From: Acidobacteriota bacterium | GTDB taxonomy: Bacteria > Acidobacteriota > UBA4820 > DSQY01 | Assembly (NCBI GenBank): GCA_049967655.1 | Contig: JBMFSH010000006.1 | Span: 57,791-121,790 of the forward strand | DNA: 64,000 bases | Direction: 5' to 3' | Part shown: in pieces, positions 1-64,000 of the stretch | Layout: each line of letters starts with the position of its first letter | How positions within the stretch are numbered: position 1 is the first letter of the stretch | Translations under genes and position numbers: made by a program | The notes under the pieces: model-generated | Told to the model about the DNA's origin: nothing | Database searches by the model: none | The model's input: only the letters and a program-made list of their open reading frames with translations

Positions 1-155
1 TGCAGAGCCTGGATACCCAGCGTGTTCTGGGCGGCTATGGCGGTGACGACGGCCGTCCCGTAGACCCGGAAGGCTTGAAAGGTCTTGAGGTCTGCCGGGA
101 CGCCCGTGGCCCCAGAGGCATCGAAAGCCGAGATGCTGAGCACGGTCTTGTTCAT
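1..155 (-). CDS. thiD: Hydroxymethylpyrimidine/phosphomethylpyrimidine kinase-like protein, N-terminal part (runs off window)
   Basis: Own translation from ATG at 155: MNKTVLSISAFDASGATGVPADLKTFQAFRVYGTAVVTAIAAQNTLGIQAL, resembling the ThiD N-terminus (D.SG..G..ADLKTF...TA..AQNT). AGGAGG RBS upstream. Confidence 0.8.
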   Translation of the reverse strand, partial: MNKTVLSISAFDASGATGVPADLKTFQAFRVYGTAVVTAIAAQNTLGIQAL

Positions 156-184
156 TGCCCCTCTTCCTCCTGCCAGGCGGGGAG

Positions 185-213
185 ATTATATACCCTGCAC
201 CGGGGGGGGTAAA
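185..213 (-). promoter_or_regulatory. sigma70-type promoter of the thiD-like gene
   Basis: TTTACC-17 nt-TATAAT on the minus strand. Confidence 0.55.
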
Positions 214-289
214 ATGCCCTCCCTCGTGGGGAAGGCTCGTTTAGTCTGGGGCCAGCCATGAGCCCCGCCCTTCCCCGGGTGGAGGGGTC

Positions 290-319
290 TTGACAGGGGG
301 GGGGCGGCGGGTGTAGAGT
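290..319 (+). promoter_or_regulatory. sigma70-type promoter of the lipoprotein/Ldt locus
   Basis: TTGACA-18 nt (containing G9)-TAGAGT. Confidence 0.55.
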
Positions 320-499
320 TCATGGCCGTGAGAATCCCCCGAACATACGGGGGGGCAGGGTGTGAGAACTTATGTTCTTGTGCGCTCCCGAGGTCGACCC
401 AGAGAATCCAGCCCCCCGGCGCGAAATGAGCCTACAAGTTTCGGCATAAGATGGCTTATGCCGGTAGTCCGGTTTTTGCTTGGAAAGGAGAGAAGGAAA

Positions 500-1126
500 A
501 TGAGAAAGCTCACCGCTAGCCTCCTGGTTCTGGCCCTTGCTGCGCTGGTTGCCTGCGCCAAGCCGCCGCAGCAGCAGATCGACGCCGCCAAGGCCGCCCT
601 CCAGGCCGCCAAGGCCGCCCAGGCCGACGTTTACGCCCCCGACGCCCTCAAGGCCGCCGAGGACAAGGCTGCCGCCCTGGACACTGAACTCGCCGCTCAG
701 CAGAGCAAGTTCTTCAAGAGCTACAAGGTGGCCACCCAGCTGACCACCGAGTTGCAGCAGCTGGCCGACACGGCCAAGCAGGACGCCATCGCCGGCAAGG
801 CGAAGGCCAAGGCCGATGCTGAAGCTTCCATCACCGCCGCCGACGCTTCCGTCACCGCCGCACGCGAAGCCCTGAAGACCGCCCCCAAGGGCAAGGGCTC
901 CAAGGCTGATCTTGAAGCCATGACCAAGGACGTCGACGATGCCGCCGCGGCCATCGAGACCGCCAAGTCCGACGCCACCGCCGAGAAGTACATGGAAGCC
1001 AAGACCACGGCCGACAGCGCCAAGGCTAAGGCCGACAACGTCGTCCAGCAGGTCGAGCAGGCCAAGGCACTGAAAAAGAGCAGCATCCCTGCTCACAAGG
1101 CCCCGGCCCACAAGGGAAAGAAGTAA
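500..1126 (+). CDS. Ala/Lys-rich coiled-coil lipoprotein (DUF4398-like)
   Basis: Signal peptide with lipobox LVAC, AGGAG/AAGG RBS, helical Ala-rich repeats (AKAAQADVYAPDALKAAED), basic tail ending in KGKK. Confidence 0.85.
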   Translation: MRKLTASLLVLALAALVACAKPPQQQIDAAKAALQAAKAAQADVYAPDALKAAEDKAAALDTELAAQQSKFFKSYKVATQLTTELQQLADTAKQDAIAGKAKAKADAEASITAADASVTAAREALKTAPKGKGSKADLEAMTKDVDDAAAAIETAKSDATAEKYMEAKTTADSAKAKADNVVQQVEQAKALKKSSIPAHKAPAHKGKK

Positions 1127-1142
1127 CCGTTTTCCCGCGAAG

Positions 1143-1175
1143 AAAAAGGGGGCGGCGTTGCCGCCCCCTTTTTTT
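1143..1175 (+). terminator. Intrinsic (bidirectional-type) terminator
   Basis: AAAAA-GGGGGCGGC-GTT-GCCGCCCCC-TTTTTTT directly after the stop codon. Confidence 0.85.
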
Positions 1176-1186
1176 GGGGATCTGGT

Positions 1187-2338
1187 GTGAAGAAGCGGAA
1201 AACGACCCGTAGAATCATCCTGTTGATCATCCTGTGCGCCATCATCTGGTCCGCTTCGGAGTGGCTGGTCCCTCTCCTGGACGGGAGCCAATCCCCGCCC
1301 CTGGACCCCACGGGGAAGGGAGCCGAGACCCTCCTCTTCGCCGCCCGGCGGGAGGGCGCCGAGCAGCTCTATCCGCAGCGATTTATGGCGTGCCAGGACG
1401 CTCTTAAGGAGGCACGCTTCGAAACCAACCTCCAGCTGGCTTCCCAGTGGGGGACCAGAGATTTCGTCCGGCCCCAGCGCCTCCTGGACGAAGCCCAGGC
1501 CCAAGCCTTCGGTCTTTGGAAGGACGCCGTTGAGCACAGGCGCGAGGTGAGACCGGAGGCGGAGGCCATGATCGCCAGGGCCGACGACTCGCTTCAAAGA
1601 AGCGAGGAGGTGGCCGACCTCAGCCGCCAGGACTATTACACGCGAGGGCACCTGGCCACGGCATTCATGCTGCTTCACCAAGCCCAGTCCTACTATGGCG
1701 CTGGCCAGTACGACAGGGCCCTCTCCGCCGCAAGCAGCTCTCTGGAGAACAGCAGCAGGGCCCTCAGCCGGTCTCGCGAATACCTGGAGCGCTTCGATGA
1801 CCCCCACCATCTTCGGCTGTGGGAGTTGTGGATCCGCGAGGCGGTCGCCTCATCGAGGAGCACCGGGATTGCCTTCGTGGTGATCAAGGAGAAACACAGG
1901 CTGGATGTCTACAAGAACGGCCGTCTCGCCCAGTCGTTCCCCGTCGATCTCGGTGCCAATTCCGTGAGCCAGAAGGAGAGGGCCGGAGACAGAGCCACTC
2001 CCGAGGGGCTGTACCGCATCATCCGAAAGAAGGGCCGGGGGGCCACCAAGTACGGGCTCGCGCTCCTCCTCAACTACCCGAACGAAGAGGACCGCCGGCG
2101 GTTCGCCGAGATGAAGGCCCGTGGGCAGTTGACGCGCCGCACTGGCATCGGTGGCCTCATCGAGATACACGGAACGGGGGGCAGGGGCTATGATTGGACC
2201 GACGGATGCATAGCCCCGAATGACGAGAACATGGAAAGGCTGTATCATGAGGCGGTGATCGGGACGGTGGTGGCCATCGTGGGCAGCGACGGCAGCGGAG
2301 GCCCGATCCGATCGGCTCTGATGGAAACGAGGCGATGA
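1187..2338 (+). CDS. L,D-transpeptidase (YkuD) with N-terminal membrane anchor and helical stalk
   Basis: K..GDRATPEG.Y, LLLNYPN and IEIHG...WTDGCIA catalytic His/Cys motifs. Confidence 0.88.
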   Translation: MKKRKTTRRIILLIILCAIIWSASEWLVPLLDGSQSPPLDPTGKGAETLLFAARREGAEQLYPQRFMACQDALKEARFETNLQLASQWGTRDFVRPQRLLDEAQAQAFGLWKDAVEHRREVRPEAEAMIARADDSLQRSEEVADLSRQDYYTRGHLATAFMLLHQAQSYYGAGQYDRALSAASSSLENSSRALSRSREYLERFDDPHHLRLWELWIREAVASSRSTGIAFVVIKEKHRLDVYKNGRLAQSFPVDLGANSVSQKERAGDRATPEGLYRIIRKKGRGATKYGLALLLNYPNEEDRRRFAEMKARGQLTRRTGIGGLIEIHGTGGRGYDWTDGCIAPNDENMERLYHEAVIGTVVAIVGSDGSGGPIRSALMETRR

Positions 2339-3069
2339 GCGACAACGACACCGATCACTCTTCTCCCCTTTTGCGCGGCATCGAATCGACCAAGAAGGAG
2401 CACGCGAGGCGTGTCCGCCGCACCGTCCTGGTCCTCCTCATCGGCACCGGTCTGCTTTGCGCGGCCGTCGTCCTCTTCGTGCTGTCGACGGGATACGGCT
2501 ACGCGGACCTGAATGCGGCCTACATCTCCCGGCACAGCATGGAGGTGCCTCAGACGGGGCCGGTACTGCCCGAGAAGATCCTGGATATGGCCGAAAAGAA
2601 ACTGGACCAAGTGAGGCCCAAGGGCATTTTCGTGGTGGTGGACCACATTCGCAACCACCTCTACCTGCGCGACGGAGACAAGGTCATCCTCGATGCCCTC
2701 TGCTCGGCCGGAGCTGGAACTTTGCTGACCGATCCGAAATCGGACCGCCACTGGGTATTCGACACACCCGTGGGCCGTTTCTTCGTCCGGGACAAGCGCA
2801 AGGATCCCACTTGGACGGCGCCCGATTGGGACTACATCGAATCGGGCGAACCCTTTCCCAAGAACTATGCGGACCGAGTGCAGGAGGGGATGCTGGGTGA
2901 GTACGCCCTGGATTTGGGCGGAGGACCGTCGGGCTACATGATCCATGGCACGCTCTACACCCGCCTCCTGGGACGCAATGTGAGCCACGGGTGCGTAAGG
3001 GTCGGGCGGGACGACCTCCGCATCATCTGGCAGAAGGTGCCCGTCGGGGCCACGGTGTTCATGTACTGA
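2335..3069 (+). CDS. L,D-transpeptidase (YkuD/ErfK family), membrane anchored
   Basis: TP.G.F, P.W..P and YMIHGT...G..VSHGCVR motifs; ATGA overlap with the upstream gene. Confidence 0.9.
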   Translation: MSDNDTDHSSPLLRGIESTKKEHARRVRRTVLVLLIGTGLLCAAVVLFVLSTGYGYADLNAAYISRHSMEVPQTGPVLPEKILDMAEKKLDQVRPKGIFVVVDHIRNHLYLRDGDKVILDALCSAGAGTLLTDPKSDRHWVFDTPVGRFFVRDKRKDPTWTAPDWDYIESGEPFPKNYADRVQEGMLGEYALDLGGGPSGYMIHGTLYTRLLGRNVSHGCVRVGRDDLRIIWQKVPVGATVFMY

Positions 3070-3752
3070 TGAAAAAACGACTGCTTTCTCTCGCATTCCT
3101 GGCGATCTCCGTGGTTGCCCTGGCCGGGGTCGTTCGGGTGCTGGCCCAGGCCGAGCCTTCGCAGGAGCCCCTGCCCCTCCGCGCCGCCCTGGCCGAACAG
3201 GAGGCCAGGCTGGCCACCTCGAACACCTTCTACCTCGAACTGGATCTCTCCCATCCTGCCATCAAGCTCTGCCATTCGGGAGTGGCCCTTGCTACCTATC
3301 CGATCGACTCCCTCAAGGTGGGGTATCCACGCATCTTCTTCTTCCCCCGGATGCATGAGGGGAAATGGATCGGCGAAATCTGGACCGGGGGCCACCTCAT
3401 ACCCCCGAAGATCATCAACCGGATCCGCATCACGCCGGGAAGCGTGCCTTCGGCTGAAATCGCGGTTCCCGCCTTGATTCCGCCGACCATGTCCGATCTG
3501 ATCCCCGTTCCACCCGTCTACACCATCGTTTTCGACGGCGGGAGAGTCATCCGCGTAACTCTGGTCGGAAAGATCACCGGAGCCGTCGGCCAGCCTGACA
3601 AGGAGCGGGGTTGGTGGGCGGACTTCTTGGCGGGTCTGGGCGTCCGGAGGGCGGACTCACTCCGCATCAGCGCCAGCATGCCGGCCAACGACGGGGCCGC
3701 CCTCTTCCGGTCCTTTCCCGACAAGCCTCCAGAACTCCTGATCCTACCGTAG
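3069..3752 (+). CDS. Secreted protein, probable inactive YkuD-like fold
   Basis: TGATG overlap; signal peptide; FYLELDLSHPAIKLCHSGVALATYPI resembles the first YkuD strands; no HG...GC motif. Confidence 0.65.
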   Translation: MKKRLLSLAFLAISVVALAGVVRVLAQAEPSQEPLPLRAALAEQEARLATSNTFYLELDLSHPAIKLCHSGVALATYPIDSLKVGYPRIFFFPRMHEGKWIGEIWTGGHLIPPKIINRIRITPGSVPSAEIAVPALIPPTMSDLIPVPPVYTIVFDGGRVIRVTLVGKITGAVGQPDKERGWWADFLAGLGVRRADSLRISASMPANDGAALFRSFPDKPPELLILP

Positions 3753-4538
3753 GCCCCGGAGCTCAAAGAGGCGAGTCCAAACGGCCGGCTCGACCTGGTT
3801 CGGCCTGGCCAGGCGATCGACCTCCACGCGTTCCAGGATCGCCGGCCAGCTTTCCACCGCATAACCCAGCGAGCGTCCCACCGCGCCCATGGCCTTCCGA
3901 GGCGAGGCGAAGGCCATCCGCAAGAAGGACCAGAAGCGCTCCTGCTCGTTCGGAGGAAGGCTTGCCCGCTCCTTCGGATCGAAGCGGCAGACGGCGGAGA
4001 TCACCTTCGGGCAAGGCCTGAAGGCGCCTGGGGGGACCGAGAACAGCAGGCGGCGTTTCCACCAGCCGTCCGTCCAGACGGCGAGGGGGCCGTATCCCTC
4101 CCCTCCCGCGCTCGCACAGAACTTCCAGGCCACCTCCCGCTGGAGCATGACCACGGCGGAAGCCACTTCGCCCGGGCGCGAGAGGATTCTCCGCAAGATC
4201 TCCGTCCCCGCGTTGTAGGGAAGGTTGCCCACCACCAGCCACCTTGCGCCGCTCCCCGCCAGCTTCGGCAGGTCGAGCTCGCGTGCGTCCCCAAGCACTA
4301 CGCGGAGGTCGGGCCGCTCTCGCGCGAGGGCCGCCGCCAGCTCCCGGTCCACCTCCACGGCCCACGTGGGAAGGTGCAGGTCGAGGAGACCCGACGTGAG
4401 CGCGCCGCCTCCCGGCCCGATCTCGAGGAGGGCGGTGGCCGAAGTGGAGGCCTCCCTCGCGGCCCCAAGGATTCGCTGAATCCAGACGGAATCCACGAGG
4501 AAATGCTGGCCCAGCGACTTCTTCGCCCGCGCGAGCAT
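3744..4538 (-). CDS. rsmA: 16S rRNA adenine dimethyltransferase
   Basis: KKSLGQHFL, EIGPG.GALT, GNLPYN, MLQREVA and F.P.PKV.S motifs. Confidence 0.93.
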   Translation of the reverse strand: MLARAKKSLGQHFLVDSVWIQRILGAAREASTSATALLEIGPGGGALTSGLLDLHLPTWAVEVDRELAAALARERPDLRVVLGDARELDLPKLAGSGARWLVVGNLPYNAGTEILRRILSRPGEVASAVVMLQREVAWKFCASAGGEGYGPLAVWTDGWWKRRLLFSVPPGAFRPCPKVISAVCRFDPKERASLPPNEQERFWSFLRMAFASPRKAMGAVGRSLGYAVESWPAILERVEVDRLARPNQVEPAVWTRLFELRGLR

Positions 4539-4547
4539 GGGCCCGGA

Positions 4548-5150
4548 TCACGCGCCGTGGCGCAGGCGCTCCAGCGCCATGAAGATCTCACGGCCCACCC
4601 AGGCGTCCGTGGCGGCGTAGGAGATCTGGGCGGGGGCGAGTTCCGGCCTGCTCCAGTCCGACATCTTGGCCCGCTTGGAAACGCGGAATCCCAGCAGGCT
4701 CGCCGCGAGTCCCTTCAGGCCGTTGGCGGGGACCCCCGCCTCCGATGATAGTGTGGCGAGATCCACGAATCCCCTCGGTTCGAAGGTGTAGACCTCCTGG
4801 AGCTTCCGGACATCGTAACCGGGCGCCACGCCCACCTTCAGGACGGCCGGATCGGACAGCAGGGCCAGCACCGGCCCCAGCCGATGGAGCCTCAGGAGCT
4901 GGAAGAGATAGGCTTCGGTGCCGCTGGAGAGCTGGAGGATGGCGGGAGGGTTGACCTGCCCCTTCGCAAAGGAGGGCTTGGTCTCCGTGTCGAAGCCCAG
5001 CACTCGTTCGCGGCCGAGCCGCTCGGCCGCGGAGCCCACCTGGGCGTCCGAATGGACCAGGTAGATGCTCCCCTCGAAACGCCGGATGGGGAGTGCGTTG
5101 ATCGTCTCGGCCGTCCATTCCTGCCTGGGATCCGGTGCGGCGCCGTCCAA
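4548..5150 (-). CDS. 3'-5' exonuclease (WRN/RNase D-like DEDDy)
   Basis: LGFDTETKP and SDW....L...QI.YAATDA motifs. Confidence 0.9.
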   Translation of the reverse strand: MDGAAPDPRQEWTAETINALPIRRFEGSIYLVHSDAQVGSAAERLGRERVLGFDTETKPSFAKGQVNPPAILQLSSGTEAYLFQLLRLHRLGPVLALLSDPAVLKVGVAPGYDVRKLQEVYTFEPRGFVDLATLSSEAGVPANGLKGLAASLLGFRVSKRAKMSDWSRPELAPAQISYAATDAWVGREIFMALERLRHGA

Positions 5151-5193
5151 CTCCGCCTCCTGCCTGCTCTCCCGGAATCACTGCGGGATTGAT

Positions 5194-5251
5194 AGTGTAG
5201 CACGCCCGCTCTCCCCCTGGGCCACCTCTCGAACGGCTCCAGTGTTATAGT
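5194..5251. promoter_or_regulatory. Back-to-back extended -10 promoters (exonuclease / dodecin)
   Basis: TGcTACACT on minus (5202-5194) and TGtTATAGT on plus (5243-5251). Confidence 0.45.
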
Positions 5252-5274
5252 GATCACAACCAAGGAGGCACGCC

Positions 5275-5481
5275 ATGAACGAGAAGGTGTTCAAGAAGAT
5301 TCGCGTCGTGGGCTGCAGCCCGGAGAGCTACCAGAAGGCCGTGGAATCGGCCGTGGTGAAGGCCGGGGCGTCGGTGCACGGTATGGCCTGGTTCGAGGTG
5401 GTGGAATTGCGCGGGGCCATCCAGGACGGCAAGACCTCCGAATGGCAAGCCACCGTGGAGATCGCATTCAAGGTGGAGTAA
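5275..5481 (+). CDS. Dodecin (flavin-binding protein)
   Basis: KVFKKI.VVG.S..S...A...A, WFEVVE.RG.I.DG and WQ.T..I.F pattern; AAGGAGG RBS. Confidence 0.92.
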   Translation: MNEKVFKKIRVVGCSPESYQKAVESAVVKAGASVHGMAWFEVVELRGAIQDGKTSEWQATVEIAFKVE

Positions 5482-5653
5482 GGCTGGGGCTGAACCAGGA
5501 CCAGGCTCCCGATCCGGAGGATCGTGGAAGAGGCACAGCGTTGTCGTGCCGGTATCTCGGTGCACTCGTCGGAAAGCCCCCACGCCACCGGCGGGACCCT
5601 CCTGATCCTTCAGAGACTTCCCGCGCCGGCCCGTAGAGTTCCTCCGCGCCACT

Positions 5654-5797
5654 CCACCAGAAACGGTCCAGGTCCACGGCGCCGTTCCGGAAGAGCACCC
5701 CTTCCGCCTGGAGCAAGGCCTGCTGGAGGTTGGTCTCTCCGTCGGCCTCCGAAAGAGGAGAGATCCGGCCTCGGACGTTGAGAACCCGGTGCCAGGG
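5654..5797 (-). pseudogene. C-terminal half of an alkyltransferase-like (ATL/YbaZ, MGMT family) gene
   Basis: PWHRVLNVRGRIS...QQALLQAEGVLFRNGAVDLDRFWW; the N-terminal helix-turn-helix half is absent in all minus frames. Confidence 0.65.
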
Positions 5798-6053
5798 CGC
5801 TGATGAGGCGGTCGTTCGTCCCGCAGCAGCCGCCCAGGAGGTTGAGCCCCCACCGTCGCCGGAGGCCCAGCGTCTGCGCGGCGAGGGACTAGGGCGAGTC
5901 GGAGGCCTCCAGAACGGGGCTTTCTCCCAGCCCTTCGGGGGCCGTGTCCGAGCCCTTGGCCTGCAGGCCAAGCCATGGCTGGACGAGCCATCCAGGCCAG
6001 AGGCCCTCGCGAAGCGGCCAGCGGGCACGAAGGGCTCGCAACGCTCGATTCAT
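5790..6053 (-). pseudogene. C-terminal remnant of a homocysteine S-methyltransferase-family gene with internal TAG
   Basis: Frame from 6053: ...LGLQAKGSDTAPEGLGESPVLEASDSP*SLAAQTLGLRRRWGLNLLGGCCGTNDRLISALA; GGCCGT zinc motif at 5817-5834, stop at 5889-5891. Confidence 0.6.
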
Positions 6054-7393
6054 GATGGACCTCTCCTGGAGTTCAAGAGGCGCCCGGGGGCCGTGGCGCG
6101 GCGGAAGGAGGGCATGAGGAAGAGGACGGCGGCGATCCGGCCGAAGAGGAGGGCCCCCGCGGCGGCCGTGGCCCCCACCAGCCCGGCCGTTCGGATACCC
6201 ACGAAGAGCGCGAGCGCGATGCTGGCCACCTCCAGGGCGGTGGCGAAACTGACGGGCCGCGTGTTGCGGGCCGATACCAGCATGCCGTGCTGAAAGGAGA
6301 GGAGCACGGAGAAGGCGGGCATGATCGCCATGATGCGGGTGGGCACGACCGCCACGCTCGCCAGGGCCGGCGAGAGCCCCGAGAGCCCCCGCAGCCAGAG
6401 GTGCAAGAGGGGGCTGAAGGCGATGACCGCCAGCCCTCCCGCGGCCGCCGCCGCCAGGGCGCTGGCGAAGCGTCGCAGCGGACGGTACCCCTCACGCTGG
6501 GGCCCGGCGAGGGCGATGCTCACGTCCTGGAAGGCCAGCCCGAGGCTTCGGAAGATGAACACGAGGGCGTTGACCACCGGGAGCACGGCCAGGGACTCGA
6601 TGCCCAGGCGGCTGGAGGGCATGAAGAAGGTGACGAGCGGGTTGACCCCCATGCTCAGGATGGAGGTGAGGGCCAAGGGGGTATAGAAGTGCCAGATGTA
6701 GCGGTAGCTGAGCGGCTCCGGCCCCGCACCGCCGGAAGCCGTCCCCTTCATCGCCCGAAGGAGCCGCTGCGCCATCAGCCGGCTGGAAACCGCCTCCACT
6801 ACGACCCCCGCCGACAAGGAGGCGGCGCCCACCACGGCGCCGGGCGCGTGCCAGCCGAGGGAGAGCAGGAGCGCGACGCCCCCCATGGAGACCACGCGAA
6901 GAACGGTGCCGTAGGCCACCCGCCGTGCGAGGCCGTTCCGGACGAGGATGCCCTGATAGAAGCGGCGGTATCCGATGGATGCGGGCCAGGGCAGGAGGAG
7001 CAGGCACGCCAGGTGGGTCAACCCCACGAGGTTCTCGGGAAGTCCCATCAGCCCGCCGGCCACGCGCTCGAAAAGCGGAGGCCAAAGGCTCACGGCCATG
7101 ATGGACGTCAGGGCCGCGTTCAGGGAGAAGACGAAATTCCTCAGCTTCAGGTAGCAGGCCCAGTCCTCGGCGAGCGCCGTGGAGGTGCTCATGACGAGGA
7201 GGATGGGCGATTCCACGAGGAGGGCCACGGCGTAGGCCACGCCGTAAGCGGCCAGGTTAAGGGTGGGGGACGGCAAGCGGGCGATGACCGCGGCGAGGAA
7301 GGGTCCCTCCACCGACATCATCAGCCACGTCCCGGCCAGAGGCGCCCAGAAGGCCAGAATGCGCCGCTGCGTCAGACTGGATTCGCCAGCCAC
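6050..7393 (-). CDS. MATE/MOP-superfamily-like membrane transporter
   Basis: About 12 hydrophobic segments; two related halves (FWAPLAGT.. / FYTPLALT..). Confidence 0.7.
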   Translation of the reverse strand: MAGESSLTQRRILAFWAPLAGTWLMMSVEGPFLAAVIARLPSPTLNLAAYGVAYAVALLVESPILLVMSTSTALAEDWACYLKLRNFVFSLNAALTSIMAVSLWPPLFERVAGGLMGLPENLVGLTHLACLLLLPWPASIGYRRFYQGILVRNGLARRVAYGTVLRVVSMGGVALLLSLGWHAPGAVVGAASLSAGVVVEAVSSRLMAQRLLRAMKGTASGGAGPEPLSYRYIWHFYTPLALTSILSMGVNPLVTFFMPSSRLGIESLAVLPVVNALVFIFRSLGLAFQDVSIALAGPQREGYRPLRRFASALAAAAAGGLAVIAFSPLLHLWLRGLSGLSPALASVAVVPTRIMAIMPAFSVLLSFQHGMLVSARNTRPVSFATALEVASIALALFVGIRTAGLVGATAAAGALLFGRIAAVLFLMPSFRRATAPGRLLNSRRGPS

Positions 7394-7563
7394 GGTCCCC
7401 TCCCCGGCGCGGCGTCCCTCCGCCCGGGGATGTCGCGGATCTCACCTTAGCCCGTCCGCGACTCCCGGGGCAAGACCGATCAGGACCCCCTCGCACTGAG
7501 GGGGTCCGCCAGACGTCCGGCACCTCGCCGGGCACTCCTGGGGCGTGATCGGACCGGTTCGGT

Positions 7564-7836
7564 TCAGCCCTCTACGGCCTCGTCCTTCTTGAGCTTTCGC
7601 TGGTACGCGCTCTTGCCTTCGGCGTAGGCCTCCTTGATGGCCTGCCTCTGAAGGTCGGCGATCTCCTTGGCGTGGTCCAGCTCCTCCGCCGCCTTCTCCT
7701 TGGCCCGCCTGAGGCCCTCGGCCAGCTTCTTTCTCGTCTCGGTCCCCGAGGCGGGGGCCAGGAGGAGCGCGGCGACTCCACCCGCCACGGCGCCCACTAG
7801 AAACGCCACCAGAACGTTAGATGTCTCTTTCTTCAT
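7564..7836 (-). CDS. YtxH-domain protein
   Basis: FLVGAVAGGVAALLLAPASG.ETRKKL signature; AAGGAGG RBS. Confidence 0.88.
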   Translation of the reverse strand: MKKETSNVLVAFLVGAVAGGVAALLLAPASGTETRKKLAEGLRRAKEKAAEELDHAKEIADLQRQAIKEAYAEGKSAYQRKLKKDEAVEG

Positions 7837-8263
7837 CGGAATCCTCCTTGTCATCATGCCCATCGTGATCCGTGCCCAGGAGAAGACTCTCCAGGGTTTT
7901 GCGCAATCCCGTAACGAGGGCCGCGAGATACCGCACGGGGGCCAAGACCGTGGCCACCTGGGCCACCGTAGCCTGGGCCACGTCGCGCACGGAGCTCGAC
8001 ACCGCGGCCAGGTCCTTCACCACCCCTTCGCTGCCCTCCACCACGCGGCGGGCCGCCGCCAAGGTGCCGTCAGCGCTCTCCAGGACCCGCTCGATCCTGG
8101 GCGCGATCCCTTCGGCCCGCGAGGCCAGCCTGCGCCAGTCGTCGAGGAGGAGGGAGAGCTTCCGAAGCACGGCCAGGAAATAGGCCAGCACCCCGAGGCA
8201 CACGAGCCCGAGTACGAAGAGAAACACATCCCGCAACGAGAAGGTGATGGTCATGGCGCTCAC
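7817..8263 (-). CDS. DUF948/YtxG-like membrane-anchored coiled-coil protein
   Basis: N-terminal TM plus heptad helix; located directly upstream of ytxH-like gene, as in ytxGH pairs. Confidence 0.6.
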   Translation of the reverse strand: MSAMTITFSLRDVFLFVLGLVCLGVLAYFLAVLRKLSLLLDDWRRLASRAEGIAPRIERVLESADGTLAAARRVVEGSEGVVKDLAAVSSSVRDVAQATVAQVATVLAPVRYLAALVTGLRKTLESLLLGTDHDGHDDKEDSDEERDI

Positions 8264-8697
8264 CGTGCTTTCCCCCGTTCAGAAAAGGCCACGGCCCGTC
8301 CGGGCCTGGCCGAATGCCATACTCTGGCTACTCATAGGTTCATGATAGCCTCCCGCGAGGGTTCGTGCAAACGGACCGTTTGGAACTGGCTCGGGCTTCC
8401 AATCCGGGGAGGTTGGGAGATGAGGCCCAAGAGAACCCCGCCCGGCGGGCCTCCGGCCTCGATCCAGTGGAGGTCCTGAGGGAGGTGAGGGCGGGGCCCC
8501 GCGGAGGACTGCGCATCGGTAAACCCCTGAAGGGGGGCATCATCACCTTCCCGGGTGCTTTGCGCCCCCCACCGGCGGGGAGGGTGCAAGGGGGTGACAT
8601 TTCTCGCCGGACGCGGTAAGGTTCCAACGTTGGGGTGCGGGGTCCCGGGGGTCCGGTGCCGTTGGTGCGCAAGCCCCGAGAAGGAGCGCGTTGCGCC

Positions 8698-9189
8698 ATG
8701 TCCGAACCCATGAAGATCGCCCAGGATTGCGTGGTCACCATCGACTACATCCTCACCGACGACGCCGGCGCCGTCATCGACAGCAGCTCGGACGGCGAGC
8801 CCCTCACCTACCTCCACGGCCACTCCCAGATCATCCCCGGCCTCGAAAAGGCGCTCGAGGGGAAGGTCAAGGGCGAGAAACACCAGATGCACGTCCCAGC
8901 CGCCGAAGGTTACGGCGACCACGACCCCGAGAAGGTCTTCACCGAGCCGCGCGACCGCTTCGACTTCGAGGTGGAGCCAGGCCAGATCCTCCAGGCCCAC
9001 AGCGAGGACGGCGAGACCCTCACCTTCCAGGTCGTCGAGGTCAGCGACCAGGGGGTGAAGCTCGACGGAAACCATCCCTTGGCCGGAAAGAACCTCAACT
9101 TCGACGTGACCGTCATCGAGGTCCGCGCCGCCGCCGCCGAGGAGCTGGAGCACGGCCACGCCCACTCGGGCGACGGCCACCACCACTGA
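8698..9189 (+). CDS. slyD: FKBP-type peptidyl-prolyl isomerase SlyD
   Basis: PLTYLHG..QIIPGLEKALEG, DGNHPLAGK.L.F.V, His-rich tail. Confidence 0.95.
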   Translation: MSEPMKIAQDCVVTIDYILTDDAGAVIDSSSDGEPLTYLHGHSQIIPGLEKALEGKVKGEKHQMHVPAAEGYGDHDPEKVFTEPRDRFDFEVEPGQILQAHSEDGETLTFQVVEVSDQGVKLDGNHPLAGKNLNFDVTVIEVRAAAAEELEHGHAHSGDGHHH

Positions 9190-9200
9190 GGGAGCCCGCG

Positions 9201-9995
9201 ATGAGCGCCCAGCCCTTGCGCATCCCCTTCTACCAGGTGGACGCCTTCACGAGCCGCCTTTTCGGGGGCAACCCGGCGGGCGTCTGCCTGCTGGAGAGCT
9301 GGCTCCCCGCGGAGGTCATGCAGGCCGTCGCCGCCGAGAACAACCTCTCGGAGACGGCCTTCCTCGTGAAGGAGGGCGACGCCTGGGGCCTGCGCTGGTT
9401 CACCCCCGAGGTGGAGGTGGACCTGTGCGGCCATGCCACCCTGGCGAGCGGCTTCGTGTTGCTGAAGGTCCTGCGCGAGGCGGCGGGCACGGTGCGCTTC
9501 TCCACCCAGAGCGGCCCCCTCGCCGTGAAGGAGGAGGGGGACCTCCTCTCCATGGACTTCCCCTCCCGGCCGGGCGAGCCCTGCCAGGCTCCCCCGCGCC
9601 TCCTGGAGGGGATCGGCCTCGCCGCCGCGGAGGTGAGGCGCTCGCGGGACTACCTGGTGGTGGTGGAGAGCGAGGAGCAGGTCCGGGGGCTGAAGCCCGA
9701 CATGGCCATGCTCGCGGGCCTGGAGGCCCTGGGGATCATTCTGACGGCCCCGGGACGCACCTGCGACTTCGTCTCGCGCTTTTTCGCCCCCGGTGCCGGC
9801 GTCCCGGAGGACCCGGTTACCGGCTCGGCCCACTGCACCCTCGTCCCCTACTGGTCCCGCCGCCTGGGGAAGAAGCGGCTGCACGCCCTCCAGGTCTCCG
9901 CCCGAGGCGGCGAGCTCTTCTGTGAAGACCGCGGCGAGAGGGTCTCCATCGCAGGAACCGCCGCCCTCTACCTCCAGGGCCACATCCTGCTCTGA
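9201..9995 (+). CDS. PhzF-family isomerase/epimerase
   Basis: QVDAFT...GGNPAGV, NLSETAF, EVDLCGHATLA, EDPVTGSAHC. Confidence 0.93.
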   Translation: MSAQPLRIPFYQVDAFTSRLFGGNPAGVCLLESWLPAEVMQAVAAENNLSETAFLVKEGDAWGLRWFTPEVEVDLCGHATLASGFVLLKVLREAAGTVRFSTQSGPLAVKEEGDLLSMDFPSRPGEPCQAPPRLLEGIGLAAAEVRRSRDYLVVVESEEQVRGLKPDMAMLAGLEALGIILTAPGRTCDFVSRFFAPGAGVPEDPVTGSAHCTLVPYWSRRLGKKRLHALQVSARGGELFCEDRGERVSIAGTAALYLQGHILL

Positions 9996-10023
9996 AGCCG
10001 AAGGGCGCAGGGGGTTGACCAAC

Positions 10024-10046
10024 CGCGCCCTGGAGAGCGCTCCTAC
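10024..10046 (-). repeat. Single GTAG-type REP-like palindrome
   Basis: Minus strand GTAG-GA-GCGCTCT-CC-AGGGCGC-G, between convergent genes. Confidence 0.35.
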
Positions 10047-10086
10047 AGCGGCGGCCCCCCGGCGGGATTGTAGAAACAGCCCCTCC

Positions 10087-11718
10087 CTACAAGATGAAGT
10101 CTGTGGAGATGAAGTTGGAGTGGTGATCCCGCACGATATCCTCCACGATGGCCTTGTTCGGCTCCGTGGTCTTGGCCGCCACGAGGGTCCGGATGGAGAA
10201 GACCCTCAGCGCGTCCGACACGGAGAGCGTCCCCTCCGCCGAATCCTTCCTTCCGCAGAAGGGGAAGGTGTCCGGCCCCCGCTGGCACTGGCTGTTGATG
10301 TTCACGCGGCAGACCTGGTTCACCAGCGGATCCACCAGCCTCCCGATGACCTCCGGGTCGCTGCCGAACAGGCTGACTTGCTGGCCGTAGTTCGAGTCGA
10401 TGACGTAGCGGATGGGCCTCTCGATGTCGTCGAAGGCGGCCACCGGGATGATCGGCCCGAACTGCTCCTCGTGATAGACGCGCATGGTCTCGTTCACCGG
10501 GTAGAGCACGGCGGGATGGAAGAAGGTGCCCGCCACGGCGCCGCCTCCGGGGTTCATCACCTTGGCCCCCTTGGCCTCGGCGTCCTCCACCAGTTCGCGG
10601 AGGTAGCGCGTCTTGTCCACTTCGGGCATGGGCGTCACCCTGACCCCCTCCTCCCAGGGCATTCCCATCTTGAGATCCGTCACGGCGCGGGAGAGCTTGT
10701 CCAGGAAGACGCCCGCGATCTCCGAGTGCACCCAAAACATCTTGAGGGCCGTGCAGCGCTGGCCGTTGTAAGAGAGGGCGCCGAGAACGCACTCGGGGAC
10801 GGTGAGCTCCAGGTCGGCGTCCCTGAGGATGATGGCAGCGTTCTTCGCCTCAAGCCCCAGCACGCTCCGAAGCCGGTGGGGCTTGGGGTGCTGCTTCTTC
10901 AGCAGGTCCGCCGCCCGGCTGGAGCCGATGAAGGCCAGCACGTCCACCTTCCCCGTGCCCATCAGGGGATGGACCACCTGCTGACCGCGCCCGAAGACCG
11001 TGTTCACGACGCCCCGGGGGAAGGAGTCCCGGAAGGCCTCCAGCAGAGGGAAGTGCAGCAGGACTCCCAGGCGCGGCGGCTTGAAGATCACCGCATTTCC
11101 CATGATGAGGGCCGGGATGAGCGTGGTGAAGGTCTCGTTGAGGGGGTAGTTGTGCGGCCCCATGCAGAGCACCACGCCCAGGGGACCGCGGCGGATCTGG
11201 CCGATGATCCCCTTCTGGATCACGAAGCGGGAGGAGACCCGGTCCAGCTCCTTGAGGGCGTCCACCGTGTCGCGAATGTACTCGACCGTGCGGTCGAACT
11301 CGTTGGCGGCGTCCGCGTGTGTCTTGGCGATCTCCCACATGAGGAGCTTCACCACCTCGTCCCGCTTCTCACGCATTCGGAAGGTGAACTCCTCCACATA
11401 CTTGATACGCTGGCGCACGGACATGGTGGGCCAGAGGCCTCGCCCGTGGTCGTAAGCGCGCACGGCCGCCTCCAGCGCCTCCAGCGAGGTCGCTTCGTCC
11501 ATGAGCGGGTAGCGCCCCAGCAGCTTCTGGTCCAGCGCCTCGCCGTCCCGAATGCATACCGGCGAGAGGACGTCCCGCATCGGGCCCTCCCAACGGCGCA
11601 GCTCGCCGTCCACCAGGTACCGGTCGCACACCACGGGGCCATCCAGGCTGAACTCCGCGGGCACCTCGCCAGCGGTCGGGAACATCCGCCGGATTTTCTC
11701 TTCGAATTCCATGACCAT
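10087..11718 (-). CDS. gapN: Aldehyde dehydrogenase family, NADP-dependent glyceraldehyde-3-phosphate dehydrogenase-like
   Basis: GP.NYPLNE, FIGS, LGLEAKN, NGQRCTA, EEQFGP, QRGPDTFPF.GRKDS. Confidence 0.8.
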   Translation of the reverse strand: MVMEFEEKIRRMFPTAGEVPAEFSLDGPVVCDRYLVDGELRRWEGPMRDVLSPVCIRDGEALDQKLLGRYPLMDEATSLEALEAAVRAYDHGRGLWPTMSVRQRIKYVEEFTFRMREKRDEVVKLLMWEIAKTHADAANEFDRTVEYIRDTVDALKELDRVSSRFVIQKGIIGQIRRGPLGVVLCMGPHNYPLNETFTTLIPALIMGNAVIFKPPRLGVLLHFPLLEAFRDSFPRGVVNTVFGRGQQVVHPLMGTGKVDVLAFIGSSRAADLLKKQHPKPHRLRSVLGLEAKNAAIILRDADLELTVPECVLGALSYNGQRCTALKMFWVHSEIAGVFLDKLSRAVTDLKMGMPWEEGVRVTPMPEVDKTRYLRELVEDAEAKGAKVMNPGGGAVAGTFFHPAVLYPVNETMRVYHEEQFGPIIPVAAFDDIERPIRYVIDSNYGQQVSLFGSDPEVIGRLVDPLVNQVCRVNINSQCQRGPDTFPFCGRKDSAEGTLSVSDALRVFSIRTLVAAKTTEPNKAIVEDIVRDHHSNFISTDFIL

Positions 11719-12097
11719 GGACCTCCTTTCGGGCTGTCAGTCCCCTTCCCTATCGTCCTCTACCATAGAGCATCCTCGCACCCGCTTCCACCCGGCCCCC
11801 GTTCAGAGCCCTTTCGTTTCATCCGGCATCCTCCCCGCACGGCCCGCCGCGCTGAGGGTTCCGGTCCCGCGGGATAGGCCGCGCGGTGATCGTCCCGTTA
11901 CCAATTTGTTACAGGATGTCTCATGAAGGTTCCAAACCAAGGGGGCGCCCGCTTCCGAGGAGAGCGGAGATGGATTGAATCCAAGACGGCTTTCTCTCTT
12001 CAAGCTGATGATCATTCCTTCCCCACGGTCCCGGTCCGCGACGACTTGGCAGGGCTCTTGCTGGCTAGCAACTATTTCGCGTTGTTGGAGGTGTGAG

Positions 12098-14179
12098 GTG
12101 GTGCCCAGGCGCAAGGCCCCGGATTCGAAGGCCCGCGATGAAGGCGGCTTCGCCCGCCTGGTCGTGGAGCGCTTCCCTCTCTCCGCCGTGGTGCTCGACG
12201 AGGAGGGTCTCATCCTCTACGCCTCCCCCGGCTCGGAACGCCTGTTCGGGCACACGGCGGATGAGCTGCTGGGCCGGCGCTTCACCGATTTCCTGCCGCC
12301 GGAGGACATCCTGGAGTGGATCCGCGTAACCGCCGAGGGCGTCGCCGGCAGGTGCATCCGCCACCGGATCGTGGCGGCGGACCGCAAGTGGATCGAGATC
12401 GAGTCCACCCCCGCGGAAGCCGGCCCAGGCCAAGCGCCCGCGCACGTCCTGGTCTTTTCGAGGGAGGCCCGACCGTCGGTAGCAGCGCCCGGCGAGGGTC
12501 CGCAGTGGCTGCTGAGCGCCATCGAGCAGCTCGAAGAGTCGGTCCTGATCACCGACCTGGAGGGCACCATCGAATACGTCAACGCCGCCTTCGAGCGGGT
12601 GACGGGCTACACGCGGCAGGAGGTCATCGGCAAAACCCCCAGGATTCTAAAGTCGGGCCACCACGATGAGGCCATATACGACAAGCTCTGGAAGACCCTT
12701 CAGGCCGGCGAATCTTACCGAGGCGTGATGATCAACCGGAGAAAGGATGGCACGATCTACCACGAGGAGAAGACCATTTCCCCCGTGCGCGACCGCTCGG
12801 GCGCCATCCACCATTTCTTGGCCACGGGAGTGGATGTCACCCAGAGACGGATGGCCGAGGAGCAGCTCCAGCACGACGCCCTCCACGATCCCCTCACGGG
12901 GCTTCCTAACCGAACGCTCTTTTTAGATCGGCTGGGGCTGGCCATGGCAAGAGCCCAGCGCTACGCGGAGTACCGGTTCGGCATCCTTTTCGTGGACCTG
13001 GACCGGTTCAAGCTCATCAACGACAGCATGGGGCACCTCTCGGGCGACGAACTCCTGATGGAGGTCTCCAGCCGCCTAGTTCGCTGCTTGCGGTCCTCGG
13101 ACACGGTGGCCCGGCTGGGAGGCGACGAGTTCGCCGTGCTGCTGGACAACATCCCCAACGTGGAGACGGCCGTGCACTTCGCCGAGCGGATCCATGAACA
13201 GATCGCCGAGCCCTGTCGGCTGAGCGGGCACGAGGTGTACAGCAGCGGGAGCATCGGCGTCGCCTTCTGGGCGCCCCACTACGAGAGGCCCGACGAGATG
13301 ATCCGCGACGCGGACACGGCCATGTACGAGGCCAAGCGCCAAGGGCGGGGCTGCCACGCGGTCTTTGACCACGCCATGCGCACGAAGGTTTTGCGGCTGC
13401 TCGAGGTGGAGACGGACCTCCGCCAGGCGGTGGCGGACAAGCGCCTGGCCATGTTCTACCAGCCCATCGTGGACCTGGGGTCGGGGGACCTGGTCGGCTT
13501 CGAGGCGCTCCTGAGGTGGCGCCACCCGGAGCACGGGGTGGTGACCCCGGGCCACTTCCTGGAGGTGGCCGAGGAGAACGGCCTGATCCTGCCCATCGGG
13601 CAGTTCACCATCCGGGAGGCGGCCCGGCACCTGCGGCTCTTGCAGGACCAGCGCCGCGGGGAGCCGCCCCTGGTCATGTGCATCAACCTCTCCACCTCGC
13701 AGTTCGCCCAGCGGGACCTTGCGGAGCAACTCCGCCAGGCCGCCTCCGAATTCCGGCTCGATCCGAGCTGGCTACGGCTGGAGATCACCGAGAGCACGCT
13801 CCTCCACCACAGCCACGTGGCGGACGCCACCCTCTCGCAGCTCAAGGCGCACAACCTGCGCCTCTGCGTCGACGACTTCGGGACGGGCTACGCCTCGCTG
13901 AGCAACCTCCGCCGCTACCCCATCGACGCCGTGAAGATCGACCACTCTTTCGTTGGCACCATGTGCGAGGACGAAGGCAACCGCGATTTCGTCCGGACCA
14001 CCATCACCTTGGCGAAGACGCTCAAGATGCAGGCGGTGGCCGTTGGCATCGAGAGGCCGGACCAGATCGACATGCTACGCTCCATGGGATGCCCGTACGG
14101 GCAGGGCTACTACTTCGCCCGACCCATGGAGGAGGAGGACTCGGTGGCGTTCCTACAGTCCCTCCCCGGCCCTAACTAG
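12098..14179 (+). CDS. PAS-PAS-GGDEF-EAL c-di-GMP signalling protein
   Basis: Two PAS-like domains, D.LTGLPNR, DLDRFK..ND..GH, RLGGDEF, EALLRW, DDFGTGY; start chosen at GTG after GGAGG. Confidence 0.92.
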   Translation: MVPRRKAPDSKARDEGGFARLVVERFPLSAVVLDEEGLILYASPGSERLFGHTADELLGRRFTDFLPPEDILEWIRVTAEGVAGRCIRHRIVAADRKWIEIESTPAEAGPGQAPAHVLVFSREARPSVAAPGEGPQWLLSAIEQLEESVLITDLEGTIEYVNAAFERVTGYTRQEVIGKTPRILKSGHHDEAIYDKLWKTLQAGESYRGVMINRRKDGTIYHEEKTISPVRDRSGAIHHFLATGVDVTQRRMAEEQLQHDALHDPLTGLPNRTLFLDRLGLAMARAQRYAEYRFGILFVDLDRFKLINDSMGHLSGDELLMEVSSRLVRCLRSSDTVARLGGDEFAVLLDNIPNVETAVHFAERIHEQIAEPCRLSGHEVYSSGSIGVAFWAPHYERPDEMIRDADTAMYEAKRQGRGCHAVFDHAMRTKVLRLLEVETDLRQAVADKRLAMFYQPIVDLGSGDLVGFEALLRWRHPEHGVVTPGHFLEVAEENGLILPIGQFTIREAARHLRLLQDQRRGEPPLVMCINLSTSQFAQRDLAEQLRQAASEFRLDPSWLRLEITESTLLHHSHVADATLSQLKAHNLRLCVDDFGTGYASLSNLRRYPIDAVKIDHSFVGTMCEDEGNRDFVRTTITLAKTLKMQAVAVGIERPDQIDMLRSMGCPYGQGYYFARPMEEEDSVAFLQSLPGPN

Positions 14180-14234
14180 AGCGGAAACGGCCTCGCGCCA
14201 GCGGCGAGCCGCGCTCCGCCCAGCCCTGCTGCCA

Positions 14235-16949
14235 TCACATCGGCGCCCCCTCGGGGCTCACGAGTGCAGGCTCCGGAAACCCGGCCGCCTTGAGCTGCGG
14301 CAGGACCGCCGCCTTATCGCCCACCAGCACCACCAGAAGCTTGCTCCAGTCGAAGAGGCCCGAGGCCGCGGTCGCATTGATGCCGGAGAGATCCAGGCGG
14401 TCCAGCGCCGCGATCTCCCGACCCACCGAATCCAGGGGACGGCCGTCGGCAATGATCTCCCCGAGGGTCTCCGACAGGTCCGAAGCGGTGGCCGCCGAGC
14501 TCACACGGTCGAAGCGGACAGTCCGGGCGGCCTTCGTGAGCTCATCGGCGGTGACGTCGCCCGAGGCGATGGCGTCGAACTCGCGCTTGAACTCCGCCAG
14601 CGCCGCCCCCGTCACGGCGGTCTGAACCGACGACGAGGCTCCCAGCATGAACTGGTCGGCCTCCCGCCACAGGCTGCTGCGAGCGCCATAGGAGTAGCCG
14701 TGCTTCTCGCGGATGTTCTGCATGAGGCGGCTCGTGAAGGCGCCTCCGAAGAGGGTGTTGAGGCTGTCCCTCAGCGCCTCTCCATCGGCCCCGGCGGAGG
14801 CCGCCACCGGGCGCATCATGGTGAGAACCGTTTGAGGTGCCCCGGGGCGGTCCACCAGCACGAGCCTCCCGGATGGCGGTTGGATCAGCGGCTCCGGAGG
14901 GGAGGGGAGTTCCTCGGCCGGTGGTCGCCAGCCACCGAGGCGCTGGTCTAGGGCCGCCCTGAGCGCTTCGGGATGGAAGTCTCCGACGAAAACGAGGCTC
15001 GCGCCGGAGGCACGAAGCAGGCGCGGCAGGTACTCTCTCACGTCTTTCAGCTCGATGGCCCGCACCGTCGCCGCGTAGCCCGCCCTGGGGCGCCCGCGGG
15101 GGTCGTCCCTGCCGAAGATGATGGCCCGCGACGCCATGACGGCCACGACCTCGGGCCGTTCCACCCTGGATCGGATGCCGGCTAGCGCGAGCTCCTTCTC
15201 CCGCGAGAAGTCCTTCTCCGAGAGCGCGGGCCGGAGCACCACGTCGGCGAAGAGATCGAGCGTGGGAGCGAGTTTCGAGGAGAGTCCGTCGACCCTCACG
15301 GTGAAGGCGTGCCAGCTGCTCCCCGCTTCGATGGACGCCCCGAGCGAGGCGGCCGCCTCGGCAAAGCCCTCGGCGTCCAGGGAGCCCGCGCCGTCGGCCA
15401 GGAGGGACGCGGTGAGTGCTGCGAGGCCGGCTTTCTCCTTGGGAACGAGCCTCTCCCCGCCGTTCACCACGAGCAACCCCGAGAAGAGCCCGGTCCCTGG
15501 GCGGCTCACCACGTAGAGCTTCATCCCGTTGGCGAGGGTCATGGCCTCAGGCACCGGGGGATGGACCGGGGCGGGAAGGAAATCGGCCGGGCGCCGGGAG
15601 AGGTCCGCGCCGGAGCTCGCCGCCCCCCCTGGCAGGATGCGCAGGTCCAGCCTGCCCTCCCCGAACACCTTGCAGGCCCAGCTCTTCATCGAATCGGCGC
15701 TGGCGGAGGTGGTGGCGGCTAGGTCGCGCCGGAAGCCGTCGGGATCGCCGAAGGCGTGGTAGTAGGCGTTGAGCATGTCCGCCCGCTCCTGCAGCTCCTC
15801 CACCCTCCGCAGAAAGTGCGACTCCGCCGAGGCCTTCACCCGCTCCAGCTCGGCCCGGGTCGGTCCCTCCCGTTTGTAGCGATCCAGCTCCTCCAGGACG
15901 GTCCTTTTGATCCGCTCCAGGTCGGCCCCTTCGGCGGCCCGAACCTGCACCGTGAACTCCGAGCCCAAATCTCTGGAGTGTTGGTAAACCGCCACGCTCT
16001 GCGCGGTCCGGTCCTGGAGAACCAGCCGCTGGTAGAGGCGGCCGGCGTTGTCGGCCGACAGGACGGCTGCCGTCAGGTTCATCTCGGCGTCGCCGGGATC
16101 GAAGGCCCTCGGCGAAGGCCAGACCAGCCAGAGCATGGGGTAGCGGACCTCGTCCGTGGCCATGCGACGGATCTCCCGGTCCAGCACCACGGGGGCCGCC
16201 GAGCGGTGTTCGGGGAGCGGCTGGGCCGGTACGGCGCCGAAGGTCTCCGCGATGATCCTCTTCGCGGCCGCCCGCTCGAAGTCTCCGGCCACGACCAGGC
16301 TGGCGTTTCCGGGGACGTAATAGGTGGCAAAGAACTCCTTGACGTCTTTCAAGGTGGCCGCCTCCAGGTCCTCGTGGCTCCCGATGACCGGGTGGCGGTA
16401 GGGGTGGCCCTCGGGGTAGAGGGCCTCAGGGATCATGAGCCACGCCTTGGCGTACGGCTGGTTCTCGTAGCTCTGCCGGCGTTCGTTGCGGACCACGCTG
16501 CGCTGGAGATCCAGCTTCTCCTGGGTCATGGCCTTGCCCAGGCCCTCCATGCGGTCCGCCTCCAGCCAGAGAAGAGTCGGAAGCAGAGTGCTCGGGCCCC
16601 AGCTGTAGTAATTGGTGCGGTCCTCGGCGGTGGAGGCGTTATTGGCCCCGCCCCCGCCCTCCATGATCCGGTCGAACTGGCCCCGCGGCACCCGATCGGT
16701 ACCCATGAACATGAGGTGCTCGAAGAGGTGGGCGAAGCCCGTCCGGCCCTTCACCTCGTCTTTGGCCCCCACGGCGTACCATAGGTTGACGGCCACCTGA
16801 GGCAGGCGGTGATCCTCATGGAGGATGACCGTGAGGCCGTTGGGCAGCGTGTAGGTCTCCGCCGGAACGTCCTGGGACCGGACCGGCCGGGCGATCCCCA
16901 GAGCCACCATCACCAAGCCCGCGCAGAACAACCCGAGGTGCTTCCGCAT
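14235..16949 (-). CDS. Secreted M16 (insulinase/pitrilysin) zinc peptidase
   Basis: Signal peptide, GFAHLFEHLMF inverted zincin motif, NASTA.DRTNY, second half with IREK.GYSYG. Confidence 0.92.
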   Translation of the reverse strand: MRKHLGLFCAGLVMVALGIARPVRSQDVPAETYTLPNGLTVILHEDHRLPQVAVNLWYAVGAKDEVKGRTGFAHLFEHLMFMGTDRVPRGQFDRIMEGGGGANNASTAEDRTNYYSWGPSTLLPTLLWLEADRMEGLGKAMTQEKLDLQRSVVRNERRQSYENQPYAKAWLMIPEALYPEGHPYRHPVIGSHEDLEAATLKDVKEFFATYYVPGNASLVVAGDFERAAAKRIIAETFGAVPAQPLPEHRSAAPVVLDREIRRMATDEVRYPMLWLVWPSPRAFDPGDAEMNLTAAVLSADNAGRLYQRLVLQDRTAQSVAVYQHSRDLGSEFTVQVRAAEGADLERIKRTVLEELDRYKREGPTRAELERVKASAESHFLRRVEELQERADMLNAYYHAFGDPDGFRRDLAATTSASADSMKSWACKVFGEGRLDLRILPGGAASSGADLSRRPADFLPAPVHPPVPEAMTLANGMKLYVVSRPGTGLFSGLLVVNGGERLVPKEKAGLAALTASLLADGAGSLDAEGFAEAAASLGASIEAGSSWHAFTVRVDGLSSKLAPTLDLFADVVLRPALSEKDFSREKELALAGIRSRVERPEVVAVMASRAIIFGRDDPRGRPRAGYAATVRAIELKDVREYLPRLLRASGASLVFVGDFHPEALRAALDQRLGGWRPPAEELPSPPEPLIQPPSGRLVLVDRPGAPQTVLTMMRPVAASAGADGEALRDSLNTLFGGAFTSRLMQNIREKHGYSYGARSSLWREADQFMLGASSSVQTAVTGAALAEFKREFDAIASGDVTADELTKAARTVRFDRVSSAATASDLSETLGEIIADGRPLDSVGREIAALDRLDLSGINATAASGLFDWSKLLVVLVGDKAAVLPQLKAAGFPEPALVSPEGAPM

Positions 16950-17156
16950 CTTCCCCTCCTCCCCTATCGGCATGATGGGCATTCCCCCGTTCCCTTAGCC
17001 CCGGGCCAGGACCAACCGCCCAGGAAGGCGCGGCGATCCCGTGCGGGGCCGTCCCCCCACAGGCTTCATACGGGACCGCGGCGCGCCGGGTTTATCGCGC
17101 CCTCTCCCTCCAGCTCCTCCGCCCTCAGCAGACCGTGGGTGTCGTGGGACAGGAAA

Positions 17157-17196
17157 TTCAAAGGCCGCCCGCGTCCCAGCGCGAGCGGCCTTTGAA
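17157..17196 (-). terminator. Hairpin terminator downstream of serC
   Basis: TTCAAAGGCCGC.CGCG...CGCG.GCGGCCTTTGAA inverted repeat just after the serC stop. Confidence 0.6.
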
Positions 17197-17209
17197 GGTG
17201 GTGACGTCG

Positions 17210-18307
17210 TCAGCCGTTCTTCCGCACGAACTCTTCCATAAAGGAGACGAGGGTTTCGATCTGGGGCACGGTGACGGCGTTGTACATGGAGACGCGGATG
17301 CCGCCCAGGTCGCGGTAGCCCTTGAGGCCCACCATGCCGTTCTGCTTGGCCTCGGTGATGAACTTCGCCGTGAGCTCCTCGGTGGGGAGGAAGAAGTCCA
17401 CGTTCATGGCGGAGCGGTCCTCCTTGACGGTTACCCACGGCCTGTAGAACCCCGAGTGCCGGTCGATGCACCCGTAGAGGAGCTCGGCCTTCTTGAGGTT
17501 GTTCTTGTAGATGACGGCCAGTCCGCCGATCTCCTTGTTGTAGGCGAGGACGTTTCGGAGGATGTAGATGGAGAAACAGGGCGGCGTATTGAAGAGGCTG
17601 TTTTTCTCAGCGTGGATCTTGTAGCGGAGCATGGTGGGAAGCTTGTCGCTGCACATCTCTAGAAAATCGTCCCGGATGAGCGCCAGCACCAGCCCGGAGG
17701 GACCGAGGTTCTTCTGGGCTCCGGCGTAGATGAAGCCGAAGGGCTTCACGTCGAAGGGACGCCACATCATGTCCGAGGACATATCGGCCGCCAGAGGAAT
17801 GCCGCCGGTCTCGGGAAACGTCTTCCACTGGGTGCCGTAGATGGTGTTGTTCGAACAGAAGTGGACGTAGGCCGCGTCGGGGTTGACCTTGATCTCCTCG
17901 GGACGCGGTAGGCGGCAGAACTTCTCGCTCTCCGTGGAGGCGATGCAGCGGGCGTTATCCCCGGCTACGATGACGGCCTCCTTGTAGGCCTTCTTGGCCC
18001 AGGAGCCGGTAACGATGTAGTCCGCTTTGCGCCCCGAGTGGAGGATGTTCATGGGCAGCATGGCGAACTGCATGTTGCCCCCGCCCTGGAGGAAGAGGAC
18101 CTTGTAATTGTCGGGGACGTTGAGGAGCTCCTTGACGAGAGCGATGGCCTCGTTATGCACCGCGTCGTACTCCTTGGCGCGGTGGGAGATCTCCATCACC
18201 GACATGCCCGTGCCTTCGAAGTCCAGCATCTCCGCCTGGGCCCGTTCGAGGGCCGGAAGCGGCAGGCCCGCAGGACCAGCGTAGAAATTGATCACCCGTT
18301 TGGCCAT
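17210..18307 (-). CDS. serC: Phosphoserine aminotransferase
   Basis: NFYAGPA.LP, SVMEISHR, FLQGG, GAQKNLGP, NTPP, GGIR.S.YNA. Confidence 0.96.
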   Translation of the reverse strand: MAKRVINFYAGPAGLPLPALERAQAEMLDFEGTGMSVMEISHRAKEYDAVHNEAIALVKELLNVPDNYKVLFLQGGGNMQFAMLPMNILHSGRKADYIVTGSWAKKAYKEAVIVAGDNARCIASTESEKFCRLPRPEEIKVNPDAAYVHFCSNNTIYGTQWKTFPETGGIPLAADMSSDMMWRPFDVKPFGFIYAGAQKNLGPSGLVLALIRDDFLEMCSDKLPTMLRYKIHAEKNSLFNTPPCFSIYILRNVLAYNKEIGGLAVIYKNNLKKAELLYGCIDRHSGFYRPWVTVKEDRSAMNVDFFLPTEELTAKFITEAKQNGMVGLKGYRDLGGIRVSMYNAVTVPQIETLVSFMEEFVRKNG

Positions 18308-18389
18308 GCATTTCTCCTTCGGGAAGTCGAACCGGTCGGCCGTGGGGCAAGGATTTTTCCGCTCGCCGCCGGGCCGCTGTCTCGTCTGT

Positions 18390-19262
18390 TCACCTTCTCT
18401 TTTCCAAAATCTCCACGACGATGTCGCCGATCCTCAGCAGGTTCTCTTTCGACGAAGCCCCGATGTGAGGTGTCATCAGAACGTTCGGGGCGGAGAGGAG
18501 CGGGCTGGAGGGATCGGGCGGATCCGAAGCCCAGACGTCCGTGCCGTACGCGCGCACCTTGCCCGACCGGAGGGCTTCGGCCAGGTCCTCCTCGACCACG
18601 ACCTTGCCTCGGCTCGTGTTGATGAGGATCACCCCGTCTTTCATCTTGGCGAAGGCCGCCTTGTTCAACATGCCACGGGTTTGATCCGTCAGCGGCGTGT
18701 GGATGCTGAGGTAGTCGGCCTCCTTTAGCACGTCGTCCATGGAGGGCTTGAGCTGGGCGAAGTCGTGGTTCAGCACGAAGGGATCGTAAGCGATGATCTT
18801 CATGCCGAAGGCCTTCGCGCGCTTGGCCACCTCCGTACCGATAAGGCCGATACCCAGCAGGCCCAGGGTCTTCTCGAAGAGCTCGGTGCGCTTGAGCTCC
18901 TTCTTGAGCCACTTCCCCTCCTTCATGGAGGTGTGGGCCTCCACGAGGCGGTTGGGGATGGCAAGCATGAGGGCCATGGCGAGCTCGGCCACCGCCACGG
19001 AGGAGGCTTGAGGCGTGTTCCTGACCTCGATCCCCTTCGCCTTGCAGGCCTCCTTGTCGATGTTGTCGGTGCCCACACCGCCCCGGATCACGAGCTTCAG
19101 GCGTGGCGCCGCCTCGATCACCTCCCGGGTGACCTTGGTCTTGCTCCGGACGAGCAGAACTTCGGCTTCGCCGAGCTTTCCCATGTCCTCGTACACCTCC
19201 CCGAAAGCGGCGAGCCGCTTGGGCAGGGATGCATCGAACGCATCTGCAATCAGGATCTTCAT
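18390..19262 (-). CDS. serA: D-3-phosphoglycerate dehydrogenase (short, no ACT domain)
   Basis: [31 protein letters not shown]; adjacent to serC. Confidence 0.85.
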
Positions 19263-19279
19263 TTCCGACCCTCCTTGAA

Positions 19280-19427
19280 ACCACGGAAGCACAGAGACAC
19301 CGAGAGAGGCCTTCTCTCTTCCACCTTCCACAGTTTTTCGACCCAGCTAGTTGCCAATGCCCTGTTGACGCACCGCCCAATTTTTCAAACCACAGTTTTT
19401 TCCTCTGTGCCTCAGAGCCTCCGTGGT
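19280..19427. repeat. 25-bp imperfect terminal inverted repeats built of 8-mer units (MITE-like)
   Basis: ACCACGGAAGCACAGAGACACCGAG (19280-19304) versus the reverse complement of 19403-19427, 20/25 identical. Confidence 0.6.
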
Positions 19428-19432
19428 ATTCA

Positions 19433-20671
19433 TTAGTCCTCGATAAGCCGCACGAGGAGTCCGCTACGCAGCTTGGGCTCGAACCAGGTGGACTTGGGCG
19501 GCATGACCTGGCCGGCGTCCGCCACGCCCATGAGCTGGGTCAGGGAGGTCGGATAGAGGGTGAAGGCCACCGCCCAACCCTCCTTCACCCGCTTCTCCAG
19601 CTCGGCGGTCCCGCGGATGCCGCCCACGAAATCGATGCGCTTGTCGGTCCGAGGATCGTCGATGCCGAGGACCGGGCCCAGCAGATTGTCTTGCAAGATG
19701 GAAACGTCCAGCCCCCTCACCGGGTCCTCGGCGGGAAAGGTCCCCGGCTTGGCCGTCAGGCGGTACCACTTTCCACCGAGAAACATGCCGAACTGCCTCG
19801 CCGCCGACGGTTTCGGGGCAGGCGCCGGAGCCACCTCGAAGGCCGCCTGAACCTTCTCGAGGAACGCTTCGGGAGTGAGACCATTTAAATCCTTCACCAC
19901 CCGGTTGTAGTCCATGATCTGGAGTTGGTCGTGGGGGAAGACCGCGGCCATGAAGTATTCGAAGGGCTCCTCGCCGGTGTGGGTGGCGCTCTTGGCCCTC
20001 AGGGCCTGCCCCGTGCGCACCGCAGCCGCAGTCCGGTGGTGGCCGTCGGCGACGTACAGGGCGGGCACCTCCCCGAAGAGCCGCGTGAGGTCGCTCATAT
20101 CGTCCTGGTCGGCCACCACCCAGACCGTGTGGCCGATGCCGTCCTCCGTCACGATATCGTAGACGGGATCACAGGAGCGGACCCGGTCCACGATCTCGTC
20201 GATCTCCTTCCGAGCCCGGTAGGCCAGGAAGACGGGCTCCGCGTTGGCGTTCTGTTCGGAGACGTGGCGGGTGCGGTCGTCCTCCTTGTCCTTGCGCGTG
20301 AACTCGTGGCGCTTGATGAGCCCCTCCTCGTACTCCCTCACCGAGCAGAGGCACACCAAACCCGCCTGAACGTGCGCGCCCATCCGCTGCTGGTAGACGT
20401 AATAGCAGGGTTGGGCCTCCTTGATGAGGACGCCGTCCGCGATGTAGCGCAGCAGGTTCTCTCTGCCCTTGGCGTAAACCCTGTCGTCGTAGAGCGGCAC
20501 GGAGAGGTCCAAGTCGATTTCGGGTTTTCCCACGTGCAGGAAGGTGTAAGGGTTGCCCTTCGCCAGCTCCCTGGCCTCCTCGGAACTGATAACGTCGTAG
20601 GGAAAGCTCGCCACCCGTGCGGCGAGGTCCGGCTCAGGACGATAGGCGCGAAACGGCTTGATCTTCGACAT
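19433..20671 (-). CDS. DUF1015 family protein
   Basis: KPFRA.RP, PYDVIS, HE.T...KE.DR, YVADGHHR, MPPKSTWFEPKLRSGL. Confidence 0.93.
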   Translation of the reverse strand: MSKIKPFRAYRPEPDLAARVASFPYDVISSEEARELAKGNPYTFLHVGKPEIDLDLSVPLYDDRVYAKGRENLLRYIADGVLIKEAQPCYYVYQQRMGAHVQAGLVCLCSVREYEEGLIKRHEFTRKDKEDDRTRHVSEQNANAEPVFLAYRARKEIDEIVDRVRSCDPVYDIVTEDGIGHTVWVVADQDDMSDLTRLFGEVPALYVADGHHRTAAAVRTGQALRAKSATHTGEEPFEYFMAAVFPHDQLQIMDYNRVVKDLNGLTPEAFLEKVQAAFEVAPAPAPKPSAARQFGMFLGGKWYRLTAKPGTFPAEDPVRGLDVSILQDNLLGPVLGIDDPRTDKRIDFVGGIRGTAELEKRVKEGWAVAFTLYPTSLTQLMGVADAGQVMPPKSTWFEPKLRSGLLVRLIED

Positions 20672-20976
20672 GTTGCCCCCTTCTCGAGATGAGACTTTTA
20701 CCGGATGCTCTCGCCCCCTCCCCGCCCCCGTGAGATGGCCTAGAGTTCAGCATAGTGCAAGGCGCAGGCGCATTCAACACGGCTGGGGCCACGGCTGGGG
20801 CCGCTTCGGCCCATCCTCTTGTCGCGGGCGGCCTGACAGAAGCCGCAGCCAGCCATCCGAGCCTCTCAGCGCACGGGGCCGACCGATCGGCCCGGGCCGG
20901 ACGGCCCGCTGGGCCATTTGGCTCATCCGGGACGCACCGCGGCGGATGGCTCTGTTCCACCGCCCTTCCGGGGGGG

Positions 20977-20985
20977 TGCTATAAT
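20977..20985 (+). promoter_or_regulatory. Extended -10 promoter of proline dehydrogenase
   Basis: TGcTATAAT about 45 nt before the ATG. Confidence 0.6.
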
Positions 20986-21029
20986 GCCGCCTCGCGGACA
21001 TCCGCCCGCGATTCCTGAAGGAGCAGCTC

Positions 21030-21938
21030 ATGTCCATGCTTGCCGTGAGAAGGTCCGTGGCCAACGCCATCCCTGGCCGGCTGGTTCGGGTATTCGCCTC
21101 CCCCTACGTATCCGGGGATTCGATGGAAAAGGGACTGCGCGCGGCCGACGAACTTCACCAAATGAAGGGGATCGACTCCACGATGGACGTGCTGGGCGAG
21201 GCCGAAAAGACCGAGGCCAAGGTCCGACACGCCGTGGACCTCTACCTGAAGACTCTCGCCGCCCTGAAAGAGAGGCCCTACTGCACCATATCAGTGAAAC
21301 CGGGCCATTTCGGTTATTACGTGAGTCCCGACCTCTGCCGCCGCAACATCGAAGAGATGGCCGCCGCCTGCCAGAAGGCGGGCCGTGGCCTGACCATCGA
21401 CATGGAGGATACGGACCTCACCGACTTCACTCTCCAGCTCTACAGGGAGCTCAAGCCCAAGTACCCCATCCTGGGGACGGTCCTCCAAGCCCGCCTCTAC
21501 CGCACCCTCGACGACATCGACAGCCTCGATGGCCTGCAGGCCCATATCCGCGCCTGCATCGGCATCTACAACGTCCCCGAACCGCTGGCGACCCAAAATC
21601 GTCGGGAGATGAAGGAAAACCTTCTTCGGGTGATCCGCAAGCTGTTCGAGCGCGGCCACTACGTCTGCATCGCCACCCACGACGTGGAGACCATCGGCAA
21701 GGCCAGGGGCATCATCGCCGAGATGAAGATCCCCAGGGAGCGGTACGAATTCCAGATGCTCCTCGGCGTACCGCGGGAAAAGGTCCAGCGCCAGCTCGTG
21801 GCCGACGGAGAAAAGGTACGACTCTACGTTCCCTTCGCGGTGGACTGGGACGACGCCATCGCCTATCTCAGGCGGCGCATGGTGGAAAGCCCCTCCATGA
21901 CCGCCCTGGTTCTGAAAAATATCGTCAAGCGGGGCTGA
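21030..21938 (+). CDS. Monofunctional proline dehydrogenase
   Basis: DVLGE, ISVK, IDMED, GTVLQA.L.RT, IATHD, EFQML.G, RLYVPF, Y..RR..E. Confidence 0.88.
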   Translation: MSMLAVRRSVANAIPGRLVRVFASPYVSGDSMEKGLRAADELHQMKGIDSTMDVLGEAEKTEAKVRHAVDLYLKTLAALKERPYCTISVKPGHFGYYVSPDLCRRNIEEMAAACQKAGRGLTIDMEDTDLTDFTLQLYRELKPKYPILGTVLQARLYRTLDDIDSLDGLQAHIRACIGIYNVPEPLATQNRREMKENLLRVIRKLFERGHYVCIATHDVETIGKARGIIAEMKIPRERYEFQMLLGVPREKVQRQLVADGEKVRLYVPFAVDWDDAIAYLRRRMVESPSMTALVLKNIVKRG

Positions 21939-22027
21939 GGGGATCTCCGCCGGTGAGCCCCCGTCGGACTCTCGCGCGGCCGTGGGTTGCCCGTTCGCCC
22001 TTGGGGGCGAGGGCCCTGGGCCGACAC

Positions 22028-22056
22028 TTGACCTTTGAGCAACAGGGACCTATCTT
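22028..22056 (+). promoter_or_regulatory. sigma70-type promoter
   Basis: TTGACC-17 nt-TATCTT. Confidence 0.6.
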
Positions 22057-22059
22057 CTG

Positions 22060-22243
22060 GACAGATGAAGCGTTGGTGACCGATCGCGGGGAAGACGGGC
22101 TCTGCCCGCCGGACCTCGTGGAGAGCATAGAGACGAGCGGGACGGGTGAGGTTCGGTGAGGAAAGGCCCGCATCGTTCGTTGACCCTTCCTTACATCCAT
22201 TTCCCCTCTTCACTCTAAGGGCCCGATCGGGCCCGCTTCTTTT
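22060..22243 (+). ncRNA. Candidate structured small RNA or attenuator leader (family unassigned)
   Basis: Begins after the promoter; 5' and 3' ends can pair around a central bubble; followed by hairpin GGGCCC-GATC-GGGCCC and a U-rich tract. Confidence 0.3.
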
Positions 22244-22349
22244 AGCGGGTGGCGGTTCCGGCGTGATAGACTTCACTCGTGCGGGGGCGGCATCCGCACA
22301 CCCTATGGGCACGGGCGCACGAAGCGCCCTCCACGAAAGGAGTCCAGCC

Positions 22350-23552
22350 ATGGCCCACGACCTCGCCCCCAAAGAGATCATCGCCGAGAAACTCAATCAG
22401 GCGGCGCGGAAGCTAAAGGAGCAAGCCATTGACCTGTGGGTGACCTTCGTCCAGGAGACGAGCGCCGGGGTGGAGCGGGTCTTCTCCTACGTTTCTCCAA
22501 GCCACCTGACCTGGGAGAGCGTGATCGCCGTGACCCCCGCTGGCGAACGGTTCGTCATCTGCGGCAAGTTCGACCAACAGGACTTCGAGGAGTCCGGCCT
22601 CTTCACCGAGGTCTACACCTACGTGGAGGATTTCAAGGAGCCCTTCGGGCGCCTTCTCCAGCGGGTGAGGCCCGGCAAGGTCGCCCTCAACTTCTCGTTC
22701 AACGACCCCACGGCGGACGGCATCACCCACGGCAAGTTCGTCTTTCTTCACGGACTCCTCAAGAAAATGGTTCCCACCGCGGAGGTTGTCTCGGCCGAGG
22801 CGGTGGTCCTCTCGCTCATCTCCAGCAAGAGCCCCATCGAGCGCTCCGCCATCCAAGAGGGAGTGGATCTCACCGTTAAGATCTTTGAAGAGATCGACGC
22901 TTTCCTCAGACCCGGCCTCACGGAGAAAGAGATCTACGGCTTCATCCAGGAGCGTTTCGCCGCCCATGGAGTCACCCCGAGCTTCCAGACCCTCGTCTTC
23001 GCGGGCGACCGCGGGGCTGGATCGGGCCACGGAAGCGCCACGGAGAACGCGGTGCAGCCGGGCGACCTGGTGCACGTGGACATGGGCGTCTTCGTCCGGG
23101 GCTACGCCTCCGACATGCAGCGCACCTGGTATGTCCTGAAGGCGGGCGAAGACCGCGCGCCCGAGCCCGCTCAGAAGGGATTTGACACCATCGTCCGCTC
23201 CATCGAGGCCTCGGGTAAGGCCCTCAAGCCGGGCGGCCAGGGCATCGAGCTCGACACCATCGCCCGAAAAGTGATCACCGATGCCGGCTATCCCGCGTAT
23301 CCCCACGCCCTGGGCCACCAGATCGGCCGCCACGTCCACGACGGCGGAGCGCTCCTGGGCCCGGCCTGGGCCCGCTACCGGAACACCCCCTTCCTGGTTT
23401 TAGAGGAGGGGCAGATCTTCACCCTGGAACCCTCGTTAACCGTTCCAGGCTTTGGAGCGGTGGGTATCGAGGAGGACGTGATCGTCACGCCGGAGGGTGC
23501 CCGCTACATGGCACCGCCCCAGCGCACACTCTGGCTCGTGAGAGGGAAGTAA
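22350..23552 (+). CDS. Xaa-Pro aminopeptidase (M24B)
   Basis: DMG...GYASDMQRT, HALGHQIG..VHD, TLEP, GIEEDV metal ligands. Confidence 0.92.
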   Translation: MAHDLAPKEIIAEKLNQAARKLKEQAIDLWVTFVQETSAGVERVFSYVSPSHLTWESVIAVTPAGERFVICGKFDQQDFEESGLFTEVYTYVEDFKEPFGRLLQRVRPGKVALNFSFNDPTADGITHGKFVFLHGLLKKMVPTAEVVSAEAVVLSLISSKSPIERSAIQEGVDLTVKIFEEIDAFLRPGLTEKEIYGFIQERFAAHGVTPSFQTLVFAGDRGAGSGHGSATENAVQPGDLVHVDMGVFVRGYASDMQRTWYVLKAGEDRAPEPAQKGFDTIVRSIEASGKALKPGGQGIELDTIARKVITDAGYPAYPHALGHQIGRHVHDGGALLGPAWARYRNTPFLVLEEGQIFTLEPSLTVPGFGAVGIEEDVIVTPEGARYMAPPQRTLWLVRGK

Positions 23553-23610
23553 CTTTCTGCCGGACTGGAGCGGCCAAGCCAGTTGCCCTGTACCCGAGGA
23601 GGACCCCGCC

Positions 23611-24147
23611 ATGAGGCCGAGAGCTACCCTTCTGATGGCCGCCGCCCTCTCATCGCTGCTGTTGGCGGCCTGCGGCCCCAGCAAGGAGGAGGTGGCCGCG
23701 CGCGAGGCCGCCCGAAAGGCGGCGGACCTGGCCGCCTTTCAGGCGCGCATCAAAGCCATGGAGGAGGCCTCCAAGCCTCCCGTCCTCACGGCCCGAGACG
23801 CCGTGGTCAAAGGCCCCGAGGGGCTTCAGTACGTGGAGATGAAGGTGGGGACGGGCAGGGAGGCCGCGGACGGATGCACCGTCACGGTCGATTTCATCGG
23901 CTGGGTGGACGGCGTCAAGATCGACAGCTCCTCGGACAGGGGCAAACCCTTCTCCTTCGTGCTCGGCTCTAGCACCGTTATCCCGGGGTGGAACGTCGGC
24001 ATTCTGGGCATGCGAGAGGGGGGTACCCGCCTCCTGATCATCCCACCCGGGCTGGCCTACGGGAGGCAGGGCAAACCGGGATTCGTGGGACCCGACAAGA
24101 CACTTTGGTACCGGATCGAACTGCGGAAGGTCTACCCGCCGCTGTGA
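23611..24147 (+). CDS. FKBP-type PPIase lipoprotein
   Basis: Lipobox LAAC; IDSS.DRG.PF.F.LG...VI.GW..G..GM..GG.R.L.IPP.LAYG. Confidence 0.92.
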   Translation: MRPRATLLMAAALSSLLLAACGPSKEEVAAREAARKAADLAAFQARIKAMEEASKPPVLTARDAVVKGPEGLQYVEMKVGTGREAADGCTVTVDFIGWVDGVKIDSSSDRGKPFSFVLGSSTVIPGWNVGILGMREGGTRLLIIPPGLAYGRQGKPGFVGPDKTLWYRIELRKVYPPL

Positions 24148-24273
24148 GCCCTCCTGCAATAGGGCATCGGCGGGTGGCGTTCTTACGGGTGTGTTGAATC
24201 GAGTCGGCGGACCAGTCGAGGCGTGGGGCAATGGAACCAGCACCGGGCGGGGTGCCTTTTCTGGGAGGGTCAC

Positions 24274-24714
24274 ATGGACACCGTCAAGCGGATCTTAGAA
24301 GAGAAGGGTGCGGAGGTTTTTTCCGTCTCCCCGGAGACCACGGTCATGGATGCCGCCCGTCTGATGTCGGAGCACCGCATCGGCGCCGTGCTGGTCATGG
24401 CCTCGGGCCACGTCCGCGGGATCTTCAGCGAAAGGGACCTCTTGCAGAGGGTTCTCCTGAGGGGCAGCAATTCCGAGTCCCTGCCCGTGAGCGAGGTGAT
24501 GTCCACGGACATGGTGTATGTGACGCCCGACACACCGGTGCGCGAGGCCATGGCCGTCATGACCGAGCGCCGCTGCCGTCACCTTCCCGTGATGGATGAG
24601 GGGCGCCTCTGCGGCATGATCTCCATCGGGGACTGTACCCGCTGGGTCTCACGCGACCAGGACTTCACCATCCGTCACCTGACCGACTACATCGCCAACA
24701 AGTATCCGGGGTAG
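24274..24714 (+). CDS. Tandem CBS domain protein
   Basis: IGAVLV...GIFSERD, RHLPV...GMISIGD. Confidence 0.92.
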   Translation: MDTVKRILEEKGAEVFSVSPETTVMDAARLMSEHRIGAVLVMASGHVRGIFSERDLLQRVLLRGSNSESLPVSEVMSTDMVYVTPDTPVREAMAVMTERRCRHLPVMDEGRLCGMISIGDCTRWVSRDQDFTIRHLTDYIANKYPG

Positions 24715-24717
24715 GGT

Positions 24718-24741
24718 GGAAGTGAGGAAGTGAGGAAGTGA
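24718..24741 (+). repeat. Tandem octamer (GGAAGTGA)x3
   Basis: Read directly from the sequence. Confidence 0.8.
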
Positions 24742-24850
24742 GGAGGGAGAGACACCGGAGGGCCGGCCACCGCCCCTGAGATTGGGTTCCTCCGCTCTTC
24801 TTCCGCGTATCGCTTTCCTGTCTCCCCGTCCCTCTGTTTCCAGCTTTTCC

Positions 24851-25093
24851 CTATCCCTTCAGCACCGTCAGCGACCGTGTCTTGGCCGCCACCTTGGCAA
24901 GGCCTGAGGCCCACCGCCTCCATGAGGGCCTCAATGTCCTTGTGGGCCTATGGGCCTCCTCCTTGATCGTGTGAGGGTTCTCGGAGACAAGGGTGATGCC
25001 CTCCATGGCCCTCCGGAACTCGTCGTCGGAAATCTGGCTTCGCCTGAGAATCCTGCCGTTGCGGCGATTCGCTTTGCCGGCCGCCGTTGTCAT
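24851..25093 (-). pseudogene. rtcB: C-terminal remnant of an RtcB-family RNA ligase gene
   Basis: FRRAMEGI.L......IKEEA / shifted frame AHKDIEALMEAV (24947-24912) / SGLAKVAAKTRSLTVLKG*, resembling the RtcB end (EEAP.AYKDI..V...GLA..VA...PL...KG). Confidence 0.65.
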
Positions 25094-25143
25094 CTCGAAA
25101 ATCCCGTCCCCATAGGGACGGGAGGAAAAACGCTCTGCCCACC

Positions 25144-26166
25144 TCAGTAGCTGTGGGCGTCCAGTCTCACCTTGCCCCTAAAAACCCAGTAGATGCTCGC
25201 GGTATAGGCAAGAACCAGGGGCACTCCGATGCAGGCGATGATGAGCATAATCCCGAGCGTCTTCTGGGAGGAGGCCGCGTTGTAAAGCGTCAGGCTGTTG
25301 GCGGGGTTGGGGTTGGAGAAGACGATGTTCGGGAAGAGACCCACGCCGAAGAGCGCCATGAGGGCCGCCATGGAGGCGCAGGAGGAGAGGAAGGCCCGCA
25401 GGTCCCGGCCGTGGTAGATCTCACGGGGGATGTTGGCGATGGCCAGAATGTTGAGAACGGGCAGCAGGAAGAAGATGGGGTGGGTCTTGATGGTCTCGGT
25501 CATGTGGGGCACGTAGAGCAGCGTCGTGAAGGTCGTGAGGGCGTAGCAGATAATGAAGAAGATGATCGCGTTGTTCACCCAGCCGCGCACCTTGTTGTGC
25601 ATGGCCCCCTCCGTCTTCAGGACCATGTAGATCGAGCCGTGCATCGTGAAGAGGGCGAGGGTCGTCACGCCCACGAGCAGAGGATAGGGGCGGAGCAGCC
25701 CGAGAAAGGTGCCCGCGAATTCATAGTGGGCGTCCAGCGGCACGCCCCAGGCGATGTTGCCCAGGGCAGCGCCGAGCAGGAGGCTCGACAGAATGCTGGA
25801 TACCGAAAAGCTGACGTCCCACATCTGGCGCCACCAGGCGTGCTCCTGCTTGCTCCGGAACTCGATGGCCACGGCCCTGAAGATCAGCCCCACCAGGAGG
25901 AGCACCAGCGCGAGATAGAAGCCCGAGAAGACGGTGGCATATACCATGGGGAAGGCCGCGAAGAGGGCGCCGCCGCCCGTGACCAGCCAGACCTCGTTGC
26001 CGTCCCAGACGGGGCCGATGGCGTTGATCATGGTGCGGCGCTCCTCGTCCGTGTGGGTCAGGAGGTGGAGAGCGCCCACCCCGAGATCGAATCCGTCCAG
26101 CACGGCGTAGCCCGTGAGCAGGACCCCCACCAGCAGAAACCAGATCACGTTCAGGTCGATGTTCAT
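25144..26166 (-). CDS. cydB: Cytochrome bd ubiquinol oxidase subunit II
   Basis: YAVLDGFDLGVG, IGPVWDGNEVWL, FAAFP..YA. Confidence 0.96.
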   Translation of the reverse strand: MNIDLNVIWFLLVGVLLTGYAVLDGFDLGVGALHLLTHTDEERRTMINAIGPVWDGNEVWLVTGGGALFAAFPMVYATVFSGFYLALVLLLVGLIFRAVAIEFRSKQEHAWWRQMWDVSFSVSSILSSLLLGAALGNIAWGVPLDAHYEFAGTFLGLLRPYPLLVGVTTLALFTMHGSIYMVLKTEGAMHNKVRGWVNNAIIFFIICYALTTFTTLLYVPHMTETIKTHPIFFLLPVLNILAIANIPREIYHGRDLRAFLSSCASMAALMALFGVGLFPNIVFSNPNPANSLTLYNAASSQKTLGIMLIIACIGVPLVLAYTASIYWVFRGKVRLDAHSY

Positions 26167-27515
26167 GCCCTGTGTCCCTCCCCGATCACGTCCGCGTCCA
26201 CCGGACCTGCCTTGATCTTATGATCCAGAAGATAGATGAACAGCGCGAAGAGCAGGATGTAAACGAAGGTGAAGAGGATGAGGGAGGTCAGCGTCTCCCC
26301 CGCCGTCACCACGGGCGACAGTGCATCCTTCGTCCGGAGCAGCCCGTAGACGATCCACGGCTGGCGCCCCACCTCAGCGGACACCCAGCCGAGCTGGTTC
26401 GCCAGTTCAGGGAGCACCACGGCCACCACCAGGATCTTGAGGAACCACCCCTTCTCGAAGAGGGTCTTTCGCCACCAGAAAAAGACGCCGAGCGCGCTGA
26501 TGAGGATGAGCGCCATGCCGATGCCCACCATGGCGTGGTAGGTCTGGAAGACGATGTTGACGGGAGGGCGGTCCTCCGGCTTGAAGGCGTCGAGCCCCGT
26601 CACCGGTTTGCTGGCGTCGCCGTAGACCAGCCAGCTCAACATGCCGGGCAGGGCCACCGAGAAGTCCACCTTCTGGCCCGATTCATTGACCCAGCCGAAG
26701 AGGCTGAGGGGCGCGCGGGGTTCGGCGGCCGGGAAGATCCCCTCGTAGGCCGCCAGCTTGGCGGGCTGGTAGTGGGCCACCAGCCTCGCGCTCGTGTCGC
26801 CCGTGACGAGCTGGAGGAGGGAGGCGACCAGCGCGATCACCAGGGCGATTTTCATGGAGGCCTTGGCCAAGTCCATATGGCGCTTCTTCAACAGGTAGAA
26901 GGCGCTCACGCTGATGACGAGGAAGGCGCCCGTCTGAAAGGCCGCCACGAGCACGTGGCTCAAGCGGTCCACGGTGGAGGGGTTGAAGACGACCTGCCAG
27001 AAATCGGTCACCTCCGCCCGCGTCCCGGCGGCCGTCTGGACGATGTGGAATCCCGCCGGCGTCTGCTGCCAGGAGTTGGCTACGATGATCCAGAGGGCGC
27101 TGAAGATGGAGCCGAGCGACACCATGACGGTGGAGAAGAAGTGCATCTTCGGACTCACCCGATCCCATCCGAAGAGCAGGATCGCCAGGAATCCCGATTC
27201 CAGGAAGAAGGCGAAGATTCCCTCCGCCGCCAGGGCGCTACCGAAGACGTCGCCCACGTACCGGGAGTAGGCGGCCCAGTTCGTGCCGAACTGAAACTCC
27301 ATCACGATGCCGGAGGCCACGCCGATGGCGAAGATCAGGCCGAAGACGCGGACCCAGAAGCGGGTCATCGCGTGGTAGACCGGACGGCGCGTCTTCAGGT
27401 ACATCCCCTCCATGACCACCAGGATCAGCCCCAGGCCGATGGTGAGCGGAGGGAAGATGTAATGGAACGCGATCGTCCAAGCGAATTGGAGTCGTCCCAG
27501 GGTCAAGACATCCAT
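26163..27515 (-). CDS. cydA: Cytochrome bd ubiquinol oxidase subunit I (short Q-loop)
   Basis: RLQFA....[39 protein letters not shown]. Confidence 0.96.
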
Positions 27516-27524
27516 CCAGACCTC

Positions 27525-28034
27525 CTATGTGATCTTCTGACCTTTACCCGATCGGGCCGACCCGATCTTCTCCACGGGCTTTCGCCCACTCCTCATGGGG
27601 CCGTGCTCTCCGCCGCCTCGCTGATTTCGAATGCTGGCCGCAAGGGCATCGAACCGGACGCCGTCCAGGTACTGGGAGAGGTGTTGGGTGGCACCGGCCC
27701 AGGACGCTTGCACGGGGCAGAGTTCGGCCAGCGGGCATGCATTAGCCTGCGTCAGGCAGCTGTTCATGGCGATGGGACCTTCCATCGCCTCGATCACCTC
27801 CCCGAGCGACACCCGCGACGGCGGCCTGGCCAGCGTGACGCCGCCCTTGTTGCCCCGAACGGTGATGAGGATGCCCGCCGCCGAAAGCCGGCTCACGATG
27901 CGTCGGATGAAGGCGGGCGGGATGAGCCGGCTGGCGGCGATCTCGCGCGCCGTCACACGGGCACCCTCCTCCAGCGAGGCCAGGTGCAACACGATACGCG
28001 CCGCGTAGTCCGTCTGCCGACCGATGACGATCAT
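27525..28034 (-). CDS. Rrf2-family transcriptional regulator with three Cys (Fe-S binding likely)
   Basis: TDYA.R, RG..GG..LARPP..SL.EVIEA.EG, C-x6-C-x5-C. Confidence 0.9.
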   Translation of the reverse strand: MIVIGRQTDYAARIVLHLASLEEGARVTAREIAASRLIPPAFIRRIVSRLSAAGILITVRGNKGGVTLARPPSRVSLGEVIEAMEGPIAMNSCLTQANACPLAELCPVQASWAGATQHLSQYLDGVRFDALAASIRNQRGGGEHGPMRSGRKPVEKIGSARSGKGQKIT

Positions 28035-28058
28035 GAATCCACCCTGGTGCGAGATAAT

Positions 28059-28087
28059 AATGTTACACCATGAGTCTCATTTGTCAA
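28059..28087 (-). promoter_or_regulatory. Promoter with overlapping inverted-repeat operator
   Basis: TTGACA-16 nt-TAACAT on minus; AATGAGACTC-ATG-GTGTAACATT imperfect palindrome covers the spacer and -10. Confidence 0.6.
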
Positions 28088-28290
28088 GTCCCCCTTGGAT
28101 GGAAGGTAGCGGTGGAAGGTAGCGGGAGGAGGATGGAAGGAAGATCGGGTGGCTGAAAGGGCCCGGATGGCTGCGGCGGTCGCCGGGCGCCAAAGGCCGG
28201 GGGTCGATGCGGGGCACGCCCCCCCATGCTTCCATGGTACACTCGCCTTCCCCCGGCCGAGGGCCGGAAGACGCGAATGGAGTCTATCTC

Positions 28291-28818
28291 ATGAATCTTC
28301 GTTTTCTCCTGTTCTCGCTTCTCCTCTTTTTGCCCGCCACCTCCATCCTGCTTTGCTCCGCCGTGATTTCGCAGGAGAGCCTCCCCCCGGCCATCCGAAG
28401 CGAGCTGGATCAGGCCTACCCGGGGTGGCAGCCAGCGACGGTATCACCTGACGTGGAGGAGCTCTTCCAGGCCGTCCGGCCGCACGCGCAGCGCTGGCTG
28501 ATTCAGGGAGACTTCACCGGCGAAGGCCACCAGGATGTCGCGGTTCAAATTATCGTCCCCTTCGAGGGGCACGAGGTCCGCGTCGTATCAGCCTTTCTGC
28601 AACGCCCGGGTGGCTACAAACGGGTGGAGCTGGAACGGGGCCAAGTCAACCCCAATATCTACCTTTGGCTTCTGAAACGAGGCCATCGGGATGTGCAGGC
28701 GCACACGGGCCGGCTCTTCACCTTTCCCCGTGACGCCATCGGCGTGGAGAGCACGGGGCCAAGCGTGGCCTATCTCTTCGAGAAGGGCTCTTTCAAGAGG
28801 ATATGGCTCGGCATCTGA
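28291..28818 (+). CDS. Secreted hypothetical protein with one FG-GAP-like motif
   Basis: Signal peptide; GDFTGEGHQDVAV motif. Confidence 0.65.
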   Translation: MNLRFLLFSLLLFLPATSILLCSAVISQESLPPAIRSELDQAYPGWQPATVSPDVEELFQAVRPHAQRWLIQGDFTGEGHQDVAVQIIVPFEGHEVRVVSAFLQRPGGYKRVELERGQVNPNIYLWLLKRGHRDVQAHTGRLFTFPRDAIGVESTGPSVAYLFEKGSFKRIWLGI

Positions 28819-28869
28819 GGGGCTGTGCGCTTCGGATTCAGGCGCTACAGATGCCGCGGGCCAAGCGCC

Positions 28870-31122
28870 CTACTTTCCCGCCGCCGTCTCCCGCGGCACG
28901 ATTTCCGAGAAATCCGCCACCCGGTCGAAGAGGGCCACGAGCCGCTGGAGGAGCGCCAGCCGGTTCCGCTGGAGGGCGCTCTTCGCGGGGTCTTTCCCCT
29001 CGGGATCGCACATCACCAGCACATCGTCGAAGAAGCGGTCCACCGCGGGGCGAAGCCTGGCCAATTCGAGAAGGCCCCCTCCGTAGAGCGAGATCGCAAA
29101 TCGCTCTTCAGCCCCATCTTTAACGGCCTCATAGGCCGAGAAGAGCGCCCGCTCGGCGGCCCCCTCCTTGTCCGATTCGGGGAGAAAAAGACGCGGGTCC
29201 AAAGGAGACTCCGGCATCCCCCTAAGAATATTCTTGGCCCGCTTGAAGGCCACGGCGAGGTGGTCGAAATCTTCCGGGGCACCGTTGCGTACTCCGTGGA
29301 ACTGCTTCAACTTCAGATCGAGCAGCCAGGGGTCGAAGCGATCGCGAGTACCGGCGGCCAACACGGCGTTGATTTCGTCGTAGGGGAAGCCTGAACCCCG
29401 GCCTCCCGCCAAGGCGCGCAGCGCCGCTTGGTGGGCGGAGTGGTCCAGGACCGATGGTGGCTCTTCGAGCACGTCTACCCTTCTTCCCTGCTCCCACAGG
29501 AAGCGCAGGCGTCCTTCTAGGAACTCCATGAGCCCGTCTGGAATGGGACCGAGAGAGGCAAGGAGCGCCCGGAGATCGAAGGAGACGGAATCAGGATGAT
29601 CCACGAGGATGCGCATCACACCCATGCCCGCTCGGCGCAGGGCGAAGGGATCTTTGGAACCTGTGGGAGCCTGGCCGATCCTGAACATCTCGACCAGGCT
29701 GTCCAGCTTGTCCGCGAGCGCCACGCAGGCGCCGACCGCCCCCCGCGGAAGGTCATCCTCCATAAAGAGGGGCCGGTAGTGGTCATAGATGGCATCGGCC
29801 ACCGTCTGGGGGCGCCCCTGCGCCGCCGCATAGATACCGCCCGCGACGCCCTGGAGGCTCGTGAACTCCTTTTCCTGGACCAGCAGGGAGGCCAGGTCGC
29901 ACTTGCAGTGTTTGGCGGCCCAGGCCGCCTCCTCGGCGTTCGCGCCGAAAAGGGCCGCAAGCCTGCGGGCCAGGGATTCCATCCGTAGCGCCTTATCGTA
30001 GTAGCTGCCTAGCTGGGGATGAAAGACGATCCCCTTCAGCGCCTCCAGCCTCTCCTCCAGCGGCACCTTGAGGTCCTGCTCGTAGAAGAAGCGGGCGTCC
30101 GAGAGGCGCGAGCGGGAGACGTTTTCCAGGCCCCTCCGGATGAAGCCCTTGGGATCGTCGGGGCCGTCCATGACGGATAGGAAATGCGGCGACACTGCAT
30201 CTCCGGCCCCGCGCACCACGAAGAAGTTCTGGTGCTCCCGGAGGCAGGTCACCAAGATCTCCGAGGGAAGGGCAAGATACTCGGGTGGTATGCCGCCCGC
30301 GAGAACGGTGGGGAACTCGCACAGGTAGACCAGCTTCTGCAGGAGCTCGGGGTCGCCGTGCACGTGGCCGCCGAGGGCGGAGGCGTGCCGGCTAAGCTCC
30401 TCCTCGATCTTCCGTTTTCGGTCGGCCGGATCGGCCAGGACGCGCTCCCCCCGAAGCGCCTGAAAGTAAGCCTGGGCCGACGGGATCTCGACCTCCGCCG
30501 CCCCGTGAATTCGGTGGCCGCGGCTCGTTCGCCCGGACGTCACGCCCTTGATGGAGAGGGGCACGACCTGGTCATCGAGGAGCGCCGCGACCCAGCGGAC
30601 GGGCCGCACGAAGGTCTGGCTCCCGCTCCCCCAGCGCATGGCCTTGGCGAGGTGGAGGGCATCCACCGCACCTGGGACGACCTCGGCGAGGAGCTCCTCG
30701 GTGGGCCTGCCCTTGACCGTGCGCTCGAAGCCCACGCAGAGTCCCTTGGGGCCCTGGACCTCCCGGCAGTCGGCCAGATCCACGCCCTGCTTGCGGGCGA
30801 AGCCCTCGGCGGCCTTAGTCCACTTCCCGCCGGCATCCCGCGCCACGGCCATGGCTGGGCCCACCACCGTCTCCCGCCGGTCGGGCTGGCGGACGGGCAG
30901 GCCCGGAAGAAGGAAGCCGATGCGGCGCGGCGCGGCGATCATCCTGCCGCCCGCTAGGCGCTCGAAGGGATTGCGACCCGGGTCCGCGACGAGATCGCCG
31001 CCCGTCCAGAGACTCGAAGCCCCGAGCGCTTCTATGACGCGGCCGGCCAGGCTCCAGGCCAGCTCGCGGATCATCCCCGCGGGGATCTCCTCGGTGCCGA
31101 TCTCCAGAAGGAAGTCAGCCAC
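28870..31122 (-). CDS. glyS: Glycine-tRNA ligase beta subunit
   Basis: [15 protein letters not shown]...[31 protein letters not shown]. Confidence 0.96.
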
Positions 31123-31984
31123 GGGCCACCTCCTGTGCGGGCTCGAACTGCTTCACGTAGGCCGCGGCGCAGGCGCAGGCCAGGCGGCGCACCCGCTTGA
31201 TGTAGTCGGCGCGGGCCGCCACCGAGATGGCCCCCCGCGCGTCCAGGATGTTGAAGGCATGGCTCGCCTTCAAGCAGAAGTCATAGGCTGGGAGGTAGAG
31301 CGCCTTCTCTACCAGGCGCCGGCTCTCGGCCTCGTACTGCTCGAACCAAGCGGCCGTCAGGTCGGTCCTGGCCTCCTCGAAGTCGTAGACGGAGAACTGG
31401 CGCTCCGCCTCCCTCCGCATGTCCCCATAGCTGAAATGCTCGTTCCACGGGATGTCGTAGACGTTCCCGATGCCGTTGAGGAACATGCAGAGCCGCTCGA
31501 TGCCGTAGGTGATCTCCACCGTGATGGGCTTGAGCTCGAAGCCTCCCGCCTGCTGGAAGTAGGTGAACTGGGTGATTTCCGTGCCGTCCAGCATGACCTG
31601 CCAGCCCACGCCCCAGGCGCCGAGCGTGGGGGCCTCCCAGTTGTCCTCCTCGAACTTCAGGTCGTGCTCTCTCAGCACGATGCCGAAGGACTCCAAGCTC
31701 CGCAGGTAGCGCTCCTGGATGTCGTCGGGGCTGGGCTTCATGATGACCTGGAACTGGTGGTGCTTCTCCACGCGCTGGGGATTCTCGCCGTAGCGCCCGT
31801 CCCGCGGCCGACGGCACGGCTCCACGTAGGCGCTCGCGTAGGGCTGCGGCCCCAGCACGCGGAGGAAGGTCTCGGGGTTCATGGTCCCGGCCCCCTTCTC
31901 CAGGTCGTACGGCTCGGCGATGAGGCAGCCCTCACCGGCCCAGAAGTGCTTCATCCTCTCGATGAGTTCCTGCATGCTGACCAT
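31115..31984 (-). CDS. glyQ: Glycine-tRNA ligase alpha subunit
   Basis: [49 protein letters not shown]. Confidence 0.97.
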
Positions 31985-32039
31985 GGTCGTCTCCGCTTCC
32001 TTCCCGCGGTCCTGTCCCGTGGATCCCGCCGGCCAAGGC

Positions 32040-32801
32040 TCAAGGCCCTGCCGCGCCCCCGAGGCCCGCGAGCGCCGGCCAGGTGGCCAACGGCCGTCCC
32101 AGATAGGCGGCGAGCGCCCAATATACCATACCCGACAGGGCCGAGAGGGCCTCCCGCGGGAACTCCCGCCGGGCCAGCGAGGCCAGGGGCGACCGGAAGA
32201 CCGCCTCCAGAAGGGAAGCCATGGGGCCCGTAAGAGCGCGTCCCTCGGCCGGCCGCTGCTGTTGGCAGCGGGGGCAGCGCCACTCCCCGGCCCCGAGGTC
32301 CAGCAGGAGCGGGTAGCCCTGGGCACCGCAGGCCACGCACCCCTCCGGCCTCGGAAACACCCCGTGCAGCCGGAGGAGCCAGGCGGAGAAGTAGACCCAG
32401 GCCAGCAGGGGCGGCGCTCCAGCCCGCAGCCCCGCCAGCACGGCGCCCAGCAGCCGGTAGCTCTCCTCCTCCGCGGCATGGGCCGGCAGGGCGCGCTCCA
32501 GGGTCTCGCCCATGCCCATGAGCACGGCCGCCTCGGGCCAGCGGCCGTGGAGGTCCAGCGAGCCCTCCAGCAGCTCGGCCGACCTGAGGGCTCCCAGTTC
32601 GCGCCCCTCCCTCAGCACCACCTCCACGCGCACCCGGCTCAGCGGCTCAAGGGCGCCGCGGAAGGGGGAGGCGGTTCGTCTGGCCCCCTTGGCCACGGCC
32701 CGCACGACCCCCTCCTCCCGCGTGAAGAGGGTGACGATCCAGGAGGACTCGGTGAGAGGATGCCGCAGGAGGATGAAGGCCTCGGAAGTCACAAGGGGCA
32801 T
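32040..32801 (-). CDS. recO: DNA repair protein RecO
   Basis: IVTLFTRE.G...AVAKGARR, CxxC...CxxC zinc finger; typical recO-glyQ-glyS order. Confidence 0.9.
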
Positions 32802-32813
32802 GAGACGGAGCAC

Positions 32814-34148
32814 TTACCCGGGCGGGTGCGGTGGAGGTTGGGCTTCTCCCTGTTGGTTCAGGGCCAGTCCCACCACGAAGAAGATGAGGGTCGCCACCTC
32901 GGCGTCCCCCACGTTGAATTCGAAGAAGCCTCCCACGAGGATCGCCGTCAGGGCCGCCATGGCCCCATACCGCAAGACGGGGTCCGGCTGGGCAGCAATC
33001 CTTCGGAAAGCCGCCACCACGAAGGCGAAAAAGAGTATCAGCCCCAGAAGCCCCGACTGAATAGCGATCATAAGGTAGATGTTGTGGGCGTGGCTCACGG
33101 TCTGGAAACCGATATGGGTGGGGTAATGGATGAAGTGGGCGTAGGGCGCCTTGTAGGGGCCGGCGGTCTCCTTGTAAATGCCGGGCCCCCATCCGATGAG
33201 GGGTCTGTCCTGCCACATGTGGAAGCCCGAAATCCACAAGTAGATGCGTTCGGCAACGCTGGGGTTCCTCAGATTCCAGGCGTCGGCCAGGCGCTCTCGA
33301 ACCTCAGGAGGCCCAGCCAAGAGCGTTACGACTCCTCCTAGCAATACCACCGCCACCACTGCCAACACCGCCTTTTTCCCCTTCCTCCAGAATAGAACAG
33401 CCAAGGCCGGCAAGGCCGCCACAAAGTAGGTGCGCGCCAGGCTGAAAAAGAGGCCCAGCGCCGAGAACCCAGCGGCCATCCACCAGAACCAGGAGATCCG
33501 GAAAGAGGACAAGAGCGAACCCAAGATGGACCTTCCCCTTCCCTCCGCGGAAACCGGGTTCTTGAAGCCCGAAGACGGCCTGATCGGGTCCTGCGGCGCG
33601 GCTTCTCCTCCGACTTCCACCCCTTCAGCTCCGTTTCCGTAGAGGGCCCTGGCCCCGAAGAGGCAGAGGCAGACCGTGATGACCCCGGCGTAAGTCAGAT
33701 GGGTACTGAAATACGCATAGGCGTTAACCTGGCCGAAGGGTACGGGTTGGGACAGGAGATGATGGTGAAAGTCGGTTCCCAAAAAGAATTCCGCTGCGGC
33801 CATGGGCACCGTCAGCAGGGCACCAGCGGCCAGGAAGTCGAGGTAGCAGCGGAAGTGTCTGCGCACCGCCCACGGGAGAGAGGCCCCCACGAAGAGGGCC
33901 GACCAGGACCAGTGGTTGAGCACACCTACAAGGGCGTCGTAGCGTAGGGGGCTGAAGAGCGCCGAGAGAACATTGGCCGCCAGGTAGGCGATCAAAAGCC
34001 ACTCAGGCGTTGTGGGCCGCCACCGGCCGCGGACCATCCGCCAGAGAAAGAAGAGGCTTAGCCCTCCCTGCCCCGCGTTGATGGCCGCCAAACTTAGGCA
34101 GGAGGCGGCTCCGAGAAGATAGAAAAAGAAGAGCTCAAGGGCTATCAC
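32814..34148 (-). CDS. O-antigen ligase-like (Wzy_C) membrane protein
   Basis: Multiple TM segments, R..LW......DRPLIGWGPG and HAHNIYL motifs. Confidence 0.82.
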   Translation of the reverse strand: MIALELFFFYLLGAASCLSLAAINAGQGGLSLFFLWRMVRGRWRPTTPEWLLIAYLAANVLSALFSPLRYDALVGVLNHWSWSALFVGASLPWAVRRHFRCYLDFLAAGALLTVPMAAAEFFLGTDFHHHLLSQPVPFGQVNAYAYFSTHLTYAGVITVCLCLFGARALYGNGAEGVEVGGEAAPQDPIRPSSGFKNPVSAEGRGRSILGSLLSSFRISWFWWMAAGFSALGLFFSLARTYFVAALPALAVLFWRKGKKAVLAVVAVVLLGGVVTLLAGPPEVRERLADAWNLRNPSVAERIYLWISGFHMWQDRPLIGWGPGIYKETAGPYKAPYAHFIHYPTHIGFQTVSHAHNIYLMIAIQSGLLGLILFFAFVVAAFRRIAAQPDPVLRYGAMAALTAILVGGFFEFNVGDAEVATLIFFVVGLALNQQGEAQPPPHPPG

Positions 34149-35277
34149 GAAAGGCCTCGTAGCGGGTCACGACGAACTCCTTCATCTCGCGGACGTACCG
34201 CTCGGCGTTGAAGCGCGCGGCGTTGGCGGTCATGGCGCGGGTCTGGAAGAGGTGCTGTTTGCGATCAAACTCGGCCATGGCCTGGGCCAGCGATTCGGCC
34301 GAGGGCTCCGCGAAGAACAGTCCGGTGGCCGCTCCGAAATCGCCGCCATCGGGCGGGACCACCGTCTCCAGCGCGCCGCCCCTGGCGTAGGCGATCACCG
34401 GCGTCCCCGCCGCCTGTGCCTCCACGGGTGCGATGCCGAAATCCTCCTCGCCGCAGAAGAGCAGGGCCCTGGCTTGGGCCAACTCCTCAGCCACGGCCGC
34501 GTCCGGCAGACGCCCCAGAAAGGAGACGGTGGGGCCGGCCAGCCGCTTCAGCCGCTCCATCTCGGGCCCGTCGCCCACCACTCGGAGCGGCAGCCCCAGC
34601 CGCGTGCAGGCCACCACGGCGAGATCCGTCCTCTTGTACGGCACCATGCGCCCCACGACGAGGAAGGCCTCCCTCCGCTTCTCCGCGGGAGAGAAGCGCT
34701 CCACCTCCACGGGCGGATAGATCACCGTCGCCTCCCTGTCGTAAATCCTGCGGATGCGGCGCGCCACGTTCCGCGAGTTGGCCGCATAGGCATCCGCCCT
34801 CCTCCCCGCCAGGGCGTCCCACTGGCGGATGTAGTGGAGCACGGCCCGGGCGGCCCACGACCGGGCACCTGTCGTTAGACCGCTCAGGCGGAGGTATGGT
34901 TTATACAGATCCCAGGCGTAGCGCATCGGCGTGTGGCAATAGCAGAGATGGAGGGCGTCGGAGCGCACCAGGGCCCCATGGGCCACGCTGTGCGAGAAGG
35001 AGAGGACCACCTCCGCCTCGTCCAGATCGAGCTGCTCGACGGCGAACGGGAAGAGGGCCAGGAACGTGCGGTAGCGATTTCGAAAAAGCGGCCGGTTCAG
35101 GAAGGTGGTGTGGATGATGCGGTCCCCGATGACCGAGTTCTCGAACTGTCTGGGGTCATAGAAGAGCGTGTGGACGGGGGCCTCCGGGAACAGGGTGCAG
35201 AGGAGTTCCAGACAGCGCTCGGCCCCGCCGTAATCCACCAGCCAGTCCTGGACGAAGGCGATCTTCGGCTCAGCCAA
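34135..35277 (-). CDS. GT4 glycosyltransferase (WbaZ-like mannosyltransferase type)
   Basis: DWL...GGAE, CYCHTPMRYAWD, EDFGI.PVEAQA.G.PVIA; TTG start overlapping the upstream stop. Confidence 0.9.
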   Translation of the reverse strand: MAEPKIAFVQDWLVDYGGAERCLELLCTLFPEAPVHTLFYDPRQFENSVIGDRIIHTTFLNRPLFRNRYRTFLALFPFAVEQLDLDEAEVVLSFSHSVAHGALVRSDALHLCYCHTPMRYAWDLYKPYLRLSGLTTGARSWAARAVLHYIRQWDALAGRRADAYAANSRNVARRIRRIYDREATVIYPPVEVERFSPAEKRREAFLVVGRMVPYKRTDLAVVACTRLGLPLRVVGDGPEMERLKRLAGPTVSFLGRLPDAAVAEELAQARALLFCGEEDFGIAPVEAQAAGTPVIAYARGGALETVVPPDGGDFGAATGLFFAEPSAESLAQAMAEFDRKQHLFQTRAMTANAARFNAERYVREMKEFVVTRYEAFRDSP

Positions 35278-36406
35278 GGGCGAACTCCACGATCTCCCGA
35301 AGGCGGTGCTCCGGGTTGAAGAGCGCCTCCACCCGGGCCCGTCCGGCCTCTCCCATCCGCGCCCGGAGCGCCGGGTCCGCCAGCAGGGGCTCCACGGCAC
35401 GGCGAAGGGCAGCGGCGTCCTTCTCCGCGTGGAAGCCGGTGACCCCGTGCTCCACGATCTCCGGCAGTCCGCCGCTCCGCGTGACCACCACCGGGAGGGT
35501 GCGGGCCATGCCCTCCACGGCCACCAGACCGAAGGGTTCCTCCCAGAGGGACGGTACCACCAAGACGTCCAGGGCGTCCAGGAAGGCCATGGATTCGACC
35601 ATTCGCCCGGTGATGACCACCCTCGAAGGCTCCGCGGCGGCCGCCGCCGCCCGCACCCGCGTCTCCTCGGCGGGGTCCTCGAAGTCGGCCGCCCCGGCCA
35701 CGAGGAGCTTGAGGCGCGGATAGGCCGGCAGCAAGGGAAGGAGGGCCTCCAGGAAGAGGCGCTGGCCCTTGGTCCGAGAGATGCGTCCCAGGACACCCAC
35801 CGCCAGATCGTGCGGCAGGAGCCCGAAGCTCTGCCTGGCCGCGGCCCGCTCCGGGGGCTCCTTCAGAAACCGCGGGCTCACCCAGTAGAAGATGGTCCTG
35901 CCCTTGTCTCCGCAAACGACCCGGAAGGGGGCGGCCACCGCCGAGGAGCAGAAGACCACGCGGCGCACCTCGGGCCGCCGGAAGCACCAGCTCAAGAGCC
36001 GGTGCTCCAGCCCCCGCTCGAAGATGAGGTGGAGGCCGCAGGTCACGGGCGTCCCGGTGTGCCGCGCGGCCAGCACGGCGGGGAGGAAGGTCCTGGGCGC
36101 GTTGGCGTAGATCAGGTCGGCCGGGTCGGCTTCCAGAAACCGCCGCAGCATCTTCGCCGCCCGTCGGGCATGGATCGGATAGGCGAGCTTCTCCGAGATC
36201 GGCTTTCGGCCGGGTGTCATGTCGGGAATGGGAAGGGGCCGCACGGGAAATCCCGCCGCCTCTAGGCTCTCCGACGCCGTGCCCCGCCCCGGAAGAAACA
36301 CCGTGACCCGATGGCCGGCCAGGCGGAAGGCCTCGGCCAAGTCCATCAGGATGCGCTGCCCGCCGCCGAGACCCGCGTACTGGTCCAGCAAGATCACGTG
36401 AGCCAT
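35270..36406 (-). CDS. GT4 glycosyltransferase
   Basis: GGGQR, GRIS..KGQ, PSLWEEPFGLV.VEGMA...PVV...GG..E. Confidence 0.9.
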   Translation of the reverse strand: MAHVILLDQYAGLGGGQRILMDLAEAFRLAGHRVTVFLPGRGTASESLEAAGFPVRPLPIPDMTPGRKPISEKLAYPIHARRAAKMLRRFLEADPADLIYANAPRTFLPAVLAARHTGTPVTCGLHLIFERGLEHRLLSWCFRRPEVRRVVFCSSAVAAPFRVVCGDKGRTIFYWVSPRFLKEPPERAAARQSFGLLPHDLAVGVLGRISRTKGQRLFLEALLPLLPAYPRLKLLVAGAADFEDPAEETRVRAAAAAAEPSRVVITGRMVESMAFLDALDVLVVPSLWEEPFGLVAVEGMARTLPVVVTRSGGLPEIVEHGVTGFHAEKDAAALRRAVEPLLADPALRARMGEAGRARVEALFNPEHRLREIVEFALG

Positions 36407-36594
36407 GGGTCCCAGGATACCCTGGTGGTAAGGCTCAGGGCAAGCACCAGGTGAGTACGGTGGAGAGTGGAGGGCGGAGGGCCTGGGCCGCTGCCTCTCC
36501 ATTCCGAACGGCGGTTCCCATCGCGCCGGATGTCAGGGAACCAATCGGCCCCTTTCCGGTCTGATGAGCCAGGTCAGGAGAAAGGAGGTGGCCC

Positions 36595-37296
36595 GTGTTC
36601 GAAACCGTCCTGGAGAGACCGAAGGGAGCCGCGACGAGGGGGATGAAGGCGCTGCCGGCGGCGGTCATGGTCCATTTGGCGCTGGCCGCCGCGCTTCTGC
36701 TCGCCGCCCTCTTGGCGCCCATCCACCTTGAGCCGCCGCCCTTCCGGTTGACGGGAGTCATCATCCCCGTGACGCTCGCGTCCGTAGGGAGCGCCAAGGC
36801 GCCCGCCGAGCGGCCGGCGATCCGCAAACCGGCCACCGAACCCCATGGGCTCACCGCCCCCACCGAAGTCCCCAAGGGACTGTCCAAGGGCCGGCCGGCC
36901 TCGGAAGAAACACCCGCCGAGGCGGGGCCGGGCATCCCCGGCGGAGTGCCCGTCGAGCTTCTGGGGCAGGGCGGCCCTCCCGCCACGGCGCAACCTCAAG
37001 CCCCCAAGATCCTGCCCGCCTGGGCCGTCACGGCGCCGCACCTAGTGCGCCAGGTTACCCCGGCCTATCCGGAGGCCGCTCGGGCCATGGGCCTGACGGG
37101 CAAGGTCCTGCTGCAGATCGTCGTGAACCAGGAGGGACGGGTGGTGAGCGTGGAGGTCATGCAGGCGAGCAACCCTATCTTCGTCGATTCCGCCGTCGCA
37201 GCCGTCCGACAATGGCAGTACAGCCACCCCATCGACGCCGGAGGCCAGTCCGTCGCCTGCTACGTCACCGTGCTGGTGAGCTTCGCCATGGAGTGA
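36595..37296 (+). CDS. Stand-alone TonB-family energy transducer
   Basis: TM with V.VH, Pro-rich linker, P.YP..AR...G.V.L...V...G.V TonB C-terminal domain. Confidence 0.85.
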   Translation: MFETVLERPKGAATRGMKALPAAVMVHLALAAALLLAALLAPIHLEPPPFRLTGVIIPVTLASVGSAKAPAERPAIRKPATEPHGLTAPTEVPKGLSKGRPASEETPAEAGPGIPGGVPVELLGQGGPPATAQPQAPKILPAWAVTAPHLVRQVTPAYPEAARAMGLTGKVLLQIVVNQEGRVVSVEVMQASNPIFVDSAVAAVRQWQYSHPIDAGGQSVACYVTVLVSFAME

Positions 37297-37527
37297 GAGG
37301 GGCCTGCCGCTGGGACTCTCAGCGATGACAAAACGAGAACGCCGTTCTCGATTTGCACAGAACTTCGTACCCCCCCCCGCAAGGGCCTTACTCTTGAGAA
37401 ACCAATGGGTTGCTAACCATGACAGGCAAGAAGAGAGGACAGGACGTAACCTCCGTACACGTTGCCCTATTTGATCGTCGCCTTGCCAACCATTGATTTT
37501 CCTGGCAATTTCATGCACCCTCGCATC

Positions 37528-37543
37528 TGGAATGTATTTTGCT
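37528..37543 (+). promoter_or_regulatory. sigma54-type (-24/-12) promoter
   Basis: TGGAATGTATTTTGCT = GG-N10-GC with TTTGCT -12 box; IHF-like sites at 37400-37412 and 37486-37498. Confidence 0.55.
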
Positions 37544-37605
37544 AAACCACTTCATGGAGTCGGGGCAGGGGAAAAATCTTGGCCAAAAAGCAAAGGAGGT
37601 AGCCC

Positions 37606-37803
37606 ATGAAGCAGAAACTCTCTCTTGTGGCCATCGCTTTGGGACTGTTCATAGCGGTGCTGACTCTTTTCTCGCTGCGTACTCAGGCGGCCCAGACTAC
37701 CAGGTGCTGGCCTGGGTACATCTCCGATTTCCAATATACCTGTAGTCCGGAGGCTAGCTTGAATTGCACCGGCTGTTCGGTCGTCATCACGAAAACGCCA
37801 TAA
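37606..37803 (+). CDS. Small secreted Cys-rich peptide (65 aa precursor)
   Basis: Strong AAGGAGG RBS; Sec signal ending TQA/A; mature part has 4 Cys including CTGC. Confidence 0.8.
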   Translation: MKQKLSLVAIALGLFIAVLTLFSLRTQAAQTTRCWPGYISDFQYTCSPEASLNCTGCSVVITKTP

Positions 37804-37883
37804 GGCTTCCCTCAAGCTTACCAAACGGAACTGGCCGCGCAGGAACGCCCCCCCGGGCTCCCCACCTTGCGCGGAGGAATCTC

Positions 37884-38954
37884 ATGAAGCGGAACGGTTG
37901 GATTGGCGCCGGACTATTCCTTATGGTCTTATTCTTCGGGGGGCGGATCGTGGCCGGAGCCTCAGCACAGGCCCCTCCCAAGGTTTGTTCTCTGTCCCGC
38001 GTAAGCTGGCCTTTTCTTCCGAGGGACGTGGAGGGGCTCGCGGTAGATGCGGGGAACACCCTTTGGTGCCTGGACCGCAGCGGGGCGCGTATCTTGGTGG
38101 CTTCAGCGGAGGGAAAACTCCTTCATACCGTCGGTTCACCTGGCATCAACGAAGGGGAACTGCAGGACCCCCTCACCCTCAGCCTGGAACCGAACAGCCG
38201 CCGGGCCGCCGTGGCCGACACCGCGTCAAACCTGGTTTTCTTCGATATGGACTCGGGCCATTACCTTTATACTCTCTATGGCCTTCAGGCTTACAACCTC
38301 TTCGCCTTCTTTCTGACGCCTCATCGTATTGTCTTTACCAATTGGGGAATCCCAAGGGAAATGTCACCGGAGCCCCCTTTCTTCGCCATGCCTCTCTTTT
38401 CCGTGAACTTCAAGGGGGAAGATCTCCAGGAAGCTCGCGGCTGCGAGAAGCTCCTCGTCACCGCCCAGGACCAAGGCTCCTTTTGCCTGTTCCAGCGGGG
38501 ATTTTCCGCCCTCTTCCGGCAGGGGCTCTGGGTTGTTTGCAAAAGTTTGCCTATGCAGCTTCTCTTGGTAGATGGGCAGGGAAACGTCGTCAAGAAGGGG
38601 GCCCCTATCGGCCGCATCTCGCCCTTTCCAGTGTCCCGTTTCTTGGAAAGTGGATTTCAGTTGAAAACGCTCCACGACATCCCTCACGCCACTGGGGTTG
38701 TCGTCTGGAGGGGACGCATTGGAGTTCTATGGCAGGAGCCACCTGTGCCAGGGCCGCAGCTGCGTCTGCGGTGGTTCGATGATACCTTGAAACCACTCGG
38801 CGAAACATCGCTGGACCTTGGCAAAACGCTCGCCCCCCAGGATGTGGTTATGGCGTCGCTATGCGACGGCGAGGGAAGGCTTTACGTACTGGTGGTTCAC
38901 CGTGGTGGCTTGCCGCCAGGTCAATCCACTCTCTACCGAGGGCGACTGCCATGA
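37884..38954 (+). CDS. Secreted NHL-like / six-bladed beta-propeller protein
   Basis: Signal peptide; LAVD..N.LW.LD...RI.V...G......G..G...GEL..P NHL-type blade; GGAGG RBS. Confidence 0.7.
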   Translation: MKRNGWIGAGLFLMVLFFGGRIVAGASAQAPPKVCSLSRVSWPFLPRDVEGLAVDAGNTLWCLDRSGARILVASAEGKLLHTVGSPGINEGELQDPLTLSLEPNSRRAAVADTASNLVFFDMDSGHYLYTLYGLQAYNLFAFFLTPHRIVFTNWGIPREMSPEPPFFAMPLFSVNFKGEDLQEARGCEKLLVTAQDQGSFCLFQRGFSALFRQGLWVVCKSLPMQLLLVDGQGNVVKKGAPIGRISPFPVSRFLESGFQLKTLHDIPHATGVVVWRGRIGVLWQEPPVPGPQLRLRWFDDTLKPLGETSLDLGKTLAPQDVVMASLCDGEGRLYVLVVHRGGLPPGQSTLYRGRLP

Positions 38955-39484
38955 TACTCATCGACGGTCGGCGCCTTATCCTGGTGACAGGGGCACTGAT
39001 GGTCGGCCTGGTCCTGATCGGCTGCCGGCACCAAGTAGCGAATGGAAGCCCCATCACCCTTTCGGGAGGGAGATTGGCTCTTAGCGCCTCGGCGCAGGTT
39101 TCTCTCAAGAACACGCCCTATATAGGCCTGTTGATCGTTCCCGCCGAAGGTTGCCCTTGTCGATGGACAACGGCTTACGTGGCACTCGTGGAGGCCGAAA
39201 AGGGGATTAAAACGCCATGTGTCACTCGCGTGGTTCTAGAGGGAGGCAATGAACGCACCCTTCAGGAGCTGAAACAGGAAGGCTTGCCGCCGGAGAATTT
39301 GATCCTAGATCAAGAAGGGCGGTTGGCTGCCTCTCTCGGTCTTGGCTATTCGGATCTGCCCTATTGGACCCTATGGAGACACGACGGAAGTTGGACGCTG
39401 GTTCTGGCAGCTCGCCTCTCGGCAGTCCACGACGACCAAGCGTTGTTGGGGCGGCTCTTGACCACCCTACACGGATTCTCCTGA
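38951..39484 (+). CDS. Lipoprotein with thioredoxin-like (TlpA/ResA-like) fold and CxC motif
   Basis: ATGA overlap; lipobox LIGC; beta strand then GCPC; LILDQEGRLAASLGL...P.WTLW resembles the TlpA C-terminal cis-Pro region. Confidence 0.6.
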   Translation: MILIDGRRLILVTGALMVGLVLIGCRHQVANGSPITLSGGRLALSASAQVSLKNTPYIGLLIVPAEGCPCRWTTAYVALVEAEKGIKTPCVTRVVLEGGNERTLQELKQEGLPPENLILDQEGRLAASLGLGYSDLPYWTLWRHDGSWTLVLAARLSAVHDDQALLGRLLTTLHGFS

Positions 39485-39544
39485 GCCCAAGACGAGGCAC
39501 ATTCTTGTTTCGCAGTCCGCTTTCAGCGCAAAGGGGTGGGAGTC

Positions 39545-42223
39545 ATGATTTGCAGACACTGGATAGGGAGGTTGGTGCTGCCGTTGGCGGCTTGTCTTTT
39601 TGGAGGGGCTGTATACGCCGGAGGTCCCTTCCTATGGGCCGTCGGCCTTTCGCCGGCGGAGTCTCCCCAGGAGTTGCCGCCGGAGCACCGGCCCATGGCG
39701 GCGCCCGAGGCATGGGTGATGGCGGAAGGAGGTGATGTGCTTGCCCTAGTGGCCAAGGGCCAGCCCATTCCTTCGTCCCTCTCCCGGCATCACCCGCTCC
39801 TCGTGACGCTGGCGGGTCCCTCGCCCGAGGTCGTGGCGGACGTGCCGCTCCAGTGGCGTCCCGATGGAGTGCCCAACCTGCCCCCCCCCTTCGGCCGCGT
39901 GACCACAGGCAAGGGCGGCACCGTCACCCTCTATCCTCCCCAAGGAGCAGGCGTCGTGGTGTGGGTGGACGATCCCCGCTACGAGCCCGGCTTCGTCCAC
40001 GTACCGGCGGGGAGTAGCGTGGCCTCGCTCGCACTCGTTCCTTGCGCTAAACCTTTCCTGCGAATCACCGATGAGGCCGGCCGTGAGTTGGCGGACGCTT
40101 CGCTCACGGCCATCCGCCCGGACGCCCTTGCTTCGCCCATCAGCCTCTTCGCCGCGGCCTCGGGCTCACCCGCGCTTCACCTCAGGGCCGACGGGGCGGG
40201 CCGGGTCCTTCTCCCCGAAGATCATGCTGCGCTGGCTGGGTGGATTACGGCGTTGGGCTATGCTCCGCTTCGTCTGGTCTCCCTTCGCGGGATTTCCGGC
40301 CACTCATGCCTCCTGCACCGGGCAAACCGATGCACGGTCAGCCTCCTAGATGGTTCTACCCACCGCCCCTTAAGCACCGCCCGATGGTCCGTCGGCTGGA
40401 GCCCGAAGGGGCTGCCCTGGGTTGTGCTCGGCGAGAACTCGTCCTGGAGTCCCCCGGACGGAGCCGTCTACCTACCCCATTTCCCTTGTGCCCTCAGCTT
40501 CCAGGCCGAGGGACACGCTTCGGTGGTGCTTCGGCTGGACGGCCCACCCCAGAACGGCTCTCTGCGTGTGGAACTGCCTGCCGGCATCGAGATCCAGGGA
40601 GTTGTCCAAGATCCTCAGCGGCAACCGGTGGCTGGCGCCACCGTACTAGCAGGCGATCCGCTCGATGCGGGAGCACGCTCCACCGAAACTGACGCCAAGG
40701 GGCGGTTCACCCTCGCCGGTCTTCCCGCCAGCGGAAGCTCGTTGCGCTTGACGGCCGAAGCGGACGGGTTTCTGCCCACCAGCACCGGTCCTCTGCCCCT
40801 TCGCAGCCAAAAGGGAGTGGTGATCCAACTGCGAACCGGTGCCGTCGTGACGGGAAGCCTGGTGGATGCCGATACGCTGCAACCCATTCCCCACGGAAAG
40901 GTGACCCTTGCTCCCGCGGACAATCAGCCATTTCAACCTGAGGCGCTGCAAGCCGTGACAGGGGAGGAGGGTAGCTTCCGACTGCAGGGTTTGGAGCCGG
41001 GGCCTTACACGCTGAATGCTTACGCCCGGGGGTGGACGTCGGCCAGCAAGGACATCACGGCCATCGCGGCAGCTCCCACGGAGGTGGGCACCATTGCACT
41101 CTCATCCCACCCCCAGGTGACGGGCAGCCTCTCCCGAACGGACGGCAACGACCTCTCCTCCAGCGCCCAAGTTTGGCTCGAGCGCAAGCTTTCCTATCAC
41201 GACGTGACGAGCCCAGGAGGCCTCTCCCGCCTGGAGGGTCACATCGGCAAGGACGGCCGCTTCGTCATCCGGGGTGTGGCCGAAGGGCGCTACCTACTGA
41301 GAGCTGTCGACGGTGACCTGAGGGCCACGGTCGGGCCCTTCCGAGTGGAGGGTGCGGACCAGGATCTTGGCGAGGTTTCCCTTCGAAAAGGCGCCGCGCT
41401 CAATGGGACGCTGTCGGGCCAGGAGGATTTCACCGGCTGGCGGGTGGAGCTGCTCGCTCAAGCCTTCGACCCCTCTCCACCGGTGGAAACCACGGGTCAG
41501 GACGGCGGGTTCGACTTCGGCACGGTCAACCCGGGCGATTACCGTCTGGAGGCCTTCTCGCCCTTGTCAAGCCAGCCTACGGCCATGCGGGCCCTTTCCT
41601 TGGCATCGGGAGACAAAGCCCATGTTGTGCTTCCGGTGGACGGTGTAACCGTATCCATCCTCGTGGAGGTGCAGGGGCAAGTGGCGGCCGACGCCTCCCT
41701 GCTGGTGAGACCACCCTCCTCGGAGGCCTTCGACAACGGCGTCGTGCAAATCTCCGGCCCGAACGGCGTCATGACTCTGGGGTTGCCCACCACGAGCTCC
41801 AGCGGGCAGGCCGACGCCACGGGCATCGTCACCCTGAACAACGCCCCCACGGGAGCCGTCCAGGCCTACCTCTCTTGGAACGGCATGCAGTACATGGCGC
41901 CCTTCTCCATCCCCGCCGAACCGGCCTCCCTCCTCACGTTGAACTTTCAAGGGATCACCCTGCAGGGAACCGTCTCGACGGCGGATGGCCGCCCCCTGTC
42001 CGGCATTCAGGTGACGCTGGCCTACGAGGGGTTGGGTGCCTCGCCGGGCCAGAGCACCCTCACGGGGTTGGCTGGCACCTTTCAGTTCTCGGGATTGGGC
42101 GCTGGGAGCGTCCTTCTCTCCGCGCGCAGCAGCTCCGGTGCCACCGTCTCCCAGGAGGTCCCGCTCGCCGCGGATTCGCCGCCTACGCCGGTTCATCTGA
42201 TACTTGGAGGGCCTTCTCGGTGA
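39545..42223 (+). CDS. Large secreted protein with repeated carboxypeptidase-regulatory-like beta-sandwich domains
   Basis: Repeats of G.V.D..G.P..GA.V...TD..G.F...GL..G.Y.L.A.A.G. Confidence 0.8.
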   Translation: MICRHWIGRLVLPLAACLFGGAVYAGGPFLWAVGLSPAESPQELPPEHRPMAAPEAWVMAEGGDVLALVAKGQPIPSSLSRHHPLLVTLAGPSPEVVADVPLQWRPDGVPNLPPPFGRVTTGKGGTVTLYPPQGAGVVVWVDDPRYEPGFVHVPAGSSVASLALVPCAKPFLRITDEAGRELADASLTAIRPDALASPISLFAAASGSPALHLRADGAGRVLLPEDHAALAGWITALGYAPLRLVSLRGISGHSCLLHRANRCTVSLLDGSTHRPLSTARWSVGWSPKGLPWVVLGENSSWSPPDGAVYLPHFPCALSFQAEGHASVVLRLDGPPQNGSLRVELPAGIEIQGVVQDPQRQPVAGATVLAGDPLDAGARSTETDAKGRFTLAGLPASGSSLRLTAEADGFLPTSTGPLPLRSQKGVVIQLRTGAVVTGSLVDADTLQPIPHGKVTLAPADNQPFQPEALQAVTGEEGSFRLQGLEPGPYTLNAYARGWTSASKDITAIAAAPTEVGTIALSSHPQVTGSLSRTDGNDLSSSAQVWLERKLSYHDVTSPGGLSRLEGHIGKDGRFVIRGVAEGRYLLRAVDGDLRATVGPFRVEGADQDLGEVSLRKGAALNGTLSGQEDFTGWRVELLAQAFDPSPPVETTGQDGGFDFGTVNPGDYRLEAFSPLSSQPTAMRALSLASGDKAHVVLPVDGVTVSILVEVQGQVAADASLLVRPPSSEAFDNGVVQISGPNGVMTLGLPTTSSSGQADATGIVTLNNAPTGAVQAYLSWNGMQYMAPFSIPAEPASLLTLNFQGITLQGTVSTADGRPLSGIQVTLAYEGLGASPGQSTLTGLAGTFQFSGLGAGSVLLSARSSSGATVSQEVPLAADSPPTPVHLILGGPSR

Positions 42224-42241
42224 AAAGGCACAGACCCGCCA

Positions 42242-43252
42242 TCAAAAACGGGGCTGAAGAAGGTGAACAAAGAGCGGGTCCAGAGCGCAGGCGAGCATGA
42301 CGGCGAGGGCGAAGAGGTTGATCTGCATGAAGGCCGCGCCGGGCGAGAAGCCCTCCCCAGCCGCGAGCAGCTTGCGCGAGGCCCACGTCAGCCCGGCGGC
42401 GCAGAGCGCGAGCGCCACGACCGACGGAAGGGAGCGGACCACGTCGAAGAGGGGCAGGAGCAGGCTCGAAAAGGCGGTGGCCATCATCCAGACGCACGTG
42501 ATCCGCGAGAGCTGCACCGGAGAAAACACCTGCGTGAGGGTGGGAAAGCCGGCCCGCTCGTACTGATCGCCGTACTTGAGCAGCAGCAGCCAGAAGTGCG
42601 GGATCTGCCAGACGAAGAAGAAAAAGCCGAGGGCCAGCAGACCGCCGTCCGCCAGGCGCCCGCCGCCGGCCACCCAGCCGATGGCCGGGGGGATGGCGCC
42701 GATGATGGAGCCCGGAACCACCGCGAAGGCCGTGACCCTCTTGAGGGGCGTGTAGAGAAGGTTGTAGGAGGCCACGGCGGCGGCTCCCAGGAGCGCGCCG
42801 AGAGCGCCCACTCCCAGCAGCAGGACCGCCTCGCCCCCCGCCAGCAGAAGGAGGGAGACCAGGAGTCCCTCCGAAGGCGTAATCAGCCCCGCCGGGATGG
42901 GCCTTCTCCGCGTGCGCGCCATGAGAGCGTCGCTCTTCCACTCCTGCACCTCGTTGAGGGCCCCGGCGCCGCAGGAGAGCAGGAGGGTCCCCGCTAGGGC
43001 CACGACCATTTCCCAGTGGAGGGAGCGCGCCGCGAGCAGGTAGCCCGTGCCCGCCGAGAAGGTGGAGAGGACGGCGATGTTGAACTTGGTCAGGACCCGG
43101 AGCAGGCCGAGGGAGCCCCGGATGTCCCGCGTCAGGCTGCTCGGCTGGCCCGAGTCGATCGCGCCCGAAGACCGGGCGGCATCCCTTCCCGGCGCCGCGG
43201 GGAGCGCCGCCTCCCGGTTCCAGATCGCTGCCCTCGTCCTCGCGCCCGCCAT
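42242..43252 (-). CDS. ctaB: Protoheme IX farnesyltransferase (heme O synthase)
   Basis: ALN.V.E...D..M.RT..RPIP.G, YT.LKR, GAIPP..GW, WQIPHF. Confidence 0.92.
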   Translation of the reverse strand: MAGARTRAAIWNREAALPAAPGRDAARSSGAIDSGQPSSLTRDIRGSLGLLRVLTKFNIAVLSTFSAGTGYLLAARSLHWEMVVALAGTLLLSCGAGALNEVQEWKSDALMARTRRRPIPAGLITPSEGLLVSLLLLAGGEAVLLLGVGALGALLGAAAVASYNLLYTPLKRVTAFAVVPGSIIGAIPPAIGWVAGGGRLADGGLLALGFFFFVWQIPHFWLLLLKYGDQYERAGFPTLTQVFSPVQLSRITCVWMMATAFSSLLLPLFDVVRSLPSVVALALCAAGLTWASRKLLAAGEGFSPGAAFMQINLFALAVMLACALDPLFVHLLQPRF

Positions 43253-43263
43253 CGTGGCTCCCG

Positions 43264-44172
43264 CTACTTCAGCGTCTTGATATAAGCGATGAGGTCCTTC
43301 ACGTCCTGGGGCGTCAGATCCTTCTGCACCGGCATGACGTTGGCAGGATAGCTCTGCACGATATCCGCGTTGGGATCGAGGATGGAGCGCCTCAGGTAGT
43401 CGTCATCGGCCTTGACGGTGCGCGTCTTGCCGTTCGTGATAACCGTCACCTCGGAGTCGTAGAGCCCCTTCCACGTGGGGCCCACGATCCTGATCCCGGT
43501 GATGCTGTGGCAGCCGATGCAGCCCTTGGTCTTGTACAAAAGTTCGCCGTGGGCCGGACCGGAGGCGGCCTCTTGGGTGTTGTACCACTCGTTGAACTTG
43601 TCTCCCGGCATGATGACCACCCTGGCCATCATCAGGGGGTGTCCCTGGCCGCAATAGCTGGAACAGAGCAGGTCGTAGGTGCCGAGGTCGGTGGGGTCGA
43701 ACCAGGCATAGTTGTGCTTGTCCGGCACCACGTCCTCCTTCACGCCGAAGGCCGGGATGAAGAAGCCGTGGATCACGTCCAGTGAATGGAGGTTGCAGCG
43801 CACCGGTGTGTCGATGGGGAGCCGCAGCTCGCTGCTCACCTTGCCGTTCGGGTACTTGAACGACCAGGACCACTGGCGCGCTGTCACCTCCACCTGCATG
43901 GCATCGCGGGGCACCTCCCTCATCTGCTCCCAGCGCGTCCACCCGAAGTAGAACATGGAGAGGAACAGGAGGGTTGGGATGATGGTCCAGGTGGCCTCCA
44001 GGGCCACGTTGCCGTGGATGTCCTTGGGCCTGGGGTTCCTGCTCCGGCTGTAGCGGACGACGAAATAGATCATCGTCGCCGTGATGCCCACCAGAAAAAT
44101 GGCGGAGAGGGAAACGATGTAGAGGAAGACGTCAGTGACGCTCTGGGTCAGTGTCGTGGTGGCTGGATTCAT
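43264..44172 (-). CDS. coxB: Cytochrome c oxidase subunit II with fused cytochrome c
   Basis: LE.TWT.IP, QW.W.F.Y, DV.HGF, CSSYCGQGHPLM CuA site, CIGCH heme motif. Confidence 0.93.
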   Translation of the reverse strand: MNPATTTLTQSVTDVFLYIVSLSAIFLVGITATMIYFVVRYSRSRNPRPKDIHGNVALEATWTIIPTLLFLSMFYFGWTRWEQMREVPRDAMQVEVTARQWSWSFKYPNGKVSSELRLPIDTPVRCNLHSLDVIHGFFIPAFGVKEDVVPDKHNYAWFDPTDLGTYDLLCSSYCGQGHPLMMARVVIMPGDKFNEWYNTQEAASGPAHGELLYKTKGCIGCHSITGIRIVGPTWKGLYDSEVTVITNGKTRTVKADDDYLRRSILDPNADIVQSYPANVMPVQKDLTPQDVKDLIAYIKTLK

Positions 44173-44178
44173 GGACCG

Positions 44179-44484
44179 CTACCTCAGGGCCACGTCAAGA
44201 AAGGTCAGTCCGAGGAAGATGATGATGATGCACAGCGTCACCATCAGCATGATCCTGAAGAGGGTCTTCTCGTACTTCAGGTGCATGAAGAAGAAGACCA
44301 CGAGCGCCGCCTTGAGCGGGCTGATGATGAAGGCCGCCAAGGAGTTCCATCGCCCTCCGCCCATGTGGAGCAGGGAGATGGAGGAGAGCAGGAGGGTGAG
44401 CCCCACCAGGGCCGCCCATACGAGGGTGTAGGTGGTGTAGCTGACGACGTGGATCTCTTCGGTCGCTTCGTGAGCCACGGCCAT
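44179..44484 (-). CDS. Cytochrome c oxidase subunit IV
   Basis: Three TM segments, KAALV..FFMHLKYE. Confidence 0.88.
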   Translation of the reverse strand: MAVAHEATEEIHVVSYTTYTLVWAALVGLTLLLSSISLLHMGGGRWNSLAAFIISPLKAALVVFFFMHLKYEKTLFRIMLMVTLCIIIIFLGLTFLDVALR

Positions 44485-44490
44485 CCCCCC

Positions 44491-45126
44491 TTACGCCGCC
44501 AAATAGAAGAGCGGAAGCAGGAAGATCCAGATGATGTCCACGAGGTGCCAATACAGCGCGGCGTTCTCCAGGAAGACGAAGTGCTCCTGGGTGACCTTTC
44601 CGCGCGCCATCAGGATGAGCGCGGCGGTGAGCACGGCGATGCCGGCGATGACGTGCAGACCGTGCAGCCCCGTCATGACGTAATAGAGCGAGAAGAAAAG
44701 CTGTTCCCCCGGTTTGCCTTGGAGCAGATGGGAATGGGGGAAGTAGCCTTGGCGGATGTGGCCGCTCCACTCCACGGCCTTGACGATCATGAAGACCACG
44801 CCGGTCAGGATGGTCGCCCCCACGAGCCCCATGGCCAGCTTCCTTCGGCCCCGCTGCAGCGCCGTGATGGAACTGGCCACGGCGAAGCTGCCCGTGAGCA
44901 GGACCAGCGTGTTGGCCACCCCCAGGAGGGCGTCCATGTGGCTGCCGCCGGCGCTGAAGGCTCGCGGATGATCGGCCCTGTACACGGCGTACAGGACGAA
45001 CAGCCCGCCGAAGAGCATGCACTCCGAGAAGAGGAAGAGCCACATGCCGAGCTTGGCGCCCCCGTAGTCCCTGTGTTCCTCGCGGGTGTGTTCGGCTCGC
45101 CCCGTTTCCGCAGCCACGTCGCTCAT
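44491..45126 (-). CDS. coxC: Cytochrome c oxidase subunit III
   Basis: GMWLFL.SE...[20 protein letters not shown]. Confidence 0.93.
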
Positions 45127-46754
45127 GATGCGAACGCTCCTTCAAAGTCATAGGCCTTTTCGGGGATCGTGGGGGGTTCCAGGAAGTTCTCGGTGGGCGG
45201 AGGCGAGGGGATCTGCCACTCGAGCGTCACGCCGCCCCACGGGTTATCGCCGGCCTTTTCGCCCTTGAACACGGATAGGATCAGGTTGGTGAAGACCACC
45301 AGGATCCCCGCGATCATGATCCAGGAGCCCACCGTGGCGATCACGTGGGGCGTCTGAAACCGAGGGAGGTAGAAGGCGTAGCGCCGGGGCATCCCCATGA
45401 CGCCGAGCACGAACATGGTGAAGTAGAAGAGGTTGAAGCCCGTGAACAGGAGGGCCCAGCCGATGTAGGCCGCGCTCCGGTTGTACATCCGGCCGAACAT
45501 CTTGGGCAGCCAGTAGTGCAGGGCCCCGAAAAAGGCGAAGGCCGCCCCGCCGAAGATCACGTAATGGAAGTGGGCCACCACGAAGTAGGTATCGTGAAGC
45601 ATGACGTTCAAGGCCAGGGCGCCGAGAATCAAGCCGGTCAGTCCGCCCACGGAGAAGAGAAAGATGAAGCTGAGGGCGTAGAGCATGGGCGGTTCGAGCG
45701 CGATGGAGCCCTTGTAGAGCGTCGCCGTCCAGTTGAAGACCTTGATGGCGCTGGGAACGGCCACCAGGAAGGTGAGGAGCGAGAAGACCGTGGCCGCCTC
45801 GTCGCTGAGGCCCGAGGTGAACATGTGGTGGGCCCAGACCAGGGAGCCCAGGAGCGCGATGCCCATGGAGGACCAGACGATGGCGGTGTAGCCGAAAATG
45901 GTCCTGCGCGCGAAGGTGGGGATCATCTCCGAGATGAGGCCCATGGCGGGCAGGATCATGATGTAGACCGCGGGGTGGGAGTACATCCAGAACAGGTGCT
46001 GGTAGAGGAGCGGATCGCCGCCCATGGCCGGGTTGAAGATCCCCACGTGGAAGATCCTCTCCACGAAAATCAGCAGCATGGTGATGCCGAGGACCGGCGT
46101 GGCTAGGACCTGCACCCACGAGGTGGCGTAGAGGGCCCACGGGAAGAGGGGCATCTTGAACCAGCCCATGCCCGGCGCCCGCATCCGGTGCATGGTCGTG
46201 ATGAAGTTGATTCCCGTGAGGATCGAGGAGAACCCCAGCACGAAGACGCCGAAGACGGCCATGGGGATGTCGGCGTGCGTCCTCAGACTGTAGGGGGCGT
46301 AGAAGGTCCAGCCCGTGTCCGGCAGGCCGCTCCCGAAAAGGGAGGCGAGGGCGATGACGGCCCCGGTCACGTAGAGCCACCAGGAGAGCAGGTTGAGCCT
46401 CGGGAAGGCCACGTCCTTGGCGCCGATCATGATGGGCATGAAGAAGTTGCCCAGGGATCCGGGGACGGCCGGAATGATGAAGAGGAAGATCATGATCACG
46501 CCGTGCAGCGTGAACAGGGCGTTGTAATAATCCGCGTTCTTGAAGAGCTCGCCGTGGGGCGAGAGCATCTGCAGGCGCATGAGGAAGCCCAGCGACATCC
46601 CCACGAAGAAGAAGAAGAGCGTGGAGACCAGGTAGAGGATTCCGATCCGCTTGTGGTCCGTGGAGAAGATCCAGCCGAAGATGCCGCTGAACCGGCCGTG
46701 ATCCTCAAGGTAGCTCGCCGCGCCCGCGCGCGGCGGCGATTCGGAAGTCGTCAT
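45123..46754 (-). CDS. coxA: Cytochrome c oxidase subunit I, type A2
   Basis: TDHKRIG, T.HG, GWT.Y.P, W.YSHPAVY (YS = A2 type), [22 protein letters not shown]. Confidence 0.96.
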
Positions 46755-47590
46755 GTTCGGGACCTCGCCTCTCCGTGCTTGACCTTGCGGTTGGGGTTCG
46801 TGAACACCAGGAACGCCACGAAAGCGAGTGCTGACAAGATGACCGCCACGCCCGAGAGGGCCATGACCCTCGAAACGAGCACGCTGCCCTTGGGCCGGAT
46901 GCTGAAGCAGGAGAGGAGCTCACCCACGATCCTGCTGCCGGTCTTCTCTTTGGCCGCGTCGCCGATGGCCATCTGGAGGGCCGAGGGAACGTAGCTGACG
47001 CCATAGAGGTACTGGACCACCTTGCCCTTCGGGCTGAGCACGATGAGGGTGGCGGGGTGGATGTACATGTCCTGGTCCTTCTGGTAGCTGAAGCCCACGG
47101 CATCGGTGACCTTGTCGATGTCGGCCTTGTCGCCCGAGAGGAAGAGCCAGTCCTGAGGCTGGATGGGCCTCTTCACGAGGGCCATGTAGTTGCGCTTCTT
47201 GTCCGCCAGGATCTGCGGCGTATCCGTGGGGTCGAAGCTGATGGAGATGATCTGGTAGTCCTTGCCGGGATCGAGGGGCATTCGGTTCACCACGCCCGCC
47301 ACCCCCTCCAGCAGGCGCGGGCAGATGCCGGCGCACCGTGAGTAGAAGAGGGCCAGGACCGTGGGCTTGGTCATGACCTGCCCGAGGGTGACCTCACGGC
47401 CCTGCGAATCCGTGAACTTGGCGTCCAGGGGAACCTGGGCGCCCAGCTTCTCGGTCACGCCCTCGACGGTGATCTTGCCGGGGGCCTGGGCCATGACCGC
47501 GGCCGCCATCACGAGCCCGAGGCCCGCCGTCCACGCCACCCGCAAGGCGCGGCGGCCAGAACGCACCAACTTCCGTTCTTCTCTCTTCAT
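46751..47590 (-). CDS. SCO1/SenC-family copper chaperone
   Basis: E.LG.QVPLD..F.D..G, CAGIC, SFDP.DT, Y.HP. Confidence 0.88.
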
Positions 47591-47862
47591 GGTCCTGCAT
47601 CACCTAGGAATCGCGCGTACGTCTCGTATTTTTGGGGGGACGGGCCGCCGCCGCCGGCGCCCCTTCGGGAAGCTTCATTCTTCCCGCCCTGCCGTCCGGT
47701 TCAACTTCCCGCGCCTGCGCTTGGGAAGCCGTTCCGCTCCCTCTCCAGTCCTTGGGGAGCGGCTCCCTCACCCGCCGCGGGGCTCGCATGGATAGTGAAA
47801 CAGCCGATGAACGAGATTATTCTCGCGCGCGGGGCGAGGGCGACGGGGTACGTCCCCCGCCC

Positions 47863-48795
47863 TCAAGCCCCTTCCCGGCGGGCCTGCGGCGGAGACCCAG
47901 CACCCGTCGGGCCGGCCAGACCCGCCAGCTCTTGCTGGAAGAGCTGCCACTGCCGGGCATCAAGGCTGGCCGCCGCCGGATCCAGGCCGTTGTTGGGCGG
48001 GTCCGCCACGGCGGCGCGAACGAGGGCATCCAGATCGCTTTGCCAATTGGGGACCTGGGCCAGGACGCGCGCCGCTCGGCCCGGATCCTTCACGAGCCGC
48101 CTGACGAGCCGCGCCCCTTGGCTGTCGTCATCGGGCGGAGGCATGGGGATGGCGGGGGGCTGCTTGTAGTCGGCCGCCATGTGCTTCATGACCGTCGGGA
48201 CCGCCACCTTGTTGGGCGTCTCGCTCCCCTTGGAGAGGTTGAACTCCTTGTCCAGCGCCGCGATCTGCTGCGGCGTGTCCTTGCCGTGGTCGAAGTGGCC
48301 GAGGGACTGCACGTAGTGGGCCAGGGCGAAGCGGTCCATGGGCGTCAGGGTGTCGTAGGAGGCCATGCCCGTCCCAGCCACCCCTTTCGAGAGGGTTCGG
48401 TAGATGTCGGCGATGGTGTAGCCGTTGGTCCAGCCGTTGGGGCTCGTGAAATTGCGCGGTTTCGGATTGAAGGCCACGGCGGCCGGCCCGTTTCCCTGGC
48501 CCGCCGGGCCGTGGCAGGCCACGCAGTTGGCCTGGAAGAGCTTCTCTCCCTGGGCCACCGCATTGGGCGTGGATTGGAAGGCGTCGTCCAGGTCTATCCC
48601 GGGTTTCTGGTTGCCCTTCACGGTGGGAAAGATCGTGGGGTCCGAGGGGACCGCCGTGGCCTCCCTCCACTCCTTTTGCTGCTTGGAGATGAGGCCGCCC
48701 TTGGGCAGGAGCATGAAACCGAGGATCGCATAGAGGCCGGCCAGCACGAGGACCAGCGCTACCACGGAAAGGGCCTGCTGCTGCTTCTTGTTCAT
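47863..48795 (-). CDS. Membrane-anchored monoheme cytochrome c
   Basis: N-terminal TM, G..LF..NCVACHG, PRNFT, G..GT.M.S. Confidence 0.85.
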   Translation of the reverse strand: MNKKQQQALSVVALVLVLAGLYAILGFMLLPKGGLISKQQKEWREATAVPSDPTIFPTVKGNQKPGIDLDDAFQSTPNAVAQGEKLFQANCVACHGPAGQGNGPAAVAFNPKPRNFTSPNGWTNGYTIADIYRTLSKGVAGTGMASYDTLTPMDRFALAHYVQSLGHFDHGKDTPQQIAALDKEFNLSKGSETPNKVAVPTVMKHMAADYKQPPAIPMPPPDDDSQGARLVRRLVKDPGRAARVLAQVPNWQSDLDALVRAAVADPPNNGLDPAAASLDARQWQLFQQELAGLAGPTGAGSPPQARREGA

Positions 48796-48811
48796 CGGTC
48801 GCGCCTTTCGC

Positions 48812-49963
48812 TCAAAGCCTGAATTCCAGCCCCTCTTGCAGGAAGGGGTCGCCCACCGGAGTGTCCTCGCCCTTGGCCATGGCGGCGCGGGCGGCGAGCA
48901 CGCCCAGCGGCAGGAAGAGGAGGGCGAAGGAGAGTTCGGGCCACCCCAGCCGGACCTTCGCACCCACCGCCGGGAAGATGAGCCAGTAGAGGTCGATCAG
49001 CATGAAGGCCAGGAGCCAGAGCGAGACCCACCGCAGGCGCTTGGGACTGGTCTTGGCCTTCCGGCTCACGAGAGCGATGAACGGGACGAAGAAGTGGCCG
49101 ATGCCCAGGATGAGCGACAGCGCCAGCCAGCCCCCGGTGGTTCGCTGCTTGAACCAGAAGACCTCCTCCGGCATGTCCCCGTACCACATGAGCATGTACT
49201 GGGCGAAGGCGATGTAGCCCCAGAAGACCGTGAAGGCGAAGAGAAAGCCGCCGAGGTTGTAGAGATGGTCCTTCGTGATCCCGGGCAGCCGCCCGCGGTT
49301 GTAAAGGTACAGCGTGCCCAGCGTGGTGGCGGCGAGCCCCGACAGGAAGGTCCCCGCGAAGAGGTAGACGCCGAAGATGTCGCTGTACCAGACGGGCTCC
49401 AGGCTGGAGATCCAGTCGAAGGCCACCGTGGTCAGCGTGAGGGCGAAGATGGCCAGCACCAGGGGCGCGTAGCGCCGAAGGCGAACGGTGATCATGGGGT
49501 CCCTGCTTCGGTCCTGCTCGAAGGAGCGCTTCACCACGAGCCGGTAGGCGATGAACCAGAGAGCCACGCAGGCCAGGGTCCGAAGGATGAAAAACGGGGT
49601 ATTGAGCCACGCGGATTTGAGCACGACCGCCGGCACCGACGCGCCCTCGGGCTTTGCCCACGGATAGAGCACGGGCAGGCACAGGAGGGCAGCCAGCACC
49701 AGGGGCGTGACCCACAGGGCCAGGCTGGAGAGGCGTTCGGGCACGCGCCTGAGGGGGACGCTCCAGATGGACTGGACCTGGTGCTCCAGGGCCACGATGA
49801 AGAGGCAGCCCAGGCCCACGGTAATGCCGAAGACCATCCAGACGAGCCAGTTCGCCCAGAAGCGCGCCGGCCCCTCGACGAAGTAGGTGGCCGCCGCTCC
49901 CGCCAAGCCCACGGCGGAAAGAAGGAGGAGGCTTCTGACCGTGGTCCCGCTTCCGCTGCTCAT
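48812..49963 (-). CDS. actF: Alternative complex III subunit F
   Basis: WSVPLRR..E, WLN.PFF.LR, DWI.SL...WYS.IFG, W.Y..F.QY.L.WY...PEE. Confidence 0.88.
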   Translation of the reverse strand: MSSGSGTTVRSLLLLSAVGLAGAAATYFVEGPARFWANWLVWMVFGITVGLGCLFIVALEHQVQSIWSVPLRRVPERLSSLALWVTPLVLAALLCLPVLYPWAKPEGASVPAVVLKSAWLNTPFFILRTLACVALWFIAYRLVVKRSFEQDRSRDPMITVRLRRYAPLVLAIFALTLTTVAFDWISSLEPVWYSDIFGVYLFAGTFLSGLAATTLGTLYLYNRGRLPGITKDHLYNLGGFLFAFTVFWGYIAFAQYMLMWYGDMPEEVFWFKQRTTGGWLALSLILGIGHFFVPFIALVSRKAKTSPKRLRWVSLWLLAFMLIDLYWLIFPAVGAKVRLGWPELSFALLFLPLGVLAARAAMAKGEDTPVGDPFLQEGLEFRL

Positions 49964-51090
49964 CGCACATCCTCCGGCTCTGCGTGCTGGGAGCGCTGCA
50001 AGGCCCTGACGTAATCCACGATGGCCCACCGGTCGCTGGCCGAGAGGTCCGCGGCGTAGCTGGGCATGGCTCCCTTTCCCTTGGCAATGACGTAGTAGAT
50101 GTAGCCGTCGGGCGCCTCGCGGTAGGTGGAGGCCTGGAGGTTGGCCGGCTTGGCCGTGTAGGCCGAGGTCAGCCACGGCTTGCCCGTCCCCAGGCGGTCG
50201 TGGCAGACGGCGCAGTGGTTGTTGAACAGCTCCCGCCCCCTGTGAAGGACTTCGGACGTCATCGGCAGTGGATTGATCAGCTCTTTGCCGGCCTCCTCCG
50301 GGCTCTTGGCCAGCAGCGGCATGTACCCCCGGGCCACGGTGCCGACGGGGGGCAGCTGCATGCCGTGGCCGTCCGCGAAGAAGGAGTCCGCCTTTTGCGC
50401 ATCGAGCCTGGGCTGCACCTCCATGTGGACCATGGGCGGAAGGGTCGGGTAGATCTTGATGGCCCAGGCCGTGCCGAAGCCCGTCACCACGCAGGCGGCG
50501 GTGATGCCCGAGAGGGTCTTGAGCCACCAGCCCAGGCTGGGAGGCGTCGAATCGGGGGCCGCCAGCACCTCCACCTCGGAGCCGCCCGTTTCCAGGAGCG
50601 CCGCGCTCGCCGCCTCCACGTCCAGCACCCCCTCCACCGGCATGATGAGGAGGCCGAACCTGTCCTTGGTGGTCCCGCGGATGGCCTTGGAACCCAGGAT
50701 GGGACTGCCGAAGAAGGGAAGCTTGTTGAAGAGGAAGAGCATGGCCAGCCCGGCGGTGAAGGTGGCGAAGAGCACAGTCACCTCGAACATGACCGGGACG
50801 AAGGCCTGCCAGGAGTTGAAGGGCTTGCCGCCGATCACCAGCGGGTAGTCCACGGCGCTCGTCCACCACTCGAAGAGGAAGCCGCTCACGGCCCCCAAGA
50901 CGGCCATGATGAAGACCAGCGTGCCCAGCCGCGATTTCTTCAGGCCCAGCGCCGCCTCCAGCCCGTGGACGGGGAAAGGCGTGTAGGCCTCCAGGTTGGA
51001 GAAGCCCCTGGCCTTGACCCCGGGGATCGCGTCCAGGAGGGCCTGCGCGGTGGGATAGAGGGCGAGGACTCCGAAGGTCGCCTCAGGCAT
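49960..51090 (-). CDS. actDE: Alternative complex III fused subunits D (DUF3341) and E (cytochrome c)
   Basis: YTPFPVHG, YP..IGGKP, FE.TVLF, then FFADG.GM..P..GTVARG and CAVCH. Confidence 0.88.
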   Translation of the reverse strand: MPEATFGVLALYPTAQALLDAIPGVKARGFSNLEAYTPFPVHGLEAALGLKKSRLGTLVFIMAVLGAVSGFLFEWWTSAVDYPLVIGGKPFNSWQAFVPVMFEVTVLFATFTAGLAMLFLFNKLPFFGSPILGSKAIRGTTKDRFGLLIMPVEGVLDVEAASAALLETGGSEVEVLAAPDSTPPSLGWWLKTLSGITAACVVTGFGTAWAIKIYPTLPPMVHMEVQPRLDAQKADSFFADGHGMQLPPVGTVARGYMPLLAKSPEEAGKELINPLPMTSEVLHRGRELFNNHCAVCHDRLGTGKPWLTSAYTAKPANLQASTYREAPDGYIYYVIAKGKGAMPSYAADLSASDRWAIVDYVRALQRSQHAEPEDVR

Positions 51091-52471
51091 GGCCCACCTC
51101 CGCTGCGTGTTTGGGCTGGGCGTGGGGCACGTCCGTCTTCACCTCGCTCGTGGCGATGACGGGCAGCACGCGTGCGAAGAGCAGCACCAGCGTGAAGAAG
51201 AGGCCGAAAGAGCCCAGCAGGATTCCGAAGTCCACCAGGGTGGGGATGAACACCCCCCACGACGAGGGCAGGAAGCTGCGGTGGAGCGAGAGGATGATGA
51301 TGGTGTACCGCTCGAACCACATGCCCACCGTCACGCACGCCGAAACGAACAACATCACGGGGAAGGAGCGCCTGAACCGGGGCACCCAGAGGAGCTGGGG
51401 AATGATCACGTTGCAGGTGATGGTGATCCATCCCGCCCACCACTGGTCGCCGAAGACGTAGTTGTAGAAGGTGTAGCGGATGTAGGTGTTGGAGCTGTAC
51501 CAGGCCGTGAAGCCCTCCATCAGGTAGGAGTAGCCCATCAGGCAGGACATGGTGAGGATCATCTTGTTCATCATGTCCATGTGGGTCATGGTGATGAGGT
51601 TCTCCATGTGCATGGTCTTGCGCACCACGGAGAGCACCAGCACCACCATGGCGAAGCCCGCGAAGATGGCCCCTGCCACGAAGTAGGGCGGGAAGATGGT
51701 CATGTGCCAGCCGGGCACCAGGGAGACGGCGAAGTCGAAGGAGACCACGCTGTGCACGCTCAGCACGAGGCCGGTGGCCAGGCCCGCCAGCAGGAGGTAG
51801 GCCTTCTCGTAGTGGAGCCAATTCCTCGCGGAGCCCACCCACCCGAGGCTGAGGATCCGATAGATGCCCTTGCGCAGCCCACTCGTGGTCCGCTCGCGCA
51901 TGGAGGCCAGATCGGGCATGAGTCCCAGGTACCAGAAGAGCAGCGACACGCTGAAGTAGGTGCTGACGGCGAAGACGTCCCAGACCAGCGGGGAGCGGAA
52001 GTTGATCCAGAGGTCCCGCACGTTGGGATAGGGAAAGAGCCAGTAAGCGAACCAGGGCCTGCCCACGTGGATCAGGGGGAAGATGCCCGCGCAGCAGAGG
52101 GCGAAGATGGTCATGGCCTCAGCCGCCCTGGAGATGGCGTTGCGCCAGCGCTTCCTGAACATGAAGAGGATGGCCGAGATGAGGGTCCCGGCGTGGCCGA
52201 TCCCCACCCAGAAGACGAAGTTGATGATGGGGAAGCCCCATGCCACGGGGACGTTGTTGCCCAGCGCCCCGATGCCCTCGTAGACGAGATAGCCAATGCA
52301 CCCGAATCCCATGAGCATAATGAGGCTCGTGATGGTGATGGCGATGAACCATCCTCGGCCCGGCTTGGTCTCCGGCCACGCCAGGACCTGGTCGTCGAGG
52401 CTGCCGACGGTGACGGGCCCCTCCATCAGCGGCTGGTGACGGATCGCCTCGGGAAGCAGCGCCTCAGGCAT
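51083..52471 (-). CDS. actC: Alternative complex III subunit C (NrfD/polysulfide reductase family)
   Basis: NFVFWVGIGHAGTLISAIL, H.GRPW, NFRSPL.WDVFAVSTY, VLSVHS.VS.DFA, GMW.ER. Confidence 0.93.
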   Translation of the reverse strand: MPEALLPEAIRHQPLMEGPVTVGSLDDQVLAWPETKPGRGWFIAITITSLIMLMGFGCIGYLVYEGIGALGNNVPVAWGFPIINFVFWVGIGHAGTLISAILFMFRKRWRNAISRAAEAMTIFALCCAGIFPLIHVGRPWFAYWLFPYPNVRDLWINFRSPLVWDVFAVSTYFSVSLLFWYLGLMPDLASMRERTTSGLRKGIYRILSLGWVGSARNWLHYEKAYLLLAGLATGLVLSVHSVVSFDFAVSLVPGWHMTIFPPYFVAGAIFAGFAMVVLVLSVVRKTMHMENLITMTHMDMMNKMILTMSCLMGYSYLMEGFTAWYSSNTYIRYTFYNYVFGDQWWAGWITITCNVIIPQLLWVPRFRRSFPVMLFVSACVTVGMWFERYTIIILSLHRSFLPSSWGVFIPTLVDFGILLGSFGLFFTLVLLFARVLPVIATSEVKTDVPHAQPKHAAEVGHA

Positions 52472-55400
52472 CCTTGTCCTCCCCTGGTAGGGCGGGGTTC
52501 TTGAGCTCGGCCATGTAGGTGACGGCCGGCCGCGTGCCCAGCTCCTCCAGAACCTTGAAGCGGCGGTCGCTGCGTGAGAGGTGGGCCACCCGGCTGCTCT
52601 TATCGTTGAGGTCGCCGAAGACGATGGCGCTCGCGGGGCAGGCCGCCTGACAGGCCGGCACGATCTCCCCGTCGCGGAGCGGGCGGTGCTCGTCCTCTGC
52701 TACGCGCCTGCCGTTGACGATGCGCTGCACGCAGAAGGTGCACTTCTCCATGACGCCCCGGGGCCTCACCGTGACCTCGGGATTGAAGGCCAGGTCCAGC
52801 GGGTCCTTGATGAAGCTCGTGTAGTCCAGGAAGTTGAAGCGGCGCACCTTGTAGGGGCAGTTGTTGGAGCAGTACCTCGTGCCGACGCAGCGGTTGTAGA
52901 CCATCTGGTTCAGGCCGTCGGGGCTGTGGGTCGTGGCCGCCACGGGGCAGACGTTCTCGCAGGGGGCGTCGTCGCACTGCTGGCAGAGCATGGGCTGGTG
53001 GACCACCCTCGGGTTACCCGCGTCTCCTTCGTAGTACTTGTCAATCCGGATCCACTGCATCTCCCGCCCCCTCGAAACCTGCTCGGGACCCACCACGGGG
53101 ATGTTGTTCTCGGACTGGCAGGCGATGACGCAGCCGTTGCACCCCACGCAAGCCGACATGTCGATGGCCATGCCCCACTTCTCTCCCGTGTAGGGATGGC
53201 CCTTGTAGAGGGTGACCTCCTGCTCGCTCTGCGGGCGTGCGGCCTCCTTCTTGTACTCGTCGAGGTCCCACAGCCTGACGATGTCGCGGCCCTCCAGGGA
53301 GAAGTGTTTTTGAGTTCTGTACAGCTCGCGATGGCCTCTCGTGGGCATCACGGCCGCATCCGTGCGAAGGAACGGGGAGCCTCCGGAGGCCATGAGGGGG
53401 AAGGCGTTAACGCCTATTCCCGCTGCGACCCGCCCCTCCGTGTGCCCGTACCCCAGGGGAAGGGTGACCACTCCCCGGGCCTGGCCCGGCTGGACCAGCG
53501 CGGGCACCTCCAGGCTCTTGCCACCCACCTCGATGCGCAGCAGATCTCCATCCTGCACGGTCAGCCTGTGGGCATCAGCCGCCGAGATCAGCGCGGCGCA
53601 ACCCCAGGTGAGGTCCGTAACGGGGTCGGGCAATTCCTGGAGCCAGCCGATGTTGGCGTAGCGCCCATCCCACAGCTTCAGGTCGCGCACGAGCAGGAGG
53701 TCCATGCCCTGGCCCGCTGGCACCTTGGCCCTGTCCAGCGCTTCGACCAGCGCCGCTCCCTTGGGCTGGCGGGGCGCCCTCGGCTCGACGTCGAGCCTGA
53801 GCACGCCGTCGTGCACCGCCGCGTTCCAGTAGGCCTCGAAGGGCACGGGCGATCCGGCCGGATAGACCTCCCTCCGCCATCTCCCCATGACGTAGAGCCT
53901 GTAGTCCGTCTCCACCGGCGCGCCCAAGGCCTTGGCCCATCGCAGCAGAACCTCCTCCGCCTGACGGGTCTGGTAGAGCGGGCGGATGAGGGGTTGCTGA
54001 AGGCTGAGCAGGTCCGTTCCCGCCTCGAAGTCCCCCCAGGACTCCATCCAGTGATTCACGGGGAGGACCACCTGGCAGCTCCTGGCCGTTTCGTCTTCCC
54101 GGAGGCCCAGCCGCACCCTGAGGGGCACGCGGGAGAGGCCCCGGACGAAGGAGTCCGCGTCCGGATGGTCGTAGGCCGGATTCGCACCCCACACGATGGC
54201 CGCGGCGTACACACCGGAGGCGAGGTCCTTGGCGAGAGTGGCCATGTCCTCGGGGGCGGCCAGCCGCACTGGCGCGGGCGCGAAACCGGCGTCCACGGTG
54301 CTGCCCTCGGCGCCCACCATGGCGTTGAGCAGCGAGACGGCGGCGTGCGCCTCGTAGGGCAGGCTCGGCCCGGCCACCACGAGTGCCGCCGGACCGGCCT
54401 TGGCGAGATCGTCCACCATGATTCCGAGGAGGCGGAGGTCAAGCCCTTGCGCCCTGGCCACCTCATTGAGCGCGAAGGGCGCCAGGGTGCTCGCCGCCAG
54501 CCCGTCCGGAAGGGCCAGGTGGTGGCGCTCGTGGAGCTCCAGCGCCAGTGCGAAAGCCACCGCGGCCGCCGCGGAGGGACGCATGGGAAGGCGGTGGTCC
54601 GCCTTCGTGCCCGTGAGCGTCAGCGAGCCCTCCAAGGCGTAGAGCCGGTTCATCGGCTCCGTCGGCGAGGAGATGCGCCGGTTAGCGGCGAAGCCCCGGA
54701 TGGCCGGGACGGCCTGGTCTACCGTACCCAGCAGGTCCGCCTCCAGCGTCACGATCACCTTGGCCTTCTCCAGGTGGTAACGGGGGCAGAGGGCCTCCCC
54801 GAAGACGGCCTGGGCCGCCGCACGCCCCGCATGGTCCGCCGCGGGCTCCCACGCGACGTGCCGCAGCGTGGGCAAGACCGATTTCAGGTCGCTCAGGACC
54901 GCCCGCTGGCTCGGGGAGATCACGGCGGGCGTCAGGAGGAGGACGGCCTTGCCGCCCGCGGCGGCCGCCTTCAGGACGTCAACCACTCGCCCGTCCACCG
55001 CGGCCCAGTCGGCGGGGTGTCCGTCCATCAAGGGCTGCCTGAGCCGGTCCGGGTCGTAGAGGCCGATCACCTCCGCCATGACGCGCGGCGAGGTCTTGCC
55101 CTCGAAGAGGGGGTGCTCGTCGTTACCGTCGATGTGAATGGGCCTGCCCTCGCGGGTCTTGACCAGCACGCCGTAGGGCACGAGCCCCTCCTGCACGGTG
55201 CTGGCGTAGTAGTTGGCCACGCCGGGGATCACCTCAGGCGGCTTCCTGGTGTAGGGAACGATGGTGTCGCCTTCGGGTGCGTGGCAGGCGGCCGTGGCGG
55301 CGAGGGCCGCCGAGGCCCCCATGAGGCCCAGGAAGCGCCGCCTGGCCATGGGCTCCCTGGGCGGCTCCATGGGCGTGAGACCGTTCGGGCTCTCCGTGCC

Positions 55401-55490
55401 GTGCCCCCCCTCCGGGGCCACCGCCGTGGCCTTTGGGGGGAGGACCTTCCAGAAGGCCCGCCGCTTTTCGTCCCTCTTCTCGTTAGCCAC
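52464..55490 (-). CDS. actB: Alternative complex III subunit B (molybdopterin-oxidoreductase-like plus Fe-S domain)
   Basis: Tat motif RRRFL, REGRP..I.GN..HP, WLQELPDP, CVGCNGC..ACQ.EN, CQQC..APCE.VCP, RCVGTRYC.NNCPY, EKCTFC. Confidence 0.94.
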   Translation of the reverse strand: MANEKRDEKRRAFWKVLPPKATAVAPEGGHGTESPNGLTPMEPPREPMARRRFLGLMGASAALAATAACHAPEGDTIVPYTRKPPEVIPGVANYYASTVQEGLVPYGVLVKTREGRPIHIDGNDEHPLFEGKTSPRVMAEVIGLYDPDRLRQPLMDGHPADWAAVDGRVVDVLKAAAAGGKAVLLLTPAVISPSQRAVLSDLKSVLPTLRHVAWEPAADHAGRAAAQAVFGEALCPRYHLEKAKVIVTLEADLLGTVDQAVPAIRGFAANRRISSPTEPMNRLYALEGSLTLTGTKADHRLPMRPSAAAAVAFALALELHERHHLALPDGLAASTLAPFALNEVARAQGLDLRLLGIMVDDLAKAGPAALVVAGPSLPYEAHAAVSLLNAMVGAEGSTVDAGFAPAPVRLAAPEDMATLAKDLASGVYAAAIVWGANPAYDHPDADSFVRGLSRVPLRVRLGLREDETARSCQVVLPVNHWMESWGDFEAGTDLLSLQQPLIRPLYQTRQAEEVLLRWAKALGAPVETDYRLYVMGRWRREVYPAGSPVPFEAYWNAAVHDGVLRLDVEPRAPRQPKGAALVEALDRAKVPAGQGMDLLLVRDLKLWDGRYANIGWLQELPDPVTDLTWGCAALISAADAHRLTVQDGDLLRIEVGGKSLEVPALVQPGQARGVVTLPLGYGHTEGRVAAGIGVNAFPLMASGGSPFLRTDAAVMPTRGHRELYRTQKHFSLEGRDIVRLWDLDEYKKEAARPQSEQEVTLYKGHPYTGEKWGMAIDMSACVGCNGCVIACQSENNIPVVGPEQVSRGREMQWIRIDKYYEGDAGNPRVVHQPMLCQQCDDAPCENVCPVAATTHSPDGLNQMVYNRCVGTRYCSNNCPYKVRRFNFLDYTSFIKDPLDLAFNPEVTVRPRGVMEKCTFCVQRIVNGRRVAEDEHRPLRDGEIVPACQAACPASAIVFGDLNDKSSRVAHLSRSDRRFKVLEELGTRPAVTYMAELKNPALPGEDKDA

Positions 55491-55692
55491 GGCGCTTCAC
55501 CGAATGGAGCGGGCCGGCCACCCGCCTCGAAGGCAGCGAGCCCCTCTGAGCGGCTTCCTCGCGGGCGCCGGCCGACGTGACCGGGCGGGAGGACACCCCA
55601 CCCCGCCCCCAGAACCTGCGCCCCAGGGCGAGGTTCCCCAGGAAGGCCGCGAGCATTGCTGCCAGGACCTTTCGACGACTCGTACCGGTCAT
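55483..55692 (-). CDS. Small twin-arginine-motif ORF between actA and actB
   Basis: AGGAG RBS, MTGTSRRKVLAAMLAAFLGNLALG...; stop overlaps the actB start; alternative ATG at 55728 overlaps the actA stop. Confidence 0.45.
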   Translation of the reverse strand: MTGTSRRKVLAAMLAAFLGNLALGRRFWGRGGVSSRPVTSAGAREEAAQRGSLPSRRVAGPLHSVKRRG

Positions 55693-55724
55693 GGATACTC
55701 TCCTCTGCATCCTTGCCTCGGCTC

Positions 55725-56288
55725 TCATCGGTGACAGGCGTTGCAGTTGGTGGGTCCGGCCTGGATCGGCGAGCCCGGCGGGAGATAGCGCCTCGGGTCC
55801 CGGTGGCAGGCCAGGCAGTGGCCCATCCGCATGTTCATGACGCGCCTTACCCGGTCCATGTCCTGGACGTCGCCGTGGCAGCTCTGGCAGGCGATGCCGG
55901 AGTTCACGTGCGGCCGGTGGTCGAAATAGACGTGGTCGGGGAGTTCGTAGATCCGCTTCCAGAGCAGCGGCTTGTTGGACTTGTAGATGGCCGCGATCTC
56001 CTTGATGTACACGTTGTCGGTCTTGGCATAGCGATGGCAGTTCATGCAGGTCTGGACCGCCGGAACGGTGGCGTGCCGGGAGCGCGTCGCGTTCGTATGG
56101 CAGTAGAGACAGGGGATCCTCATTTGTCCGGCGTGAAGGCGGTGAGAGAAGGGAATGGGCTGCTTCGGGGCATAGCCGAGAACGAATCGGTCCGGCTCCG
56201 CTACCCATCCCACCGTGATCATGGTGATAAGGACGGCCGTTGCGCCGATGGGAATCGCGAAGCGGAACAGACGGTCTAGCGGATGCAT
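55725..56288 (-). CDS. actA: Alternative complex III subunit A, pentaheme cytochrome c
   Basis: GY.P.QPIPFSH..HAG; five CxxCH motifs (CLYCH, CMNCH, CQSCH, CLACH, CNACH). Confidence 0.93.
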   Translation of the reverse strand: MHPLDRLFRFAIPIGATAVLITMITVGWVAEPDRFVLGYAPKQPIPFSHRLHAGQMRIPCLYCHTNATRSRHATVPAVQTCMNCHRYAKTDNVYIKEIAAIYKSNKPLLWKRIYELPDHVYFDHRPHVNSGIACQSCHGDVQDMDRVRRVMNMRMGHCLACHRDPRRYLPPGSPIQAGPTNCNACHR

Positions 56289-56564
56289 GAACCTCCTCCC
56301 AATGGGGCCGCACAACTCTTCGCTCTGCTTGGTTCCATCACGGCCTACTATCCCACAAGACTAGAGTGAGATGGAATGTGGACGCGCCTCATCCATCCAA
56401 ATCTTCTCGTGTAACCGGGCCCCGTTTTGGATTATTCCCCGCCGCCGCGAATCTCCATGAGGCACTCACGGCGCCAGGCGGCCCTCAGGCCGAAGCAAGA
56501 AGGAAGCGCTCGCCGCGCCAGGTACGGCGGGGCGCTCGGCCTGAGCCGGCGCCGGGGCCCGTCG

Positions 56565-57860
56565 TTACGGATAGAGCCGGTAGAGCATGCGCGGATAGGG
56601 AATGGTCTCCCGGACGTGGTTCAGCCCGCAGAGCCAGGCCACCGTCCGTTCGAGGCCGATGCCGAAGCCGCCGTGCTTCACGGTGCCGTACCTGCGGATG
56701 TCCAGGTACCACTGGAAGGCCTCTACCGGGAGGCCGTGCTCCTGGATGCGCGAGAGGAGCAGGTCGTGGTCGTGGATGCGCTCGGAGCCGCCGATGATCT
56801 CGCCGTAGCCCTCGGGGGCCAGCACGTCCACGCAGAGGGCGAGGCTCGGATCTTCGGGGTCGGGCTCCATGTAGAAGGCCTTCACCGCCGCCGGGTAGCG
56901 GTGGACCATGATGGGCCGGTCGTACTGCTGGGTGAGGATGGTCTCGTCGTCGCCGCCGAAGTCGTCGCCGTACTTCAGGTCGCTGCCCAGCTCGTGGAGC
57001 TGCCGCACGGCGTCCTTGTACTGCACGCGGGGGAAGGGCTTCTGGACCTTCTCCAGCTTGCTCGTGTCCCGCTCCAGGATCTTCATCTCCTCGGGGCAGC
57101 GGTCCAGGATCCGCGAGACGACGCTGACGAGGAAGTCCTCCGAAAGGGCCATCACGTCGTCGAGTCCGGCGAAGGCCACCTCCGGTTCGAGCATCCAGAA
57201 CTCCATGAGGTGCCGGCGCGTCTTGCTCTTCTCGGCCCGGAAGGTGGGGCCGAAGCAGTAGACCTTCCCCAGCGCCATGCAGGCGGGCTCGAGGTAAAGC
57301 TGGCCGGACTGGCTGAGATAGGCCTTCTCGCCGAAATAGTCGGTCTCGAAGAGCGTGGTCGTCCCCTCGCAGGCCGCCGGCGTCAGGATGGGGCTATCGA
57401 TGAGGGTGAAGCCTCCTTGGTAGAAGTAGTCCCGGAAGGCCTGTTCGATCTCGGAGCGCACCCGCAGGATGGCTACCTGGCGGGAGGAGCGCAGCCAGAG
57501 GTGGCGGTTCTCCATGAGGAAGCCCGTGCCGTGCTCCTTCTTGCCGATGGGATACTCCTCGGCCATGTGGTGCAGGACCAGGCCGGAGAGGGAGAGCTCC
57601 ACCCCGCCGGGCGCCCGCTGGTCGAGCCGCACCGTGCCCTCCACCGTGACGGAGGACTCCAGGGTCACGCGCTCCATGAGGTCGAAGACCTCGGGCGGCA
57701 CATCCCGGACGAAGGCCACGCACTGGAGGTAGCCCGAGCCGTCCCGCAGAATCAGGAACCGGACCTTGCCGGAGGAGCGCTTGTTGTAGACCCAGCCGTC
57801 GAGGGTCACCTTCTCCCCGTCGTGGGCCGCCAGTTCCTTCACGGTGAGCTTGTGCAGCAT
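56565..57860 (-). CDS. asnS: Asparagine-tRNA ligase
   Basis: GWV...[48 protein letters not shown]. Confidence 0.95.
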
Positions 57861-58024
57861 GGGGCATCTCCTGACCGAGGGCTGGAATTATAGACAATTC
57901 GGGGCTTCCGGACAATAGGGACAGGCTGGAATCGCGAATGGCAAGATCCGGGAGGCGCCGGGGCGGGCCTCCGGCCCACCGACAACGCCCGGCCGCTTCC
58001 CGCCCCGCGCCACTCCTGCCCGGC

Positions 58025-59305
58025 TCAATTCAGCCGCTTCTGCTCCCGGCGGAACTGGAACTCGCACTGGCCGGCACGGATCGTCGAACCGGCCTTGATC
58101 TCCTTGAGGGTGACGCGCTCGCCGTCCAGGAAGGTTCCGTTGGTGGACTGGAGGTCGGCGAGGTAGTAGGTGCCCTCCTTGGGGACGATGCGGAAGTGCT
58201 GTCCCGAGAGGGTCTGGTCGGCGATGCAGAGCGTGTTCACCTTGTCGCGTCCCACGGAGACCACCTGGTCAGGGGGAAGCTGGAAGACGCGCGGGGGATT
58301 CTTGCCGCGATGAAGAACCAGCACCGGGACCTCGTCCAGGACGAGGGTGTGCTCCAGGGCGTCCGAGCTGGGCCCCTTCTGGAGCAGGGCCGGATCGAGT
58401 TCGGGCACGAATTCGGCGGTCGCCGCCTGCGTCGCCGCACCGGGGTTGGTGATGGAGAGCTTCTTGGCCAGGCACACGGGACATTCGGCCTCCCAGAGAT
58501 TGAGTGGGCGCCCGCACTGCTCGCACGCCCTCGCCTCCTGGGCCCTCGTCCGCTTCAACAGGACCACGACCCCGTAGGCCACGACGGCCAGCGCCACGGC
58601 CAGCGCCAGGAACAGGACCCATATCCATGCCCTTGAGGCGGGCGGTGGCGAAGGAGGGGGCTGGGGCTTGGCTTGAGCCGGCGCCGCCGGCTGGGGTTGC
58701 GGCGGAGCGGGCGGGCGAACGGGCGCCTGGGCGAGGCTGACCTTGGACCAGTCGCTGGCGATCTCCCCGGAGGTCATGCCCGAGAAGGGGCCGGCGTATT
58801 CACCCCCCGTGAGCGCGGTGATGCGCCTGAGCACCTTCAGGTCCTCCGCGCCCATCCCCACGGCCACCACGGCCACGTGCGCCCGAGCGGCGCGGGAGGC
58901 CGCATCCTCCAGGGTCACCGCCGAGTTCTCGTCTTTCCCGTCCGTGAAGAGGAGGACCACGCCCTCGCCGTTCTGACCTTCCACGGCCTTGACGGCGGAA
59001 AAGAGGCAGTCGTAGAGCAGGGTGTAGTGCCCCCCTTGCTCCAGCTTCCCGATGGCCGATTTCAGGGCCTCGGGGTCACGGGTGAAGGCCTGGACCTCCA
59101 CCGGTGCGTCGTTGAACCCGTAGATGGCCACGGGCCCCTTCTCGGCCAGCGTGGGGGCGAGCCCCTCCAGCATGGACTTGGCCGCCTCGAACTGGGAGGG
59201 CGGTATGGACCGGCTGGTGTCCACCAGCACGGCCGTGGGCGAAGCCGACAAGACCACCGGCGCGAGGAGCGCCGTCAGGACGATGGTAGCGGCGAATCGG
59301 CGCAT
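58025..59305 (-). CDS. Membrane protein: vWA - Pro linker - TM - zinc ribbon - FHA
   Basis: Signal peptide, DTSRS MIDAS and FTDG, TM, CEQC...CPVC, GR...S..H...STNGT FHA motif. Confidence 0.85.
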   Translation of the reverse strand: MRRFAATIVLTALLAPVVLSASPTAVLVDTSRSIPPSQFEAAKSMLEGLAPTLAEKGPVAIYGFNDAPVEVQAFTRDPEALKSAIGKLEQGGHYTLLYDCLFSAVKAVEGQNGEGVVLLFTDGKDENSAVTLEDAASRAARAHVAVVAVGMGAEDLKVLRRITALTGGEYAGPFSGMTSGEIASDWSKVSLAQAPVRPPAPPQPQPAAPAQAKPQPPPSPPPASRAWIWVLFLALAVALAVVAYGVVVLLKRTRAQEARACEQCGRPLNLWEAECPVCLAKKLSITNPGAATQAATAEFVPELDPALLQKGPSSDALEHTLVLDEVPVLVLHRGKNPPRVFQLPPDQVVSVGRDKVNTLCIADQTLSGQHFRIVPKEGTYYLADLQSTNGTFLDGERVTLKEIKAGSTIRAGQCEFQFRREQKRLN

Positions 59306-59463
59306 GGCAGCCTCCTCCCCCTCGGAACACGTCGTTATTATAAGGACTGATGCGCTGGGGCCGCAATAGCAGGGGCTAGAACGTTGCCCGGCCCATCTCC
59401 CTGTGGGAGAATCTCCAGAGGCGGGAGACAGGGCCGCCGTGCATCCTGGAAAGGAGTCCATGC

Positions 59464-60909
59464 ATGCTGAATCTGGAACCCAAGAAGGTGTGGGAACACT
59501 TCGAGAAGCTCAGCGCCATTCCTCGGCCTTCCAAACATGAAAAGGCCGCCGGCGATTACGTAGTGTCGGTGGCGAAGGCCCGCGGAATGGAGTGGGAGCG
59601 GGACGAGGTCGGCAACGTCGTGATCCGCGTTCCCGCCACGAAGGGCCACGAGAAGGCCGCCATCACGATCCTTCAGGGCCACCTCGACATGGTGTGCGAG
59701 AAGAACTCGGGCACCGCGCACGATTTCTTGAAGGATCCCATCCGCCTGCGGGTCGAGGGAAAGGTCGTCAAGGCAGAAGGCACGACCCTCGGGGCCGACA
59801 ACGGAATCGGCGTGGCCATGAGCCTGGCCCTTCTGGATGAGCCCCAAGCGGTCCACGGCCCCTTGGAGCTGCTCTTCACGATCGACGAGGAGACGGGCCT
59901 GAACGGGGCCAACAACCTCAAGCCGGGCTTCGTGAAGGGGCTGCGGATGGTGAACCTCGACACGGAGGAGGACTCCCAGCTCTACGTCGGCTGCGCCGGG
60001 GGCATCGACACCATCATGAACCTGCGGGTGGGACGCCGCCGCCAGAAGAGCCGCCAGCCGGCCTTCAGGGTCTCGGTCACCGGCCTGCGCGGAGGCCACT
60101 CGGGCGGCGACATTCACGAGGGCCGCGGCAACGCCAACCGGATTCTCGTCCGCCTCCTCCAGGAGATGGACCGCCTCTCCCTCGGCTACGACTTGGTGGC
60201 CATCCAGGGCGGCTCCAAGCGCAACGCCATTCCCCGGGAGGCCTTCGCGCTCCTGCACCTGAACAAGGCGGACGTGGCGTCCGCCCTCGACTCCGCGAAA
60301 GAGTTCCAGGACATGATCCGGGAGGAGCTCAAGGGAGTGGACGACGGCGTGAAGGTCACCCTGGAGGAGGCCCGAAGCGACATGGCTCCCCTCTCCCCCG
60401 GCAGTCAGAAGAAGACCGTGCGGCTCCTGGGAGCCGTTCCCCACGGTCTGATCTCCTACAGCCGGGAGATCCACGGTCTCGTGGAGACCTCCACCAATTT
60501 CGCCATCGTGACCACGACGCAGGGCAAGGTCCAGGTGGCGACCTCCCAGCGCTCCAGCGTAGCCTCCCAGCTCGCCTGGGCGGCCCAGTGGGTGGCCAAC
60601 GTGGGCCTCCTGGCGGGCGCCCAAATCGTCCACTCCGACGGCTATCCGGGATGGAAGCCCAATCTGGACTCCCCCATTCTGAAGGCCGCGCAGAAGACCT
60701 TTCTGCGGGTCACCGGCGAGGAGCCCCAGCCCAAGGCGATCCACGCCGGGCTCGAGTGCGGCATCATCGGCGCCAAATACCCCGGCATGGACATGGTCTC
60801 CCTCGGACCGGAAATCCGCAACGCGCACTCGCCCGACGAGGAGGTTCACATCGACTCGGTCAAGAGGACCTATTCCGTCCTCCTGGAGTTGCTGAAGGAT
60901 TTGGCGTAG
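59464..60909 (+). CDS. pepD: Aminoacyl-histidine dipeptidase (M20C)
   Basis: IPRPS.HE, LQGHLDMVCEKN, TTLGADNG.G, DEE.GL, GGHSG..I, IHAGLECG, HSPDE. Confidence 0.94.
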   Translation: MLNLEPKKVWEHFEKLSAIPRPSKHEKAAGDYVVSVAKARGMEWERDEVGNVVIRVPATKGHEKAAITILQGHLDMVCEKNSGTAHDFLKDPIRLRVEGKVVKAEGTTLGADNGIGVAMSLALLDEPQAVHGPLELLFTIDEETGLNGANNLKPGFVKGLRMVNLDTEEDSQLYVGCAGGIDTIMNLRVGRRRQKSRQPAFRVSVTGLRGGHSGGDIHEGRGNANRILVRLLQEMDRLSLGYDLVAIQGGSKRNAIPREAFALLHLNKADVASALDSAKEFQDMIREELKGVDDGVKVTLEEARSDMAPLSPGSQKKTVRLLGAVPHGLISYSREIHGLVETSTNFAIVTTTQGKVQVATSQRSSVASQLAWAAQWVANVGLLAGAQIVHSDGYPGWKPNLDSPILKAAQKTFLRVTGEEPQPKAIHAGLECGIIGAKYPGMDMVSLGPEIRNAHSPDEEVHIDSVKRTYSVLLELLKDLA

Positions 60910-60950
60910 GAAGATTTGGGATTGGGGATTCGGGACTGGTCTGGTGACCG

Positions 60951-60992
60951 GTCCCCTGTCCCTTGTCCCCTGTCCCTTGTCCCTCGTCCCCC
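60951..60992. repeat. Tandem heptamer (GTCCCYY)x6, preceded by GATTYGG-like heptamers
   Basis: GTCCCCT GTCCCTT GTCCCCT GTCCCTT GTCCCTC GTCCCCC between convergent genes. Confidence 0.8.
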
Positions 60993-61022
60993 AGCCCACG
61001 CATCGGCCTTTGGAGAGGCCTC

Positions 61023-61838
61023 CTACTGGCGGATGCTGACCCAGTCCTTCTCGATCTTGTCGAAGAGCGCGCCCTCGTCCTTGCCCAGCCTCGGCAGCCA
61101 ATAGGCGTAAAAAAGCTGGAAGTCGGGGTTGCTCATCTTTTTCAGGAAGGTGACGAACTCCTCGTGGCCCCCCATCGGGTCCCCCTGCTTCCGTTTGATC
61201 TGGGCCATGTAGAACCAGGCGTCCCTCATGGTGTAGGGAGTGTCCCCCAGGAAATCGCTCCCCTTCTCGCACCTCGCGATGGCCGCTTCAAAGGACTTCT
61301 CCGCCTCGGCGTAATTCCCCTGGTCGTATAGGATCCGGCCCGTCAGGTAGTCGGCGATCTTGTCCCCGTCGATCCCCTTTTGGGTGCGAATCCAGCGGAT
61401 CCAAGCCATGGCCGGCGGATAGTCGTGCATCAGGCGGTACATGGTCACCTCGCCGATCACGTCCGCCAGTGGTCGGGTGGTTCGCGAGCGGGCGGCGTCG
61501 AAGTAGCGCAGGGCCTCCTTGTAGTTTCCCTCGTCCCAGTAGGTCTGGGCGATGGCGGCCGGCGGCTCGTCGGACTCCGGGCGCAGGGCCCACGCCCGCA
61601 GCAGGTAGAAGCGGCGGGCCTCGGGAAGGGTGGTCAGCTTGCTCGGGAGCGGCTCGCAGCAGAACATGCCGCGCTGCAGGATCTGGATGGACCTCTGGTC
61701 GGTCAGCCGTGTGGCGCAGTCCATCTCCTTTTTGTAGTGCTCGGCCTTCGATTGAAAGGCTCCGCAGCACCCCCCGAGAGCGAGGAGCAAGAACGGCGCA
61801 AGGATCCGAAAGGGTCTAGGTCTCACCTGAACCTCCAT
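61023..61838 (-). CDS. TPR-repeat lipoprotein
   Basis: LGGC lipobox; GNYKEALRYF and GNYAEAEKSFEAAI TPR-like helices. Confidence 0.7.
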   Translation of the reverse strand: MEVQVRPRPFRILAPFLLLALGGCCGAFQSKAEHYKKEMDCATRLTDQRSIQILQRGMFCCEPLPSKLTTLPEARRFYLLRAWALRPESDEPPAAIAQTYWDEGNYKEALRYFDAARSRTTRPLADVIGEVTMYRLMHDYPPAMAWIRWIRTQKGIDGDKIADYLTGRILYDQGNYAEAEKSFEAAIARCEKGSDFLGDTPYTMRDAWFYMAQIKRKQGDPMGGHEEFVTFLKKMSNPDFQLFYAYWLPRLGKDEGALFDKIEKDWVSIRQ

Positions 61839-62005
61839 GCAACTATTGTAGGGACCCGATCCGCTCAGGGCAAGCATCTTCCCCTCCCTGCGCCGCGGTC
61901 GTGCGCCGCCGCCGTCGCCTGGCACCGGACGTTGTGCTAGGATGACGGGCCGAACCCGAAAGCGGGGCGGCTTGGGTCGGCCTGCGCCCCAGGGAGATCG
62001 TTTGA

Positions 62006-63103
62006 ATGGAACGCTATGACGTGGTCATTGTGGGGGCGGGATTCGCCGGGGCGGCCACGGCCTGGTGGCTCCGCCGGTTCGGCGTGGACAGCGTGCTCCT
62101 GCTCGAACAGGAGCAGGTCCCCGGAGCCCACGCCTCCGGAAAGAACGCGGGCATGGCCCGCCAGGCCGTCCCCGAACCCATCCAGTGCCTCCTGGCTGCT
62201 AGGAGCGTCTCCTTCTTCAAGTCGCCCCCGGACGGCTTCACACAGCCCCCCCTGTTCGCCGAGAACGGCGGCCTCTTCCTGGGTCCGGAGCCGGAGGATC
62301 CCAGGCTGGAGCAGCTCAGGCGCAACGCCATGGCCGCCGGGGTCTTCACCTATTTCGGCGAGCGGCTGGAGGCCATCGAGAGGGCCCCCGTTCTCCAGGA
62401 CGCGCCCTTTCGCTCGGCGCTCGTCTGCCCGACCGACGGCCTTGTGGACATCCACTCCTTGCTCTCGGCCTTTCTGCGGGGGAGCGCGTTGAGGACGGGC
62501 GTGCGGGTGCTGGGATTCGAGTCCTCGGGCGGCAGGCTGACCGCCGTGAAGACGGGCGATGGCTCCATCCGCTGCGAGCGCGTCGTCTTCGCGGCGGGTG
62601 CGTGGTCGCGTCAGCTCGGCGGCCTTGCAGGGGGGCTCCCCGTACCCGTCACCCCCAGGCGCCGCCACCTCATCCACTCGGGCCCCATCCCATGGGCCGA
62701 CCCCTTGTGGCCCTACGTCTGGTGCCTGAATCCCGAAGTCTACTTCCGGCCCGAGAGCGGCGGCTTCCTCCTCTCCCCCTGCGACGAGGCGGTCTTCCAG
62801 CCGGGATCGCCCCCAACCGATCCCGAGGCGCCCCTCTGGCTCGCCGCCCGTCTCTCGGAGGCCGTTCCCCGCATGAGCTCCATCCCCGTGGCCCGGAGCT
62901 GGAGCGAGCTACGCTGCTTCACGCCCGACGGCGAGTTCTGCATCGGTCCCGATCCGATGCGCCCAAACCTTTTCTGGGTTTGCGGCTTGGGCGGCCACGG
63001 CATGACCACCTCGGCCGCCGTGGGCGAGCTGGCCGCCCAGCTCATCACGGGTGCCGATCCCTTCCTCGATCCAGCCCCCATGGCGCCGGGGCGATTCACC
63101 TGA
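62006..63103 (+). CDS. FAD-dependent oxidoreductase (DAO / glycine oxidase family)
   Basis: IVGAGFAG, HASGKNAG, AAGAWS, R.FTPDG, GLGGHG.T. Confidence 0.9.
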   Translation: MERYDVVIVGAGFAGAATAWWLRRFGVDSVLLLEQEQVPGAHASGKNAGMARQAVPEPIQCLLAARSVSFFKSPPDGFTQPPLFAENGGLFLGPEPEDPRLEQLRRNAMAAGVFTYFGERLEAIERAPVLQDAPFRSALVCPTDGLVDIHSLLSAFLRGSALRTGVRVLGFESSGGRLTAVKTGDGSIRCERVVFAAGAWSRQLGGLAGGLPVPVTPRRRHLIHSGPIPWADPLWPYVWCLNPEVYFRPESGGFLLSPCDEAVFQPGSPPTDPEAPLWLAARLSEAVPRMSSIPVARSWSELRCFTPDGEFCIGPDPMRPNLFWVCGLGGHGMTTSAAVGELAAQLITGADPFLDPAPMAPGRFT

Positions 63104-63127
63104 TGGGCGGAGGACAGCCGTCGGGGG

Positions 63128-63670
63128 CTAGGACTCTTCGCGAACGGGCGCTTCATTCTGCGTCCGGCGCAGAAGGATGAGGCAGGAGCGGGCTCCGCGT
63201 CCCATGGCCTCGCGGACTTCGGTGGTCCAGAGGGTTCCCGGCAGGATAACCTCCAGCCACGAGGCCCAGACCCGCTGACACGCGACGCACGGCGTGTCGG
63301 GGCGCAGGCCCGCCTTCGCCGCTCCCTCCTGCGGGAGGCACCGGGTGACGCTGACCTCCAGGCCCGTCTCTCGAACGGTCCACTGGGCCGCCATCCCCTC
63401 CCCGAGGAAAATGCGGTTGTAGCCGTCCAGGAGCTGCACCGCCTCCTCCACCGACGCCGCCGGAGGCCGGTCGAGGGCCTTCAGGTACTCCCGTATCTCG
63501 ATCCTCCCGAAGCTCGCCCTGACCCGTGCATTAAGCTCCACGGCCTTGGGCAGCCCGCACGCCTCCGCGACCTTCAGGAACCACTGCCCGTCCCAGGCCA
63601 GCATGAGCCGCCCCAGAAGGCGCCGCGCCTTTTCCTCGGAGAGCTGGTTGTCCTGCTCGCGTTCCACCAT
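63128..63670 (-). CDS. DUF6125-like hypothetical protein
   Basis: LAWDGQWF..V....G...A.ELN motif and conserved-looking Cys residues (V4R-like). Confidence 0.6.
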   Translation of the reverse strand: MVEREQDNQLSEEKARRLLGRLMLAWDGQWFLKVAEACGLPKAVELNARVRASFGRIEIREYLKALDRPPAASVEEAVQLLDGYNRIFLGEGMAAQWTVRETGLEVSVTRCLPQEGAAKAGLRPDTPCVACQRVWASWLEVILPGTLWTTEVREAMGRGARSCLILLRRTQNEAPVREES

Positions 63671-63914
63671 CGTCCTCCTCCCCTGGGCATTCTACAGCGC
63701 ACACAGGCCATCAGGAAGCGCGGGTGGATTGAGTGATTTGGGAGTTGGGATGGATGAGCCGCCCCCGGTTTCTTTGGACACGAAGGAGGGTTTAATTTGA
63801 TGTTCAGGGAGATCGTGATGGAAGGGCGAGAAGAGGTGAAGGTGGTTGATGCCCCCGGGGACGCGGAGGAAGGCCGTAGGCCGACAGGAGCGGCACCGGG
63901 CGCGGCGCCCGTGA

Positions 63915-64000
63915 AGCGATGGACGGCGGCCGAACGGCCCCGAAGAGTGCGAGGCTCTTCCGGGTCGGGGCATGAAGGACGACGGGGTCTTTCACCTCCG
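63915..64000 (-). mobile_element. Truncated IS630-family transposase fragment (continues beyond window)
   Basis: (P)EVKDPVVLHAPTRKSLALFGAVR resembles the segment after the first catalytic Asp of IS630 transposases; similarity is lost downstream. Confidence 0.45.

Follow-up and report, generated by a model that had tools for sequence, protein, structure and literature searches.

A four-gene cassette of Acidobacteriota and other phyla encodes a candidate covalent tether between a lipoprotein and peptidoglycan

It was found that a lipoprotein gene and three YkuD-fold genes of an Acidobacteriota bacterium form a cassette that is conserved across phyla. The cassette may be a reversible covalent tether between membrane and peptidoglycan, linked through an internal lysine (Lys132) of the lipoprotein, with the writer and the eraser of the link encoded alongside. 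I regard this reading as an even prospect. In broader terms, an internal lysine, not the terminal residue, likely staples the rod to peptidoglycan, and the cassette would then be a separately evolved counterpart of the Braun lipoprotein. The window, that is, the whole stretch of DNA analysed, is 64,000 nt long (JBMFSH010000006.1, 57,791-121,790), and the cluster lies at 500-3752 with all four genes on the plus strand (Table 1). Genes 2 and 3 overlap by ATGA (2335-2338) and genes 3 and 4 by TGATG (3067-3071). The first-pass annotation had described three coupled genes downstream of the lipoprotein gene, two of them YkuD genes with intact His/Cys and one YkuD-like gene without these residues, and this description holds.

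Table 1. Genes and sequence elements of the cassette (window coordinates)
Feature	Position	Strand	Description
Gene 1	500..1126	+	Lipoprotein, 208 aa, predicted five-helix rod; N-half DUF4398-like
Gene 2	1187..2338	+	N-terminal hydrophobic anchor, helical rod homologous to gene 1, hydrolase-type YkuD (K263, Y289, H328, C341, A343)
Gene 3	2335..3069	+	N-terminal hydrophobic anchor, short stalk, ErfK-like transferase-type YkuD (H204, C220, R222)
Gene 4	3069..3752	+	Exported YkuD-fold protein without conserved catalytic His/Cys (pseudo-enzyme)
Predicted sigma70-like promoter (TTGACA, 18 nt, TAGAGT)	290..319	+	Motif and alignment of relatives
Shine-Dalgarno AAGGAG of gene 1	485..490	+	Similar purine-rich element in aligned relatives
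Lipobox LVAC, Cys19, +2 residue Ala	545..556	+	Cys in 149/150 representatives
Conserved aromatic loop Q67-Y75 (QQSKFFKSY)	698..724	+	Membrane-proximal rod end inferred from model helix order
A-P-K-G-K132-G loop, helices 3/4	881..898	+	Lys132 codon 893-895, candidate acyl acceptor
Polybasic C-terminal tail of gene 1	1073..1123	+	Length and Lys/Arg use vary
Intrinsic-terminator-like hairpin, 9 G-C pairs, loop GTT, U7	1143..1175	+	11 nt upstream of gene 2

Is this gene order common? Strong matches to the lipoprotein were defined by E<1e-40, a threshold chosen after a score gap was seen. Among the 120 such loci with at least 3 kb of downstream sequence, 109 have genes 2-4 all downstream, or 110 when one frameshift-like fusion is counted, and related genomes in this set are not independent. 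An apparent gene 2-gene 3 fusion in locus L194 was set aside as frameshift-like, with a broken end of gene 2 and a hydrophobic segment inside the fused protein. Carriers come from Acidobacteriota, Nitrospirota, Zixibacteria and others, several of them little studied. Across 301 genomes from the phylum, 77 gave a strong lipoprotein match; gene 3 is present in all 77 and gene 4 in 74, while gene 2 is missing from all four tested genomes of one family that keeps genes 1, 3 and 4. The conserved neighbourhood proposed earlier as a check was found, and the general idea of an Lpp-independent tether with its own enzymes is supported. The host genome has no match to Lpp (PF04728) in a search that detected it in the E. 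coli control; it has two LolA-family matches, one DAP epimerase and three OmpA/Pal-domain proteins over the cut-off. The cassette was not found in the literature on tethers since 2019 or in that on LimB, Acidobacteria tethers and DUF4398, a body of texts from which subscription journals are largely absent.

The gene 1 product has the lipobox LVAC at residues 16-19, as annotated at first pass, and its C-terminal end reads ...KKSSIPAHKAPAHKGKK. The chain had been described as a Braun-lipoprotein-like coiled coil, nearly all Ala/Lys helix. The helical character stands (the model is almost all helix), whereas the composition does not: Ala (55) and Lys (29) make up only 44% of the 190 residues from Cys19 onward. 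Nor does an Lpp-type single helix agree with the monomer model (pLDDT 91.5), a folded five-helix rod of ~8 nm with predicted helices at residues 24-39, 47-68, 76-126, 134-160, and 164-195. The product is predicted to fold as two stacked three-helix bundles, with the lipid and the aromatic loop at one rod end and the P-x-G-K132 loop ~7.5-8.5 nm off at the other end. The Lys132 loop takes the predicted distal tip of the rod. The product matches PF14346 (DUF4398) with E 0.007 and 17.3 bits, under the 27.9-bit Pfam cut-off; several homologues are tagged DUF4398 by Pfam, and the model superposes on 4fm3 with Z 11.6, rmsd 3.0, 93 aligned residues and 27% identity. The best whole-length fold match is the N-terminal domain of BB0323 (Foldseek E 0.11, TM 0.43), whose Z of 9.6 (VIA; rmsd 6.6, 156 aligned) is under the tool's meaningful level for helical bundles. 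Among longer proteins searched for fusions, 7,998 candidates gave 2 matches and neither has a YkuD, LysM or OmpA domain, which is weak evidence. Assigning a lipoprotein to the outer membrane leans on the E. coli +2 rule; the +2 residue is Asp in only 4/130 rows of gene 1 homologues. The lipoprotein probably sits in the outer membrane, a location with which the +2 Ala and the LolA matches are compatible.

Which residue would be attached? The first-pass annotation had proposed a conserved C-terminal Lys. Across 148 diverse homologues, no more than 29 end in Lys and 47 end in Arg; the last 8 residues are free of Lys in 44, and Lys132 is kept in nearly all of these. In the 129 cassette lipoproteins, the terminal residue is Lys in 66 and Arg in 45; the terminal Lys state switches at least 21 times on a 129-tip tree, and loci with ends such as ...QQRRRR or ...SRRGR have an intact cassette. 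Thus, the terminal-Lys model was rejected on a ground that the first-pass annotation itself had named as refuting, since the residue is neither conserved nor stable on the tree and the Arg-ended loci are intact. An attachment of the Lpp kind, by the C-terminal lysine or by any other lysine of the tail, is highly improbable, although the gene 1 product ends KK, and the 66 of 129 compare with 153 of 2,423 heuristic ORFs (6%) and 26 of 122 Lys-rich ORFs of the host genome. Homologues P0019 and P0021, whose tail is unrelated and non-basic, still end in Lys, and the available part of PMC12274547 states that the Lpp box tolerates substitutions. On the other hand, the same part gives terminal Lys for more than 20% of E. 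coli periplasmic proteins and lipoproteins, and the available part of PMC7246954 describes terminal Lys/Arg as enriched in bacteria generally.

Lys132 is Lys in 148 of 150 diverse representatives, in 72/72 score-selected cassette loci and in 118/119 phmmer matches, and the search profiles themselves favour it slightly. It is one of four columns with zero changes on the 129-tip tree, a quick tree on which the parsimony counts of ancestral changes are minima. Exchange with Arg is frequent at other lysines, namely K130 (R45/K43), K73 (R135), and K104 (K62/R60). Such Lys-not-Arg constancy in a Gly/Pro loop is expected of an amine acceptor, although the invariance could also be that of an interface or helix-capping residue. 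Outside the cassette, only 4 of 14 homologues have Lys132, all four from genomes with the enzymes elsewhere, and the gene 2 rods have an equivalent in 10 of 93 aligned rows. The spacing from Y75 to K132 is 57 residues in 143/150 representatives and 122/129 cassette loci, while the tail ranges from 2 to 27. A C-terminal Cys pairs with a Cys beside the loop in 4/4 loci and 4/4 representatives that have either there; this co-occurrence is consistent with the Lys132 loop and the C-terminus adjoining in the fold.

The YkuD domains of genes 2 and 3 score above the Pfam cut-off (E 1e-18 and 2e-17, respectively) with His/Cys intact, and judged by their motifs they are YkuD enzymes of opposite type, hydrolase and transferase. 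In the gene 3 alignment of 123 rows, H204 is kept in 122, C220 in 121 and R222 in 121, the remainder being gaps. The second residue after the catalytic Cys (Cys+2) is Arg in 121/121 rows with a residue, and the PDB matches are Ldts. By these motifs, gene 3 is an ErfK/YbiS-type L,D-transpeptidase; the lineage of an Ldt gives no prediction of protein-anchoring versus 3-3 cross-linking activity (PMC10434034). In gene 2, Cys+2 is Ala (102), Ser (14) or Gly (2) in 118/118 rows with a residue. Two further features of DpaA (Cys+2, Lys83 and Tyr109 being described in PMC10653827 and 10.1101/2021.02.21.432140) have their equivalents in K263 (120/123 rows) and Y/F289 (113/123). The second YkuD had been taken for another attaching enzyme, and its motifs instead group it with DpaA, Csd6, Pgp2 and Bd1075. 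At the DpaA cleft residues Gln86, Lys130 and Tyr131, the gene 2 alignment has Ala/Ser/Glu, Gly and Leu, and gene 2 does not reach the DpaA equivalog NF040599 (22.6 bits, cut-off 365). An NCBIfam match of gene 2 to XopF2 (E 0.043) was taken as chance (12.6 bits versus 600).

The best PDB profile matches of gene 2 include Bd1075, Csd6 and Pgp2, and gene 2 could be an LD-carboxypeptidase like these three. The lipoprotein would then bind peptidoglycan non-covalently by its basic tip, as a BB0323-like spacer, and the YkuD genes would be co-regulated for shape or stress remodelling. The fold match to BB0323, the nearest over the whole length, and the K or R among the last 5 residues in 143/148 representatives fit this reading. 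It is nevertheless quite unlikely. The D-Ala pocket of LD-carboxypeptidases has a Trp two positions ahead of the catalytic His (PMC10653827), and gene 2 has Glu there in 115/123 rows; the BB0323 match lies under the meaningful level; and loose co-regulation leaves unexplained the near-perfect gene order across phyla and the tracking of the enzymes by Lys132.

Sequence searches of Pfam and the PDB gave no match for gene 4, and no Pfam family is found in more than 1 of 96 members. With its model (pLDDT 88), YkuD-fold chains take ranks 1-19 of 48,161 with Z 7.0 to 3.9, the best with rmsd 3.8 over 110 aligned residues and the first unrelated row at Z 2.8; these are moderate Z values for a predicted model. 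Nearly all Foldseek rows are of YkuD fold (best E 0.0085), and hhalign relates gene 4 to gene 3 with E 1.5e-5 over 39 columns. Among the 121 rows, neither His nor Cys is conserved in any column, the per-column maximum being 24 for Cys and 22 for His. The Atlas neighbours of gene 4 are unnamed, and the nearest named cluster, a lead only, is YkuD at 0.78.

Upstream of gene 1, TTGACA stands in one column in 21 of 29 aligned regions while the flanking sequence diverges; in the same alignment, the 5′ leader shows no conservation past close kin. A search of 150-1300 against Rfam gave 12 matches, every one far under the gathering score. The strong terminator reported after the lipoprotein gene was confirmed: with the hairpin at 1148-1168 and U7 at 1169-1175, the region 1124-1190 folds at -39 kcal/mol (z -5.5), and 0/200 shuffles are as stable. 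The hairpin is absent from the list of a simple terminator scan. A terminator-like element follows gene 1 in 54/129 loci, gene 2 in 13/119 and gene 3 in 6/121. For a close relative, RNA from one study only (run X1) gave contigs spanning 347-959 and 2232-2415, and such contigs cannot rank genes. The codon score of gene 1 (0.51) exceeds those of genes 2-4 (0.24-0.35) but lies no higher than about the upper quartile in a crude set for the genome, and it was given no weight.

How might the cassette work? In sequence, gene 1 carries a lipobox and a conserved promoter-like site, and a terminator separates it from the enzyme genes; the lipoprotein would accordingly be abundant and the enzymes scarce. 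With the lipid end at the membrane, the predicted rod would hold the Lys132 loop ~7.5-8.5 nm away. The anchored gene 3 Ldt would cleave D-Ala4 of a tetrapeptide stem and pass the mDAP acyl group to the epsilon-amine of Lys132, and the basic tail may help to hold the rod tip on the anionic wall. Gene 2, at like height via its own copy of the rod, would hydrolyse the amide as DpaA does for Lpp. In the weakest step, gene 4 may be a non-catalytic partner of gene 3, for example by presenting the loop. The lack of DpaA Tyr131 and Gln86 equivalents in gene 2, its absence from the one family and the three OmpA/Pal-domain proteins already carried by the genome count against this tether.

Alternatively, the lipoprotein could be a non-covalent scaffold or activator: docking of its Lys132 loop on gene 3 and/or gene 4 would set the sites of 3-3 cross-links, gene 2 would trim or open stems, and the products would form a peptidoglycan-editing complex in place of a tether. 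This is a real possibility, if on the unlikely side. Gene 3 is the only transferase-type YkuD found in the host genome, a dedicated pseudo-enzyme suggests a protein complex, the gene 2 rod without the Lys loop shows that the rod is usable as a plain spacer, and co-occurrence fits an obligate complex equally well. However, the terminator implies unequal amounts, which would suit a substrate over a 1:1 subunit, a strict preference for Lys over Arg would be expected of chemistry more than of a salt bridge, and distant gene 3 relatives occur by themselves in 7 genomes that lack the lipoprotein. The tether through Lys132 can also be put in its widest form: an Ldt-built Lys132 isopeptide tether with a dead YkuD as specificity subunit and an amidase that measures height with a rod duplicate would serve several deep-branching diderm phyla as their main covalent tether, differ from Lpp, LimB and the beta-barrel links alike, and provide the first function of DUF4398. 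In this full form, the proposal is doubtful.

In the available parts of PMC12274547 and PMC12729407, the covalent outer-membrane tethers described all come from Proteobacteria. The DpaA paper reported DpaA-like enzymes in Acidobacteria without Lpp and raised the question of their substrate. Within 3.3 kb, the cassette offers candidates for the substrate, the attached residue, the writer and the eraser; as a single unit it is movable into a laboratory strain of E. coli, which makes the question directly testable. If the tether is true, covalent tethering extends to several other phyla, and there would be an internal-lysine link with a known Ldt and a folded, portable attachment loop.

The closest systems are Lpp of E. 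coli with LdtA/B/C (attachment) and DpaA/LdtF/YafK (release), and OprI of P. aeruginosa with LdtPae2/LdtPae3. The Lpp system and the cassette both combine a helical lipoprotein of similar reach with a transferase-type Ldt whose Cys+2 is Arg and with a hydrolase-type YkuD that has Ala at Cys+2 and residues equivalent to Lys83 and Tyr109; the reach of E. coli Lpp is ~85 A in the available part of PMC12729407. In contrast to Lpp, a single-helix trimer, the cassette lipoprotein is a predicted five-helix rod (monomer model) without sequence homology to it (PF04728 unmatched) and with an unconserved terminal Lys. The cassette enzymes share an operon with their substrate and are membrane-anchored, one with a rod copy; a pseudo-YkuD is added, and the phyla are different. 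Gene 2 resembles Csd6, Pgp2 and Bd1075 in the Lys of a long L1 loop and the Cys+2 Ala, but has Glu for the D-Ala-pocket Trp and an N-terminal rod for their accessory domains.

BB0323 of Borrelia reaches peptidoglycan by a LysM domain, which the cassette lipoprotein does not have. Both are envelope lipoproteins with a tandem helical-bundle rod, and BB0323 fills the top Foldseek rows, but at 12% identity and rmsd 5.5-6.6 A the match is not significant. The available part of PMC12758692 describes its N-terminal domain as spectrin-like. DUF4398 (PF14346; PA2901, PDB 4fm3) resembles the N-terminal half of the cassette rod, whereas the cassette lipoprotein continues into a further bundle that carries the Lys loop and scores under the Pfam cut-off; the available parts of the literature found by name assign no function to DUF4398. 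Attachment through an internal Lys is known for LimB of Coxiella burnetii (Lys21) and, through a Lys of the C-terminal tail, for Lpg1810 of Legionella, according to the available parts of PMC12274547, PMC12729407 and PMC11841132. As these parts present them, both resemble the proposed tether in using a non-terminal Lys as the Ldt acceptor, and the LimB-type spacing is ~35 A as reported, versus ~8 nm for the predicted cassette rod. No Ldt is assigned to either of these, whereas the cassette encodes candidate enzymes beside their substrate.

It was found that the lipoprotein gene (gene 1) is followed by three YkuD-type genes, at the positions which the first-pass annotation had given (see the table). 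Its assignment of genes 2 and 3 as YkuD enzymes agrees with the Pfam scores, and the genome, 99% complete, has no further YkuD match. Among named relatives, Acidobacteriota MAGs are the closest. Upstream of the cassette lies a divergent gene, and downstream an opposite-strand gene that is presumably rsmA-like; no tie of the flanking genes to the cassette was seen. A G-C hairpin (9 bp followed by U7) separates genes 1 and 2, 11 nt ahead of the GTG of gene 2, and a promoter-like TTGACA is aligned in 21 of 29 upstream regions. The conservation of the 5′ leader is limited to close kin, and no Rfam match to it reaches the gathering score.

Features of the cassette and its surroundings (positions in the window)
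Feature	Position	Strand	Description
gene 1	500-1126	+	lipoprotein
gene 2	1187-2338	+	YkuD, above the Pfam cut-off; start codon GTG
gene 3	2335-3069	+	YkuD, above the Pfam cut-off
gene 4	3069-3752	+	YkuD-fold protein
TTGACA	290		promoter-like
5′ leader	320-499		about 175 nt; small hairpins, e.g. 335-355, 428-452
flanking genes	1-157, 3744-5150, 5275-5481	-, -, +	presumably thiD, rsmA/ksgA, 3′-5′ exonuclease, and dodecin lookalikes (from translations)

Is this arrangement conserved? I fetched 170 loci (30 of a first set, 60 of the best phylum matches, and the best 80 of 268 pattern matches), of which 169 have a lipoprotein match (146 unique). Among the 120 loci with a strong match (≥160 bits) and 3 kb or more of sequence downstream, 109 have genes 2, 3, and 4 all downstream, as the suggested co-conservation of the lipoprotein and YkuD genes would have it. 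One more has all three, with a frameshift-like fusion of genes 2 and 3, six have no gene 2, and four have none of the three. Ten of the 11 weaker matches with such downstream sequence have none of genes 2-4. Among the record titles of the pattern matches are Acidobacteriota, Aminicenantes, Nitrospirae, Zixibacteria, Ignavibacteria, Calditrichaeota, Krumholzibacteriia, and Thermodesulfobacteriota. Two records titled Eubacteriales (L179 and L195) have cassettes nearly as in Aminicenantes records and are probably mislabelled bins.

In 301 genomes spread across the phylum, the lipoprotein profile matches 113, including 77 at E<1e-40, a cut-off placed at a visible score gap. Gene 3 is matched in all 77 and gene 4 in 74 (descriptive counts, from related genomes); the other three are one contig end and two cases with a weak gene-4 ORF in place. 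Nine genomes have a gene 3 match without a strong lipoprotein (seven distant stand-alone Ldts and two cases in which genes 3-4 sit at the end of a contig). In one family, none of the four genomes tested, of which two are single-contig, gave a gene 2 match. Thus, the core of the cassette is genes 1, 3, and 4. Three-gene cassettes without gene 2 are found at L090, L096, L099, L100, and L112 of family f48, with lipoprotein tails ending in Arg or Gln and a very divergent gene 4, and at L068, a second cassette in a genome also holding a full one. The distant stand-alone gene 3 relatives L199-L205, from one other family group, have signal peptides; several adjoin what, from translations, are presumably metK and an ABC1/UbiB-like kinase gene.

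The proposal that a conserved terminal Lys is the attachment site did not survive. A terminal Lys is found in 70 of the 120 first homologues, in 66 of 129 cassette lipoproteins, and in only 29 of the 148 representatives taken at 50% identity, all full-length (two shorter rows dropped). On a 129-tip tree, this state has switched a minimum of 21 times. Of the 148, 47 end in Arg, others often in Gly, Ser, or Ala, and 44 lack Lys throughout the final 8 residues. The genome's terminal-Lys level (6%) is below the share in cassette lipoproteins, an excess resulting in part from a general C-terminal Lys/Arg bias (excerpts of PMC7246954); more than 20% of E. coli periplasmic proteins and lipoproteins are Lys-ended (excerpts of PMC12274547). 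Attachment via the lipoprotein tail is highly improbable.

A different lysine, Lys132 of the P-x-G-K loop, is kept in 72/72 cassette loci picked by score, 118/119 phmmer matches, and 148/150 representatives (Arg in the two exceptions), as well as in 57/57 loci picked, not independently, by a pattern containing it. Only Cys19, Pro23, and Ala188 are as fixed, and the Tyr75-Lys132 spacing is 57 residues in 143/150 representatives. Outside the cassette, 4 of 14 homologues keep Lys132, all with enzymes elsewhere in the genome (three second copies and one split cassette), and of the 10 lacking it, 8 belong to genomes in which neither gene 3 nor gene 4 is matched. The stand-alone second copies in full-cassette genomes (L081, L086, and L088) keep the G-K loop and are possibly additional substrates. 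In genome G257, the lipoprotein and genes 2-3-4 lie on separate contigs (L084 and L206), with no lipoprotein upstream of the latter.

The gene 1 product is predicted to have five helices (pLDDT 91.5, built from 81 sequences), the third of which, 51 residues long (about 75 Å at 1.5 Å per residue), would be common to two stacked bundles. Judging from the helix order, the lipid would lie at one rod end together with the aromatic Q67-Y75 loop, and the 127-133 loop and the C-terminus at the opposite end. The latter placement is supported by a natural Cys pair: a C-terminal Cys, where present, pairs with a second Cys just ahead of the 127-133 loop (four loci, four representatives, and also P0090 and P0116), probably as a disulfide. 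In this subgroup (loci L077, L078, L083, and L102; homologues P0090, P0116, P0199, P0236, P0252, and P0264), Gly131 is mostly swapped for Pro while Lys132 is kept. The N-terminal half of the rod structurally matches the DUF4398 protein PA2901 (Z 11.6), and BB0323 weakly resembles the whole rod. In the homologue P0124, inside a longer ORF that was mis-called, this half is followed by a TonB C-terminal domain, which would be a reuse of the DUF4398-like bundle as a periplasmic spacer.

Gene 3 has ErfK/YbiS-type structure matches, retains Cys-x-Arg, and has an N-terminal hydrophobic segment in 113/123 homologues on a crude scale. The PDB matches of gene 2 are DpaA, Bd1075, Csd6, and Pgp2. Gene 2 shares with DpaA Cys-x-Ala and residues equivalent to Lys83 and Tyr109 but lacks its Gln86/Lys130/Tyr131, and has a conserved Glu in place of the D-Ala-pocket Trp of carboxypeptidases (features per excerpts of PMC10653827 and 10.1101/2021.02.21.432140). 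These residues place gene 2 among the hydrolase-type enzymes, in a subgroup of its own. The N-terminal part of gene 2 is a homologue of the entire lipoprotein rod (E 0.001 by BLAST and, by profile, as low as 1e-17 in relatives) but mostly lacks the Lys loop, and 33/123 gene 2 homologues have a lipobox-like site of their own. Gene 4 has a predicted YkuD fold and no conserved His or Cys, as the first-pass annotation had noticed.

The observed anatomy, motifs, and conservation, with the predicted folds, are consistent with a covalent membrane-peptidoglycan tether via Lys132, to which I give an even chance. Gene 3 would write the link by transferring a tripeptide acyl group onto Lys132, gene 2 would release the attached lipoprotein, and gene 4 would act as a helper; the lipoprotein would sit in the outer membrane and would be abundant. 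Caution comes from excerpts of PMC10434034, in which the Ldt reaction type is not readable from lineage and the role of LdtPae3 is termed tentative, and from the genome itself, where gene 3 is the only transferase-type YkuD and OmpA/Pal-type proteins are present. Gene 1 might instead be a non-covalent scaffold for cross-linking, a tentative and somewhat unlikely reading, or a non-covalent spacer beside co-regulated remodelling enzymes, which is doubtful.

No description of an operon of writer, eraser, and pseudo-enzyme with a duplicated rod was found in the literature searched, and a 2025 Ldt review leaves Acidobacteria unmentioned; the cassette is real, conserved, and undescribed in that literature. 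As a tether, it would work like Lpp/LdtA-C/DpaA, although gene 1 is neither a homologue of Lpp nor a member of its family, and in using an internal Lys it would resemble LimB and Lpg1810 (excerpts of PMC12274547, PMC12729407, and PMC11841132).

Follow-up and report, generated by a model that had tools for sequence, protein, structure and literature searches.

We found that four genes of an Acidobacteriota bacterium form a recurrent, inserted cassette coding for a small Cys-rich peptide, a predicted six-bladed beta-propeller, an optional thioredoxin (Trx)-like lipoprotein and a long chain of predicted beta-sandwiches, here called the stalk. We tentatively favour, as plausible though far from secure, the reading that the peptide caps its own propeller and that the stalk presents the resulting head, which would serve allele-specific recognition. 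The cassette lies within a stretch of 64,000 nucleotides (the window), in which the relevant features are as follows.

36595..37296, + strand: TonB_C protein (PF03544, E 8e-17), resident left flank outside the cassette
37297..42270, + strand: inserted cassette of ~4.97 kb, flanked on the left by the resident tonB-like gene and on the right by the 3' end of a presumably cyoE-like gene
37297..37605, + strand: leader region of GC 0.52; C9 run at 37370-37378, ribosome-binding site AGGAGG at 37594-37599
37606..37803, + strand: 65-aa peptide precursor; its signal-like N-terminus is followed by a mature part of 36-37 aa that has four Cys and a hydrophobic, strand-like tail whose last residue is Pro
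37884..38954, + strand: 356-aa secreted-type, six-bladed NHL-like beta-propeller (predicted fold) with variable top-face loops and no conserved catalytic set
38951..39484, + strand: 177-aa lipoprotein-like protein, CxC invariant, with a conserved Pro where the thioredoxin cis-Pro is expected; optional in the family
39545..42223, + strand: 892-aa secreted-type repeat protein (stalk) of about ten predicted transthyretin-like (CarboxypepD_reg/CnaB-like) beta-sandwiches (PF13620, E 3e-43)

All five ORFs of the original prediction were present on the + strand, the ~890-aa secreted repeat protein among them, but the TonB protein that it had counted as part of the system belongs to the site. Same-genus loci can be aligned up to 37291 and again from 42272, and metagenome contigs carrying the empty site join 37291 to 42270/42272. 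In all three same-genus genomes that lack the cassette, TonB orthologues (85-90% identical) directly adjoin the cyoE-like gene; the cassette is thus an insertion, and TonB was rejected as a member. A check for TonB-dependent transport or signalling found no co-inheritance of TonB with the cassette and no barrel domain in the stalk. The insertion contains the four genes only. As had been predicted, neither a modifying enzyme nor an exporter is inside it, and Pfam/NCBIfam gave no RiPP enzyme or precursor match among the cassette proteins. We found no transposase within the cassette, no target-site duplication of more than 6 bases at its ends, and no match to PADLOC anti-phage models (0/5 proteins). 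The block had also been described as lower in GC, which holds for the head genes (peptide 0.53, propeller 0.59, Trx-like 0.58) but not for the repeat gene, whose 0.665 is close to the 0.667 of the genome.

The same gene order was found in 10 of the 25 family genomes, with three copies in the window's own genome and up to 5 matches in another (G017), and also in other Acidobacteriota classes, while the genes flanking the cassette vary between loci. Within the family, the stalk is the next gene at 18/20 loci, and the Trx-like gene is present at 13/19 and missing at 6/19. The prediction would have suffered had propeller homologues lacked upstream peptides; a peptide is present at 15 of the 16 family loci whose upstream DNA was long enough to judge (L002 and L048 (contig edge) were omitted, and L037 and L044 had fewer than 200 bases upstream). 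In other classes our own filter detected a Cys peptide at 23 of 40 fetched stalk loci, and 27 of 34 ORFs adjoining the stalk joined the propeller profile after iteration, 12 of them in the first round. The pairing of peptide and downstream gene occurs more than by chance, as in the window's own genome a signal-like small ORF with at least two Cys precedes only 6 of 1096 long ORFs, two of these six being the cassette and its paralogue. The conserved set of peptide, propeller, Trx-like protein and repeat protein that the original prediction called a secreted-peptide system therefore stands, without TonB.

The description of the peptide was likewise borne out: its gene has the predicted strong ribosome-binding site, AGGAGG six bases before the ATG, and the signal-like N-terminus and cleavage site, as read by eye here and for the other signal peptides, leave a probable mature part of 36 or 37 aa with four Cys. 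The frame is, judged by its substitutions, under purifying selection. The 19 base differences listed between it and a metagenome relative include 12 at the third position of a codon (p=0.007); of the 14 codons that differ, 8 do so silently, the four Cys are all retained and the listing shows no indel. Members with two Cys have lost Cys1 and Cys3 together, a pattern that may reflect 1-3/2-4 disulfide pairing. An Atlas look-up of the peptide returned leads below 0.9 only.

The propeller was modelled with a pLDDT of 89.6, and the model supports the secreted NHL-like propeller of the prediction, matching the Brat NHL domain best (Z 25.3, rmsd 3.2, 260 aligned), followed by PAL (Z 20.1), NHLRC2/SOQ1 (Z 18.5-18.9) and teneurin NHL domains (Z 18.5). 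Conservation is lowest in its top-face loops (mean BLOSUM 0.29-0.44 versus ~1.0 in the bottom loops; 26 sequences, near-duplicate rows P0006, P0048, P0055 and P0064 dropped), a variability that occurs in most propellers. Conserved polar residues sit in strands or bottom loops, residues having been assigned to faces by topology rather than coordinates. D64 is the single invariant residue in 30 sequences, D320 is kept in 81%, and no conserved His/Glu/Asn set of the PAL/SMP-30 type, which would place a metal and catalytic residues at the tunnel top, was found in 26-30 sequences. A full HMMER search listed mostly multi-NHL proteins, and its best 150 entries included 23 family members with a single stretch, some of which were identical to inputs; word-indexed searches returned predominantly generic NHL proteins or the query alone.

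The lipoprotein ORF is coupled to the propeller as predicted, its start overlapping the propeller stop, and CxC and Pro137 are invariant in 12/12 proteins. The thioredoxin fold claimed for it is weakly supported: the protein has no Pfam or PDB match, while hhalign aligned it to distant partners carrying CxxC (a motif present in 3 of 5 distant partners) with P 57% and E 1e-4, and one Atlas cluster for it is 14% Redoxin. Comparison of the propeller and Trx-like profiles found them unrelated.

The repeat protein is the most conserved gene of the cassette. In structure, its domains match the transthyretin-like/CnaB domains found in surface proteins and pilins (Z 11.5-12.9, rmsd 1.5-2.3, ~80 aligned); a whole-chain Foldseek search gave low-TM multi-domain matches only, and no membrane anchor is visible. 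Given the two secretin genes of the genome, an outer-membrane route is possible, and display could be at the surface or in the periplasm.

Two kinds of observation tie the propeller to the stalk. In G101 they form one polypeptide of 1339 aa whose start the peptide gene overlaps, and in G519 a fused frame of 1298 aa follows two peptides; a third fusion (G184:C5) is weak. Conversely, loci L037 and L039 share stalks of 85% identity (87.6% in DNA) but propellers of only 23%, and a Trx-like gene is present in L037 only. Since the fusions occur in two other genomes and the stalks of this pair have been kept beneath strongly diverged propellers, we conclude that the head was swapped on a conserved stalk. 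In this pair, stalk domains 1-2 are 64-69% identical versus 86-95% for the remaining domains. A docking site there rests on the one swapped pair, because in a per-domain test over all pairs the N-terminal domains did not stand out as those that follow the propeller (rho 0.24-0.65, highest in domains 8-9). Co-divergence of peptide and propeller had been proposed as a check. Peptide identity tracks that of the propeller when the stalk is controlled for (partial r 0.32, permutation p 0.018), and does not track that of the stalk when the propeller is controlled for (r 0.04, p 0.41), in 13 related loci with short, hard-to-align peptides.

On the reading we favour, mini-protein, propeller and beta-sandwich protein would likely assemble after export into one particle. 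The mini-protein, its disulfides presumably set by the Trx-like lipoprotein, would be docked on the variable top face of its own propeller, and this head would be held at the cell envelope by the beta-sandwich chain as its stalk. The head may serve allele-specific recognition, probably in adhesion or in kin or partner discrimination. CnaB/transthyretin-like adhesins and pilins have stalk domains of the same fold (Z up to 12.9), and teneurin-like proteins combine NHL and TTR domains; unlike these, the cassette has no sortase, membrane anchor, YD shell or toxin tip, and its variable element is a separate mini-protein. Expression may be switched on and off. At 9 of 13 loci a homopolymer of at least 7 bases comes after a -35-like hexamer, versus 6 of 137 promoter-like sites, a background taken from the window's own genome only. 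The window's own copy lacks this arrangement and has no clear -35/-10 pair around its C9 run. Promoter homopolymers resemble the contingency loci of surface structures.

A bacteriocin-like antagonism, in which a released disulfide peptide harms neighbours and the stalk-held propeller is its cognate trap or immunity protein, seems unlikely to us, yet it would suit the several divergent cassettes per genome, their patchy distribution and the head swapping. The peptide start is broken at 4 of 15 loci and the peptide is missing from L035, with propeller and stalk retained, which fits immunity or decay better than an obligatory cap. Sec-exported class II bacteriocins have immunity and thiol-oxidoreductase accessory genes, and like them the cassette is mobile and patchy and combines a small disulfide peptide with a cognate neighbour and an optional Trx-like helper. 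Unlike bacteriocins, the 15 mature peptides range from neutral to acidic, with net charges of -3 to +1, no Pfam or NCBIfam family covers them, and neither these collections nor PADLOC gives a toxin or bacteriocin match. The partner is a soluble propeller on a conserved 890-aa stalk, which antagonism leaves unexplained. Also against it, one family from another class shows better conservation in the peptide core (80%) than in propeller (69%) or stalk (58%), in 45 pairs from 10 loci picked by peptide motif.

The likeness of the propeller to PAL, NHLRC2 and SOQ1 and the CxxC of distant Trx-like partners are what would be expected of a maturation machine, in which a propeller enzyme or chaperone and the Trx-like protein process the peptide into a released, RiPP-like product, by PAL-type amidation or in a Trx-propeller cleft. 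In NHLRC2 (PMC6107167), Trx and NHL domains are fused and not encoded in an operon, the Trx motif, CCINC, faces the propeller cup, and the cleft is conserved. The cassette shares with NHLRC2/SOQ1 a thioredoxin-like domain with an unusual Cys motif paired with a six-bladed NHL propeller, but has separate genes, CxC, a variable top face and an added peptide and stalk. We regard such processing as quite unlikely: D64 is the propeller's only invariant residue and its conserved polar positions are in strands or bottom loops, whereas NHLRC2 conserves its cleft, the peptide ends in Pro in 13/15 cases and in Gly in 1/15, and 6/19 loci have no Trx-like gene.

To a diffusible peptide signal with the propeller as its receptor we give little credence. 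Small, disulfide-rich, Pro-terminated peptides would be stable, and the peptide-propeller pairs are allelic; the cassette, however, has no membrane-spanning or cytoplasmic signalling part, its flanking genes differ among loci and TonB is merely a resident neighbour. The signal or toxin role of the original prediction is weakly supported, given the missing transducer, the peptide charge and the lack of any part in it for the repeat protein, which other genomes carry in fusion with the propeller.

In methylamine dehydrogenase (MADH) the large subunit, MauB, is a propeller. A periplasmic enzyme or metal-binding complex of this design would have a small disulfide-rich exported subunit (MauA in MADH) on a propeller partner and a dedicated folding helper, much as in the cassette. 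The thioredoxin-fold MauD is required for the six disulfides of MADH (bioRxiv 10.64898/2026.03.05.709764). This design is very unlikely here, as the mature peptides are far shorter (30-45 aa), Trp, the conserved cofactor site in MADH/QHNDH amine dehydrogenases, is missing from 4/15 and His from 10/15 of them, CxxCH heme motifs were found in 0/17 stalks, and the insertion lacks a cofactor-forming gene; six blades, a long stalk, head swapping and a variable top face are also unlike a metabolic enzyme. A decaying passenger island without current function is barely credible, despite the broken peptide starts, a truncated propeller at L043 and a broken Trx-like gene at L045, since all four frames are intact in the window's copy, most codon changes in the peptide are silent and several classes have retained the cassette.

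The original prediction had compared the layout with NVEALA loci, where small NVEALA proteins (PF14055) lie beside six-bladed propellers of DUF5128 (PF17170) or TolB_like (PF15869) type in Bacteroidota. The layout does agree, with a signal-bearing Cys mini-protein before a six-bladed propeller and, presumably often in Bacteroidota too, a thioredoxin-like gene; PF17170 matches 3 of 18 propellers (best E 6e-8; the window's own is not among them), a G184 propeller homologue passes its cut-off, and an Atlas NVEALA cluster at 0.80 is a lead only. The peptides do not agree in sequence, as a search of 8 full-length ones gave no PF14055 match at E<=0.1, nor did P0002 give one at E<=1. Among the propellers PF15869 matches 0/18, and the propeller has no lipobox here. 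The defining partner of the cassette is instead its conserved, sometimes fused, transthyretin-like stalk.

We found neither a description of such a four-gene cassette nor NVEALA and DUF5128 by family name in the literature searched, where subscription journals and supplementary tables could hold a mention, although cassettes of Cys peptide and six-bladed propeller are common across several phyla. A broader proposal, which we regard as doubtful for now, sees in the cassette a widespread apparatus, polymorphic and phase-variable, by which Acidobacteriota would tell self from non-self. A disulfide-locked mini-protein would fit its cognate propeller like a key in a lock, the two together being an exchangeable head carried by the conserved stalk of many domains, and the cassette may be the structural key to the much larger undescribed class of peptide-propeller cassettes in Bacteroidota, Gemmatimonadota and Acidobacteriota. 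Unlike simpler cassettes, the stalk variant comes with a propeller and stalk fused in nature, an exchange of heads on record, an insertion site seen both empty and filled, and many allelic peptide-propeller pairs, which opens cognate versus non-cognate binding to direct tests in vitro or in E. coli. Should the pairs prove specific, nature would have supplied a library of small disulfide ligands, each with its own receptor.

The system is a 4.97-kb insertion of four genes beside a resident TonB gene, arranged in the window as follows:

36595-37296, plus strand: TonB gene, left neighbour of the cassette
37606-37803, plus strand: peptide gene
37884-38954, plus strand: propeller gene
38951-39484, plus strand: Trx-like lipoprotein gene
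39545-42223, plus strand: stalk gene, encoding an 892-aa transthyretin-like repeat protein

All five ORFs of the original prediction are present at these positions. TonB, counted there as a member, proved to be a resident neighbour: in 3/3 same-genus genomes its orthologue (85-90% identity) lies 62 bases from the gene that follows the insertion in the window, which we take to be cyoE-like, and propeller and stalk are absent from all three. Alignment of same-genus DNA to the window ends at 37291 and picks up again at 42272, and metagenome contigs show both the empty joint (runs X1 and X2) and the filled site at ~90% identity (X5 and X7). With the insertion, the final codons of the cyoE-like gene were replaced (42242-42272); same-genus orthologues of this gene stop earlier, and X5 and X7 carry a further, different 83-base stretch here. 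Beyond the cassette, 42242-51090 on the minus strand is presumably an ordinary respiratory cluster with cytochrome oxidase and alternative-complex-III-like genes. The low GC that had been noted holds for the head genes, that is peptide, propeller and Trx-like protein (0.53-0.59), but not for the repeat gene (0.665; genome 0.667).

A strong RBS precedes the peptide ORF, which encodes four Cys and a signal-like N-terminus, as originally noted. In a comparison with a metagenome relative (run X8), third positions account for 12 of the 19 listed differences (p 0.007), 8/14 changed codons are silent, including two Cys codons, and none of the listed differences is an indel; judged from this codon pattern, the ORF is genuinely coding. 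A comparable ORF precedes just 6 of 1096 long ORFs in the same genome, two of the six being the window cassette and a paralogue. Across the family, mature peptides have 30-45 aa, 2-6 Cys and a net charge of -3 to +1, and in 13/15 a hydrophobic alternating tail leads up to a terminal Pro. The C7 run between the peptide and propeller genes (37848-37854) is possibly length-variable: it reaches at least 15-24 C in run X5, where contigs break.

Two further copies of the cassette lie in the same genome (contigs C11 and C27), and the propeller occurs in 10 of the 25 family genomes searched, at 20 loci, one a contig-edge fragment. Propeller homologues without upstream peptides had been named as evidence against the prediction; a Cys peptide lies upstream in 15/18 family loci checked, although its start is out of frame or absent in 4/15. 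Of the other three loci, L035 has no peptide, and L037 and L044 have <200 bases of upstream DNA; the expected place of the gene in L037 (6162-6352) holds what appears, we assume, to be the end of an insertion-sequence transposase. A stalk gene follows in 18/20 loci, and the Trx-like gene is present in 13/19. Flanking genes vary, and no regulator, transporter or enzyme was seen to recur on inspection of the family loci. For one close homologue of the propeller in the family, the source gives the label Acidobacteriota. At three loci from three genomes of one genus (L042, L045, L046) a large secreted repeat protein precedes the cassette and a presumably uvrB-like gene follows it; L045 has two heads ahead of one stalk. 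The Trx-like gene of L044 contains an exact internal duplication of ~24 codons (1283-1834), possibly an assembly artefact.

A -35-like hexamer followed by a 7-14-base homopolymer was found at 9/13 loci versus 6/137 promoter-like sites in the window's genome, the window cassette being one of the four loci without it. Other promoters of this genome have TTGACA immediately followed by G15 (G000:C2:131630) or G16 (G000:C47:11934), and are candidate phase-variable loci too.

The predicted NHL-like propeller was borne out by a six-bladed model (pLDDT 89.6) with NHL domains as best structural match (Brat NHL, Z 25.3, rmsd 3.2, 260 aligned), followed by PAL (Z 20.1), SOQ1 and NHLRC2 (18.5-18.9). Across 30 sequences a single residue is invariant. 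The conserved polar residues are found in strands and in bottom loops, the least conserved parts being the long top-face loops, with faces assigned by strand order under the convention of PMC6107167. This pattern fits a binder rather than an enzyme. In the lipoprotein, a lipobox-like Cys is conserved and CxC and Pro are invariant; the thioredoxin fold first proposed for it is probable. In MauE, which is a different type of protein, a CxC can be redox-active (bioRxiv 10.64898/2026.03.05.709764). The stalk model (pLDDT 83.4, pTM 0.68) has about ten beta-sandwiches, single domains matching carboxypeptidase D transthyretin-like domains, CnaB domains and pilins (Z 11.5-12.9), and no evident anchor. 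Of the cassette genes, that of the stalk is conserved best, with 35% mean pairwise identity versus 26% for the propeller (120 pairs). A single Cys at stalk residue 315 (40487-40489), kept in 15/17 stalks with no conserved partner Cys, could link chains.

Heads are exchanged over a conserved stalk. Loci L037 and L039 share 85% stalk identity and 23% propeller identity, the Trx-like gene is present in L037 but not in L039, identity is 64-69% in stalk domains 1-2 and 86-95% in the others, and propeller and stalk trees (the latter a quick one) place the pair differently. With the stalk controlled for, peptide identity tracks the propeller (r 0.32, p 0.018); with the propeller controlled for, it does not track the stalk (r 0.04, p 0.41). 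This co-divergence is suggestive only, since the 13 loci compared are kin.

Among 401 phylum genomes, the full-length propeller subfamily is confined to this family. Stalk searches led to genome G184, with peptide, propeller and stalk, and to G101, with a 1339-aa propeller-stalk fusion whose start is overlapped by the peptide gene; the stalk C-terminal profile matches 77/301 and 5/119 genomes of their respective classes. Among 40 of these loci that were fetched, 23 encode a Cys peptide with a signal no more than 3.5 kb upstream of the stalk, sometimes between propeller and stalk, and the Trx position is taken by a lipoprotein-like ORF in five (CxxC in 3/5); 12 of 34 adjacent ORFs matched the propeller profile at once, 27 after two iterations. 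Eight additional loci gave peptides at three and a second clear fusion, in G519, with two tandem peptides upstream. In one family beyond the window's own, conservation falls from peptide core (80%) to propeller (69%) to stalk (58%; 10 loci, picked by motif). In one genus, stalk homologues (L171-L175) follow a ~525-aa secreted protein with a weak propeller match only; the signal/Cys filter found no peptide there, and L174 has instead a 171-aa secreted Cys-containing ORF. Distant DUF5128-like propellers of the phylum have upstream secreted Cys peptides in 5/24 loci (L082, L083, L089, L090, L093; one pair duplicate), two with two peptides each; several peptides look helical, with spaced Cys pairs.

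In its layout the cassette is like the NVEALA/DUF5128 neighbourhoods of Bacteroidota. This likeness, drawn originally, is one of layout; 3/18 propellers match PF17170, the window's own not among them, and the peptides fail the NVEALA membership test. Our literature search found no paper on NVEALA or DUF5128 (for BF3164, one incidental hit, PMC1887533) and nothing on such a cassette; PMC13018210 is on teneurin-like toxins. The component folds are already known. No known family covers the peptides or lipoprotein, and PADLOC matched none of the cassette proteins. We rate the architecture as outside every described system, its function being a proposal only.

A toxin-immunity pair, which we consider unlikely, accounts better for peptide loss, but leaves unexplained the stalk and peptides that are neutral and in places highly conserved. 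A maturation enzyme seems less likely, a diffusible signal less likely again, and an amine-dehydrogenase-like complex improbable; decay deserves hardly any credence. We tentatively favour a peptide-capped propeller on a stalk. Natural fusions suggest that propeller and stalk would act as one particle, and head swapping with co-variation suggests that peptide, propeller and Trx-like protein would form an allelic head. We infer export, the disulfide pattern, peptide-propeller binding, display and a target; combining both implications, the peptide would cap the propeller and the stalk would hold it, possibly for allele-specific recognition at the envelope.
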